NCBI GenBank assembly: GCA_951804945.1
Contig: OX638149.1
Location: 23,002,001-23,066,000, forward strand
Length of the DNA: 64,000 nt
Direction of reading: 5' to 3'
From: Podarcis cretensis
Taxonomy: Eukaryota
Shown here: in pieces, positions 1-64,000 of the stretch
Layout: each line of letters starts with the position of its first letter
Numbering within the stretch: position 1 is the stretch's first letter
Program-made: the position numbers and the translations under genes
Notes under the pieces: model-generated
Databases searched by the model: none
What the model was told of the DNA's origin: nothing
What the model saw: only the letters and a program-made list of their open reading frames with translations

Positions 1-772
1 CAAGGGGTGCCATAACTGGGCTTCTGAGGCTTCCGGAGCACATTTTCCCCCAGGGGAGCTGCAGAAAGAATGTACTGGGTCAAAGGAGCCATGAGACTCA
101 GAAAAGGTTGAAAACCTCTGATATCTGCTATTCTCACCAATATTTGTATCTACTGTTTAATAGAAAAGGAAATCTCCAAGGCGTTTATGTGAAATACAAG
201 GAGAAAAATTAATTCAAATTAAAAATAAAGCAAGAATATTCAGATTTTTTTTTTAAAAAAAGCAAAATAAAAACAGAATATAGCATTTCCCTTTATTTCT
301 CATCTTTATTTATTTAGCAAAATCTATATACTACTTGACTGTATAAAATAAAACAATGAGAATTGATAAAAAAAACCAAGTCAAAAATATGTTTTAAAAG
401 ATTATTAAAATCAGCAGTAACTAAAATAAGATTAAAACATGCAAAGGTCTACATGTCTGCTTAGGCTTGCCTATCAGAGTGGCTGCAGAAACCCAGCCAG
501 ATGGCAGATGGGCGGGGTATAAGAAACATAATAATAATATAATAAAAAAACATTTAAAGCAGGCACTGAAAAGAGTACAGTGAAGGCACCTGTCTGATAT
601 CAATAGGCAGGGAGTTCCAAAGTGTGGGGTACTGCCACACAAATAGACTGTTTTCTATAAGCGTGGAAGGAGTATTACGTGGCACCTGTAAATGATCCTG
701 CAAGGTAACTGATCTTAAGCTGTTGAGGGCTTTACATACTAATAGTTACACCTAGGCATTGGCTATAATTTT

Positions 773-2500
773 TTTTTTTAATAATATTTATTAAAAATTT
801 TCCAGAATAAAAAGGAAAGATAGCAAGAAAGAAAGAAAAAACAAATATGATTTACACTTGGTTTCAGTGGCATCTTTCCCGGACTTGCCCCCCTCCCCCT
901 CTTGTATTCCATTTCCCTTAAATTGATTCCACAGATTCTTACCCCAAATTTTAAAACCTTATTTGTAATTTTAAATAACCCATTTATTCCAAATTAATTT
1001 ATCTTATTTATCTTAATGAACCATTTCTCCTTATATTTTATATAATTCCCTAAGATCGACCCCATTTCCCTCCCACGAATTCCCCTATTTTCAAACAACA
1101 AACATGAAAAAAGAAAAGAAAGAAATAATATATAATTTTACAGCCTTTGGATTCCAAATCTCTCCCCCCCCCCCATTCCCCGGTTCCAATCCCCAAAGTT
1201 CATCCATTGTCTACTGCCAGCCTGGTGTGTCCACGTCTATATCTCAACTCCACTTTGCCGTCTTTTGATAGCTTTTAATTTCAGAAAGTCCAATCTCGAA
1301 AAAACTCTCAGAAAAAGTCATTGTTCTTCCATCCAGACCTCTATGTTTAAGAGTCTAACTTAAATTCTATTTCTTGGTCCTTTTAAAGTCTGGATGTTCC
1401 AAATACTCCGGCTTCAAATTTGGTCCAGCTCTTATTCCTCAGGCTGCTTTTTCCTGTTCTGCTGCAGAAACCTTCTAATTCAGAAACTTCTTGTTCTCCA
1501 CAGAGGCTTTTGTTATTCAGGAACATAACTTGCGTCAAGTCCCTTCCTTTCTTCAATAGATAAATCCATTGTCTCCTTTAGTATAGAAACCTCTGTAGAC
1601 AAAATAATGCTTCGTTTTTGCAGCTTTCCCAAGAGATAACAGATCCTGCTCAAATTCATAGTATTTTTCCACTTGCTGCTACTGTTGCAATGTCCCAGCC
1701 TCCCTCTAGAGGGAATATGGTAACTTAATTTCTTTCAAAATCAGACCCAAAAGTCAAATAACTTGTTGCCTTTATTTCCAATAATTTATGTCCAAATTGT
1801 AACAAATCTAACCAGCAAAGCCATCGTAACAAAGTTCTCTTTTATTTTCCTGCTTTGACAGCTACTTTGACAGCTGTCAGAGTTTCTGTGTCTCTTCACC
1901 AGTCTCTCATAGCGGATCGTTCCCGGTTCCCGGGGGGGTTGCATTTTAGTTCCCACAAATCAGTCTTCTCCTCCAGCACAATTATTGTAATTTCCCTTCG
2001 TGAAGTTAAATTTTTTTTTCAGGTAAACAAGTTCATCTCTCGATCTTAGTTGTCAAATCCTTGCGTTGAGCCATCTACAACAGGGGGGGCGGACTTCCTT
2101 TTTGCACTCCCCCCGCTCGCTCCAAATTCAAAGATCAAATTTCCCTTTTAAGTCCAATCAATTTACTCACGGGTTGTTCCTTTTAGTCCAAATCCGAAAT
2201 TTTCAAAGAAGAAGTCGTTGCTCTCCGCCAAATGGCATGCGGCTTCGCTGGGCAGGGGAAGCATTGGACTCACAGCACCACACACCCCCCCGTCACCCGC
2301 TCCGCAGCCTTTAAAAAGGCTCCTTCGCGGGTCGGGGGGGCGCAAACGGTGCCCGCCGAGTCACCAAGTCCATGGGCATCTCCGCCCATGGTTTTTGAGG
2401 GTCCCCGCGTCGCCGGCACGGCAGGACCCGACCCCTACCCAGCCGACTCCCTCCGGAGCTCGGAGTCCGCCATTCGGCGATGGCGCCGACCCGGAAGTCC
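773..2500 (-). mobile_element. Full-length non-autonomous L1-type retroelement, about 1.73 kb
   Basis: Perfect TSD GGCATTGGCTATAATTTT at 755-772 and 2501-2518. Empty site reads TTTT/AA, the L1 endonuclease consensus. Minus-strand 5' end GGACTTCCGG...AATGGCGG is CpG-rich. A-rich body, G-rich 3' tract, AATAAA then poly(A). No long ORF. Confidence 0.85.
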
Positions 2501-4065
2501 GGCATTGGCTATAATTTTAAGACTGAATGGGGTAATAAAAGTAACTCTGCACCGGATCAAAGACATTTCCCCGCCTTACTTCACATCATGTTTCAGGAGG
2601 TGTTGAAAACCTCTCTCCCCGCCCCCTTTCCCCATCATTTCATTTATTAATTGCTTCCTACGAGGCATTTACAATATAATAAAATATTGTTACGGTTTGG
2701 CGGTGTTAAGCTTGGGTGCCATGATCCTTCCAAATCCTGGATCCAGTAAATGTTAAACTATAAGCCAGGCTAGCTTTCATGAAGAGAACAAAGGGTTAAA
2801 GGGGTTCGTGCAATACAAAAAAATGGGCTTGGCCCCCTCCCTCAACAGACAATGCCAGAGTTTGGAGTAGAATTTTTGGGATGTGATGTGGAGAGAGAAT
2901 TTTACAAAGGTGAAATTTGCATTCATTGCCCAAATTTGCCTCTGGCCTTATGGTGTCTGCAAAGAATGTGAATTGAAAAAAGTTACCATACATGCCTGAT
3001 TCGGATGCTACTTTTAAAGATGTGTGTGTGTGTGTGTGTGTGTTCCCGTTGCCACACTCCTTCTGCATCTCAGCCCAATCCTCACCACCGCCTTGGAGCA
3101 AATTATTATTATTATTTTATTATTTATTCAATTTATATACCACCCTTTCTCTAAAGATCCCAGGATGCTGCCCAACATTGAGAACATAATTTACACAGCA
3201 TAAGAATAAAACCACAATAATAAAATAATTAAAAAGAAGAACAGGTTCTGCCCCCTACATTGAACAGGTCATAGAATGGCTGAAGACCTGGGTAAAGAGG
3301 AATGTTTTCTCCTGACGCCTACAGACACGTAATGATGGCAGCAGGCGAGCCTCTCTGGGAAGAGCATTCCATCGATGGGGAGCCACCACAGAAAAGGCCC
3401 GTTCTCATGTTGCTACCCTCTGAACCTCTCAGGGAGAGGGGAAATAGAGAAGGGCCTCCGATGACAATTGCAGGGCCTAGGGCTGGGGCTGGACACATCA
3501 AAGAAGCGTCTCAGTTAAACGCGTTGCTAACTTTGTATGAGAAATTGGGTAAGCAAAACATGGAACTCCACAGCGCCACCTGGTGTCACAGTGTTAGAAT
3601 GCATAAACAATACATATAAAGCGTTTTTTCTTTGCCAATGTAGCTGAGTCCCAGGTCACTTTGTATGGGGAGAGGTGGTCCTTAAGGTATTGAGGTCCTG
3701 AGTTGTGTAAGGCTTGATAGTTCAGCACCAGCGTTTTAAACTGGGCCCGGAAACTGACAGCCAGTGCAATTAGTGGGTAGGAGCAGGTTGCTCTCATTTG
3801 ACTGCACTCCCCCTCTAGATTAGAAAAGGACAGGCAAGCAGGCAGCAATGGTAAAAGGACTGGTGCCCCCCCCAATTGCTGATGTGTAGGCCTTGGCACA
3901 TGCTTGAGGATGCTAATGTCTGGCACTGACTCTGCACTCTCCACATGCTTAGAAGCAGCTGATGTCTCACAGTGTGGAACTGGTGTGTGTGTGTGTGTGT
4001 GCTTGGAGCTCTTAATGAGCCTCCTAAGCATCAAATCCTAGGGGACAAGTTCTATTTGGACCCTA

Positions 4066-4545
4066 ATAATAATAATAATAATAATAATAATATGCCACCT
4101 ATCTGACTGGGTTGCTTCAGCCACTCTGAGCGGCTACCAGAAAAATATTAAAAACACAGTAAAACATCAACCATTAAAAACTTCCCTGAACAGGGCTGCC
4201 TTCAGATGTCTTCTAAAAGTCAAATAGTTGTTTATCTGTTTGACATCTGATGGTGATACCTGGGTGTCATGACCTGGGACCCAGGTGGACGTCCTGGCCA
4301 GGAAGTATGTCAGAACTCCCAGCACACACAGAGCTATGCTCCCATCCTCTGTCACAGATCATGTTTCCGATACACAACTGACCTTAGCCTGTTCTTTCCA
4401 CGACACTGCATGTATTTATTTGGCTAAAAAGGACCAGCATTATTTCCAGACCTCCTTTGTAGGGTGACAATGGGAGGGGGTTCCACAGGGCGGTTGCCAC
4501 TACCAAGAAGGCCCTCTGCCAGCTTCCCTGTAGCAGTTCCCTGTA
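4066..4545 (-). mobile_element. L2-type LINE 3' fragment interrupted by a 216-bp insertion
   Basis: (AAT)n tail plus the core AAACTTCCCTGAACAGGGCTGCCTTCAGATGTCTTCTAAAAGTC shared with copies at 10165, 15270 and 39030. Resumes at 4470. Confidence 0.75.
4254..4469. mobile_element. Candidate short solo LTR
   Basis: TG...CA ends (TGATACC...GGTGACA) and a 4-bp TSD ATGG (4250-4253, 4470-4473). Removing it restores the host L2 sequence CATCTGATGGGAGGG. Confidence 0.55.
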
Positions 4546-4760
4546 AAATATTTGAGACCATCCCTTCCCCTCAAGTTGATCAACATTGCCATTCAAATAG
4601 TGTATGTGCGATTATGTGGGGCAGGGCTTACCTGGGATCCCCAATATTTTATTCAAGTTGGCACCCTGCCCCCCAGTTACTCTTTCCACGAGGCATAGTT
4701 TGTCTATAATTGGGGGGAGTCAATGGTACACATGTATTTTATTAAGAGGAGGCACCTCAA

Positions 4761-4955
4761 AGAATCATAGAAGGGACCACGAGGGTCATCTTATCCAAGC
4801 TGCTACAATGCAGGAATCTTTTTGCCCGACATGGGGCTCGAACCCACGACCTTGGCCATAGCCAGAATTTTTGTTGGAGGGGGAGGCTTTTGTTAGGGGG
4901 TGCACTTGCCCCCCTGGCTATGCCCATGCCCTGAGATTAAGAGTCTCATGCTCCA
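4761..4955 (-). mobile_element. tRNA-Lys(CTT)-derived SINE with CR1 tail, interrupted by a small TIR element at 4851-4928
   Basis: Minus strand reads GAGCATGAGACTCTTAATCTCAGGG|GTCGTGGGTTCGAGCCCCATGTCGGGC, then ATTCCTGCATTG...GGTCCCTTCTATGATTCT. Confidence 0.75.
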
Positions 4956-5051
4956 CACATGGTTTGGCTAAAATTGGGGGGGTCAATGGTACTTCACGGC
5001 CCGCAGGGCGAGTGTGTGTGTATGTAATCTATCTGAACTTGCTTCCTGTCA

Positions 5052-5555
5052 CATGGCGTAGCGGGGTGGGGGTTGGGGAACAACGGTCCCCCAAATCAAG
5101 TAAATAAATGAGAATACTTGATTACTGACCAATTGCGTTGCAGATAACAGACCCTGCAAGTGTTCCTATTTTCTAGGGACAGTCCTCGATTTACAGAAGC
5201 CGTCCCAGTTTCTGATTTGATCCCGAAATGTCGCCTAGTTTTATAGAAGAAATGTTGGAGGGTATGGAGTTATCCGACCCACAAGCTGTCTGAAGGCAGC
5301 CCTGTATAGGGAAGTGTTTGGGGTTTTTTTGAATTGTTTAATGTTTTGGTATGTTTTGATATATGTTGGACACTGCCCAGAGTGGCTGGGGCAACCCAGT
5401 CAGATGGGTGGGGTATAAATAATAAAATTATGATGATGGCATGGGACGTCCCTATTTTCATCAGAGAAATGTGGGAGGGTATGAGATAACTCGCTTCTGC
5501 CCCCCAACATAAAGCCTGCCCCCACCCCATAAAATAAATCCTGGCCATGCCCATG
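5052..5555. mobile_element. Nested non-autonomous DNA elements: outer CATGGGC-TIR element containing an inner element (5148-5483) that carries an L2 3' end
   Basis: Outer termini CATGGCGTAGC / GGCCATGCCCATG, related to 4851-4928 and 28401-28531. Inner termini CAGACCCT / AGGGTATG are flanked by AGATAA repeats. L2 tail at about 5285-5435. Confidence 0.65.
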
Positions 5556-5589
5556 TGATGCCACAGTGGGAGAAGAAGAGCCGCTCTGC

Positions 5590-6910
5590 ACGAGCTCAGA
5601 GGCACCCTCGCCACCCGGGGGGGGGGGGGGCAAAGCAGAACACGGGAATCCTCCGCAGAGGTGGCGAGGGGAGGCACCGGGGTCTCTTTTAAAAGTCTGC
5701 CCGTGCCGGGCGAGCAGCCCCCGGTGACCTCCGCGGGGGTTTCATCCGAGGAAGCGGCACGCGGCGGCCGCCGCTGTCCGCGCAGCGCTGCCCCCTGCCG
5801 GCACCGTCGATTCCCGGGCCCCGTTTCCTTCCTTCCCCTTCTCCTTCCCCCTTTGGCTCCGGCGACGTCGATCCGAAGCGAGGCGCGCTGGTTTCCCCTT
5901 GCGGAGGCCGGCCGCGTCCCCGGGCTCTCCGGCCCCGCTGAGCCCCCGCTTGAGGGCGTGTCCTCCCGGCGCCCCCCAACCTTTCGCTGCTGGCCGGGGG
6001 CGGCGAGAGGAGGAGACCGGCGTCGCGGGAGGAAGTGGAAGCGGCGGCGGCGGCGGCGGCGAATAGCGGGCAGGCGGAGAAGGCTTTGCAAGCAGCCGCG
6101 CACCAAGGAGGCTCCGGAGACTCGCCAGCTTCGCCCGGGTCTTTCCCGTCCAGGCTCCGGGTTCCCGCCGCCTCGGGCCATCGCGGCTCCTGGGAAGCGG
6201 GAGGCGGCGGCGGCAAGCAAGCAGCAGCTAGCCTCCGCCTCCGCCTCGGCGCCTGCTCCATTATAAAACGGGCAGAGGAGGAAGGAGAAGCCGGAGAGGC
6301 TCTTCCCGTCGCCTCGGAGCCTTCCGGGATTCGCCTCGCCGCCGAGGGGCCTGCAGAAAAGGGTTGCACCCAACTTGCTGCTAGTGCTGCTGGCGGATCT
6401 GAGCCCTGCAAGAAGCCCTTTGGCGGGGCGAAGTTTCCGGATGGCTGCTGAGAGATTTCCCTCCCTGGCCATCCCCGCCTCCCCCTCCAGGGGTTCTGCT
6501 GCTTAAAAGGAGCGAAATCCCAAATAGATGTGAAGCAGGAAGCTTAGAGACCTGCCCTCCCCCTCCCCCTCCAGAGTGCCCAGGCACCCGAGAAAGACTG
6601 AATGGGTGTCCTGTAGAGACAGACACGCGCGTGCATATAGAGAGATATATGCAGATTTCCAAGTGAGTGCCCGCATCATTTTTCTTTTTGCATACGGGGT
6701 GCCTTTCCCGACGCGCACGCACCCTCCTCCTCCTCCTGCTCCTCTTCTTTTTTCCAAAAGAATAACTTGCTCCGGGGTGCAAGTGGAAGGGAAGATGCAG
6801 ACGTTTCTGAAAGGGAAAAGGGTTGGCTATTGGCTGAGCGAGAAGAAAATCAAGAAGCTGAATTTCCAGGCGTTCGCAGAGCTTTGCAGGTAAGGAGCGA
6901 GGATCGGCGG
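5590..6910 (+). promoter_or_regulatory. ITPK1: CpG island / promoter and 5' UTR region of ITPK1
   Basis: Abrupt rise in GC and CpG density just upstream of the first coding exon. Contains GC-box-like GGGGCGG motifs, a (GCG)7 run at 6041-6061 and a TATA-like TATAAAA near 6262. The TSS cannot be placed from sequence alone. Confidence 0.85.
6795..6889 (+). CDS. ITPK1: ITPK1 first coding exon (MQTFLKGKRVGYWLSEKKIKKLNFQAFAELC + first 2 nt of Arg codon)
   Basis: Translation matches the known vertebrate ITPK1 N-terminus. ATG at 6795 has A at -3. The 95 coding nt end at a canonical donor CAG|GTAAGG (intron starts 6890), phase 2. Confidence 0.97.
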
Positions 6911-9900
6911 TTTATTATGCTGTGTGTGTGTTTGTGACAAAAGAACCTTCCTTTCCCTTTTCTCTGGGACTCTTCTTTAACTTGGCACTTGAGCATCCCT
7001 CCCTTGTCCCGAGGATGTGGATGTGACGGGCCTCTTGCTCCTTAATCATCATCGTCTGGTGAGCAAATTGAAGGAGCAGTTGCACAGTGCAGCTTGGCTT
7101 AGAACCTCGGTAATTGCCAGTTGGGAAATCCAGCCTTACAAATCATAACAACACCCTGATCAAGGTGAAAAAAAAGGGAAAGTGCCCAAAGCCATGATGA
7201 TGTGAAAAGCTTATAATTTGCTTGGCTTCCTCTCCACCCCCCCACCCCTCTCCTGATTCACCAAAAACAGATGGGGTATAATGTGCGGCTTTGGGGATTA
7301 TGTAGACATGTGCAAGGTTCCTGAATAACATATTGAGGAAAGTTGCAGCCACGCTTGTTGTTGCTTGCGAATTTCCTGCGGCGTAAATGCTCTCGTAGGT
7401 AAACTGGTCCACCGAGGCAGTTTCCTAAACACTGGAATAGGCAAAAATGACAGAATGTTGGTAAGCTCTCTAATGGAGCGAGCCACATACATCTGAATAA
7501 CTAATACATTTTCTCACTCAGTTTTGCCTTCCTGGACCAAGCATCTTTTTGCAATGACAGCCTCATCTCCCTTCTTCTTTGGAAAGGGTTCTCTCCCAAG
7601 CCAAGATGGGCCTAAACGTTGCAAGAGCCTTTTTGCAGAAACCTAAAGAATGTGAAAGGCACTTAAGGGTCTCTCTTTGCTTTGCTGTTTGGGAGTTCGA
7701 TTAAACCTACATTTGCATGCTCCTGTTCAAAGACTTCTAGGACTTATTAATGGGGAAAGCAAGAAAGGCTCTTGCTTTGGGTTGAGAACCAAAATGGTAA
7801 CATAATGGTTCAGGCTACTAAGAACTGAAGAAATGAATGAGCCGATTGTCTTGGTGTATAACACAAGGTTGAGTTATATAGTGGTCTCGCTGAAGACAGT
7901 GGGGGGTTTCATACGGCTATTTGGGAGACTTCTTGAATGGTTAAACACTATTTTATTTTATTTTTTGCCAGCTGTAAGAAGTTGTTTTTCAAAGGTGGCC
8001 ATTTTCCATGACTTCTGTTATGTGTGGCTGCAGCTCTATTCAGCCACTGTTCTGTGCTGCTTATTACCCTTGTCTTGACCTGAATTCCCCAAATCAAATA
8101 TTCCAGATAATATTTTAAGTTAAAAGCAAGCGAGAACAATCAAGTCTTTATTCTTAAACACCCAGACAACATTCTGACCGTGTTGCTAATCCAAGGGTAC
8201 TTTCTTTGCTCCTTTAACAAAAAAGAAAGAAAAAGGGAGAGATTTCATCTGTTTGGCTATACTGTCTAAGCAGTATCTCCAAGTCTTTTTGTCTCAGAAT
8301 ACAATGCATGAACTTCCTCAGCGCTTTTTGCAAGGCCCTGGCAAAATTCTGGGGATAGTCGGTGTTGTTCCCCCTCCTGCTGCATCACAAGTTTATGGAG
8401 GGGAAGATATGCAACTAGATGTGAGCATCTGGGAACCTGAGCAGATCCTAGCTGTGTGAGCAGTGCGCCCTATGAGGGTATGCCGAAGGAATTTTATGTC
8501 CTCCCAAGTCGAAGGAAAGCCTTTTGGGTTACTTGCGCAACTCGACGTGTCCTAGAACATAGAAATACTTGCCTTGTGCTGAATGAGACCATTGGTCCAT
8601 CTAGTTTGGTACTGTCTATGCTAGCCTGCACCAACCCAGTGTTCTGCATGTTTTGGATTGCAACCCTTGTCAGCCCCAACCAGAATGGGCAGTGTCAACG
8701 ATGTTTGCGATTTGTAGTTTAAGACAGCCGGAGGACACCAGATTGGGAAGGCTGTGGGCTCTCCGGGATTTCAGACGGAGCCCTTTCCTTTCTTTTTATT
8801 TGTTTTAAGTGTGAACACTTAATGATGTGGACTTAAAAACACCGGAAGCTGCCTTATATCAAGGCAGACTCTTGGTCCACCTAGTATCTGGTTCTTTCAT
8901 CTCTTTGAGGCTGGTGCTTGTAATAGTTCTTAGCCTTTTTAGCAAGTGCAACACGAGACAAGTTTGAATAGTATATACAGTATATATCCAGCCCCATTGG
9001 CCTGTAGCGATGGCAAGCAGACTGGGGAAAAGTCGTCCCTTTCCGGATATAGCAAAGCCCGTGGGTCTGGCTACTTTGCAAGGAGTGCTGCAAACTCCCA
9101 TTATGTGTTTAGCCCCCGTAATATGGGAAAGCAATTAAAACCCAGTTGCATCTAATAAACAGTAGCAAGGGGCAGGCATGACAACGAGGCAGTGGCGGAG
9201 TGGAATTTTAGAATCTGTACTCAAAGTAACAGGAATCCTGCACTTAATAAGATAGGCAGGGTGCGTGTATTTTGTTACTGAGAAAATAATTTACTAGTTC
9301 AAACATTGCTGGAGCACCCCTGCACCCCTGGCTGCTAGTTAATGGTAGATTTGATGCAAAGTTGCATTGTGGCCGCCTGAATTCTTCCACGATTCCCACC
9401 TGTTTTTTAGCTGGAGGAGATAGCAAACCTCCTCTAGCCCCTCCTCTTTGCTGAATATATTATGAATTGAGTTTGACCATTTATTAGAATTTGTCCAGTA
9501 TGTTTCTCTGTCCTGTATCAAAGCATACATCTCCTCAAGGTGTAGGTAGGGTTTTCTCCAGTGTCTGAGCAGTTCTCATGTAACTTGCATTGAGAGTGAT
9601 TGCACGAGCCCCTTATTTTGCTCAGCTGAGATGTCACAGTCCGTAATTTCCAAACTATGGTTTGGTGATCAGGGAGCAGCACACTGTGGGTTCTTGTGCA
9701 CCCTTTTATGAATGATTTCCCTCCTATCCCTTCCATCATTTACTGTAACAGTAGCTTAGTGTTACATATATATTATGGCTAAATATGGCTTGATTTAACC
9801 AGGATTGCCCCAAACCATGGTTTGGAGATCCATGTCAAAACCTTGGTTCCAAATCATGGTTTGAAAGCCCAGTCTAATGCCAATCAACACAGTTCTTTTA

Positions 9901-10164
9901 GGGTCATGAGTACATGTTACTAGCTATAATGGCTGTGCTCTGTCTCCACCTTCAGAGACAGCCATGTTTCTTACTACAAGTTGACCAATGCACCCAACAC
10001 CTGCATCTTCAGCATGATTCCTGATTCCATTGCATCTTACTTCCCCAAAGCTGATGAGTGCTCCTTCTTATGGTCCCTTATTCCCTATTACTTCTGTCAC
10101 CACCACTCCTCTTCCCAGGCTGCTTTTGGTTCCAGCTTGTTATGGAGGAGAAGCAGGGCAGGTT

Positions 10165-10197
<33 letters not shown>

Positions 10198-10520
10198 TTA
10201 TTATTTATACCCCGCCCATCTGGCTGGGTTTCCCCAGTCACTTTGGGCAGCTTCCAACACAATATTAAAATACAGTAAAGCATCAAAAATAAAAGCTTCC
10301 CTAAACAGGGCTGCCTTCAGATGTCATCTAAAAGTCTGGTAGTAGTTGTTCTCATTGACATCTGGTGGGAGGGCGTTCCACAGGGCGGGTGCCACTACTG
10401 AGAAGGCCCTCTGGCTGGTTCCCTGTAGCTTTGCTTCTCACAATAAGGGAACCGCCAGAAGGCCCTCGGCGCTGGACCTCAGTGTCCAGGTAGAACGATG
10501 GGGTGGAGACGCTCCTTCAT
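10165..10520 (-). mobile_element. L2-type LINE 3' fragment
   Basis: (AAC)n tail followed by TTTATACCCCGCCCATCTGGCTGGG...GAGAAGGCCCTC...GAGACGCTCCTTCA, colinear with the copy at 39030. Confidence 0.8.
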
Positions 10521-11387
10521 TGGGTTGTGAAGGAACGATCGATCTGCATCTGTAGAGCATTTTCAGGTGTGATGTCACAAGTGCTTTTGAGCCTTGCTCG
10601 TTTCTGTAAACATGTGCAATAGAAAATCTAAGAAAGGTATGTTAGCATTGGATATATACCTCCTGACCTGGTTGGAGGCCCAGCCTGAAATTCCTACCGA
10701 AGTCACGAAATTCTCAGGAACAAGCAGGCCGCTTTCTCAGTCCCTTTATCTCTTAAGTAGGGAAGATCGGAGATAAGAACTGTAAAGTCAAGTTCTTCAT
10801 ACCAGGAAGCGTTATGTAAGTAAAACATTACTGACAACTCTGGTGTTTCCCCCGCAAGCACCTGAAAATTTAGGGACAGAGAGAAAGCTCGACATGGAAA
10901 TACGATAGTAGCCTCACTAGCTTAAGCATACTGTGGAAAAGTTACCCGAGAAGACTCTTTAAAAAATAATAATGGAGGTAATTTTGATACACAGTTGGGG
11001 AAACTTTTCAACGAGGTCGTATGAACCTCTTTGATTAAGACTGTACTCTTTGCAAATCTTTGCAGAAGTATAACATGCACATGTCTACACTGATTTTTTA
11101 TTTATTACAAATGTGTTGGTAGACAATCTCTGCAAAACTGCAGCATAGCCAACTGTTGCATTCCCAAGTGCAAGCTCGCAGTGTCTTTGACATGCACAAA
11201 TCATGACTTGTCGTCATGGCGATCAATCTGGATGAACTGGATGAGAGGAGAAATCGAGGGGATTGGGGGAGCAGCCAACCATATGGAGGATGATCATGTG
11301 TTTTGGCCCTCTTCTCGCAGAAAAGGGGGAACAAACAGTAGGAATATTTTTTGCAGCCTGTCGATTGCAGCTTCCGGTTCTGATTTG

Positions 11388-11539
11388 ATAGAATCGTAGA
11401 GTTGGAAGGGATCCTGGGGGTCATCTAGCCCAACCTCCTTGCAATGCAGGAATCCTGCCCACAGCTGTTTCTGGTTGGGCTTGAACCAGCAGTCTTCTGG
11501 TAAACAGCCAGATGCACTGACTGATTGCTCCATGAGGAT
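11388..11539 (-). mobile_element. tRNA-Asn(GTT)-derived SINE with CR1 tail
   Basis: Minus-strand head ATCCTCATGGAGCAATCAGTCAGTGCATCTGGCTGTTTACCAGAAGACTGCTGGTTCAAGCCCAACCAGAAACA is colinear with vertebrate tRNA-Asn. It is followed by GGATTCCTGCATTGC...CCCTTCCAACTCTACGATTCTA. Confidence 0.75.
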
Positions 11540-13541
11540 GATGGCTGTACTTTTGGAGTGTTGTTATGTTTTGTTTTATAGAGAGATTCAGTTTTCTTTT
11601 GTCAATTGTGCATAAGGAACCAAAATTGGACTTCTGTCTGTCCCCCCGTCCCCCCAGCATCTATATCCCGCTCTTCAGCTGGAAAAGTTCCCACCATGGC
11701 TTTTTCATAGGTTACCCTCTATTTTTATTTATTTATCTGCCAAGTGTTTTTAGAGAATTGATCTGATTCAGTGTTGGTCATTTGTTCTGCATATTATTGA
11801 TTACCCAATAGGGATTCACCGGGTACCATTTGTTTTAACTTTTAAACCTTTGCTAAAAACCTTTCTATGCTGCCAGGTTTATGCAGACAATTAAGAGAGC
11901 ATCTTCTGTAAAAAAAAAAATTGGCTGATGATTTTTTGATATTTTGTATGTGGCTTTTATTGTATGTTTGCATGGCTATAAACATGTTGGATTTTTTTTT
12001 AAAAAATGATGTTTCGGTATACAAGTCTTCTTTATAAATAAACATTATAAGTTTAAGATTTTAAAGTTCTATGATTTCACTACATACCACCTTGACGTTG
12101 CATTTTATATATAATCTTATAAATAAATAAAAATAATTAGTAATTAAACATTGGTTGGAATCTTGTATATGATATAAACTGGATTAGAAATTATTGCACA
12201 TTGTGTGCCGAACACTAGGGACACGATGCCAAGCATTAGAAATTAGACTAATTACAATCTCCAGCATTAATCAGCGTTTTTATAGCTATGAAGTATATTG
12301 CATATCCTCCCAGGAATTCTCATTAACTTTCCTTTTCTATCCTGAACTTGCAGAGACTAGATAGTTGGGGTTTTTTCCTCTGTCAGGTGCTTGCCACGTG
12401 CCAGTTAAGAGTTTATTTTTGATTCCAAAGTAAAAATTAAGCCCATTTAAGAACAGTTTAAGAATAGCGGCTCTTGTTCCCTAGGATGCTTTTTAATACT
12501 CGAGTATGAGCTGTAGATTGGATTAATGTATTTGCCTTAACCAGGTTTTAAGAACTGTGAGGTTTCTTGTGCTAGCTGTTAATTTGATTTTTGCAAGTTT
12601 TATATTAAAAGGTAGGGATGAAATGGTGCTACTAAATGTTTTGGTATGCTAATGCGCTAAGATTTGTTGATAATGCCGGCATCATAATACTAAGAGTTTA
12701 ATGCTTGGTGTTAGTGCCTCCTGAGCTCAAGTTATCCAGAAGGGAGAGCCAGTAGTTAGAGAATTGGAAATGGATTTTGGAGAGTTGGGTTCCAGGACGA
12801 GTGGTTAACATGGAATTGTCATGCTCTGCTCACGTTTTACAGGGCAACCATGTGACAACACCATCACCCTGTCATTATTCTCATCTCATCTGCAGAAAGT
12901 TATGACTTTTTTTCAGAAGAATGGAAGAGCATTACAAATGTATCTCATTTTATCATACACCGCCCGCCATGTGAGGGCTCTGCAGCCTATAAATATTTTT
13001 TTTTTGGGGGGGGTGGTATCCAATGAAGTGGTTCCGCTATTGCAACGCCTTTTGGCTGTGCGAGCGAAACTTTCCCTTCCTCTCTTCTCCCCGCAGCCCC
13101 CATCTATCCTAGGTCCTCCCCCCAAACTCTTGGTAACAGATTTAGGGAGGGCCTGAGGGGAGGGAGAATAAGTTCTGTTATGCAAGCAGAAACTCCTGCG
13201 CTAGCAGAAGCACTTTGTTAAACACTGCCCTTTTCAAAATAATGTTATTTTTAAAAAAATAATATCCTTTCTAATCGCCAGCCCTTAAACATATTACTGA
13301 AATCTTTTATCTACTGTATACAGAACAGCTCTATACTTATGCAACAATTACATTCGCGACTGGTATGCTAGTGTTATATCAGTGTTTCCAGAAGCAAACA
13401 AGGAGAATATAAATAACAGAAACTTAAATATGCAAATCTCTCTGAAACTTCATTTTTTGAGTTTAGTGCAGCCTGCCCCTAAGTTTGCTTTAAGAGATCA
13501 GTGAAAACCGTCCTTTATTGGCTTCATGTAATCTGTTGATT

Positions 13542-13797
13542 CAGTCCCTGCTCCTGCCAACCTAGCAGTTCGAAAGCACGTCAAAGTGCAAGTAGATAAA
13601 TAGGTACTGCTCTGGCGGGAAGGTAAATGGCGTTTCGGTGCGCTGCTCTGGTTCGCCAGAAGTGGCTTAGTCATGCTGGCCACATGACCCGGAAGCTGTA
13701 TGCCGGCTCCCTCGGCCAATAAAGTGAGATGTGCGCTGCAACCCCAGAGTCGGCCACAACTGGACCTAATGGTCAGGGGTCCCTTTACCTTTACCTT
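13542..13797 (+). mobile_element. Sauria SINE, 5'-truncated
   Basis: Core CCTGCCAACCTAGCAGTTCGAAAGCA, (ACCTTT)n tail, TSD TAATCTGTTGATT / TAATCTGTCGATT. Confidence 0.92.
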
Positions 13798-13912
13798 TAA
13801 TCTGTCGATTGTATACAATTTTGAAATCGTTAGCTTTTTAGCTTTTCACCTCAGCCTTACCGGTGTGACTTCAGATGTGAGCTATGCTGAAATCAGTTTC
13901 TATCTCCTAGCC

Positions 13913-14050
13913 CAGTGATCTTCAACTCTGGGTGCACAGATGTTTTTGGACTACAACTCCCATCATTCCTTGACAGCTTGGCCAGTGGCCAGGGATGATG
14001 GGAGTTGTAGTCCAACAAAACGTCTGGAGACCCAAGGTTGAAGAATGCTG
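13913..14050. mobile_element. hAT-type palindromic MITE
   Basis: CAG...CTG ends, internal inverted repeat ACTACAACTCCCATCAT / ATGATGGGAGTTGTAGT, imperfect 8-bp TSD TCCTAGCC / CCTTAGCC. Confidence 0.75.
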
Positions 14051-14708
14051 CCTTAGCCTAATCTACTACACAGGGCTGTGTGGATAAAGTATCGTGCCAC
14101 CTTTAGTTCCTTGTGTATAATTTTTTAATTTTTTTTTTTTAAGGCACTGTGGTGGCTGTTCTTAACACCCTCGCCTCCCCAAAATGGTTGGGACTTCTGT
14201 ATTGTCTGCTAGGGAATTAATGTTGGGTGTGTATTGTTACCATGTGGTTAGTTAGGGATTAGTTAGGCTGAGTCTAAGGGGGGGACCCCAGAATACCTGT
14301 GGAAGCAATACTCTGTCCCAAACATTTCAAAGACGTAACTTTTGATTTATTTATTTTTTAAAAAAGAGGGGGTAAGGAAGAGCGCTGCAATATACTATAC
14401 TCGGCATGGATTAATTTCCCTCTGAATGGAGTTCTTTTGAATTGTGACAAAGCAAGATCTCTGCAGCAGAGATGATGACTCTTTGAAACCTATTACGTTA
14501 CAGTCTAATTTGGGAGCTGAGGTACAATAGGTTTAACACGGGGACGGCTCTTTCCTCACCTCTCTAAGGAAAGCTTTCAAATGGGCAGGCCGAAGCCTTT
14601 CAACATTTGCTTCACGCCCCTCCTGCAGTTTCCAACAGCTATGAGGCAGTGCATTGCCATCACGGTTTAGCAGCATGTTGATGGGAGGGAGGGCGGAACA
14701 CCAGCAGT

Positions 14709-15544
14709 TAGGGCTGGGTGGTATCAAGTTTTGAACATGGTGATATATCACCAGCTAAACATCATGATATACTGATACATCACGATGTCTGAAATAAGGA
14801 TGGAACTACAGTAGTACCTCGGGTACGCTTCAGGTTACATACACTTCAGGTTACATACGCTTCAGGTTACACACTCCACTAAGCCAGAAATAGTGCTTCA
14901 GGTTAAGAACTTTGTTTCAGGATAAGAACAGAAATTGGGCTCTGGCGGTGCGGCAGCAGCAGGAGGCCCCCATTAGCTAAAGTGGTGCTTCAGGTTAAGA
15001 ACAGTTTCAGGTTAAGAATGGACCTCCGGAACAAATTAAGTACTTAACCCGAGGTACCACTGTACTGTAGAGGCATTGACTGGCTTCACGGTTTTTCCAG
15101 CATTGTGATTTTTGCATAGCACCCCCCCCCCCCCAATAATTCACGATATATTGCCAGATCAAAAATTATGAAACCAATACCATAATATGGACTTCAAACC
15201 CACTTTAGACGACATATCACCCTGCCTTAACGCACACTATGACTCGTGATGATGATGATGGTGATGATAATAATAATAATAATACTTTATCTATACCCCG
15301 CCTATCTGGCTGGGTTTCCCCAGCTACTCTGGGCAGCTCCCAACAGAATATTAAAAATGTGATAAAACACCAGACATAAAAAACTTCCCTAAACAGGGCC
15401 GCCTTCAGATGTCTTCTAAAAGTCAGATAATTGTTTATTTCCTTGACATCTGATATATTGCCAGGACAAAAATTATGAAAACGATATCACAATAAGGATT
15501 TCAAACAGGTTTTGGATAGTATATTGATATATTGCCCAGCCCTA
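14709..15544. mobile_element. hAT-like non-autonomous element with duplicated right end, a nested Tc1/pogo MITE and an L2 tail
   Basis: TIRs TAGGGCTGGG / CCCAGCCCTA. The right-end block GATATATTGCCAG...AAAATTATGAAA occurs twice (about 15145 and 15452). L2 tail at 15270-15452. Flanks CCAGCAGT / CCAGTAAA. Confidence 0.6.
14809..15062 (+). mobile_element. Tc1/mariner-superfamily (pogo/Tigger-like) MITE, family 1
   Basis: TA flanks, TIR CAGT(A/G)GTACCTCGGG / CCCGAGGTACCACTG, internal CTTCAGGTTA repeats. Five copies in the window. Confidence 0.85.
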
Positions 15545-15678
15545 CCAGTAAAATGGCTGGAATTGCCACTGCCGCGGGAATAAGTGGAGCATGCGCTTTC
15601 TCATCAAGTGCTATAAGGGTGTTTGAATTCCAGGCGGAAAAACGATCTACAGTTGTGATGTGGTTGAATGAGGAGGGT

Positions 15679-15832
15679 GGGCCACAGCTCAGCGGTAGAG
15701 TATCTGCTTTGTAAGTAGAAGGTCCTAGGTTCAGCCCCCAAGTAGGGTTGAGAGAGGCCCCTTTGTGAAATCCTGGAGGGCCGTTGCCAGTCAGTGTAGA
15801 ATAGACAATACTGGTATAAGCCAGCTTCCCAT
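15679..15832 (+). mobile_element. tRNA-Ala-like SINE with an older CR1-like tail
   Basis: Head GGGCCACAGCTCAGCGGTAGAG...GGTTCA with A/B boxes, tail GCCAGTCAGTGTAGA...ACAATACTG. Related decayed copies at about 16191-16360 (-) and 16590-16740 (+). Confidence 0.6.
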
Positions 15833-16367
15833 GGCTGGTATCTGAACTGAATGTGAAGCCAGTCCACTGCAGGGCACAGACCATTTCTCTTCTTCCCCTG
15901 CTCTCTTGCCTAGGTTAGCCAGATAACTGCAGGTGGATGTGGGTGAAAGTTACAGACTGATGTCATGCTTGTGCCGAGAGTGCAAGGGAAAAAAACCTTG
16001 AGTCTCTGTTCCTCCTTCCTCTTGAAACCAGCCATTGTGTGCTTAGTCGGAACGGAACGTTTTCTCTGTAGTCATTAGGAGAGCATAGGGTCAGCTGGCC
16101 GGATTTGAGACACAGGCCCTCAGTTGCTGACGGCTCCATTAGCATAAACATCTGCCATAGCTTGGTGATAGGGCACATGCTTTGCACATGAAACCTAGGA
16201 ACCGGTCTTATACCAAATCAGACCATTGATCCCTCTAACTCGGTATTGTCAACACCAACGTGCACAATTTCTTCAAGGTCTTCCCTAGTTCTGCCTGAAG
16301 ATATCAGGGATTGAACCCAGATCCATTTGCATGCAAAGCTATACACTCTGCTGCTGAGCGATAAGTA

Positions 16368-16568
16368 CAGTGGTACCTCAGGTTACATACACTTCAGGTT
16401 ACCCAGAAATAGTACCTCGGGTTAAGAACTTTGCTTCAGGATGAGAACAGAAATCGTGCAGCGGCGGCGTGGCAGCAGTGGGAGGGAAGGCCCCATTAGC
16501 TAAAGTGGTTATTCAGGTTAAGAACGGACCTCCGGAACGAATTAAGTACGTAACCAGAGGTACCACTG
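16368..16568 (+). mobile_element. pogo/Tigger-like MITE, family 1
   Basis: TA-CAGTGGTACCTC...GAGGTACCACTG-TA. Confidence 0.85.
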
Positions 16569-17269
16569 TATATGCAGCCGTTTTCTTCAAGTGGAAGATT
16601 CTAGGTTCAGTTCCCTGGCGTCTCAAATAGGACTGAGACAGACCCCCCTCCTCTGACATCTTGATGCTGTACTAAGGAAACTGTGCTAAGCTAGGTGGAC
16701 CAGTGGTCTGAGCCTGAAAAAGTAAGCTTCCAAGGTTCCTTTCTATATTGTTAAATATTGTTGTTGCTTCATATAAGACCACATTGTATAAATGAACTGG
16801 CTTAACTTGGCCACATAACAGGTTTGTCCATAAAGTCAAAGAAATAGGTTGGAATATTTTAGATTTGCCCTTTTCTCCCCATAAAAGTCCGCAAATAGCT
16901 TTTATATGCCATGAGTATATAATGTTCCTCAGCCCTTTTGTTTCTCTTTTGGAGGAAGGAGCATATTGCGTTACACCCTGCAACAACCAGGCAGTGAGCT
17001 GTTGGCGTTATGCAATGCCAAGAACTAAGTGTGTGCTGTTGAATATGAAATTCTAAAAATTCTGTGACAAAGGATAGGTGAGAGAGCTAACAGTCTCTGC
17101 TTTATGCTGGCTTCTTGCATCCAGTGGGAATATACACCATGGCTAGTAAACTTGCATTGCAGAGTATTTTTTCCAAATGCTGAATTTAATTGCTTTCTCG
17201 TAGTGTGTCATGGCCTGTGCCTTTGTGGAGAATCCCAGTTACCCTATGGAGCTGCCCATTTACATATTT

Positions 17270-17450
17270 ACTTATTGCATTTTTACCCCACCTTTTCTTC
17301 AAGGAGCCCCAGGGGAAGTATGTGGTTCTCCTCCTTTTTTAATTCCCACAACAACCCTTTGAGGTAGGTTAGGATGAGAGGCAGTGACTGGCTTAAGGTC
17401 ACCCACTGAGCATCATGTCTAAGTGGGGATTTGAATCCTGGTGTCTTGGG
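17270..17450 (-). mobile_element. MIR/CORE-like SINE
   Basis: CACAACAACCCT..GAGGTAGG..GAGAGGCAGTGACTGG..AAGGTCACCCA..GGATTTGAATCC. Reverse complement of copies at 31008 and 37500. Confidence 0.65.
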
Positions 17451-19935
17451 TTCTTGTCTGATACAGGAATCTACAAAAGCTATCCCATCTTCATCTACTT
17501 TTGACCTGTTGTCCCACCTCACTGAAATCCAAATCTTAACACCCATGTGGTTGGTGTAAGGTTGGCGTGTTTGTTGTTGAAATCCAGGCCGTCTGCCAGT
17601 TTAGCCTCATCTGCAGGAAATGACTCACATTCCTCCTAAAATTCAGGTTTGTCTAGTATGTAGGGGAAAGTGGTTCCATAGCTTTGGGGAAAAGGTAAGA
17701 GAAGTATAGCATTCTGTACACATTCTGTACATGGTGCATTTTGCATGTAGCGTTACCTCAGACTATGGCTTGGCCCAAGTGAATAAGTGTTGGTGTATAC
17801 AAAGCGAAAATTGCAGCTGTTTCATTCTCCTCTTGGTCCTGCTGTTTCCATTCTCCTTGGAGCTAAGTGTTGCATGTGAGCCTGGACTTATAGTTTGTTT
17901 CACTTGAAACAAACCATTAACAATAAGTCAAGAACAAACCTTGGCTATACTCATGGCAAGTTTGGAGCAAGGCGTATCATGAGTCTTGGTTTGCAGATAA
18001 TGGTAAGCCAAACCATGGCTTACTGTGCTATAGCAGGACTGGGGGAGGAGTATAGCAGCTGTGATTTTTGTTCTGTGTACCCACTGGTTTACTCATTCAC
18101 ACTAAGCCGCAGTTTGACGTAGTGGTATGTGCAAGCCAGGACAATGTTTATGTGTTTGTAAGTTCCCTCCTTCTGTTTCCTGCATGGATTCCTCAATTCC
18201 TCACCACTGTTACATCAGTATTGCCCCTGCATCAAAGTTAATGTCAACCATGGTTAGCTTTAACCAGAGTTTGAAATCCTGGGGTGAATCTGGCTTGCAG
18301 ATCGGGTTTTCTTCTTCTTTAGGTAACAGTTGTTAGGTTTTACTTGGCATGAATGCCATGCTACACCATGGTTAGCAGATGTCTATAAGAAATAGGAAGG
18401 GTGGTTTTATTTTATTTTTGCAGATCCTATCTCTAATGCATGGTTAAGGGATTGCATGCAATATAGTAAGTCTCCATGAGGCTTTTGTTTCTTTGGAATC
18501 TGGCATTGTAGAAAAAGTCCCATGGAGATCAGAAGCAACCACCCTCTGGGACCTGTCCGTTAAGAATGAGCAAAATCACCTGAGTGATACTGCAATCATT
18601 TAGCTGTTCCTGCAGCCGTAACACAGACATTTAGATCATTACTCAAACTGAAGGTTTGCAGTACCTGAACACTTAAGGTTTGAAATGCAGTGTTTTGTAC
18701 TTCATTCATATAGTGTGCAAAAAATAATAAATGGCAACTGGTCCTTCCGTATTAGGATAAAGTAACTGCAGGAATCCTCTTAAAATATCTGAGTAGCTGC
18801 TACTTACTAGTTTAAAGATGCTAATCTTTTCCATGTATGTGGGTAAAAAAATTTCATTGCACAACCGGATAAGGCAGTGCAACTTTGGTTTCCTTAGAGT
18901 TCAGTATAGTTCATCAGGGTTAATGAAGTTCTTGTACTTGAATAGCATGTAATATAGGACTATATTTTATCTAATCTTGACATTATCACCATGCTGGGAA
19001 TTAAGGACATGATAAGAGCCCTGATGAACCAGACTGGAGGCCAGCAGTCTCTTCTCACAGTGGCCAACCAGGGGAAGCTATGGGAAGCTTGCAAGCAAGA
19101 TGGAACAATTCAGATTTGGTGGTGATTCCGTCAGTGAAAAAGGAACCCTCCAGACTAGGAACATAGGAAGAGCTCTGTTGGATCTTGTCCAGTATCCTGG
19201 TATTTTCATTGGGCAACCAGATGTCTCTAGGAAGCCTACAACCAGGACCTGAGTAAATCAGTCACATGGGGCTGTATCTAGTGGATCACCTGAAATGAAA
19301 AGACATGACTGGTTTAGGCCGTTCAATTTCAGTGGGTCTACTTTGAGTATAACTTAGTTGGCATTTAGTTTTCTGGACTTTTTCTTAATGTAGGCAATGT
19401 AAGGGTGGGTTTGGAGTGGACAGGAACTGCCTTGTGTACCACAAGCTAATTCTGACTGCCTAGAAACTCCAAAATTGCCATGGTAGTAAAGAGAAGGAGC
19501 AACTCTGGAAGTTCCTGTTGGGTTTTTGTTTTCAGTCAAAGGCTCATGGCTCCCCTGGTCAGGTGAGAGCTCTGAACCTTTTGGTGAAAATGAAGGGAGG
19601 GAGCACACTGGCTGCTGTACAAGTTACTCATTTCCCCCCCACTGCCAATCCATTAGCCACTTCTGCCCCTAGTGGTGAGGAGGAATAGTAGCAGCCATTG
19701 CAGCTGCATCTCCCCCCTCTGCTTTTGGTTTATTGTTCTCCTAAAAGGGCTTGCATCTTCCACCTGTGGATTTCAAAGGGGTTGAGTGTGCCTAATATTG
19801 CTTAGGATCAGACTTTAAACATGTTGAAGCTTATCAAACAAGTTCCATTGGCAAGAATTGTGTTTTAGAAAAGCTTTTGTTGAGTGAGTGATTCTTTCTC
19901 AAACCATATATGTCTATCAACCTGCTGTAATTTTA

Positions 19936-19951
19936 ATATATATATATATTA

Positions 19952-20013
<62 letters not shown>
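19936..20013. repeat. (TA)n microsatellite, interrupted
   Basis: Read directly from the sequence. Confidence 0.98.
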
Positions 20014-20016
<3 letters not shown>

Positions 20017-20943
20017 TTTGTTACAGTTTATTGGGTTGGCTTTATGCATAGGCCTGGTTTGCATGTAACACTAACCCATGGTTCATAATTATGGTTTACT
20101 GATTAATCATCTGAATCTGGCCCAGTGGAATAACTGTGGTTTATTAACCGTGAACAAACAACGCTGTAAGTCATGGTTTGTTGTTGCTTTATAAACTGTA
20201 GATACTTAACACTTTTTTCTGCAGTTTTAGAAATTAGCCAGGCACACTTCCCACAGTGTTGTAAACTGAGATTTGTTCTTTAAAATACAAAGTAGTATAG
20301 AAATGAAATAACAATAATGTAAATAATAATAATAATAATAATAATAATAGTGAAAAATAAATTCCACTGGGGAAAGAAACAGTCCCTAGACATTCCACTG
20401 TGGAAACCGTATCCTAGGTTTAAGGTGCCATTTGGCAAGTAGATTATATACCTGAGTTTTTAACACTGGTTTTTTGCCACCCTGAGGGTCACTTCATTGA
20501 GTCGTTAAGCTAGAATCTTAATTTAATAAAAAATGTTGGAACATATAAATTTCAAATCTCTGTACAAACACTCTGCCCTGTCTTCAAATGGGGATAGTTG
20601 TGGCTCTTAATAAATGGAGCAAACTTGTATCAAAACCCAAATCGATAGTTGTATGTATGTATGTATGTATGTATGTATGTATTTAATTATATTAAATAAA
20701 TAATAAACAATATAGTTGTATGCATTTAATAAATCGGTGTTAAGTAATACTTTTGCTATTAGGGAAACAGGTGCAGTTTTAATTTCTCTGTACCAGGAGT
20801 GGTCAACGTGGGACCCCCCCAGAAGTTGTTGGACTCCAAATCCCATCAGCCCCAGCCAGCAAGGCCTAAGGTCAAGTGTGATGAGAGTTGTATGTCCCAC
20901 AGAGAAACTTACGGTCTTCAAATAAAAACATCTTGAAGGTCCC

Positions 20944-21321
20944 AGGCCTTATACAGAGAGGTTAGGCAGGCCTCAACTAGAGCCAGGGCTTTTTCGGCTT
21001 TGGCTCCGATCTGGTGGAACACTCTGTCACAAGAGACTAGGGCCCTGCGGGACTTGACATCTTTCCGCAGGGCCTGCAAGACAGAGCTGTTCCACCAGGC
21101 CTTTGGCCAGGGCACAGCCTGACTCCCTCCTTCGGCAATCTTCGTGGAGCTCTGGCCCAATGGTTGCCATTGGTTTGATTTGAATTTATTTTATAATGAA
21201 TGATTTTAGAGTGTTGTGTTGTGTTGTACTGTTGTACTGTTTTATTGTTGTTAGCCGCCCTGAGCCCGGCTTCGGCTGGGGAGGGCGGGATATAAATAAA
21301 ATTTATTATTATTATTATTAT
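20944..21321 (+). mobile_element. L2-type LINE 3' end, second subfamily
   Basis: L2 ORF2 C-terminal-like coding remnant (RAFSALAPIWWNTL...FRRACKTELF), then GGGCGGGATATAAATAAA and a (TTA)n tail. Confidence 0.75.
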
Positions 21322-21935
21322 TGTCGCCCAGCACTATCTAGAGGGTACAACATTGGCAACATCTGCTCTTTTGAGCATTAACACAATCTTTTGAGCATTA
21401 ACACAACAAGGAGTTGTGGGATAGAAGGCTCTAGTGGAATTGCACCAATTATTTTCATTGCTTTTTTACTTACTCTGAAGCGCTTGTTTCCTTATTAGCC
21501 TGTCCCCTTGTATGTACACATTTGCACAATGGACATTGTTTAATGGGAGAAAGTTGGCACAGGAACCTTTTCCTGTAATATATTTTTCTTTTCTGCCTTG
21601 AAGTTGAAAAGTAACAGCCAACATAACTCCACATTTGCTTGGCCAACTTCCACCATGATGTCTGTTGCTGACATGATAATTAAATATATTCTTCATTTTC
21701 ATCACCCCTGGTTGGTATATTTGGCAGGATTCTGTTTCACTTGGTTCCAAGTTGAAATCCTTTCTGTGTGCACCTCTGGCATCTACAGGAAAGTGGTAAA
21801 GTAACATTTAAACAGGAAAATGTGCAGGGCAAGGAGGCAGGAATGTAAAGTTCAGATCTAGGCTGTTGGTTTATTTACATCTCTTTTCCAAGGATGCTCC
21901 TTAACTTTCATGTCCGCCGTCTCAAATGTGAAATA

Positions 21936-22968
21936 GGTGATGCAGCAGCAACAAGAACTACTGCTATTTTAGGCTGCATCAATGGAAGTATAGTGTCCAG
22001 GTCAAGGGGGGTAATCATACTACTCTATTCTGCCTTGGTCAGACCATACCTGGAATTGCCCGACTCTTCGTGACCCCATGGACCAGAGCACCCCAGGCAC
22101 TTCTGTCTTCCGCTGCCTCCCGCAGTTTGGTCAAACTCATGCTGGTAGCTTCGCGAACACTATCCAACCATCTCTTCCTCTGTCGTCCCCTTCTCCTTGT
22201 GCCCTCAATCTTTCCCAACATCAGGGTCTTTTCCAGGGAGTTTTCTCTTCTCATGAGGTGGCCAAAGTATTGGAGCCTCAGCTTCACAATCTGTCCTTCC
22301 AGTGAGCACTCAGGGCTGATTTCCTTAAGAATGGAGAGGTTTGATCTTCTTGCAGTCCATGGGACTCTCAAGAGTCTCCTCCAGCACCAACACCTGGAAT
22401 ACTATGTCCAATTCTGGGTACCACAATTTAAGAAGGATATTGACAAACTGGAACGTGTGCAGAGGAGGGCGACCAAGATGATCAAGGGTCTGGAAACCAA
22501 GCCTTATGAGGAGCTGGTTTCAATGCTGGTGACACCACAACTTGTCCACTACACTAAGCTAGCTTAAGAGGCAACGGGCAGACTATGCCGTTTGAGGCAG
22601 ACACCACACACTACATCATAGTAAGGCTGTTAGAATACTGAAATACTGTGTCCAGTTCTGAGCACCGCAGTTTAAGAAGGATATTGACAAGCTGGAACAT
22701 GTGCAGAGGAGGGCAACCAAGATGATCAAGGGTCTGGAAACCAAGCCTTATGAGGAGCACTTGAAGGAGCTGGGTATGTTCAGCCTGGAAAAGAGGAGAC
22801 TGAGAGGAGAGATGATAGCCATCTTCAAATATCTGAAGGGCTGTCACATGGGAGATGGAGCAAGCTTGTTTTCTCCTGCTCTGGAGGCTAGGACTCGAAC
22901 CAGTGGCTTCAAGTTACAAGAAAGGAGATTTCGACTAAACATCAGGAAGAACTTTCTGACAGTAATAG
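21936..22968 (+). mobile_element. CR1 LINE ORF2 3' fragments, two overlapping pieces, the first interrupted by Bov-B
   Basis: Translations [35 protein letters not shown] and [27 protein letters not shown] are typical CR1 ORF2 C-terminal motifs. Confidence 0.9.
22057..22390 (-). mobile_element. Bov-B (RTE) LINE 3' fragment inserted in CR1
   Basis: ORF 22039-22371 (-) encodes RVPWTARRSNLSILKEISPECSLEGQIVKLRLQYFGHLMRR...GKIEGTRRRGRQRKRWLD, the Bov-B ORF C-terminus. Flanking repeat ACCTGGAAT at 22048-22056 and 22392-22400. Confidence 0.93.
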
Positions 22969-24256
22969 CCCAACAGCAAATAGTCAAAGGTCAGTTTGCT
23001 GCAGCCATGCAAGCAGAGACCTGTTGGGAGCTATCCAGATATTTGTCTGATCTTCCCTTCTAACTTTTGATCAAAACCGAAGCCTGGTTTTCTTCCCAGA
23101 GCCAATAGACAGTTTCCTCCATAAGTATATAAATCTTTAAAACAAAATGCTTAAAACTCTCTTTTCTTTTTTCTCTCCTCCATACTCACTCCCTGCCTGT
23201 TGCAATTACCGGTAAATGAAAAGTACGTTAAATAAAGCATATGTTGGAGAATGTATTTATGGAGGTTCTCTTTAGTTAATCGAAGTTGCATTCTAGTTTT
23301 TGTTTGGTGCATTGAATATTGGGTAAAAGCACTTCAAATGTTTGATTTGCAAAAACAAACAAACAGCTTTTGCACTCACTGCATTCTGTGATTTAATGCA
23401 AACACTCGCTTTCAGTTTAGAGGCCCCTAATCTGTTCCTAAGAATGCAACTAGTGCGTTTATAGAACCCATAAGAAGAATTAAATTGCAGTCATGGGTGG
23501 AGGGATGCTTTGTGTCCCCCCCGTCCCCCTCCCAACGAAACCAAAGAATGGTATTAATGCGTTGCACTGGGAGATATTTTCAGCTAACTGCATGTTATTC
23601 ATTCCTGAAGAATCTGAAGCAATGTCTGTGTGGGGGTGTCTCTAGAGTCAGGGTGACAGCAGTATCCTGCAGGAGATAATTATTTGAGTATTTATGATGC
23701 AACAGGGATGATGGTGCTCTTGGGTTAGCCCGAGCTGCATCTTTCCCATTGCTCCCCTCCCACCCTTTGAACTGAGCAAACTTATTGAGTTCAGTTGATT
23801 AAATCTGGTAACTGTGGTATAAACTTTTTTAAAAAAATAAATCAAATTTATTGCTGCTAACCTACGTTTGAAAAGTTCCAGAAAGGCATCTGGAAAATTT
23901 TAAAAATTTGCAGTTTAGGTGTTTCATTTTAAGTTCCCCCATTTTCCTCACTAGGCAGTTAAAAAAAATATGCTTGCCCTATGATGAATTTATAAATAGA
24001 TGATCAAACTGACCTAAATAATGCAAATTACTTGGGAGTGTCACCCATTTCATTTGAACAGAAGAGATAGTAATTTAAATGCACAAAAATTGAACCTGTT
24101 TTTTATACTGCTGCTGTTACTGTGTTGTCTCCTGTCCATCTCCCTGGCAGACAAAGGTTCAGTGTCTTGGAGAAGCTAAAAGATTTCTTCCTGACCCATC
24201 GCCCAGAGAATTGTGATTGATGTTTGAAGTAACTCTTCCCATGATGGAAACCTTTT

Positions 24257-24292
<36 letters not shown>

Positions 24293-24854
24293 GGAGTTAT
24301 TCAAGTTACTAGATCGGGTAGAAAGAATACAGATCTTGATTAAGGAAGCTATCATAAAATGTATTCTAGCCCTCTGCAAAATATCTGGTAGCCCATACAT
24401 ACTGGATGTGTGTTAGTCACATTAGTGCTGAAGATGGAACAACAGAGCCAAGGCTGATGGTGCATTTACCGGCAGGTAGAGGAAGCAGTGGTGGCATTTG
24501 GCTTAAGTACTAGGGCACAGAGTCCCCCCCTACCCCTAGCCTTTCCATGCCATCTTCCCCTCTTTCGAGTTCAGAGCGGCATTTTATTCCCACCAGAACC
24601 CTGTGAGTTTCACCCAGTTTGCGTCCCAGCTGATGAGGGCTTATGGGCATCCAAGTCCAAAATGAGGACATTGGCCTCATTCACACATGACAGTAAACCA
24701 TAGTTAATGGTATACCGTGATTACGTCCTTTTGGCCTGTTTCACTTCTTCCCACCAGCACATGGAGGATGCAAACAACAATTCCTGGCTTAGATATGTAT
24801 CCCTTAAGCCTAAGTCACTGCTTGAAGCCTTATGTTCCAGCTCGATCACTGATA

Positions 24855-25190
24855 CAGTGGTGCCTCGCAAGACGAAATTAATTCGTTCCGCAAGTTTTTT
24901 CGTTTTGCGATTTTTTCGTCTTGCGAAACATGGACTTTGGAAAAGCTTCAAAAATCACCAAAGTCTTCAAAAACCTCAAAAAAGGCTACCACACCGTGTG
25001 CTATGAGTTGCTCCTCGAAGTGAATGCACGGTTTTAAGAAAAAGGAAACAAACTTGCAAGACAAAGGAAACAAACTTGCAAGACGTTTCCATAGGGTAAT
25101 CCGTCTTGCGAAGCAACTCAAAAAACGAAAAACTCTTTCGTTTTGCGAGTTTTTCGTCTTACGAGGCATTCGTCTTGCGAGGTACCACTG
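24855..25190. mobile_element. pogo/Tigger-like MITE, family 2
   Basis: TA-CAGTGGTGCCTCGCAAGACGAA...TTCGTCTTGCGAGGTACCACTG-TA, with internal CGTCTTGCGA repeats. Confidence 0.85.
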
Positions 25191-25386
25191 TATTATCTGC
25201 AGGAGCATTGCAGCAATTTCCTGAGTTGATGTTCCTCGTTTGACAACAGCAAGAAACTGAGTCTTTAGTGTCATCAGTCCAGTCCTGTGGAATACTCCGT
25301 CAACAGAGATTTGTGCAAGAATACATCTTTCCACGATAGTTATCTGATTTCCGATTTTAACACCCCCCCCCCCAGTTTTTATTGCA

Positions 25387-25627
25387 CAGTCGTAGCTTGG
25401 ATCACGTACGCCTTGCGAGTCGAATATTTTGGTTCCCAAATGCCACAAACCTGGAAGTGAGTGTTCCGGTTTGTGAACGTTCTTTGGAACCCAAACGTCT
25501 GATGTGGCTTCCGATTGGCTGCAGGAGCTTCCTGCAGCCAATCGGAAGCCGTGCCTTGGTTTCCAAACATTTTGGAAGTTGAACAGTCTTCCGGAACGGA
25601 TTCCGTTCGACTTCCAAGGTATGACTG
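25387..25627. mobile_element. pogo/Tigger-like MITE, family 3, with central perfect hairpin
   Basis: TIR CAGTCGTAGCTTGGA / TCCAAGGTATGACTG-TA. 21-bp perfect inverted repeat at 25506-25550. Confidence 0.8.
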
Positions 25628-27787
25628 TATTGTTTTTATATACTAATTTTGTAAACCCGACTGATTTTTAAAAAATGGATTAGTGGTATATAAGTGCTTA
25701 AAATAAAATGAATGAATAAAATGAATGACATATCTGATTACCATTTGCTAGGTAACAGGAATAGAAGAGGGCTACTGTCTTGCTTTGTGGGCTTACCATA
25801 TTCATTTAGTGGGCCACTGTGTGCACTTAAGAGGATCTCTGCTGGATCAGGCCCAAAGGCCCTCTGGTTCAGCTTCCTGCACTTACTGTGGGAATAAAAT
25901 GCGGGACGAGTTGGGTCCTTTGTCTGATCCATGGAGGGTCTGTAGATGTCCTTAGGTTCATCGTTTTGTGTTCCTCTCCTAACCTTAATTTCCACCAGAC
26001 TTGAAAGCAGGACTTCAATCCTAGTTAAAAGCAAAAAACTGTTTATAAAAGCTGTTGGGGTGAATTCACACTTGAGAGGGGAAGGACCATATGATTCAAG
26101 GCTGACATTCTACTTTTCTAAACTTGTGTTTCTGAGGCAGAGCTCTTTTTTTCACTGCAATCTTCCAGGAGGTTCCTGTTAGTCATAGAGTAACTATGAC
26201 TAAGTTTCTCATTTACTGGCCACATCAATAAATTTTTCATATAGTTGCCACAGCACTGTAAATCGCCGCCAGTCTTCCCTTTATCTAGAAGCAAAGCGTC
26301 ACTATACCGGAATGTCTCTGGCTGATTGTTCTGATAAGGTTCAAGAATGAGACTTTTGAATGACGGTGTCTTAAATGAAAGGAAGTTTAGTCAATCCCTC
26401 TCTGACATTCAGGTGAAATGAAAATGGATAAGATAAGGGTTTGTGCTACAATAACTTCCAGCAGTTCTGCTATTAGGAAGGCGCAATGGTTTTGTGCCAG
26501 CTAAGATTCTTCAGATGGAGTGAGTTTAGGACTGTTGACCACTAGTACTTTATCTTTCGGGTGCTTTTGAATCTGCTGTTTTCATGGGCCCCAGTGCCAA
26601 TAGGCTAGATTATTGAGGCCTCCAACTGCACCTTTATTCATTCATTCATTCATTTCATTCACATTTGCTCTTGCACGGGGGAGCTACCTTCTATTCACCT
26701 TGGTATAAATGGGTTACCAGATACCCCTGGGAAATTAAAGGTGGTCAGACACCTTGTGGATCTTAAGCGTGTCTGCGTTTGCACACATCTTATGCTCCAG
26801 ATGGTGTGTGAGGTCGATTTTGACCGTGACTGTTAGACTCTTGCTGAAGATTTAGTCGCCACAAGTTAATGACCTTCTGGGGTCATAAAACAACAATGAA
26901 CTTTGCATCTTAACTAACAGCTGAGGGCCTAAGAGGCTTTCAGCTACTCAAAAGAAATGTGAGTAGTAACAACAGTTTCTTCAGATACTGTGGTGAGCCA
27001 GGAATTCAGAAATTGATGGTGGTAGTGGGGGGGGGGGACACTGCCCCCCCATCCCGGCCCCAAGTGTGTTAAGTCAGTAAGAGGTGATCAAAGCAACTGC
27101 ATTGAAGGTTTTGTTCTAGAGCTGGAAATTAATGAGCCTCCTCGCTATGTGTTGTATTGAATAGGTGCAAAAACTGATTTCTCTCTCACTCTCTCTGGCT
27201 TCTTCAATGCTTATAAAAGTGACCTGAAGCCATTTTTTGGTGGCACGGAGCTGCAATCCCCCCCCCCCCGACTTTATCTCGCTAGCTGTAAATGCAAAAG
27301 TCGGAAATTGCTGTGTGGTAGTGGAAGAAAATACATTTAATAGTGTTGAGTTTCAAGATAGGTGGCTGTGTCGAGATTTAAAGATAGCCCAAGTGAAAGT
27401 GTACTTCATTCCCTATCAGATTCTTAACCCTCTCAAACTTAAGATATTTATAATACTTGATTGGGGTTGTTTACAGATCTAGTAAGGAATCCAGGGACAA
27501 AATGGTCTTGGGTAAATAATCTGTTTTAGAGACCTCTAGTCCTACATCTGCTGTATTCGAAACCTCAACTGGGTCACTAACTCTCATTAATGTTTATGTT
27601 TCAAACAACATTGCTGCCAAAAGGGACAGTTTGTCTACACACAGAGATATCTCTTGATCAACCGTGGAACAGGTCCCGACAGAATTCCACAAGAACTGTT
27701 CTGGCCCAGTGCTGAATTATTTGCTGCAAGGCACTCTTTCAGAAGCATAAACAAGATTATTCTGAATAATTCAGTAACAGGAAGAAG

Positions 27788-28250
27788 TTCATAGAATTAC
27801 ATAAGACTCTTTGGGAGTTTTTCCCCCCTCCCAAAATATTGAAAGATCTGTAACTTGCAATTTACGCATGGAAACTTTGCAACCATCAAGGTATGTTCAA
27901 ATATGGCTTTCCAAAACCCAACCCTGCACCAGCTTTTTATACATGCCACATCTCATGTGCTTTTGTCAAGTTTGGAAAGAGAAGCTATCCTTGAACTGGA
28001 CAGCTCACAGCTGTGAGCTGATGAGTAATTCTGTTAAATTCATAGAATTACTTAAGAGTCTGTGGGAGATTCCATCGAGGGATTCTTCAGCTTGCAATTG
28101 GCTTGTTGAAACTTCACAACCATCAAGATACTGAGACATGTTCAAATATGGCCTTCTACAATCTCCCCCACCCTGTTCCTCAGCCCTCAGAACATCAGTT
28201 TCGGACATATGTCACATTTCTGGCCAGCTCACAACTATGGTCTTGTGACT
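27788..28250. repeat. Degenerate tandem duplication, period about 251 bp
   Basis: Colinear shared blocks TTCATAGAATTAC, CTTGCAATT, CAACCATCAAG, ATGTTCAAATATGGC and CAGCTCACA, with units starting at 27788 and 28039. Confidence 0.8.
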
Positions 28251-28400
28251 AATTTGACCACAATTTGCTATAAGTGTATCCTTTTCCCATAAGCCAAAGG
28301 CTGCATTTCGACATAACGAGAACGAGTGTTGGCCTTGTGTGCTATGTATGGCTATGAGGAGAATGGAAATGGCTACCAGTTAATTTTAACTATGGTTAGT

Positions 28401-28531
28401 CATGGGTGTAGCCAGGATTTTTGTTGAGGGGGCAGGCCTTTTGTGGGGGGGGGGCAGAACCTCAATTTGCTATTTATTTTTATTTTAATGGGGGGACAGC
28501 TGCCCCCCCGCCCTCCCTTGGCTAAGCCCAT
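28401..28531. mobile_element. Small CATGGG-TIR non-autonomous DNA element
   Basis: CATGGGTGTAGCCAGG...TTGGCTAAGCCCAT, homologous to the reverse complement of 5495-5555. Confidence 0.6.
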
Positions 28532-30132
28532 TTGGCTAAGCCCAGCTTCATAAACTGACTGGAAGTTGACTTGCTTCAACAAACCATAAGGTTAACCCTG
28601 TTTTGTTTGGGTTTGGATGACACAGCTAGAATTGGAAGGCCGGGGGGGGGCTATTGGGGGGGGAGCAGAAGTCCTGTCACACAAGTGGACATCCTTGTGC
28701 TGATGGTATGGTGGCTTAGTGCTACGCTGGAAACAAGGCATAATAATTTTCAGAATACATGACATTTTTCTTTACTCTGTTAGTGGCTTCTTCTGGTTTT
28801 TTAAATTGATCCTTATGAACTGGCAAAACCAGAGGCTACAGGTCCCTTGGTGTTCACTAGCTTTTATCTCTATTTGTAACAACAAAATTAAAAATATATG
28901 AAGATGATGATGATGATGAATACACCGCCCTACACCTGCAGGTCTCAGGGCAGTTCGCAGGACGAAATCAGAGTATAAAACCACAAAGTACATAATCAAA
29001 ATAAAAACAACAATCTCCCAATAACCCCCCCCCCCAGCACATTTTAAAAGCACATAGGATGTCAATCAAATCATCCAAAGGCCTGATTAAAGAGGAACTT
29101 TTTGCCTGGCACCTAATGGTGTATAACGAAGTGACTCGATCCATAAAGGGTGAGATTTTTATTTTTATTTTTTCTTTGAAGTATGACACATTTTTCAATT
29201 TCCCCTCAAATTTCTGTCCCCCCCAGAAAACCTCTCAAGGGAAAAACCTCATCTTTTCCCATAGCTTCAGAATTTCTGGAATTTTTATATCTTTAGACAC
29301 AGTAAGCTGTGACTGACCTAAAATGAAAGCAAAGGTTCCCAAACTCCGTGTGGCCGTGTCAGAGGCTTGTTATCGTAATGCTAACCTTAATCCTCTTTTG
29401 AAATATCTGCTGTTCCCTTTTTAAAAAAAAATAAATAAATCCCAGAACAAATGGATGTTTAACACATTCTGTTTTGTCTTGAACATCGGGTAAAGTATTA
29501 TTTAATATAGCAAAACCTCTCTGGGTCGGACTGTTCCAACAAGTATCTCAGTTAATTATTTTCTGAAGAAAGGAAGTATCTAAGTATCTAAGTATTCTGG
29601 GACAGCACCACATCGCTTACCCCTGTCCTAGGGTCTAAGCACCATTAAGTGCTCTGTAATTTATATTTTTATTTTTTTGGCTTTGATTTGGCAGCTCAAC
29701 GTATGCTGGCACCAAATGCTCAACAAAATGACGTTTGGATTGCAGGAAGTTCTGAATCCACATTTCTGATACTTTTTTGGGGGCAGCAAAGATGTTTTAT
29801 GACTTGTACAGTGGAATGCTGCACGCAGTTTAAGGCCCTTGTTTTGGACAATCTGCGCTTCTTTGGCTGTCTTTATAGGGCACCGTGATTCATATTAAAT
29901 TGGTTTGCCAATGCCTCTCCTTGTAATAATGGAAAATTTCAACTGAGGACACTCTGTCTTCACTGCAGCTGTGTCCGTGGTGGCCCTTCCAAGCTCTTTC
30001 AGTTCTAACTCTTGGAACGAGAGTCGTTTGACCTGTTGGAGCTTGAGCATTTGGTGTTTGTAGTACACAGTGAATCATCCACCTTTTTGTTTTCCCTTGG
30101 GACTCTATGGGAAAGTTAGCCACAGACTGATG

Positions 30133-30268
30133 CAGTGTTTCCCAACCTTGTGCCTCCAGCTGTTTTTGAACTACAACTCCCATCATCCCTGACTAGCAAG
30201 ACCAGTGGCAAGGGATGATGGGAATTGTAGTCCAAAAACAGCTGGAGGCACAAGGTTGGGAAACACTG
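30133..30268. mobile_element. hAT-type palindromic MITE
   Basis: Long near-perfect inverted repeat CAGTGTTTCCCAACCTTGTGCCTCCAGCTGTTTTTG / CAAAAACAGCTGGAGGCACAAGGTTGGGAAACACTG. TSD is poorly preserved. Confidence 0.85.
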
Positions 30269-31007
30269 GATTAGAGAACCAGTATATAACTTTTTTTTTT
30301 TTTTTAAAAAAAAGATACCTAGGATTACGGTTAGTCTAGAATGTATTACTGATGTCTCTGCCCTCCCGGCTTTTAATCTTTGCTTCAATGTTTAATACCT
30401 GTTTTCTGTGATGATTTTGCTTTATGCTTGGTTTTGCATTACAAACACCCACCCAGCCACCCCTGGCTTCCACTCCTTCAGCCTCATATACTTCCACTCC
30501 TCAGCCTCATATACTGTATATGAAACAGAGGTTATCTTGATGCAAATGGGCTAGATGACCTTCAGGATCACTTCCAACTCTACAATTCTATGAAATCCCA
30601 CAAGTTTTTGTGCTGACAAATGACAGAGATTAAGAGCCACTGGAATCAAAGTTCTGTTTAATCAAACGTGATCAAGTTAATAGCTTGTTCTTGTTCAATT
30701 TAACATGTAATGTTGTTGTCAGAATTAGATTTTGGTTCACCCAGCTTTAGGGTGTGTTTTGACTTCTTTTAGCTTAGGATAGCACGATTCGCTTTCGTTT
30801 TTGTTTTAGGTGAGTGCTCAGGAGTCCTAAAGGCGCCTGTGGTTTGCAAACATGTCATTTTTCATTATGTTCCTTAAAACGGTCTGGACCCCGTACTTTG
30901 CTGTGCTAATGGCAGATCAGCATTTCTTTGGTCTTCCCCTTTCAAACATATGTGTACTATATAGTAGCACACTTCGTGGAAATTCAGCTAATTATACTGA
31001 TATGTGA

Positions 31008-31200
31008 TACAGTCGTTGGTGTGCTGGATTAAGACCTGGGAGACCAGGGTTCAAACCCCTATGCAGCCATGAAATTCACTGAGTGACCTTGGACCTGTCA
31101 CTCACTCTCAGCCTAACTTACCTCAAAGGCTTGTTGTGGGGATTAAGTGGGGAGGAGCAGAACTATGCATGCCACCTTGAGCTTCTTGGAGGGAAAGTGC
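31008..31200 (+). mobile_element. MIR/CORE-like SINE
   Basis: B box GGTTCAAACCC, core GTGACCTTGG..CTCTCAGCCT..TTGTTGTG, followed by (AAAT)n. Confidence 0.65.
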
Positions 31201-31284
31201 AAAAATGCAAAAATAAAATATAAATAAATAAATAAATAAATAAATAAAATGCAAAAATAAAATATGAAATCAAAATGGGATGTG

Positions 31285-31556
31285 TCTTCTTCATCGGAGG
31301 TTTTTAAGCAGAGGTTGGATGGCCATCTGTCATGGATGCTTTAGCTGGATTCCTGCATTGCAAAGGGTTGGACTATATCAGGCATAGGCAAACTTGACCC
31401 GCCAAATGTTTTGGGACTACAACTCCCATCATCCCTGACCACTGGTCCTGTTAGCTAGGGATGATTGGAGTTGTAGTCCCAAAACATCTGGAGGGCCGAG
31501 TTTGCCTATGCCTGGACTATATGGTCCCTTCCAGTTCTGCAATTCTATGATTCTAT
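31285..31556 (+). mobile_element. CR1 LINE 3' end interrupted by a hAT MITE
   Basis: GAGGTTTTTAAGCAGAGGTTGGATGGCCATCTGTC...TTCCTGCATTG...GGTCCCTTCCA and a terminal (ATTCTATG)2 octamer repeat typical of CR1. Confidence 0.85.
31379..31514. mobile_element. hAT-type palindromic MITE
   Basis: TIR CAGGCATAGGCAAACT / AGTTTGCCTATGCCTG, perfect 8-bp TSD GACTATAT. Confidence 0.92.
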
Positions 31557-32041
31557 AATTTGTGGAATGGATAATAAAACAAGTGCGAATTGCGGCCAAA
31601 TCACCTAACTGTGGGATGAATCTTAGCTGAATGAAGAAATTGCCTTAGGTGGTTTGGCTGCTTCAGCCTATGGAGGCTAATCCTATATCACAGGATCAGC
31701 AGGGTTGATTTGTGAATTAAAATTTGCGCATTCTGAGTATGAAGCCAAAACATGAAGGAAAAGACTCAGTGCTGGATTGAGAAGGTGTAGACCCCCTTGG
31801 CCACATCCATTTTGGTAGCTTGGGCAATCCTCAATTGATGCCCTTCCAAAAGGAGCTCAGCTTCCTCAGCACCCACTGTGTAGCTCCTCACACAAGACTA
31901 GCTCCTTAGTCCTGCCCAAATTGATGAAGTTTGGGTTTGTCTCTTTTACTCAGTAACAAGGGAGAGATCTTTCTCAGCAGTGGCACCCCAAATATGGAAT
32001 GCCCTCCCTAAACCCTCTCATGTGATGCCTACAAAAACAAC

Positions 32042-32184
32042 CCTGGGATGGCTCTGTTGACATGAGACTCTTGATCTGAGGGTCCAAGTTTGAGACCCAC
32101 GTTGGGCAAAAGATTTCTGTATTGCAGGGGCTTGGACTAGATGACTCTTGTGGTCCCTTCCAACTCTATAATCCTATGACTCTG
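32042..32184 (+). mobile_element. tRNA-Lys(CTT)-derived SINE with CR1 tail
   Basis: CATGAGACTCTTGATCTGAGGGT...CCCACGTTGGGC, then AAAAGATTTCTGTATTGCAGGGG..TTGGACTAGATGAC..GGTCCCTTCCAACTCTA. Confidence 0.75.
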
Positions 32185-33124
32185 TAGCCTAGTGATCCTC
32201 CTGCAGTAGGAAAAAGAAGAACAAAGCTGGCAGATGGCAAGAGGCACAACTTGGAGCCTTCAATCTGCTTTTTTTATATAAGCACCTAAACTCCACTAAA
32301 TAATCACAGGCTGTTGGACGGAACATTTTGTGGGTGGGGGGACAGGAACAGGGTCAGACCTTTAAGAAAATACACACATGGATAAGCCCTAAGGCACAGT
32401 AGGATTTTCGACATACTGTGTTTACTATATTTGGTTCACTTCAGGCAGTTGTACCTACAGTCCTCTGGGATGGAAGGTCAGGTTAGGTGGAGGTAAAAAA
32501 ACATTGCATGGATGTCAAGAACCAGCCCTTAACACTGTTTATTGTTTGAGTAAGATTTGCAGTACATAGATGCTTGGGGAATTGCTATTCTTATTTGAAA
32601 CTTTCTTGCAGACAAATTCATTTTGTTAAGACTTCTTGCAAGGTAAGTGTGTCTGGGTTGAGTCTCAGGCAGACACACATCAGCAGTTCCGGAAAGTGTC
32701 AAAGGGTATATAAAGAAGCTCGTTCAGTTTCCCACCAAGGAAATTCATTCAGTTGCATGGCGCTAATCTGACCCGGGATCTTCCTTTTGACCGCAATCTG
32801 CAACATGGGACCTAGTTTTAATTTAATTCTCTCTCTCTGTGTGTGTGTGTGAGCCAGACAGACTCTGTTTAAAGTTGTTTGTTCTCCCTAGGAAACCCCG
32901 GGGAATTGCATTCCTGTGTGTTTGGAATGGAGGGAATAGAGAAAGCCAACAACATAAATCTTAGAGTCTGCGCCAAACTACAATTTCCAAGACTTCGAAG
33001 AAAAGCCGTAAAACTAGTGTAGAACCGGGATAAACCTGCTACCCCTAGTCTGTCTCCCCTTTTCTGTTTTTCAACATCTTCTTTTGGAAAGTCACATGTT
33101 TTGTGTCTTGGCTGCAACTTACTA

Positions 33125-33357
33125 CAATGGTACCTCGTGTTACGTACTTAATCCGTTCCAGAGGTCTGTTCATAACAGGAAACCGCTCGTAACATGAGGC
33201 GTGCTTCCTCTAATGGCGCCTGCCGCGCCGCCAGAGCGCAACTTCCACTCGCATCCCGGGGCAAAGTTTGCAACAAGGGGCATCTACTTCTGGGTTAGTG
33301 GAGCACGTAACCTGCACCATTCGTAAGGGGGACAGTACGTAACACGAGGTACCCCTG
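33125..33357. mobile_element. pogo/Tigger-like MITE, family 4
   Basis: TA-CAATGGTACCTCGTGTTACGTACT...AGTACGTAACACGAGGTACCCCTG-TA. Confidence 0.8.
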
Positions 33358-36097
33358 TATAGGAACTGACTAAACCATTTGGAAACAAATAGTATATTTC
33401 CTGTTGTTGCTCTCCACCTAAAGAGAATTTTGTTGGACGAGTTGCATTGTGTAGCTAAAATGAGCTTAGTTTAATGTAGCCGTCCCATAGACATCCGACT
33501 GGCAATTTTGGGGACAAAATGCTAGATTTAGATAGGCCTTTGGTCTGATCTGCTACTATTCTCCTCACGCTCTTGTGTGCGTAGCAGTTAGTGGGCATGT
33601 TTGTAGACTGCTGTGATGCCACTTAGAAGTCATTTCCTGTGTTTAGATTTAAAAGCAGTCTGCTGCGTTGATGGGATGAAAAGTTAAAACCTATAAAAGC
33701 AACTCCCACCCCCAAAGTGCTTGACAGAGGCAATGTTTGAAGCAGTGTTTTCAACTTATACCCTGGTTCTCCTGTCCTTATCCTTCCCTTTTTCTTTAAA
33801 AAAAATAGTTACTATTAGCATATGCACATTTATTTATTTATTTAGAAAATTAATATACAGTACTGCTGAGCATTTTTGGCAAAAATGGCTATAAAATAAA
33901 AAAGCAATAAACTACAAATAAAGATCAGAATGCAATGAATATGCTTAAAACCTATCAATTAAAACGATGCCCTTGGGTAAAGAAGATTTTAGGGAATATT
34001 TGAGGCATCCAACAATTTCATTTACCTACATAGCAATCCCTCTGTGGCTTAATTTAGGTTTAAGTGACCCTACAGGTAGTTCACCTGTAATTTTCATGAA
34101 AAGTCTATTGGAATGAGATAAGCCAGAATCTATTTTTCTGAATCTAAATCAGTAATGCTTATTTAAGTTTGGTGGGTCTACCTACCCACCCCCAGAACTA
34201 CACTGAGCAGCAGCAGACACAAGCTACTTCTACTCTAGAAGAGTTGGTTTCTTTTATACTGTGTATTTTGGGATAGCTCCTTACAGAGCAGTTTACAAAA
34301 TTTAAATGCAATCCACACAATACAAGATCAGTAAAACCAATACAATCACAAACTAACATTAAAATAGTATAGTTTTTAAAGTCTTATTGCCAGCACATCC
34401 AGATTAAAAATGAAGCTCCTGCTTCTTTTGTGTCCAGTGTAAACACAAAAGAAAAGCTTATGTTTCCTGTTCTATTGTCACCCAAGTTATAGAGGAACTG
34501 TTGATGTATTGCATTAACATGTCGGTTATATTACGTACATCTTTATCTGTTTTAAGGAAGCCCTTCAACTGGCTGTTGAATGTGAAACTAATAAAATATC
34601 CAGTGAAGTATTGGCCAAATATATTTTTAGCAATATCCATTGAGGTTCAAGCAGACTTCTACTCATGCACTGGGACTTTTCTTTCCTCCCCTCTGCTTCA
34701 GAAGTTCCCCCAACCATCCAGAGCAGATTTGGGGGGCATGCAAGGGACTGTGGAAGCCAGGAGTAGAAGACAACACACCACTTAGATGTCACCCAGGCCT
34801 CTTGTTCCAACTGTTTGTTGCATTTCAACAAAGTACACTATGCCTTTGTCAATCCTTCAGCATGTAAGAATATTGGGTATGCCCACCAATGCCATTGCAG
34901 TTCTATATTCAATACCTTCAAGAGCACATTGGCTGTGCTTGTGTGTGGCTATAGTTAGCTGGTATATCTGCAGCAATGCTGTTATCTTCCTGTCTGGCGA
35001 TGACTCTCATGACAAAAATGAGGTTACGCATGGACAGTTTACTGCTCCAGTTCTGTGTCCCAAGAATTCCAGCGCTGAAAAACATGGACAGTCATTCAAG
35101 GATTATTTCTTTCTCCATCTCTGTGATTCACCTATAACAAGTTATTGTGGCGTTTCATTTTTAGGGAACAATCTCTGGTATGTAAGGACGGGTGATAAGT
35201 GCTTTCTCAACAGCTGATTTCTAGCCAGCTGGGGCAGTGGCCCAGGAGTCTTACATCGTTAATCCCCAGTGTCAAGAATCGTGACTCAGCTCTTCCCGCT
35301 ATGAGCATTACAGCTCTACTTTACGAACCTGTCGCCTTGATTATAGTTGACCCCACCAGCCCCATGCATGTCAGAAGCCTTTTAAAACTGAATGCCGAGG
35401 TTTTCAGAGGGTTTGTTTTTTTAAACAAGGCCTTGTGGCTTACGTAAGGGTTTCAACGGGGCAGCCCTTGTGCTGCTGACTCTATACTGTCAAAGCCGTC
35501 TAATCTAATCCAAAACAGGAAGACTGCAAGTAACATAAGTTCAAGAGGAAAAGGATTATAATGGCTCTGTACGTGAGAGGCCTGGTGCTCTATTGTGGCT
35601 TAGGAAATTCTGACCGAGTCAGGGTCAAACCATCTATCAATATCTTCTGAGGGAGATGCCTGGGGCCTCTTCTCGTGCTGCTTTTTATATGCATGTGTCT
35701 CTTAAAAGCACTACTCGGTGTTTTTAAATATATCTAATGTGTTCCAAATAAACTTTATTGATTTAAATCTTGCTGATAAAAAAATAATCTAGGAAAACAC
35801 CAAGAGAGGCGGCATTGCACTGCACAAGACAACTGGCCCATCTGGACCAGTATTTATTGACACTGGCTGGCAGCAGCTTTCGGAAGCTTGGGAGAAAGTT
35901 CCTTTCCCCCCACACCTAATTCTTTAGCCAGGGATGAAAACTGACGCTGCATGCAAGGGATGTTTTCTATCACCGAGTTATGGCTCCTGACACAGTGATC
36001 TGAAATTTCCCCTCCCCATAATTCCATTTCTCTCTCTATATATTTTGACACACCTGTGACACAGTCCCCTCATAAGAAAGCAAGATCCATTCCTAGT

Positions 36098-36099
36098 TC

Positions 36100-36147
<48 letters not shown>

Positions 36148-36149
36148 TC
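36098..36149. repeat. (TTTC)n microsatellite
   Basis: Read directly from the sequence. Confidence 0.97.
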
Positions 36150-37499
36150 CTCCCTCAACTTTTCGTCCTCACTGCCTCACAAATTATAGAGCATCCTCCT
36201 CGAAAGAGAGCCATTTCCCTACATGTCACACCACCCCGGTTTTCTTCTCATGTGCCTTTTTCTTCATGGGTTTCCAGAGGCATTTTTTCCAGGGTGTGTG
36301 TAGTGGGGGAGGGATGTGAAGTAAAACAGTGTTGGGGGGGGCAAGCTAGTTACTCACAAAAATAAAAATAAAATAAATGTCTGCACATTTTGACTTATAC
36401 TTCAGGTTCTACAAATGCTAGAAATGTAACTTTTTTTAAAAAAAGGAAAGGTGGGAACCTGGGGATTATGGTTCGGGGGAGGGCAGCATTTGTCCCCATG
36501 GCCACCCGTGCTTTCCTTGCACCTATTGGGGCAGCTCTCCCAAATCCATTCCCAGGTTTCTTCCAAGTTCTCTCTTGCTTTATTTGTCCCTGTCTCATTT
36601 AATTTATCTACAGTTGTTTTTCTCTTCCCTGTCCCCCCTTTAATCTTTGCCTCATTTCTGTTTCATTGCACTTCTAAGATACCCCCTTACCTTCCCTCAG
36701 CCACTTACACCCCCTGTTTGGTTTGTATCTTGGTCTCTGAACAGCTCATAATATAAATAAAAGTGAATTTCCATTTTTTTTAAAAGAGGCAGTATCCTGC
36801 TTACACACGTGTGCCCTTCACGCTTGATGAGGTGCATATGTGTTTAGTATTCAGGATAGGCATATACAAGAACAAACTAGTAAAACGAAAATCTGCCTTT
36901 AGGCTTGGAATATCTTGAATTCCTTTCCAACCCCCATGACAGCATATCTGGTAGTCATACGACAACCGCAACTACTGTCGTTTTCTGCTTAAGTCATTTT
37001 GTTGCCATAACATGCAGCGTACGGAACCATGTTTGTTCTGTGTGTCATGTTACACTTTTTTTTTGAGGAAAATATGATTCTCCTGTTGACATTTGCTCTT
37101 CCCCAGTCGCTTCTGCATCCAGCGCGATGGCAGGGCATGTTAACATTATGCACGGCTCTGCTTTCTGAGAATGTGGAGTCAAAGCTTTCATATTCCCTCT
37201 TGAGTCACGAGGGGGGAAGGAGGCAGGGTTAGAAACTCAGTTATATAAGTTAATGGCTCCTTAAACCTGGATTAGGGCCACCGCAATGGTATGTCTAGGC
37301 GCCATTCCCCGCCCAGTGGAGATGATGATGATGATGATGATGATGATGAATTTCATTTCTATATATTTTAAAGAAAAAACCTCAGAGTGGTTTGCAACAC
37401 ATGAAAACATCAAATAAAACAATCCAGAATAAAACAAAGTTTCAAGCAAAATATTTCAGATCCTCCTCTAAGTGACATTTTGCTTTCTCCATATTTATT

Positions 37500-37672
37500 C
37501 AGTGTTGGGCTAGGACCTGGGAGGTCAGGGTTCAAACCCCCACTCAGTCATGAAGCTCACTGGGTGATCTTGGGTCTCTTAACTCACCTCACAGGGTTGT
37601 TGTAGGAATTAGCTGGAGGGGGGTGAACCATGTACTCAAGGGAGGAAAAGGTGAGATTTAGATGCAGTAAAT
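37500..37672 (+). mobile_element. MIR/CORE-like SINE
   Basis: Homologous to 31008-31200 (GGACCTGGGAG..GGGTTCAAACCCC..CATGAAGCTCACTGGGTGA). Confidence 0.6.
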
Positions 37673-39029
37673 AAGCTCTTCTATTTACCAGCTTAAGAAA
37701 GCTGGAGGGGCCAGCCAGATGGAGATGTCAGTCGCCAGCCTAGCATCCAGAAATCTCCACATGGTCGGAGTTGGACCCACGCCAGTAGCAAAATGCACCT
37801 GGCGCCTGGCTAATTTCTAACACTTGGAGGGAAGGAGATCATGACTGTAAGACAAGGCAGAGATATGACTGCCCTAGAGCTGTAAATCAGGGGTAGGGAA
37901 CCTGTAGCCTTCCAGATATTGGATTCCAACTTCCATTTCCCCTGACTGTTGCCCATGCAGACTGGAACTGGTGAGAGTTGGGGCCCAAGAACAACTGGAG
38001 TCCCCATCCCTGCTAAAATTAATTCAACAGCAGATTTTTCTTTTAACAAAGAAAGCCGATTAGGGTTTTTTTGTTTTTTTTTTGCCTCCTTTGGTTTTCA
38101 AAGGTGAAATTTGTGCATTTCAGTTAGAAGAAGGCTACATCAGAATTATAAAGCATCTGTGAATACCGTAATTTAGAAACCAAATCAAAATAGTTGTCCT
38201 TCACAGTGATCACATTTTCTTACTGTTTGGTGTAAGAAATTAGTGGACGTAAGCAGCCAAGAATGCACTGCCTTTTTCATTTGATTTTTTTATTTTGCAC
38301 TGGAATATGCACTAGTAAATCAGTGAATACATTTTGTTAATTGGCAGTGTAAAGAACTTTCAGAAACACCTTAAGTGTATCGGCCATCAGTTTGTTGCTA
38401 TTTTCTCCATTTGAAAGCATAATAAAAATATGTAACGGGGGTGGTTAGGGACATATGTCACTCTTCAAAAATGACTTCATGGTTGGTGATTTCTACCCTC
38501 ATCTTGTTGCCAGCTTGCTTATTATAAACATCTAATAGCCTGACATGCTTCAGATAATATAGAAATAAAAATAATGTATACTATGGTTGTATGTTTATAC
38601 TGATTGATTGATTTGATAGCAAATACTGGGTGATATTCAGCTATGTTTTAGTCAGAGTGGAACCCTTGAAATGAATGGACCTAACCCTGCTAATTAATTC
38701 CAGTGTTTGATAAAACCTAGTAGAATACCTCTCACTGTCTTTCAGTATTGAGATTTTCAGTTATTATTTTATAGATTTCTAGTTTGTATTTGAATGATTA
38801 GTTGTCATCCTAAGAAGCCAATGTTAAGATTCCAATATTTAAAATAGCGGCAAAAACAATTAACAACAATAAAATAATCTAGAATAAAATGGTTCTTTAA
38901 AATGACAGCCATAAAACCATCTGAATGTAGACTAAAATAATAATAATAAATATTTGGATCTTTACTAAAGGACAGTCTGATGGGGGGGTATGAATTTTCT
39001 TGGAGATTGCATCAGACCTTTCAATGATG

Positions 39030-39600
39030 ATGATAAATAATTTATTATTTATACCTGGCGCATCTACCTAATACATTAAAACATCAGTCATTAAAAACTT
39101 CCCTAAAGAGGGCTGCTTTCAGATGTCTTCTAAACGTCAGATAGTTGTTTATCTCTTTGACATCTGATGGGAGGTCATTCCACAGGGCGAGTGCCACTAC
39201 CGAGAAGGCCCTCTGCCTGGTTCCCTGTAATTTGGCTTCTCGCAGTGAGGGAACTGCCAGAAGGCCCTTGGCGCTGAATCTCAGTGTCCGGGCTAAATGA
39301 TGGCGGTGGAGACGCTCCTTCAGGTATACAGTGGTACCTCGGGTTAAGTACTTAATTCTTTCCGGAGGTCCGTTCTTAACCTGAAACTGTTCTTAACTTG
39401 AAGCACCACTTTAGCTAATGGGGCCTCTCGCTGCCGCCGCACCACTGGAACACGATTTCTGTTCTCATCCTGAAGCAAAGTTCTTAACCTGAGGTACTAT
39501 TTCTGGGTTAGCGGAGTCTGTAATCTGAAGCGTATGTAACCTGAAGCGTATGTAACCTGAGGTACCACTGTGCTGGGCCAAGGCTGTTTAGGGCTTTAAA
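39030..39600 (-). mobile_element. L2-type LINE 3' fragment with nested MITE
   Basis: Colinear with 10165-10520 and interrupted at a TA site by the MITE at 39329-39570. Confidence 0.8.
39329..39570 (-). mobile_element. pogo/Tigger-like MITE, family 1
   Basis: TA-CAGTGGTACCTC...GAGGTACCACTG-TG, opposite orientation to the copy at 14809. Confidence 0.85.
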
Positions 39601-39880
39601 ACTGGCCATAGGATGTCCTCTTTCTTCTGAACTTGGAGTAGAAACATTCAAGTCTGCAAAAGTTCCATTCACTGGGTTGGCCATGCTCCTAAAAATCTGC
39701 CGTTCATGTCTAGAAAGTTTAGAATGACATTATTGTCCTGCATCTGTATGTAATGTCAGGTCATAGACAGTTCAGTTTTCCCCAGCCTGGAATATGCTGT
39801 TTCTTTAAAAAGAAACTAAGGCAGTAACTGAATTTAATTTCTTAATAAATAACTGTATTTTTCTATCTTTTCTTTTTCAG

Positions 39881-39905
39881 GAAAAGAGGGATAGAAGTTA
39901 TACAG
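39881..39905 (+). CDS. ITPK1: ITPK1 second coding exon, 25-nt microexon ((R)KRGIEVIQ)
   Basis: Polypyrimidine tract plus TTTTCAG| acceptor, branch-point-like CTTAAT at 39841, donor CAG|GTGAGT. Joins in phase to the previous exon to give LCR-KRGIEVIQ, matching ITPK1 LCRKRGMEVVQ. Confidence 0.95.
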
Positions 39906-40498
39906 GTGAGTACAATTGTTTTCCCGTCCCCCAATTCTTTAAAGGGGTTTCCTTTCTAAATCTCTTTATCTATATTTGGTACCACTGCCTTTCAAGTTTT
40001 CCTTGCTTTGGGGTGGCGGACTTGTACTTCTAATGCTGGATTGCAGATAGGTTTCATTATGCCATAGTATTGCAATTATGGGGTGGAAGAAGGCATTGCA
40101 AAACAACAACAACACATGGTTTCCAGAGCACACTGCATTGCTTTTGGCACTCAAATTATGAGAACAAACGTAGGAAGCACCTAGTGCAATTCTCAGTATT
40201 TCCTTCTGGCTCCACCTATTTGTAGCCAAATCATGCCCTCCAGTAGCCTTTTAAAAAGAGGGTCTAGGGGGGTAGCCTGCCTCTGCCCCCCTGTAATCCA
40301 GGTAATATGGTTATTCCCCCTATCCTGCCTTTCTTTTGTAATGTGATGAAACACACAATGGGTTGTGTGTCTTATTACTCCGTGTGATGGGGAGAAGAGG
40401 AGATATTAGGCAGAACGTCGCAGGAGAAACCATCTGTTGTTGGCAGTGCCTTATCTACACCCAAAGGGTGATATTCATTGTTAGTCATACTCTGAGCA

Positions 40499-41042
40499 TG
40501 TCAGCATCGCCCTTGAGCCAGTGCCACTAACTGGACTCATCCACTTCAACCCCGACTGGGCTAGGCGAGATGGGTAGCACTTCCAGAGACCGCCTTCTGC
40601 ACAGGAACAGGTCAAAGTGCTGTGGACTCACAGCTTAGTGTTGTGAGCACCGGATTCACTCCCACAAGAAGACAGTCATCGCACAGCAGAGTATAGCAGA
40701 GTATAGCAGAGTATAGCAGAGCATAAACGACTCGGAGAGCAGCTCTGTAGAATATCTTCTTTATTCTATCTACAACTATAATACAACTATATACAGAGCT
40801 AAATGAGGTCTAAGCATAAATGAATGCTGAACTGCACTGAGTGTCTGCAGCTGCTCTTAGCAGCAACCTTATCTAAACACACGATCTCTAACACTCAGTC
40901 TCTCTCCGACACACTGACTGACTGACACTTTGATGTGGTGCTGGAGCGGAATAAGTAGAGAGGAGAAAACCGCCCCTCCTCTCTGGAGAATCACCAGACT
41001 CATCAGCAGATTCTTGGATATGGGAGGGGTGAAATCTCCTCA
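40499..41042 (-). mobile_element. Solo LTR, 544 bp
   Basis: TG...CA termini, perfect 5-bp TSD GAGCA (40494-40498, 41043-41047), minus-strand AATAAA near 40760, internal AGCAGAGTAT tandem repeats. Splits an older palindromic element (40466-41135, GGGTGAT...ATCACCC). Confidence 0.8.
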
Positions 41043-41658
41043 GAGCAAAGGCATCAAAATCAGTGGATTTAAGGTGTTGAAGTCCATTGACTTCCATGAG
41101 TCTACTCTGAGTATGATTGATGTTGGAGATCACCCAAAGACTTAAGGGAAGGGAAAACCCCCATATTATTAATGAATGCACAAAATGTGCCAGTGGAAAG
41201 AACAGAAAACGAAATACTCAACAATGCGCTGTTATAAATGTCTTCAAGCATCTGGACTTGGCTAATGTCAGAAGGTCTACAGTGCTTTATAACCCGTTGC
41301 CCTGACTCAGTAGGAGTCACCCGGTGAAGTTTGCTTTAATTAAAAATTGTAATCCTTGGCTCCAGTCATCCAACTAATTCTTGGAGCTCAAAAATAGGGC
41401 AGCAGTGTCTCACTGAATGAAGAATCCAGATCCATGACTAATATTGATCAGGTAGAGATGGTGTACAATGACTGGTGTCGGTTCTTTTTCTTCTGCATTC
41501 CAGCGACATTAGTGCAAAGCAAAGGTTTTGCTGAGAAGGGATGGAGTATATTTTTTTTCAGTGCCTCGTAGTAAAAAAAGCTTCCATTATCGCTAGTGAA
41601 TCCTGTTTGAAGATTATTATTCAAGAACAAAATTTTGTACTTCAGAATAAGTGTAATA

Positions 41659-41884
41659 CAGTGGTACCTCAGGTTAAGAACTTAATTCATTCTGGAGATC
41701 CGTTCTTAACCTGAAACTGTTCTTAACCTGAGGTACCACTTTAGCTAATGGGGCTTCCCGCTGCCACTGCACCGCCGGAGCACGATTTCTGTTCTCATCC
41801 TGAAGCAAAGTTTTTAACCTGAGGTACTACTTCCGGGTTAGCGGAGTCTGTAACCTGAAGTGTCTGTAACCTGAGGTACCACTG
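41659..41884 (-). mobile_element. pogo/Tigger-like MITE, family 1
   Basis: TA-CAGTGGTACCTCAGGTTA...TAACCTGAGGTACCACTG-TA. Confidence 0.87.
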
Positions 41885-44800
41885 TAGTCACAAAAGCATA
41901 GGGAGGAGATGCTTACAGTTGCTTGCGGAACTGGAGATGCTACTTGGATAAAATCACCAGAAGAAATGGCTAAAGCTTTTCTTGCTTTCAATTCAGAGGG
42001 GCTAGTTTTATGAGAATCTACCTACAGTGTGTTTTCATGGAAGAACATCCTTCCCACTCTGCAAACGGGGCCCTGTGCACCTTGCCAGCTTCTTGCTGCT
42101 CATTCACTCAAAAGATATCTCAGGGTTAGGCTCAGGTGTGTCATACGGGAACTTGATTTTCCTCTCTTCCCAAAATGGATAGCAAAACCTCAGATTATTA
42201 TTGCATAAGGATAAATGAATTGCTTTTGTCAAATTGCTCATAACCTGTTGCAACATTTCATGGCAGAACAATTTTATGTGTTCAGAGAGGCGGTGCTGGT
42301 ACCTTATCAGTGCAGATCACTGTTCCTCTCGAACAGGAATTTATGAAATCTCAAATCTAGGAGCAGAAGCAGCAAGTGCCACTTTTCAGTTTGGATTGGC
42401 GTTTCTGTGTAAATGCACATACCAAGAATACATTTCAAAGAGGTTGCTGAAAATGCTGAGAAATCAAAATAGGATGGATTAAAATTGAAACTTGCAACTC
42501 AGCTTAAAGTTGTAACAGGAATATATTAATAGATACTATTCTTAAAGATTTATCTGTTTTTACTTAACATGCTGTGCTTCCATCAGAAATATGACCCATC
42601 GGAACATATAGGAATCAGAGTATTTGTCTATCTAAGCTCAAAATGCTCTGAACACAGATTGGCAGGTTCTCTGTAGAATTTCAGATGGGTGTTTTCCAGT
42701 CCTAGTAGAGATGGCAAGGGTTAAAAAGGGTACCCTTTGCATGTAAAGCAGCCCTTTCCCAAGCTGATGCCCTCTAGATAATGTCCAACTGCAGCTCCCA
42801 CCAGTCCTCACCCGCATGGCCAACAGCTGGGATTATGGGAGTTTTATTCCAACAATATCTAGAGGGCACCAGTTTGGGGAAGGCTTACGTAAAGCATGTG
42901 TTCTACCCCCGAGTTATGGCTTCTCCTCAAGGCAGCTTCTAAAATTCATATATAACTCAGGCAAACTAAAAACATCACAGAGGCATGCAAAAGTGCAGAG
43001 GATCAGTCTAAATAGCCTTCTCTGCTAATAAAGAAAAATTAACTGGCCAGTCCAAAGAGGGAGATTCTTATCAAGCAGGTGCTGTTAAGACAGCTCTTGC
43101 ACATAAAAATAGTCTTGCTTTTGGTGATGAATTTGAACAACATTTTTGTTGTTGCCACAGTTGTAGTCTTAATTTGGGATTCCTTCCCTGCTAAATTAGC
43201 AGATGTGCCCTTTTAAATGGTGTTCCAGTTCTAGCTTGATCTAGATGTGTCAACTCTGTAATGCACGTCCTTCCGTCATAAGAACAGCCCTGCTTGGATC
43301 AGGCCAGAAGTCCATCTACGTCCATCCATCCTGTTCTCTCTGTGGCCAACTGGATGCCTATAGGATTCCAAACCTGAGTACCAGAATGCTATCCCCAGTT
43401 GTTACTGGTATTCAAAGACACAAGGCCTCCAACAGTGGACACAAAACTTAGACATTGTGGCTAGTAGCCACTGATAGCCATTTCATCCATTAAATTGGTT
43501 TCAGCTTCTTCTAAAACCATCCAAGTTAGAAGCCATGACTACTTCTTGTGGAAGCAAATTCCAGAGGTTAACTACATGCTGGATGAAGAAGTGCTTTCTT
43601 TTGTCTTCCAACATTCAGCTTCATTGGATATCTTCTTTGTGAACAGCCCCACCCCACCCCGCCATTGTGTGCAGCATTGGCCAATGAAAGCTTTCTGTTA
43701 TCTTTAAATGCAAAATAGGTTATAGTTCAGTCGCAGCCCATGAGACAGGAGAAAAAAACTTGGCCAACGCTCTGCAGTATTGAATATACTATGCCTGCTT
43801 GGCTTGTGCAAATATTTGTTCTCATGATACGGCACCGCTTCATAAATCTCTACTAAGCTTGTGACACAAAATTGCTGGTCACAATTGGAAGACGTCGTTT
43901 TTCTGCTGAGGAACCGTTCTGCATGCTGTGGGTGGAAATGCTGGAGGTTGCTGTACAGCACACCGAGAGGATTTAATTGGGTATTTTCACACCAGTTACT
44001 TCTGAAAATGGTCAACTCTTTAACTGTGGTTCATGTACCCTGTCACGTACCCTGGCTCTAGATCACGATATCCCGGTCTTAGTGAAGTGGTAGGGGGTGC
44101 ATTTGTGTTAAGCAGTAGGCTTGCATTTGTTCCAGGATTATATCCTCCTGATCTATGCTTAGGAGAAGCCGGCAGTGGCGGCTGCTGACAACAACTACAG
44201 TTCCGTATGTCTGCAGTCCTCTATTCTGTGTAGCCTGCTAATACTGTATGCGGGTTTACTTAGAAAAACTTGCTGTTTTAAAAACCAAAACACTGAGGGT
44301 GTGATCTGCTTGTACTGGCATCGTACCACCCTTGTACAGAAGCGGTGGTGGCACCCAGATTGTGGAACACCCTCCTCGTAGATGCATGATTTGCACTGAC
44401 ACTACAATCCTTTCAGTGCCAGATTAAAACTTCTATTTGTGTGTGTTTGCCTGGACGTTTTTAAGCATCGGTTATGCCGTCCAAGTGGCTGCTTCTGTTT
44501 CTTTATCTGTTTAGAAATGGTATAACTAGTTTAGTTATGCCCATTTCACATCGCTGTGCTATCCATGTAGGGGTGAATAACAGTTTGTAAAAGTATTAGT
44601 TACAAATTTAAAATAAAAAAAGATTAAAATAATGCTACATAGAGGATTGTCCCCCCCCAAAAAAAAACCTTTGCATACACATCATCATCACCTTCATTGA
44701 ATTGATATCTGAATCACCCTCCACAAATATGTCCCAAGGCAATTTATGGACATACTCCTAAAAACAGTGCTCCCATTTTACTGTTGCTGGGTTGTTGGTT

Positions 44801-47745
44801 TTTTGTTTTTTTTAAAAAAAACAACACAGTGAAAATCTCCATCCTTTTAAAACAGCTGGATTCACCAGAAAGCTTCGAGGAAGCGAGTTTATCTTTAGCC
44901 AAAGTCAAGATACCGATGAAAACAGTTTGCACTAATTGTTGCCAGGCAACGGTTATTTTTGTAAAATGTTGAGGGCTTTACTTTTGTGTGAAACATTAGT
45001 AGAATAAGCAAAGAACAGCAGAATATATCCAAGGAAAGGGAGCTTATAAAATACATATCGTATACATAGAGACTCGTCTGGAAGCCCTCCAAGCCAAGCA
45101 CAGTTTGAAGGATGTTGGTGAACTGTCTCCCTAGGATCAGGGAAATGGTATTTACTTTTCTTTGCCTGCGTGCCAGTGGCTTACGAGAAAAAGGCACTTT
45201 TTTCTAGGATAGTTCAACTCTGGCTTCAGTGCCTAATAATGATGATGATGATGAAGATGATGATGTTAACAGCATTTATATTCTACCCTTTAGCCGAAAA
45301 GGCTCTTAGAGTGACTTACAAAACTCCATTCTAAGACAGTCCCTGCAGGGCATACAAGGAAATAAGACTGGGAGGGAGGAGGAGAAAGCAAGCTCAGACG
45401 CACATTTTAAAGTTACAACCATTGTCAGTGGTCATTCCTGGTGGGTTGTCCTTGAATAGAGAGCAGCCCTTCTCCAGAAACAACCCACCATCGGATCCGA
45501 GTGGAGCTGGTGACCAAATCCAGGTCAGGAGAACAGATAAGCTCCTCCCAGAGTCCTTCTCTCAGACAGCTGTCTCAATGGCAGTTAGAATCCTCACAGG
45601 AGGGGGTTGATGACATTAACTCTTCCTTTCATGCCATTGGCCAACATATTGGGGGTATCCAGGTGGCAACCATTTCGTGCCGGGGTTCCATTCCTGGCTC
45701 CCTTGCCTGACCCTGTTCTGCCCTTGGTGGCTGTGCGTCGGTTGGACACACACAAAATGGTCGCCACCTGTAGACGGTATACATGCCCCAGAAAGCTTGA
45801 CTTTAACAAATGAATAGGCTTCTCAACTTTGCGTAAGGTTGCTGCAACCATTTTTCACTCTCTTGTGCCACCTCGCATCCATCTTCCCAAAGACAAAAGC
45901 CCACAGGGTTGTGTTATATCCCACAACCTTCAGCATGAATGCTGTACTGGCAGTTAACAAGAAGATGAAAAAGAATGCAAGCATGCCGTAAATTGGCAGA
46001 AGGCAACAAATAAAATGCAACCAACAACTCCTCATTTGTTTATTTATCAGAATTTGAGAACAGGGGTATATGGCATATTATTGTGTGTGTGTTTGTGTGT
46101 GTGTTTTTAAAAGGGCTATCCCAGGAGCTTTGTGTATTGTGGTTCTTTAGGAGAATAGAATGTGGTGGTGCCTCAGTCTGGATTCTCAGCTTTGTTTTAA
46201 AGTTTCTTAAAATAGCATTTTAGGATTGTGTGGACATTTTAGGAAAGTGTGTGTGTTATCATCTTCAATCTAAGAAACAGAGTGGTGGCAAAACAAAATT
46301 TACTGTGGTTAAAAATTAAATTGCATAATAAAAATTAAGCAAAAGAGCAAATATTTTGGGATGAAGTGTGCAAAATATCCTCATGTATATGGGTTGCAGA
46401 GTCTCATTTTCCTTGGTGCAGAATGAGTTGCCTGGGAGCAGAATTTTATTTTTTAAAGACAGAATGCTTACAGCTCCTTCTCTCCCATAGTCTCTGTACA
46501 AGCAGAAGATGGTAAAATGGTCCTTGAATTTTTCAGATGTTGCTACAGCCACAAGGCATGGAGAGTGAAAAATGAAAATGATGCACACTGTTCTTTTCTT
46601 CATACAAGTTTTCAGAAGTTCCAAAGTGTGATCTGCCCTTCGCTATAAACAGCACTGAAACATCTGGTCTGTAGTAGCTAAGGGGAACATGCAGATAGAC
46701 CCCAAAGACCTCATGCTTGAAAACAGGAATACTGTCATTGGTTTTGCTTTTTAAGGAACAGATGCCTCTTTCTCTGATGTTTGACCCACCCTAAAAGTTC
46801 TCAGTAGCAAATAGATGAAGAAATAATAAAGGGTCAATGCCGTTGTGGTTGTAAAATGGGAAATCACCTTGGTGACTGACTGATCCAGGGGGCAATGCAG
46901 GACAGTTAAACTATCAATATTTTTCAGACAATTCATTAGTTTGCATGTATGTGCTGCAAATTGAATGGTTCCAAATAGGTTAGAACTTAGTGGTACTACT
47001 TGTGCAACCTGCTCCTGCTCTCCTTATCTTCCTCATCCCCAAGGCGGAAGTTATCACGGAGCTAGGATAACTTTCAGTTCAAACACAATGGATTCATTCA
47101 CCCCATAATGGAAATTCTTAGGCCATTCTTCCAGTATGCCAAAGAGTCATTACTTCAGTTGTTAGCAGAGGCTCCCAATTCTTGCCCCTCTCATTGACCA
47201 ACACACTAATGCCAGACAAAAGGTAGTTATTTATAGTGGCTTTGAAAGAATCCGCTGAAGAATGGATAGAAAAGACATCATTGAGGGAAACTGATAGGAT
47301 ATAGGATCATATTATAAGGAAAACCAAAAAGAAGAACGTTGACTGGTTGTGCAAATAAAGGAAAGCTTTTAAGTCTTGTTGACAGAAGCATGGAGCCTTG
47401 TGGTTTAAATGCATGCAAAATAGTTAGCTGCTATAAAAACATTTTATAGAAAACTCTTAACGTACCCAGTAGGTGTTGCCTTGCAAGGGGAAGGGCCATC
47501 ACGCTACTAGAACCCAAATCTAATGAAACTGAATGTTGGAAGAGTTAGGACAGACCCTGCAAGATGTAATGATGATCACCAACATGGATTGATTTGCATA
47601 AGACAGTGTGCTAGACATCTCCCCGGAGGCTGTATTGGTAGCAGCATCAAGATCAGTGTGACAATTTTGTCCTCAAAGTGCCTAGCAAACTTATCGCAGC
47701 AGGCCTTTGATGGTTACAGTGCCCCACAAAGTAAGGCAGGTAGTA

Positions 47746-47987
47746 CAGTTTTACCTCGGGTTAAGTACTTAATTCGTTCCGGAGGTCCATTCTTAACCTG
47801 AAACTGTTCTTAACCCGAAGCACCACTTTAGCTGATGGAGCCTCCTCCTGCTGCTGTGCCACCGGAGCACGATTTCTGTTCTCATCCTGAAGCAAAGTTC
47901 TTAACCTGAAGCACTATTTCTGGGTTAGCAGAGTCTGTAACCTGAAGCGTATGTAACCTGAAGTGTATGTAACCCGAGGTACCACTG
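47746..47987 (-). mobile_element. pogo/Tigger-like MITE, family 1
   Basis: TA-CAGTTTTACCTCGGGTTA...TAACCCGAGGTACCACTG-TA. Confidence 0.85.
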
Positions 47988-50494
47988 TACCAGGTTTCCT
48001 ACCACCCAAAAGAGCTCTGCTGGGTGGCTTCTTGAGGACACAGTGGAAACAGCAACATGGACCTTTTTTGCTGCAAGCATCACTATCTGATAGTTTCGGC
48101 TGTGCTTTTTAATGACTGTTCGGTCAGCTTCACACTGAGTTTTGCGCCACTTCCTCTCTAACTGTAGCCTCTCCTGCTTCCTTGCTAAAACTTTGGGTTG
48201 TGCAGAAGGAATGGTGTTAATTGGCAGAGTACCCGTAAAGAAAGAATTTAAGCATCCTCAGACAACACCACCCATGCCAGGTTTATCGAAGATGAGAAGT
48301 TGCTGCTAGAGCCTTCCGGACAATGCTGGTGCATAAGAAGTTTAAAAAAGCTGTTTATAATTTGAGTCAGTTAAGCAAGCAGTGCGCCCTTGGTGTGCTC
48401 CATTTAAAGAACAGTACTGTAAAAGTAACATAAGGATGAACACTTCTGATCTCAGTATCTTCTGCATTTGTTCCCATTTGTGATCTCTGCAAACAGGACG
48501 GCTATCAAGTCAAGTGCTATTTATGAGGGGTTATGCTAAGGCTTTTCATTTTGATTAAAACCAATATTGAACATAGTAGGTTGTAAATGTTAATTTCCCT
48601 TGACTCCCGGTGGATTGAGGTTTCTGCACCTTTCTTTATTGGAGCTCTCAAGGTGGAGCTCTCAAGGCCTTGTGTGCATGCATTTCCAAATGGTGACATA
48701 GCAACCGGGTATTCTGCAATGATGGACAACATGGCAAGAGCAAGGGTGGGTGATGAAAACCTGACACTTAAAAAGAAACATCTCCATTTGGTTAACAGAA
48801 GTAAAAATTCGCTTGAAGTAAAAGTAAAAAAATAAATAAATGCTTGACTTGGGTTTTAAAAGTTGTGCATTTGGTATTCCTCAAATGTCATTGAAACATA
48901 ACTTCTTATAGTCTGCTTATTATTTTCCCTGTCTCTTCACCACAATTTTTCAAGTTTTTCGCCGCAGTGTGTAAACACTGGGCGATAGTAGCCGGAGCTG
49001 TATACAACCTCAAGGAGGCCTTGCTTTGATCATCAGGGTTTTAACTAAATCCAGCATGACATACTAGGCAGAGATTGAGCCAAAGCAGATCGTCAACAAG
49101 CCAGCTCTTATAGGAATCCATGGGGTGGGTTGATGAGTGTGTGTGGGAAGGATCCTTTGTTAATTGGTGTTTGTATGTTTTGTTTTGTTTTTAGATGAGC
49201 CTTACTAACATTACTAAGGCAAAACATTTGGTCAAATGAAGGGTAGATCACCAGACATGTGGATAAGTAGGTTAGAAAAACCTGTTTCAAGCCATGATTT
49301 CCCTAATATCGAGTCCAGTAGGCTGCTCCTATTGTTGCATGAGTTGAAGTTGCACATGCATAACAGGACTTCCCCCCTTTTCTCCTAACCATTATTTCGT
49401 TTGTATATGCACAGCATGGAATAGATGAACAAAAACATAATTCAGCCAAAATGAAAGACTTTCTTTTGTTGGAAACCTATGGATTGCAAGTTTTAAGCAG
49501 TTCATTTAATCTCTCCTATTGAACGTGCTAAGCTTCGTTGGATTGTTCCCAAAGACTTTTGTTTACAATTAATAAAAAGTCTCCAAGGGCATGCTGATCT
49601 AGTTCTTCTCTTTGCTCCAGCACAACAATGTTGTCCAAAGAGGATCTAATAAAAAAAAAATCCAGTGGTAGATTTATTATAATAGATTTATTGTAAACAA
49701 TACCCTTTGCTTTCTTGATCTTAATCCTGATTGTCCACCTGTGGAAGCCTGTATTTTGGCAGCCGTTGCTATGTTTTTTTAATATCTATCTATCCCCATT
49801 CTAGTGTATATGTATCACTTGGGGCAGAAAAACAACATAGAATATTACAAAAGACAGAGGGCAACAGGTAGAAAATTATTAAAGTCTTATAAAATAGAAG
49901 CCTGTTGGAATACAAAGCTATTAAATTGCTGTCAAAGGACACTGAGAGAGGGTGCCAGCTGCATTTAACGTGGCAAGGTTTTCCATAATCTGGATGCAGC
50001 CACTGAAAAGGTTCTCTCTCATTTTGTGTCGTCATAGTTGGGGGTCATCCCCCCCCAAAAAAAATTATTATGGGTGGAAACCATGGTAACAAATTTTCCT
50101 GTTACCTCATGATGATGAGCAGAAGTAGTGCCACCATCCTTCCTGTTCAGTATTTGTTCACTTTACTATAATGGATTGCAGTCTCACTCTGAGTGCTGTT
50201 TCTCATCCCTTGAGAATGCCAGAAGAACCAAAGCTAGGGAAACGTGGGTGTGGGTGTGTCTGTCTGTCTGTCTGTCTGTCCGTCCGTCCATCTAAAGTTG
50301 GCTTGAAGCTGGAAATAGGTTCTCCTTGGTGTAGAGGCCACCTGGGCATCCTGTGACAATGTTGGGTCCAGGAGTTCCCCCAGGGGAGGAACTCAGGGGA
50401 CAATGTTGTTCCCCCAGGGGAGTGCAGCTCCTTCCAAAACAGGCCATCCCCCTACCTCCCACAAATGAGAATTTGGGAGTCACTGAGGGGGGAG

Positions 50495-50790
50495 AATGGA
50501 AGCTCTGAAGTACAGTGTCTTGAACCCACACCTCCCTTAGCCACTCCAGAAAGATGTTGTGGTCAAGTGCATTGAAAGCAGCTGAAAAGTCAAGGAGAAA
50601 AAGCAAGGTTGCTTTCCTTCCAACAAATCAGTCAGGCTGACCAAGGCAGTTTCAGTGCCATAACTGAGCCTGAAGCTGGACTGAAATGGATCCAGACATA
50701 CCTGAATCTGTGCCACCACAACCCTCTCAAGCACCTTGCTCAGAAAGGGGTTATTTGCCACTGGGTGAGTTGTTTAATGTTCTGGGTCCC
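50495..50790 (-). mobile_element. Decayed L2/CR1-group reverse transcriptase fragment
   Basis: Frameshifted minus-strand translations PFLSKVLERVV..LDPFQSSFR..GTETAL and LLDFSAAFNALDHNI match non-LTR RT motifs. Confidence 0.8.
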
Positions 50791-53700
50791 CTTTTGAGGA
50801 AGGGATGCACAATTACCTCCATTTGAGGAGATGGTTTCTCCTCCTCCAATAAAGCATCAAACACTTCCTGGACCCATCCAGTCAAACCTCTATGGTTAAG
50901 ATGAGCAGAGAGCCAAGGAGCCAATTATGACATTTGCCATGTACTTCAGACTTGGCCATGTACTTCAGACTTCCTTTGTCTGCCTTCACTGTTGCAAGGT
51001 TTTGTATATAGCCAGTAGTGTACGTCTATCAATGGTAGCAATTTTTCTGTGACGGATGATTGCTGGAGCCTTCATGGCTGAAACCTGGGAGCTACCAGCT
51101 CTTACATTTCTTTGCTTCCATTAATGCAAATGTGAGGGTGACAATCTTTTGTTCAGAATACCTTGTCCACCGGGATAAATTCTTGCTCTGAGAGAACTGG
51201 ACCACCCTGATAGAATTGCTAACTGTCTTTGAAAGTCACAGTGCTGTGAGATGGGGCTTTAGTCAAGGCTCCTTTCTGACTTCTATTTGGGAGCCGTTCA
51301 GATGTGATTTAATATAGTTACATTAATTGGGTTTAAAGACGTCAAAGGTCCTAAACTTTAGAGGAGTGTGGTTTTGTAATCCAATCTTTTAGAAATGGGA
51401 AGAAGAATGGCTACTAGAGAGGGTTGCTAGATTAATGAAGATAGCATTTTGTGTTAATGGAATTGCCTCAGGCGGATGAACAGAGGCCAACAGTGAAATA
51501 AGGCACTTGGCTGTTTTGGCTGCTTACAGTTTGGAGGCTCATATTTTGAGCTATGCAAATAGGTGCTTTGACATAAGTGCTATCTCAAACCATCAGATTA
51601 TTCACCTTCTGCATATTCATTGCTCAGTGATTTTCTAAAACCATGGAATTTTAGATTTAGCAAGATAGCACCCTCAAAATTTTGCCGTGACGCCCAATTA
51701 ACTACACTAAAAGATTTTCCAAGTCGATGAATTCAGGGTGATCAAATGTAACTTGTTTAGTCCTACTTTGCAGATTTTGTGGAGTCCCGCTTTTATTCTG
51801 TGTGTCTTTCCAAGGGGTCTGTACAGTACATCTTTCAGAAAGCTGTGTGAGTGATTTTCAGTTGAAGTTTCATAGTCCTTGGTTGGACCTTCATCCTTTT
51901 TTGGATGATGCAGTGAGTTTTATTATAATTCTGACTTCAGTGACACCTATAAACATGATGGAGAAGCCCACTTGGACTTACTTTGTTCTGAGAAGGAAGA
52001 TAGTGGGAGAAAATGACAGCTGCTCTACATGGGCTTAAGAGAAATACTGTCAGGCTTAAGAGCAATACTATATATAAAGAGGATTTTAGTCAAACTACCA
52101 TGGCTTTCTTGCTCCTTTTTTTTTTTTTTGTAAAGAAAGAGCTTCGAGTGAAGGTCACTCCTTTCCCCCTCCTTTGTACCCACTGGGAAACTGAACAAAC
52201 CTGGTGTACCTGGAACTGAGTATGAAGAGTGCAAGCTGAATGGGACACAGCTGTGAGTAGCCTGAGGAAGTACCATCCACCTTGGGCCTGCCCATAAAAA
52301 ACAGGTTTAGGGTGAGAGACCAGGATGATACCTGCTGTTTCCAGGAACTCTTCTCATTGTGTGACTTTTGTGGGTGAGCTGAGTTTGTTTGGGCCCTGGG
52401 TCAGAACCTAGAGTCTGAGAGGGAGGGTGTGTCAGAAGGAAAATGAATTGATATCATTTTATATATATTAGTAACTTTATATTATTGTAGCATTTTTATA
52501 TGCAACTGTATTTTTTGTAACATTTTGTTTTAAGCTTTCTGTTGTGGCTTCAGTTTCCTTAGAGTTTTTAAAATCGATCAAGTGGTATAGAAATCAATCA
52601 ATGACTGAACAAAATGTCAAAAGTTTACAGTTATTCAGTAAATGAGTTGCAAGAGGCTGAATGACCATCTAGCCTAGCTCCTAAATTGCTCCCTAATGTG
52701 CAGCCACTGTGTGCTGCAAGCAGAGAGAGATGGATTCCCCCCCTCGAGAAAATAGCTCCAGATTACTCAAAAGTGAGCTCAGCCAAACATAAGCTTCATC
52801 AGTCTAAGGACAGGTTACCAGTGTCATGCACCTTGAATTATCGTTGAATGGACGCCAGTTACTTTGTTAGTAATTTTTCAGTGAAATCCTGTGCCCCTGT
52901 TATTGGTACCTCAGTTTTGTAAATCCTAGAAAGTGCTGGTGACGGGGAATGGGGAACATGTGTGTTTGTGTCCAGCTGTTGTTAGACTCCACCACTTGTT
53001 GGAGCTGATGGGAGATGGAATCCAACAACAAATGGCGAGCCAAAGGTTCCCTGATATTATTATTCCATATTATGGAGTGACCTTAATATGGAAGATGCTG
53101 ATGGATTACCCTTTTCTAGGCTTAACTCTTCTTCTTTAGAATAGAATAATTGTGTGGAAAACATGCATTATAGAACTGATGTTGAAGCTGTTCGTCCCTT
53201 GAGAATAAGCAGCAGTCATGGATACAGAGCAGGCTTTAAGCAGTCTTGATAAAAGGTTAATATAGAAACTTTTCCCAATCTGGGGGGAATCAAGCAAGAG
53301 AGTGTTTGAAGACTGATGCCTCTTGATCTGTGTGGCTTGTAGAGATTGATCTCTTACAGCTGGGCCAATAACCTGTAGCTGTGCAACAGAAATAGCAAAC
53401 ATAACAATAGAAAACTTGCTGTCTAATTAATTGATGAGATGAGGTAAGTTGAGTCAACCATGGGGGAATGCAGGGGGAGGAAAAGGCGGCTGCTTGGTCG
53501 TGGAATGTGCCCATCTGATTTCTGCTTAATTGGAGTCACTTGCAGGAAGCAGCATGGCAGCTGTAAGCTGTGAATATACTTAGCCAGCTGCAGTGATGAT
53601 TTGATTGAAGGGTAAAGGTTTTTAATACATTGCATAAACCAGCCTCTCTTGCATAATGGAGATTCAACAGTTTGCCTAAGTTAATCAACTTTAGACATGG

Positions 53701-55239
53701 ATAATTTGTGGCTGTTTCTGGCCTTTATGAAAATAAGACAGTAACAGGTTACTAAAACTGTGTTCTGTTCATATAGACACTTGAAGTTGCTTTATGCTGT
53801 TGAGTATAAAACTATATACTGATTTGTAGAGGCCCTTGAAGGTCTCACAGTATTTCCCAACACTTTAAACCAAGATCCCTTTGGTGAAGAAGTGGTTGGT
53901 GGGTTCAAATGGTAGGAGGCATGAGTGGTTGTGGTCAGTACACCCCCACCCCTTGGCACTGTGGAGATATTTCCTATTCACGCCCTTGCAAATAGCAGTT
54001 TCTGGGGGTCCAATCCAAACTTTGGAGCCTTGCATCATAGCAGAAGGCCTTTGACCCTTCCCTGCTTTGGTCCCTGTCTGGTTTGGACCTCTCACAATTT
54101 GCAGTACCAAGAAAAAAGAAATCTGTTTGTTTTAATGTTGTTGGTTTTTTTGTTTTGCAATACAATTTGCAGGTGCAGGGTCCCCAGTCAGGACCACAAC
54201 ATTAAAGCCCCCTACCCTACAGTCCTGATTTAAGTCTGAGCCATATTCTAGGTTGGGATCTGAGTTCCTTAAATACCACCTTTCTCTCTACATATTCCAG
54301 AAATCATCTTAGGCTTTGCTGTAGATAACTACGACCTTGTGAGGCATGGCGAATGAGAACCAGGGCAAAAACTAAACGGCAACCCTGTTTGAATTGCAAA
54401 CCTCCTTTGTTTGAAGAAAAAAATGCATACAGTACAGTTATGCCCAAATTATGTCCAAAAGAACATTGTGTCCAAAAGCTTATTGAAATGATTGCCTTGA
54501 TCTAGGGCTGTAATGCTCCATTTTGTATGTTTATCTCTGTTTTTAATGGGCAGTGCATAAAGTTCTTGTTCATATTGCATTGCCACTCCTTACTCTTTGG
54601 ACAGTCCCTTGCTAACGAGATTATGCCAGAACCCTTGTCCATCTCTCTTCATTGTTTTGCCTCTTCCTCAGATAATATGATTTCTCAGACCTTCATTACT
54701 TTGTCCTGGCTTTATCGATGTACCCAATTTTCACAATTTATTTTGGAAGGGTGCTGGGATTGGGACAAAGATTTTTTATTTTTAAGATTGACTTAATGAG
54801 GACTGAACTATATCATAAAAGTTTACCAGGAGTCAGGTTTCGCAACTTTGATGAGTAAGTGTGAAATTGAAAGCTTGGTGGAAGCAGAGGATACAGTTCA
54901 GCAGTAAAACACCATTTGGAGCATGTGCTTTATATAAAGGCCAAGATTTAAATTCCAGTTCAGTGATCCAGCATAGCAGTACTGGGAAAGATCTTTGCCC
55001 ATGATTGGAGTGTTGATAGCAGCAGAAGTGGCTCAGGCTGGGTAATATGGAATCTTGGTTTCTTCACTAAAAAGTCTAGCAAAACATTTTTTAAGACCCA
55101 TAGTTTTAAAAATCTGGCATCTTCCATAAATATCTGAGAACCAATAATATAGATATGGAGCTGACAATATTTATTACAGCTTTCAGAAACTGCAAAGCAA
55201 CAGTGACTATGTATAACCATGTATTTGTGGTTCTGTATC

Positions 55240-55549
55240 CAGAGCCTAGGGCTTGCCGATTAGAAGGTTGGTGGTTCGAATCCCTGCGATGGGATGAGCT
55301 CCTGTTGCTCGGTCCCTGCTCCTGCCAACCTAGCAGTTCAAAAGCATGTAAAAGTGCAAATAGATAAATAGGCAGGAAGGCAAACGGCGTTTCCGTGCAC
55401 TGCTGTGGTTCGCCAGAAGTGGCTTAGTCATGCTGGCCACATAACCCGGAAGCTGTATGCCTGCTTCCTCAGCCAATAAAGTGAGATGAGCACCGCAACC
55501 CCAGAGTAGTCCTTGACTGGACCTAATGGTCAGGGGTCCCTTTACATTT
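55240..55549 (+). mobile_element. Sauria SINE
   Basis: GGCTTGCCGAT..GGTTCGAATCCC (B box)..CCTGCCAACCTAGCAGTTC..GGGGTCCCTTTAC. Confidence 0.92.
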
Positions 55550-55556
55550 TATCTAC

Positions 55557-55932
55557 AAGGTAAAAGGTAAAAGACCCCTGGGCAGTTAAGTCCAGTCAAA
55601 GATGACTATGGGGTTGCGGCACTCATCTCACTTTCAGGCCAAGGGAGCTGGCGTTTGTCCACAGACAGCTTTCTGGGTCATGTGGCCAGCATGACTAAAC
55701 CGCTTCTGGTGCAATGGAACACCGTGACAGAAACCAGAGCGCATGGAAACACTGTTTACCTTCCTGCCACAGTGGTACCTATTTATCTACTTGGACTGCT
55801 GTGCTTTCGAACTGCTAGGTTGGCAGGAGCAAGAGCCAGGGACAGAGCAACGGGAGCTCACCCCATTGCAGGGATTCGAACCGCCAACCATCTGATTGGC
55901 AAGCCCAAGAGACTCAGTGGTTTAACCCACAG
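55557..55932 (-). mobile_element. Sauria SINE of a different subfamily, tail-to-tail with the previous copy
   Basis: AAGGTAAAAGGTAAA tail, CTTTCGAACTGCTAGGTTGGCAGG core, GGATTCGAACC B box. Confidence 0.92.
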
Positions 55933-56297
55933 TTTAACCCACAGTTTTGAACTGTAGTTTGTTGTTGGCTTCTGTAACCTGGCTTGCGTTAACCATGATT
56001 CGTCAACAAATCTGAAGCCAGGGTCCTAGTTTAGTCCTGGTTAGTTTCAGTGCCCTGCTGTAGATGGCTCACTAAGCAAGAGGCATAAGACAAGAGCAAC
56101 TAGAAATATTTGTTTATTTAGGTATTTAATTTTTGAAACACTTCCCATGAAACATCCGAAAGTGATTAAAAATTGAAACACACACTCAATTCTGATATAA
56201 GTACTCCCTAGGTTAAGCAACTTTATCTGGCACTTTTCCAGAAGTAGCTGTTCCTTGCATCAGGCTCCTTTCTCAAGCCAACCTGCATGGTTTTGAT

Positions 56298-56435
56298 CAG
56301 GCTTCCTCAACCTCGGCCCTCCAGATGTTTTTTTGGCCTACAACTCCCATGATCCCAAGCTAGCAGGACCAGTGGTCAGGGATGCTGGGAATTGTAGTCT
56401 CAAAACATCTGGAGGGCCGAGGTTGAGGAAGCCTG
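56298..56435. mobile_element. hAT-type palindromic MITE
   Basis: TIR CAGGCTTCCTCAACCTCGGCCCTCCAGATGTTTT and its reverse complement, perfect 8-bp TSD GTTTTGAT. Confidence 0.92.
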
Positions 56436-57627
56436 GTTTTGATGATTCTTTGTGAGGAGAGGGAAACTCAAAGGGGCGTCTGCCTAATTTATTGACATAT
56501 ATCCAGGGCTGTTTTGTTGAGGGCACAACTTAACTCTTAGGCTAGCATGATTGTTTCACCTGTGGAGTATAAAACAATTCTGAAATGAATTCAAAGAATA
56601 CTGATGATTTCTTTTGCTGTACTTTAGGGTTTGCCCCCCCCCCACTGATAAGAAACCCATACCTATGACTTTAAAGTACTTAACATCTGATAATCTGGAT
56701 GGACTTTGGGGTCTAGTTTGATAAAACCTGCCTTAAAGGTACTGATCACTGATGGGTAATGGGTGAATTTTGGATTGGCCTGTAAAGGGTGTGTGAGCAT
56801 CTGCTGGAAAAGTATGATGATATCCCTTTGTTCATCATTTCAGTTAGCAGGTGAACTTTAAAGAAAACCCAGCAGGGATGAAGACGGGAGCCCTGCTGAG
56901 ATAAATTATTTTATTCTACTGGGTGGTAGGAAAGGGTTAACATATCCTCATATTTGGAAGTGTCTGAGATGGAAAGGAGGACTGTCTGCTTTGGGGCATG
57001 TCAGATGGGAAGTGACTGAGGAAGTGAAGGGGAAACAAACCACAGTTTCTTTGGTCATCTGCAGTACTCATCCTGGCTTGTTCAACAAAACATGGTGTTA
57101 AAACCCCACCTCAAATTCGCTTAGTGTTACTTATGAGCACAATCAGTGTCTTGATCTAGGATAAAGTTAGTGTTTCCCACAATGAAAGAAACTCGTTTTG
57201 TGTATTTTGTGACAGTAGCTGCTCTGTTGTCTGGCTGAATAGTCAGTGTGCCTTTCACAATTATTCTCCGGTCCCAGTAGCAGATTTCTACGTACCATCC
57301 TGAGTATATTGTTCTCTGCTCACTTTTCATTAGTATGCTTCAAGTTAATAGGAGAGGGTTAGGTTAGACAGTGTATGAATGACTGTTAAAAGCTCCTATT
57401 TATTAGTTTAGCAAACCAAAGGCATGCTGTGGAAACAATCCAGTTCAATGATCCACATTCATTTTGAAGGGAAAGGGGATGCTGCTGGGAACAATAATTG
57501 ACAAAGAAGGTTAAGTTTCTCTAACTGCAATTGTGATGTGATGCAAGAAAGGTCCCCTGCCTCGTCCCCAGTAGGAAAAGAGATCAGCCTAGTTTGTCAT
57601 CTGTAGTGAATCCTATGTTCTAGCAGC

Positions 57628-57960
57628 TTGTTGTTGTTTAGTCGTTTAGTCGTGTCCGACTCTTCGTGACCCCATGGACCAGAGCATGCCAGGCACTCCT
57701 GTCTTTCACTGCCTCCTGCAGTTTGGTCAAACTCATGCTGGTAGCTTCGAGAACACTGTCCAACCATCTCGTCCTCTATCGTCCCCTTCTCCTTGTGCCC
57801 TCCATCTTTCCCAACATCAGGGTCTTTTCCGGGGAGTCTTCTCACGAGGTGGCCAAAGTATTGGAGCCTCAGCTTCACGATCTGTCCTTCCAGTGAGCAG
57901 TCAGGGCTCATTTCCTTCAGAATGGGTAGGTTTGATCATCTTGCAGTCCATGGGACTCTC
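57628..57960 (-). mobile_element. Bov-B (RTE) LINE 3' fragment
   Basis: Near-identical to 22057-22390 and retains the (CAA)n tail. Approximate TSD TAGCAGCT / TAGCAAACT. Confidence 0.92.
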
Positions 57961-58592
57961 TAGCAAACTCCAAATGACCACACTTGCTGGATTCATATAG
58001 ATGTTCACAGCACTGAGGACAAGAGTGTACCCTGTGGTGCACCGTGGGGACAAAGCATGGCATCCCCAGTGCTACTGTCTGGACATGGCCCCATGGAGAG
58101 GAGGAGTAGAACCACTGTAGAAGAGTGCCCCAATACACACAGGTCATCCATCAGGGTGATATGGGCTGAGTCAGTCTCAAAACTGCACCTGAACCCGGAC
58201 TGAAATAGATCTACACAATCAGTATCCTCCAGGAACTATTCAATCTGCATTTGTAATTGTGTGCCAGTTGTTTTAATCCATAGGATCCACAGGATGCCAG
58301 CACCAATTAAATACTTACTCATTTGCCAAGCGGGGGCATGTTTAGCTGGTGGCCCAGGAAGCCTGAGCCCCAGGCCTTTTGTGCTGGTCCCCAGATTCCC
58401 TGTCCCTTCCCCCTTAAAAAAGAAAAGAAAAACTTTTTAATTTATTTATTTTTTACTTTGCTTTCATAGCAGCTGTTCACACTGCAAAGCACAGTAGTAG
58501 CGAGATACACTCCTCTCCCCCTTAATTCATTCAGTGGGAAATTAAGGTCTGACAGTGAGACTGTAAGCCTCAACACCAAGCCCCAGTTAACT

Positions 58593-58752
58593 ATAGAATC
58601 ATATAATTGTAGAGTTGGAAGGGACACCAGGGGTCATCTAGTCCAACCCCCGGCAATGCAGGAATCTCAGCAAAAGCATCCATGGCAGATGGCAATCCAA
58701 CCCCTGCTTAAAAACCTCCAATAAAGGAGGGTCCACAACCTTCCGAGGGAGG
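58593..58752 (-). mobile_element. CR1 LINE 3' end
   Basis: Reverse complement of the CR1 end at 31285 (TAGAATCAT..GTAGAGTTGGAAGGGAC..GCAATGCAGGAA..CTGCTTAAAAACCTCC). Confidence 0.85.
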
Positions 58753-59887
58753 TTTTTCCTCTGAAAATTGATTTAAATTGCATATTTACATATAAATTAG
58801 TATAGGCCTATTTTATAAATATTTGTGTTCTCAGGCTCTGTCCCAAGTCTTTAAGAAACCTACCAACACCACTGTTGCCTATAGTGTTTTAGGGTAGTAC
58901 ATAGTTGTTTGTAACCTTTATGGTTTAAGCTGTTCAAGCTGTTCCTATGGGTTTTTCTATTTTTTTGTGAGTTCATGTATTTTGTAACAGATCCTGGGAT
59001 GCACCGAGATAAAGGAATTGGGCTATAAATGACTTTAATAAAAATTAAAATAAACAAGCAGGTTAGCCTTTATGATATGTTATGATAAGACTCTTTGTTG
59101 GTTTTATCACCATGGGCAGTAAGAGGCTTCATTATAAAGATGAAAGGTTCAAAACTGAAGAAACATTTGGCAGGTTGAGTAAAGCCATAAGGAAGCTGTA
59201 GGATTTGGGTCGGTGTTTTGTAATAACGAGGGCAGAGGATAAACACCTGGGGGAAATCTTTAGTTATAAAAATTCTGACATTGCAGAAAACTGTGAACTA
59301 AATGCTCTTTGAGGTTTCACTCAATTTTGCCATTCTATTCTGAGCAACTCTGTGCCAAATACACGCCGAATGCAGTGGCCCCGGGAGCATAATCTGAAGA
59401 CAAATGTGGAGCAACCTGACTGAAGCAGAGATCTGTGTCTGGCCAGCGCAGGGATGGAAAACCAGTGCCTTATTATTATGCCATGATAAACAATGCTTAA
59501 AGTTACAAGAGTGTGCTGTGGCAAACCTTGAGCTCATGTTCTCTCTGTTTCCCGCCTTCCTCAGTGCAACTGTGAAGTGTCTGGAAACTGTGATTTAGCA
59601 TTATATGTGGGTGCCATCCTTCTACGCGAGCTACCTTGAATTGGAGCTTGCTTCAGTTGATCCTCGTAACATTAAACCATGGCTTAGTATTACATGTGCT
59701 GGCAACCTATGTGTGCTACCTTGAATTCTATAGAAGAAAGGCAGAATACAAATAAAACTGCCTTGGGTAGTGATTTCTTCTTATTTTGGAGAGATTATTC
59801 TAGAGGTTTTATTCAACAGCCCTCTGGAATTATGAGTAACCAAATGGGTGAACATTTTAAAAGCAACTAATCTGCTTTTAAGTAGGG

Positions 59888-59889
<2 letters not shown>

Positions 59890-59933
<44 letters not shown>
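59890..59933. repeat. (TA)n microsatellite
   Basis: Read directly from the sequence. Confidence 0.98.
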
Positions 59934-59935
<2 letters not shown>

Positions 59936-60147
59936 CTTGTATCTCGGGAACGAACCATAAACAATGAACAGAGAGGTGTGTGGGCAGATTGGCTACTAAA
60001 TGGTTTTATAGGACAGTAATTATTGTGGGTTTATTTGCTTAGTTGTACTGATCCCAAACCTTCACCTGAAACTAAAGACATTTAACTTCCCAGACGCATA
60101 GCAGGACCCATTGCAGCAAATCTTTTTTCATGGAAAGATGCACGTCT

Positions 60148-60299
60148 GCCTGGATAGCTCAGTTAGTTAGAGCGTGGTGCTGATAATGCCAAGGTTGCAA
60201 GTTCAATCCCTGTATTGGACAGCTGTGTTGTCCTGTATTGCAGAGGGTTGGACAAGATGATGCTCAGGATCCCTTCCAACTCTACAATTCTATGATTCT
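60148..60299 (+). mobile_element. tRNA-Ile-derived SINE with CR1 tail
   Basis: Head GCCTGGATAGCTCAGTTAGTTAGAGCGTGGTGCTGATAATGCCAAGGTTGCAAGTTCAATCCCTGTA is colinear with vertebrate tRNA-Ile. Tail CCTGTATTGCAGAGGGTTGGAC..CCCTTCCAACTCTACAATTCTATGATTC. Confidence 0.8.
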
Positions 60300-63145
60300 T
60301 TGCATTTATAGGCAACAGGCTCAAGAGTCCAGTCTTGTGGCAGTGACAGAGCTGTATCATGCTTCAACTATTCCATCTTCCTCTAGTTTTCTATAGAATC
60401 TGTACCAGTTTGCTTACAGCAAACACTCCAGCTGGCTAGTTGTTTGTATCACTAGTGCTGTCAGCTTCTACACGAACATTGTTTAGGGAAAATATTGTTG
60501 TGTGTAGTGGCAATTTCAAGAGTTTCCGACAAACTTGCCATCTCCAGATCTAGCAAAGCACCTGTCTGATAGGTTGTGTTGTCTATGCATAGATTTCTAC
60601 TTTGATGTGTAGCATTGCTAAACTTTACAGTAGGCTAGTCGCAACCAGCTGGGCAGCAGCTTGAGTTGTTTCTTCTCAAGTTTGTCTCCATAGTTGAAGA
60701 TGCCCTTCGAACGTATTGCATCGGTGAAGTTACTGCACCTTTTGGGTCATTTGTTGTCAATAGGCCAGGGTTCTTCCTAAAGGCCCATTTTGTGAACTGC
60801 CCCTGAGATCTTTGGATGAAGGGCAGAATATAAATGTAATAAATACATAAAATAATAGTCACTGGCAAATACTGCGAACATCCAGAATTCCGTAGGAGAT
60901 CTGATGCTGGGCCAGTGCAGAAAACCTGTTGCATAGCTTTGTATGAATCTGGCTCAGGCTGTATAGTGGCCACTGAGAGGTCTTTTAGGCCTGCCAGGGT
61001 ACAGATCAGGCCTGGGTCCTTCTCTGATGGTGTACATGTCTGTTCACACCTTTGATCCCATCCACGGTCTGGAGGTCTCTGGGAAGTCTTAATTTGGCCC
61101 AGTGTGAGGTGACAGCTCAATAATTCCTGAAAAGGTCACACTTTGGCTCTCTCTAATTCTTCTCATTGATTTCCATACCAGAATTCTAGTAGAGTAGATT
61201 GTTCAGTGGAGTTCTCTTGAGTAGATTCTGCCAGCATTAATGACTTGATAGAACTTCAATGCATCAGAGCTAGTAGACCAATAACACTTGGTTATCTCTG
61301 TCAGAGCGCCATGTCCTATAGTGGGTGAGGCAAAGGAATTCCTAGCTCTGCAATGCCTAGATTCCTGCAACTTCCCATTGAGCAACTGGTATCATAGACA
61401 CTACAGATGTCACAGATATTCCACATGGTTAACTTCTAGGTGTATTTATCCTTCACCTAGTGAAGGTTGCATCAGCTGCTGCTGCCGCCTCTCTCTCCCT
61501 TTGTTCCAAGTTTTAAAAGGATGCCAAGCATATGCTCAGGTAGGAATTGTTTGGCACTATTGTGTACTTCACAATGGTCCTCCCAAGTAACCATAGTAAA
61601 AAGAGGTGGAGGGGGATGTGGACTTGGGTTGAACATCTGCAGTGACCCTTGAATTAAACAAGTTTCCCAGTGGCATAGAAAATACAAAGCTGCTTGCCTA
61701 ACAGGAATTGCTTACTCTAGTAGTTATGTGTGTTTGCTTGCTGCTCGTTCTGAAAGGCTTGAAATGTGAAAATCATCTTGCCTTTCTTGGGGCAGGGTAC
61801 ATGGAAGTGCTGTTGGTTCTATGTTGCCATTTGTTTGCATAATAACACTGATGTATGTGGTGCGTTTCCAATAATGTAGGAAAACAAACAAAAAGAGGCT
61901 CTTGCCCAAGGAACTTGCGTTTTCTAATTTAGACAACAAAGGGGATAACAAAATAAGGGAAGGGCAGTCTGTGAATATTTGTTCTCAAAACACTCAGGTG
62001 ACCACTAGTTATTCATTCCTTTATTCAGTCTTTGCTTAGAATATTTGTAAGACCTGAAGCTTGAAGCATGAAGAATTGGCCCAATAAAATAAATAATTGT
62101 GGTTAGGTTAGGAAATTAGGAGCAGTGCATAGGTTCTCATACTCATCCCCCTCCACACATTAATTCCTCCTCCTCCTTCATTTTTTTTTTAATGAGCTAC
62201 CAATTGTAAAGCCATGCTATTTTTGCTAGCTATGGTTCAGCTCCATATCCTAGCTTGCAGCCATGGTTATAAGTGGACTTGCCAACTTTGCTTTTAGTTA
62301 ACAATGGCGGAAATGCTGTAACAAAAACATTATGCTAACTGAGCTTGGCTCAGAAAATGAAATGTATAGGGGAATCCGCAAAGGTAAGGAGGGAAAACCC
62401 TGCAAGCCTGAGAAGAGAAGGGGTAGGAGTCTACCAGTTTTGGTGCATTGAAGTTCCACCAAGTTATCAGGGCTGGCCGAATCTGCTCAAGAGAACTCCA
62501 TTGAATAATTTCATGAGATGCTCCCAGCCTGCAAGTAGTGGCTATGAGATTGGGCAGTAGTGTATCACCAGCAATCTTCTACGTTTGCAGGGCCAATATG
62601 ACTGCAGAGATCTTGACTGTTTAGATAACCTCTTTGTGTATTGGAGCCCTGATTTGGGTGTACCACTGACTGCTGTTCCAGTAACCCCAGGCTGTGGTCG
62701 TGGTTCACTGTAAATAGCCTGCCAAAGTGCTGAGGCAGCAGGGCCATAGTGCACTGTGCAGGTGCAACTTCCACAATCTGAGCTGCTTAGTTCATACAAT
62801 GTCTCGGTCACCACCTCAAATATCTTATCGGACAGTAAATAAGATCAATGACATTTGTACAGGGTGTTACCTTTATGCATTGCACTTTGTCCTCTTTCTC
62901 ATAAAAAAAATGCACCATGTGCAAAAAGCTTGTTACTTCCTTGTTGCTTTTTTGCAATGTGCGGGAAAGGCTTCCTTTTTTTATTTTGCAAAGCCAGGAG
63001 TGAAATAATTTGTGTGTGTTTCAGTGCCAGTTACTGCTGTGGCTGTGGCGGAATAATAAAAGGCAGGTCAAAGGATGGGTGGTGTTGGTGGTAGTGAAGG
63101 GAAATGTACAGCATTTCTCCACTGAAAATGGTACCAGAGTGGATA

Positions 63146-63516
63146 AAGGTAAAGGTAAAGGTACCCCTGCCCGTACGGGCCAGTCTTGACAGACTCTGGG
63201 GTTGTGCACCCATCTCACTTAAGAGGCCAGGGGCCAGCGCTGTCCGGAGACACTTCCGGGTCACGTGGCCAGCGTGACATCGCTGCTCTGGCCAGAGCCA
63301 GAGCCAGAGCCGCACACGGAAACGCCATTTACCTTCCCGCTGGTAAGCGGTCCCTATTTATCTACTTGCACCCGGAGGTGCTTTCGAACTGCTAGGTTGG
63401 CAGGCGCTGGGACCGAGCAGCGGGAGCGCACCCCGCCGCAGGGATTCGAACCGCCGACCTTACGATCGGCAAGCCCTAGGCGCTGAGGCTTTAACCCACA
63501 GCGCCACCTGCGTCCC
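63146..63516 (-). mobile_element. Full-length young Sauria SINE
   Basis: Starts GGGACGCAGGTGGCGCTGTGG on the minus strand, intact B box, (ACCTTT)3 tail, CpGs retained, perfect 13-bp TSD ACCAGAGTGGATA (63133-63145, 63517-63529). Confidence 0.96.
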
Positions 63517-64000
63517 ACCAGAGTGGATAGTACTTGGTTAATAGACTGGCCTAATGGTCAGGAACTCATATAGGGAGGTCACACTGGTGAAAAAGAGGAA
63601 GCACATCCTCTAAAAAGTGAGCCCTTATTTGTATAAAATGCACATATGCATAAATGCAAATTTTAAAACAGTTACCATAATTTAAATAGAAATGCAATAC
63701 ATCTCACTATAGAGGGGAACGTTGTGACCAGGTGACTTATGTGCCAGCTCAATGTGCTGTCTAGTGCTATTGATGGGGCAACTTCCATTTGGTTCTTGGG
63801 TTACCAATTCAGAAGAGAATGCATATAAAGGAATTACTGGTTTCTCATGTGCGAAGTTGCCCACTAACTATCAGTCAAAGTAGCTTCTGGCCAGACCCAT
63901 CCGTTGCTGACAATTGCATAAAGAAGTGGTGTGCTTCTGCTTTCTAAATCAAAACTTCTAACTAAACCTAAAGCTGTGCTTTATGCATGCACACATGTTC

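Follow-up and report, generated by a model that had tools for sequence, protein, structure and literature searches.

The question raised by this locus is what kind of sequence bears the marks of a recent L1-mobilised insertion and holds no long reading frame, and how such a sequence is copied. The window (the whole stretch of DNA analysed, 64,000 nucleotides of Podarcis cretensis) contains such an insertion near ITPK1, which the original prediction, made from the letters alone, took to be a complete, non-coding L1 parasite. The analysis described below argues strongly for a recent copy of a gene-less family, here termed F1, whose ancestors were half-L1-like elements belonging to a single lizard L1 lineage and for which intact L1s likely supply the copying proteins in trans. 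The features under discussion are given below, where L1-A and L1-B are two L1 lineages of the same genome, F3 is a second young gene-less family, and the sister families are related elements that retain a gene.

773..2500, minus strand: whole element of 1728 bp, member of the young gene-less family F1 by family comparison
2501..2518, no strand: target-site duplication (TSD) on the element's 5' side, with the nick site TTTT/AA at 2515-2520
755..772, no strand: TSD on the element's 3' side, identical to 2501-2518
2171..2500, minus strand: CpG-rich 5' head bearing an L1-type start motif and a putative internal promoter, with a putative multi-helix RNA structure that shows covariation
2165..2173, minus strand: splice-donor-like motif just after the structured head, kept in all related families
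1670..2164, minus strand: remainder of the 5'UTR, L1-derived by alignment to L1-B and containing two conserved palindromes
1240..1668, minus strand: degenerate remains of the gene carried by the sister families, from two nhmmer matches
1513..1659, minus strand: 48-codon ATG stub from the gene's N-terminus, broken in F3
773..1040, minus strand: L1-B-like 3'UTR with G-rich motif, AATAAA and short A tail
about 5560-6500: ITPK1 CpG island
6795..6890, plus strand: first coding exon of ITPK1, by a PDB match (E 1.6e-16)

The insertion and its family

Much of what had been predicted about the insertion itself was borne out on inspection. The flanking duplication is exact over 18 bp and cannot be extended; AATAAA lies at element position 1709 (window 792-787) and is followed by a short tail of 7 A, plus 4 A common to tail and duplication; the 5' end is CpG-rich (GC 0.62 and CpG observed/expected 0.97 across window 2150-2500); and windows of the body hold 30-40% A, with G tracts around window 1165-1175 and 890-900. 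Read from stop to stop in the sense direction, the element's longest frame spans 73 codons, and a family consensus with an intact ORF1, named in the original prediction as an outcome that would refute it, was not obtained, the majority sequence of 30 F1 copies having no sense frame longer than 73 codons. An autonomous L1 (about 6 kb, with ORF1 and ORF2 intact) is ruled out by the ~1.72-kb length of the copies and the lack of a long frame. A Pol III SINE is likewise ruled out, as an Rfam scan of the element for a tRNA, 7SL, 5S or snRNA head gave no near-threshold match and neither an A nor a B box pattern was found in it. A Pfam search with three read-through frames of the element recovered no family.

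The proposal that the insertion is recent is upheld by the empty allele. In two runs (X2 and X3) of four sets of public DNA contigs, all from one organism and one study, position 754 is joined directly to 2501 with a single copy of the duplication, the 18 letters of which fit both sides; the other two runs (X1 and X4) gave only contigs ending at filled junctions. As the empty site is present in two of the four runs, the insertion is polymorphic for presence and absence at this locus, in addition to being recent.

The element is far from single-copy, which had been one of the alternatives named at the outset. A DNA search of its own genome gave 3247 candidates, and all 40 loci scored among them are near full length at 98-100% identity; 30 fetched copies measure 1728-1740 bp and differ pairwise by 1.14%, with a divergence from their majority sequence of 0.63% that rises to 3.1% at CpG sites, as against 0.46% elsewhere. 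Exact end-motif counts, used so that ranking would not bias copy estimates, yielded 295 genome matches for a 5' 19-mer and 344 for a 3' 22-mer. Of 40 loci selected solely on the 5' motif, 39 proved to be ~1.72-kb elements (the remaining one had been fetched on the wrong side), eight of the 39 belonging to older subfamilies at 88-92%. On one contig (C1), 22 of the 35 matches to the 3' motif are paired with an exact 5' motif, and once the remainder had been fetched, 30 of the 35 copies reach the 5' end, three miss it by fewer than 100 bases and two are clearly truncated. The expected abundance of ~1.72-kb copies with their own duplications was thus found: TSDs of 10-23 bp flank 64 of 75 full-length loci, and 35 of these 64 TSDs open with a T/purine-run, compared with 18% in controls. 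Such target sites are the expectation for the L1 endonuclease. F1 is a young family of hundreds of mostly full-length copies.

L1 ancestry and the fate of the gene

Two L1 lineages were compared with the element. L1-A, found first by way of RVT_1 (20 loci), has many ORF2 frames of 1244-1257 codons and little in common with the element beyond the 5' start motif; no ORF1 similarity between the two was obtained. L1-B, discovered adjoining one copy of the element, is much closer: its 5'UTR (~910 bp) is 70% identical to element 3-436 (E 1e-54) and colinear to about 830, and its 3'UTR matches the last 270 bases of the element at 62% (E 4e-11). By this homology, both ends of the element are L1-derived, in agreement with the original description of two intact L1 ends. 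The ETS-like and YY1-like motifs noted earlier at the 5' end are present, but they resemble the known 5' terminus of lizard clade-1 L1, given as GACTTCCGGTGN8ATGGCG in the available text of PMC5381506, the element having a longer spacer. ORF1 and an ORF2 frame of 1246-1247 codons occur together in three of 20 L1-B loci, and members of an L1-B subfamily are up to 99% identical, which places L1-B activity at around the same time as that of the element family. Taken as one profile, the ORF1 proteins of L1-A and L1-B match human ORF1p structures in the PDB (E about 1e-8). Pfam fails to recognise even an intact ORF1p from this genome, and a genome search with PF02994 found nothing, its control being equally silent and the search hence uninformative.

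Elements of 1.8-2.2 kb have also radiated in this genome; they have TSDs, an A tail and a head related to that of F1 but lack ORF2, a layout shared with mammalian HAL1 (L1-derived ends, no ORF2, poly(A) and TSDs). These sister elements carry a single gene of about 170-220 codons, which in one family is open over at least 200 codons in 18 of 22 copies. The dN/dS values of 0.38, 0.40 and 0.41 in three sets (pairwise Nei-Gojobori estimates on open frames only, in which CpG may inflate dS) indicate that the gene is under purifying selection.

The origin of the encoded protein is harder to read. It has no match in Pfam or the PDB, and its 14 matches among 1.84 billion proteins are unnamed assembly proteins, none of them an ORF1p. 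Against L1-B ORF1p it scores 13.5-26.5 bits, above all 200 shuffles in four of four comparisons, as opposed to none of six against L1-A ORF1p; a deeper profile gives only 3-17 bits against ORF1p, and hhalign probabilities are 0.2-4%. That colinear, lineage-specific alignment, a second weak colinear match at the motif of the C-terminal domain, and the position of the gene, which is that of ORF1 behind an L1-B 5'UTR, suggest that the sister elements are half-L1s with a remodelled ORF1, although descent from ORF1p is put forward tentatively. The same observations weigh against a different reading, in which the gene encodes an unrelated passenger protein and F1 is the gene-less offshoot of an ancestor that depended on L1 but was of a new type, not a HAL1. 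In favour of such a passenger, the protein has no named homologue and is conserved at an N-terminal helix and a C-terminal motif, with a variable middle, unlike ORF1p, in which conservation is centred on the RRM and C-terminal domain; moreover, only the N-terminal helix is predicted confidently by AlphaFold. The structure predictions are of low confidence overall (pLDDT 32 and 53), and the best ESM Atlas scores of 0.76 are a lead at best. A passenger protein is considered unlikely, if the most credible of the rivals, and a worn ORF1 is preferred.

Whatever its ultimate source, the gene has left its remains in the element. A DNA profile of the sister gene matches the element twice (nhmmer E 3.9e-18 and 3.7e-19), and the copy that it detects has lost the original ATG, lies in three frames, contains stops and bears an internal deletion of about 65 codons; the 222-aa intact protein of the closest coding relative found (L377, 76% identical in DNA over the first 1 kb) maps to the element in the same manner, across three frames that are interrupted by stops and lack about 65 codons. 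L1 UTRs and this dead gene account for most of the element's length. In a tree of 42 chosen rows and about 860 columns of 5'UTR, in which some backbone forks fall below 90, all 12 rows without the gene group together as one clade (100/100) inside the gene-bearing elements, and L1-B branches outside them. At the base of the F1 branch, L308 has retained the original ATG with 81 codons open, F1 has a stub of 48 codons that starts from a later ATG, and F3 (1.61 kb, 1.3% pairwise divergence, 5' end located at 24 of 30 loci) has lost the ATG of the stub and acquired a frameshift within it, so that a series runs from the intact gene of L377 through L308 and the F1 stub to F3, which is without one. 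The heads of the gene-less clade share a 19-mer with 1030 exact matches, and at 40 previously unseen loci with this head, an L1 ORF1p lies downstream in none and an intact sister gene in one, with a TSD-bounded length of 1.55-1.92 kb in 26.

Comparison of these sequences indicates that F1 descends from gene-bearing, half-L1-like elements and that the gene was lost stepwise in the master lineage. The original description as non-coding holds in that no intact gene is present and falls short in that the body contains a decayed gene (about 1668-1240) with its 48-codon stub; similarly, the notion of a non-autonomous L1 parasite, sound as regards the L1 ends and the missing frame, requires refinement to a half-L1-like element that lost its gene and was not gene-less from the start. 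Absence of the frame is, as anticipated, a family property, identical breaks being found in the majority sequences of young and older subfamilies. That finding bears directly on two other readings of F1: an ordinary HAL1 with an ORF1 that decayed separately in every inserted copy, and one with a stub that still works as a mini-ORF1. The stub with its ATG is present in 75 of 81 F1 copies, and close relatives keep the gene under purifying selection, as such a reading would have it; however, an intact stub is expected without selection because the copies differ by only about 1%, 11 ATGs precede it, and F3, an equally young family, lacks its ATG and has a frameshift within it. Both versions are therefore judged quite improbable, and the stub as a required mini-gene is rejected on the strength of F3. 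Lastly, retrocopies of a non-coding host RNA, amplified from one source gene, would share the processed-pseudogene hallmarks of poly(A), TSDs and missing ORFs, but such an origin is scarcely credible and largely refuted by ends that are homologous to an L1 lineage at both termini and by a subfamily tree in which several successive subfamilies evolve in parallel, for which mobile masters are needed.

The folded head and a proposed route of mobilisation

With an L1-derived but gene-less family as the preferred reading, attention falls on the 5' head. The first 331 nt of the element fold at z -6.9, and when heads and controls were compared with 25 shuffles each, gene-less heads gave -5 to -10, gene-bearing sisters -1.6 to -4.8, L1-B -3 to -4.6 and L1-A -2.7 to -3.6, as against +0.7, +1.5 and -1.8 for three stretches of the ITPK1 island; the 3' end of the element shows no unusual fold (z -0.2). 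In an alignment of 28 heads, four autonomous L1-B among them, 96% of cells pair, and compensatory change occurs in 22 of 73 pairs, a count reached in none of 500 shuffles and compared with 7-14 pairs in slid controls, these controls removing relatedness incompletely and the structure being derived from the same alignment. A long-range helix between bases about 190 nt apart (about 2443-2432 with 2257-2247) has compensatory change in seven of 11 pairs, and a hairpin is placed at about 2391-2370. Together, the models suggest that an RNA structure of the 5' 330 nt is common to F1 and autonomous L1-B.

The predicted fold ends at a conserved, putative splice-donor motif, which is retained across related families in 75/81, 21/24, 20/22, 10/11 and 25/27 copies. 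Spliced copies, recognisable by a deletion starting at this motif, were absent from the fetched loci, and one narrow spliced pattern sought in a sister family gave 0 matches. The whole lineage probably depends on the folded head as RNA, and this head may let gene-less RNAs compete for L1 proteins.

A route of mobilisation can be proposed on this basis. The head would act as an internal Pol II promoter, as predicted; the 1.7-kb polyadenylated RNA would be bound by ORF1p and ORF2p from an autonomous lineage, L1-B, some copies of which retain two open frames, being the most plausible source; and insertion would proceed by target-primed reverse transcription, with the folded head, more speculatively, as the capture signal. 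L1-A, with many long ORF2 frames and the shared 5' start motif, is a second candidate for the helper.

L1 proteins prefer the RNA that encoded them, and the Alu domain delivers Alu RNA to the L1 machinery. A bolder version of the proposal, possible and on balance doubtful, gives the covarying 330-nt head of this lineage the role that the Alu domain has for Alu: acting in cis, it would bring the RNA to the L1 machinery and thereby overcome cis preference. The lineage could in that way have produced first its radiation of half-L1s, whose protein is remodelled, and later a clade that encodes no protein and has roughly a thousand intact heads; this clade would be a long counterpart of a SINE, derived from L1, transcribed by Pol II and still active.

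Comparison with known elements

Mammalian HAL1 (half-L1) is reportedly the subject of a 2010 account by Bao and Jurka. In the available portions of three papers, HAL1 is described as having an L1-derived 5'UTR and 3' end, a retained ORF1, no ORF2, poly(A), TSDs and a dependence on L1 in trans (PMC5753468, PMC3627910, PMC13756887), and one of them infers a requirement for cis-encoded ORF1p (PMC3627910). F1 is alike in its L1-derived 5'UTR and 3' end, missing ORF2 and TSDs; it differs in having no intact ORF1 (a longest sense frame of 73 codons, with the gene in three frames) and in being a master lineage without the gene that is still spreading, in a reptile.

In the accessible part of a 2018 survey, the LINE clades credited with ORF-absent derivatives are RTE, Ingi, Vingi and R2 alone, and HAL1 is grouped with the derivatives in which ORF1 is present (PMC5786205). 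These ORF-absent bipartite LINEs (RIME, NARTc, Vingi-1_EE derivatives, Bov-A, RTESINE and R2-derived elements) are probably transcribed by Pol II and moved by the parent LINE (PMC5786205). F1 likewise joins 5' and 3' LINE parts, encodes no protein and is multicopy with TSDs, but its clade derives from L1, is 1.6-1.9 kb long and arose via gene-bearing short intermediates, not by a single deletion from a full LINE. SVA, as presented in the consulted text of PMC3287187, is a non-coding L1 passenger whose new insertions are mostly full length and which needs ORF1p and ORF2p in trans; F1 is similarly non-coding and mostly full-length, and is proposed to be an L1 passenger, whereas SVA combines hexamer repeats with an Alu-like region (the SVA/LAVA group being marked by a VNTR and Alu-like or retroviral parts) and most of F1 is L1 UTR sequence and the remains of a gene. 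Lizard clade-1 L1, autonomous and about 6.4 kb long, has ORF1, ORF2 and a long CpG-rich 5'UTR conserved between families, according to the available text (PMC5381506); F1 shares its 5' terminus motif and CpG-rich L1-type 5'UTR, but is gene-less. On these comparisons, F1 is best regarded as a descendant of HAL1-like elements whose mode of spread would resemble that of SVA or of a bipartite non-autonomous LINE.

A literature search for a gene-less element in a lizard or in the L1 clade, with subscription papers, Repbase Reports and supplements outside its scope, found no description, nor did one for an RNA fold in a reptile L1 5'UTR; within the available text of PMC5381506, 'non-autonomous', 'nonautonomous' and 'HAL1' have 0 mentions and section 9 gives no 5' RNA fold. 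With F1, L1 would join the clades known to produce gene-less derivatives, and the results point to a 5'UTR RNA structure in reptile L1. One genome holds the whole series, from autonomous L1 through gene-bearing short elements and those with a truncated gene to at least two young protein-free families, and these natural variants make testable both the need for cis ORF1p and the RNA feature that gives a long non-coding transcript access to L1 proteins. The family also supplies polymorphic, full-length, CpG-rich inserts, one of them 3 kb from ITPK1. Proximity to that gene appears incidental so far; as originally described, the element faces away from it, its 5' end lying ~3.1 kb from the start of the ITPK1 CpG island.

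Shared features of the 5' regions

The covarying RNA fold of the CpG-rich 5' head of the element (window 2171-2500) recurs in the autonomous lineage L1-B, within its 5'UTR (loci L141-L170 and L281-L300), and the heads of L1-A, another L1 lineage of this genome, likewise fold better than shuffled sequences. In the window copy, one hairpin of the fold lacks 4 bases. Three further 5'UTR motifs are conserved across families:

window about 2165-2173, splice-donor-like motif
window about 1860-1880, palindrome
window about 1698-1711, palindrome

One of the two palindromes resembles a TGIF/MEIS-type binding site; its exact form is absent from L1-B (0/27). Downstream of an L1-A copy lies a 319-codon frame (L062:8944-9900) that resembles a copia-type gag-protease.

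Related families with and without a gene

A second gene-less family, F3 (L251-L280), is also young, with a length of ~1.61 kb, a pairwise divergence of about 1.3%, and copies bearing their own TSDs. The related half-L1-like elements carry a family of 170-220-aa proteins (loci L171-L192, L231-L250, and L341-L390; proteins P0001-P0012) that is under purifying selection and in which an N-terminal helix and a C-terminal motif are conserved. A search of 1.84 billion representative proteins returned 14 matches to this sister protein, and the 10 that were looked up are all unnamed assembly proteins. A piece of the sister protein also occurs at the C-terminus of P0013, a 503-aa database protein that resembles a retroviral envelope and that probably reflects read-through into an inserted element. 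At G000 C13:41550831-41573219, the sister gene occurs six times in nearly identical form at a spacing of ~4.3 kb, apparently as a tandem array.

Insertion neighbourhoods

Among loci L101, L105, and L136, copies lie next to related elements. In one case the 5' end of an L1-B element is at most about 60 bases away; in another the copy immediately follows the A tail of an F3 element; in the third, 330 bases separate the copy from a sister element that carries the gene. Adjoining the insertion in the window is a decayed frame (554-745, minus strand) similar to the C-terminus of L2/CR1-type reverse transcriptases; its high depth in contigs from public DNA runs shows that it is a repeat.
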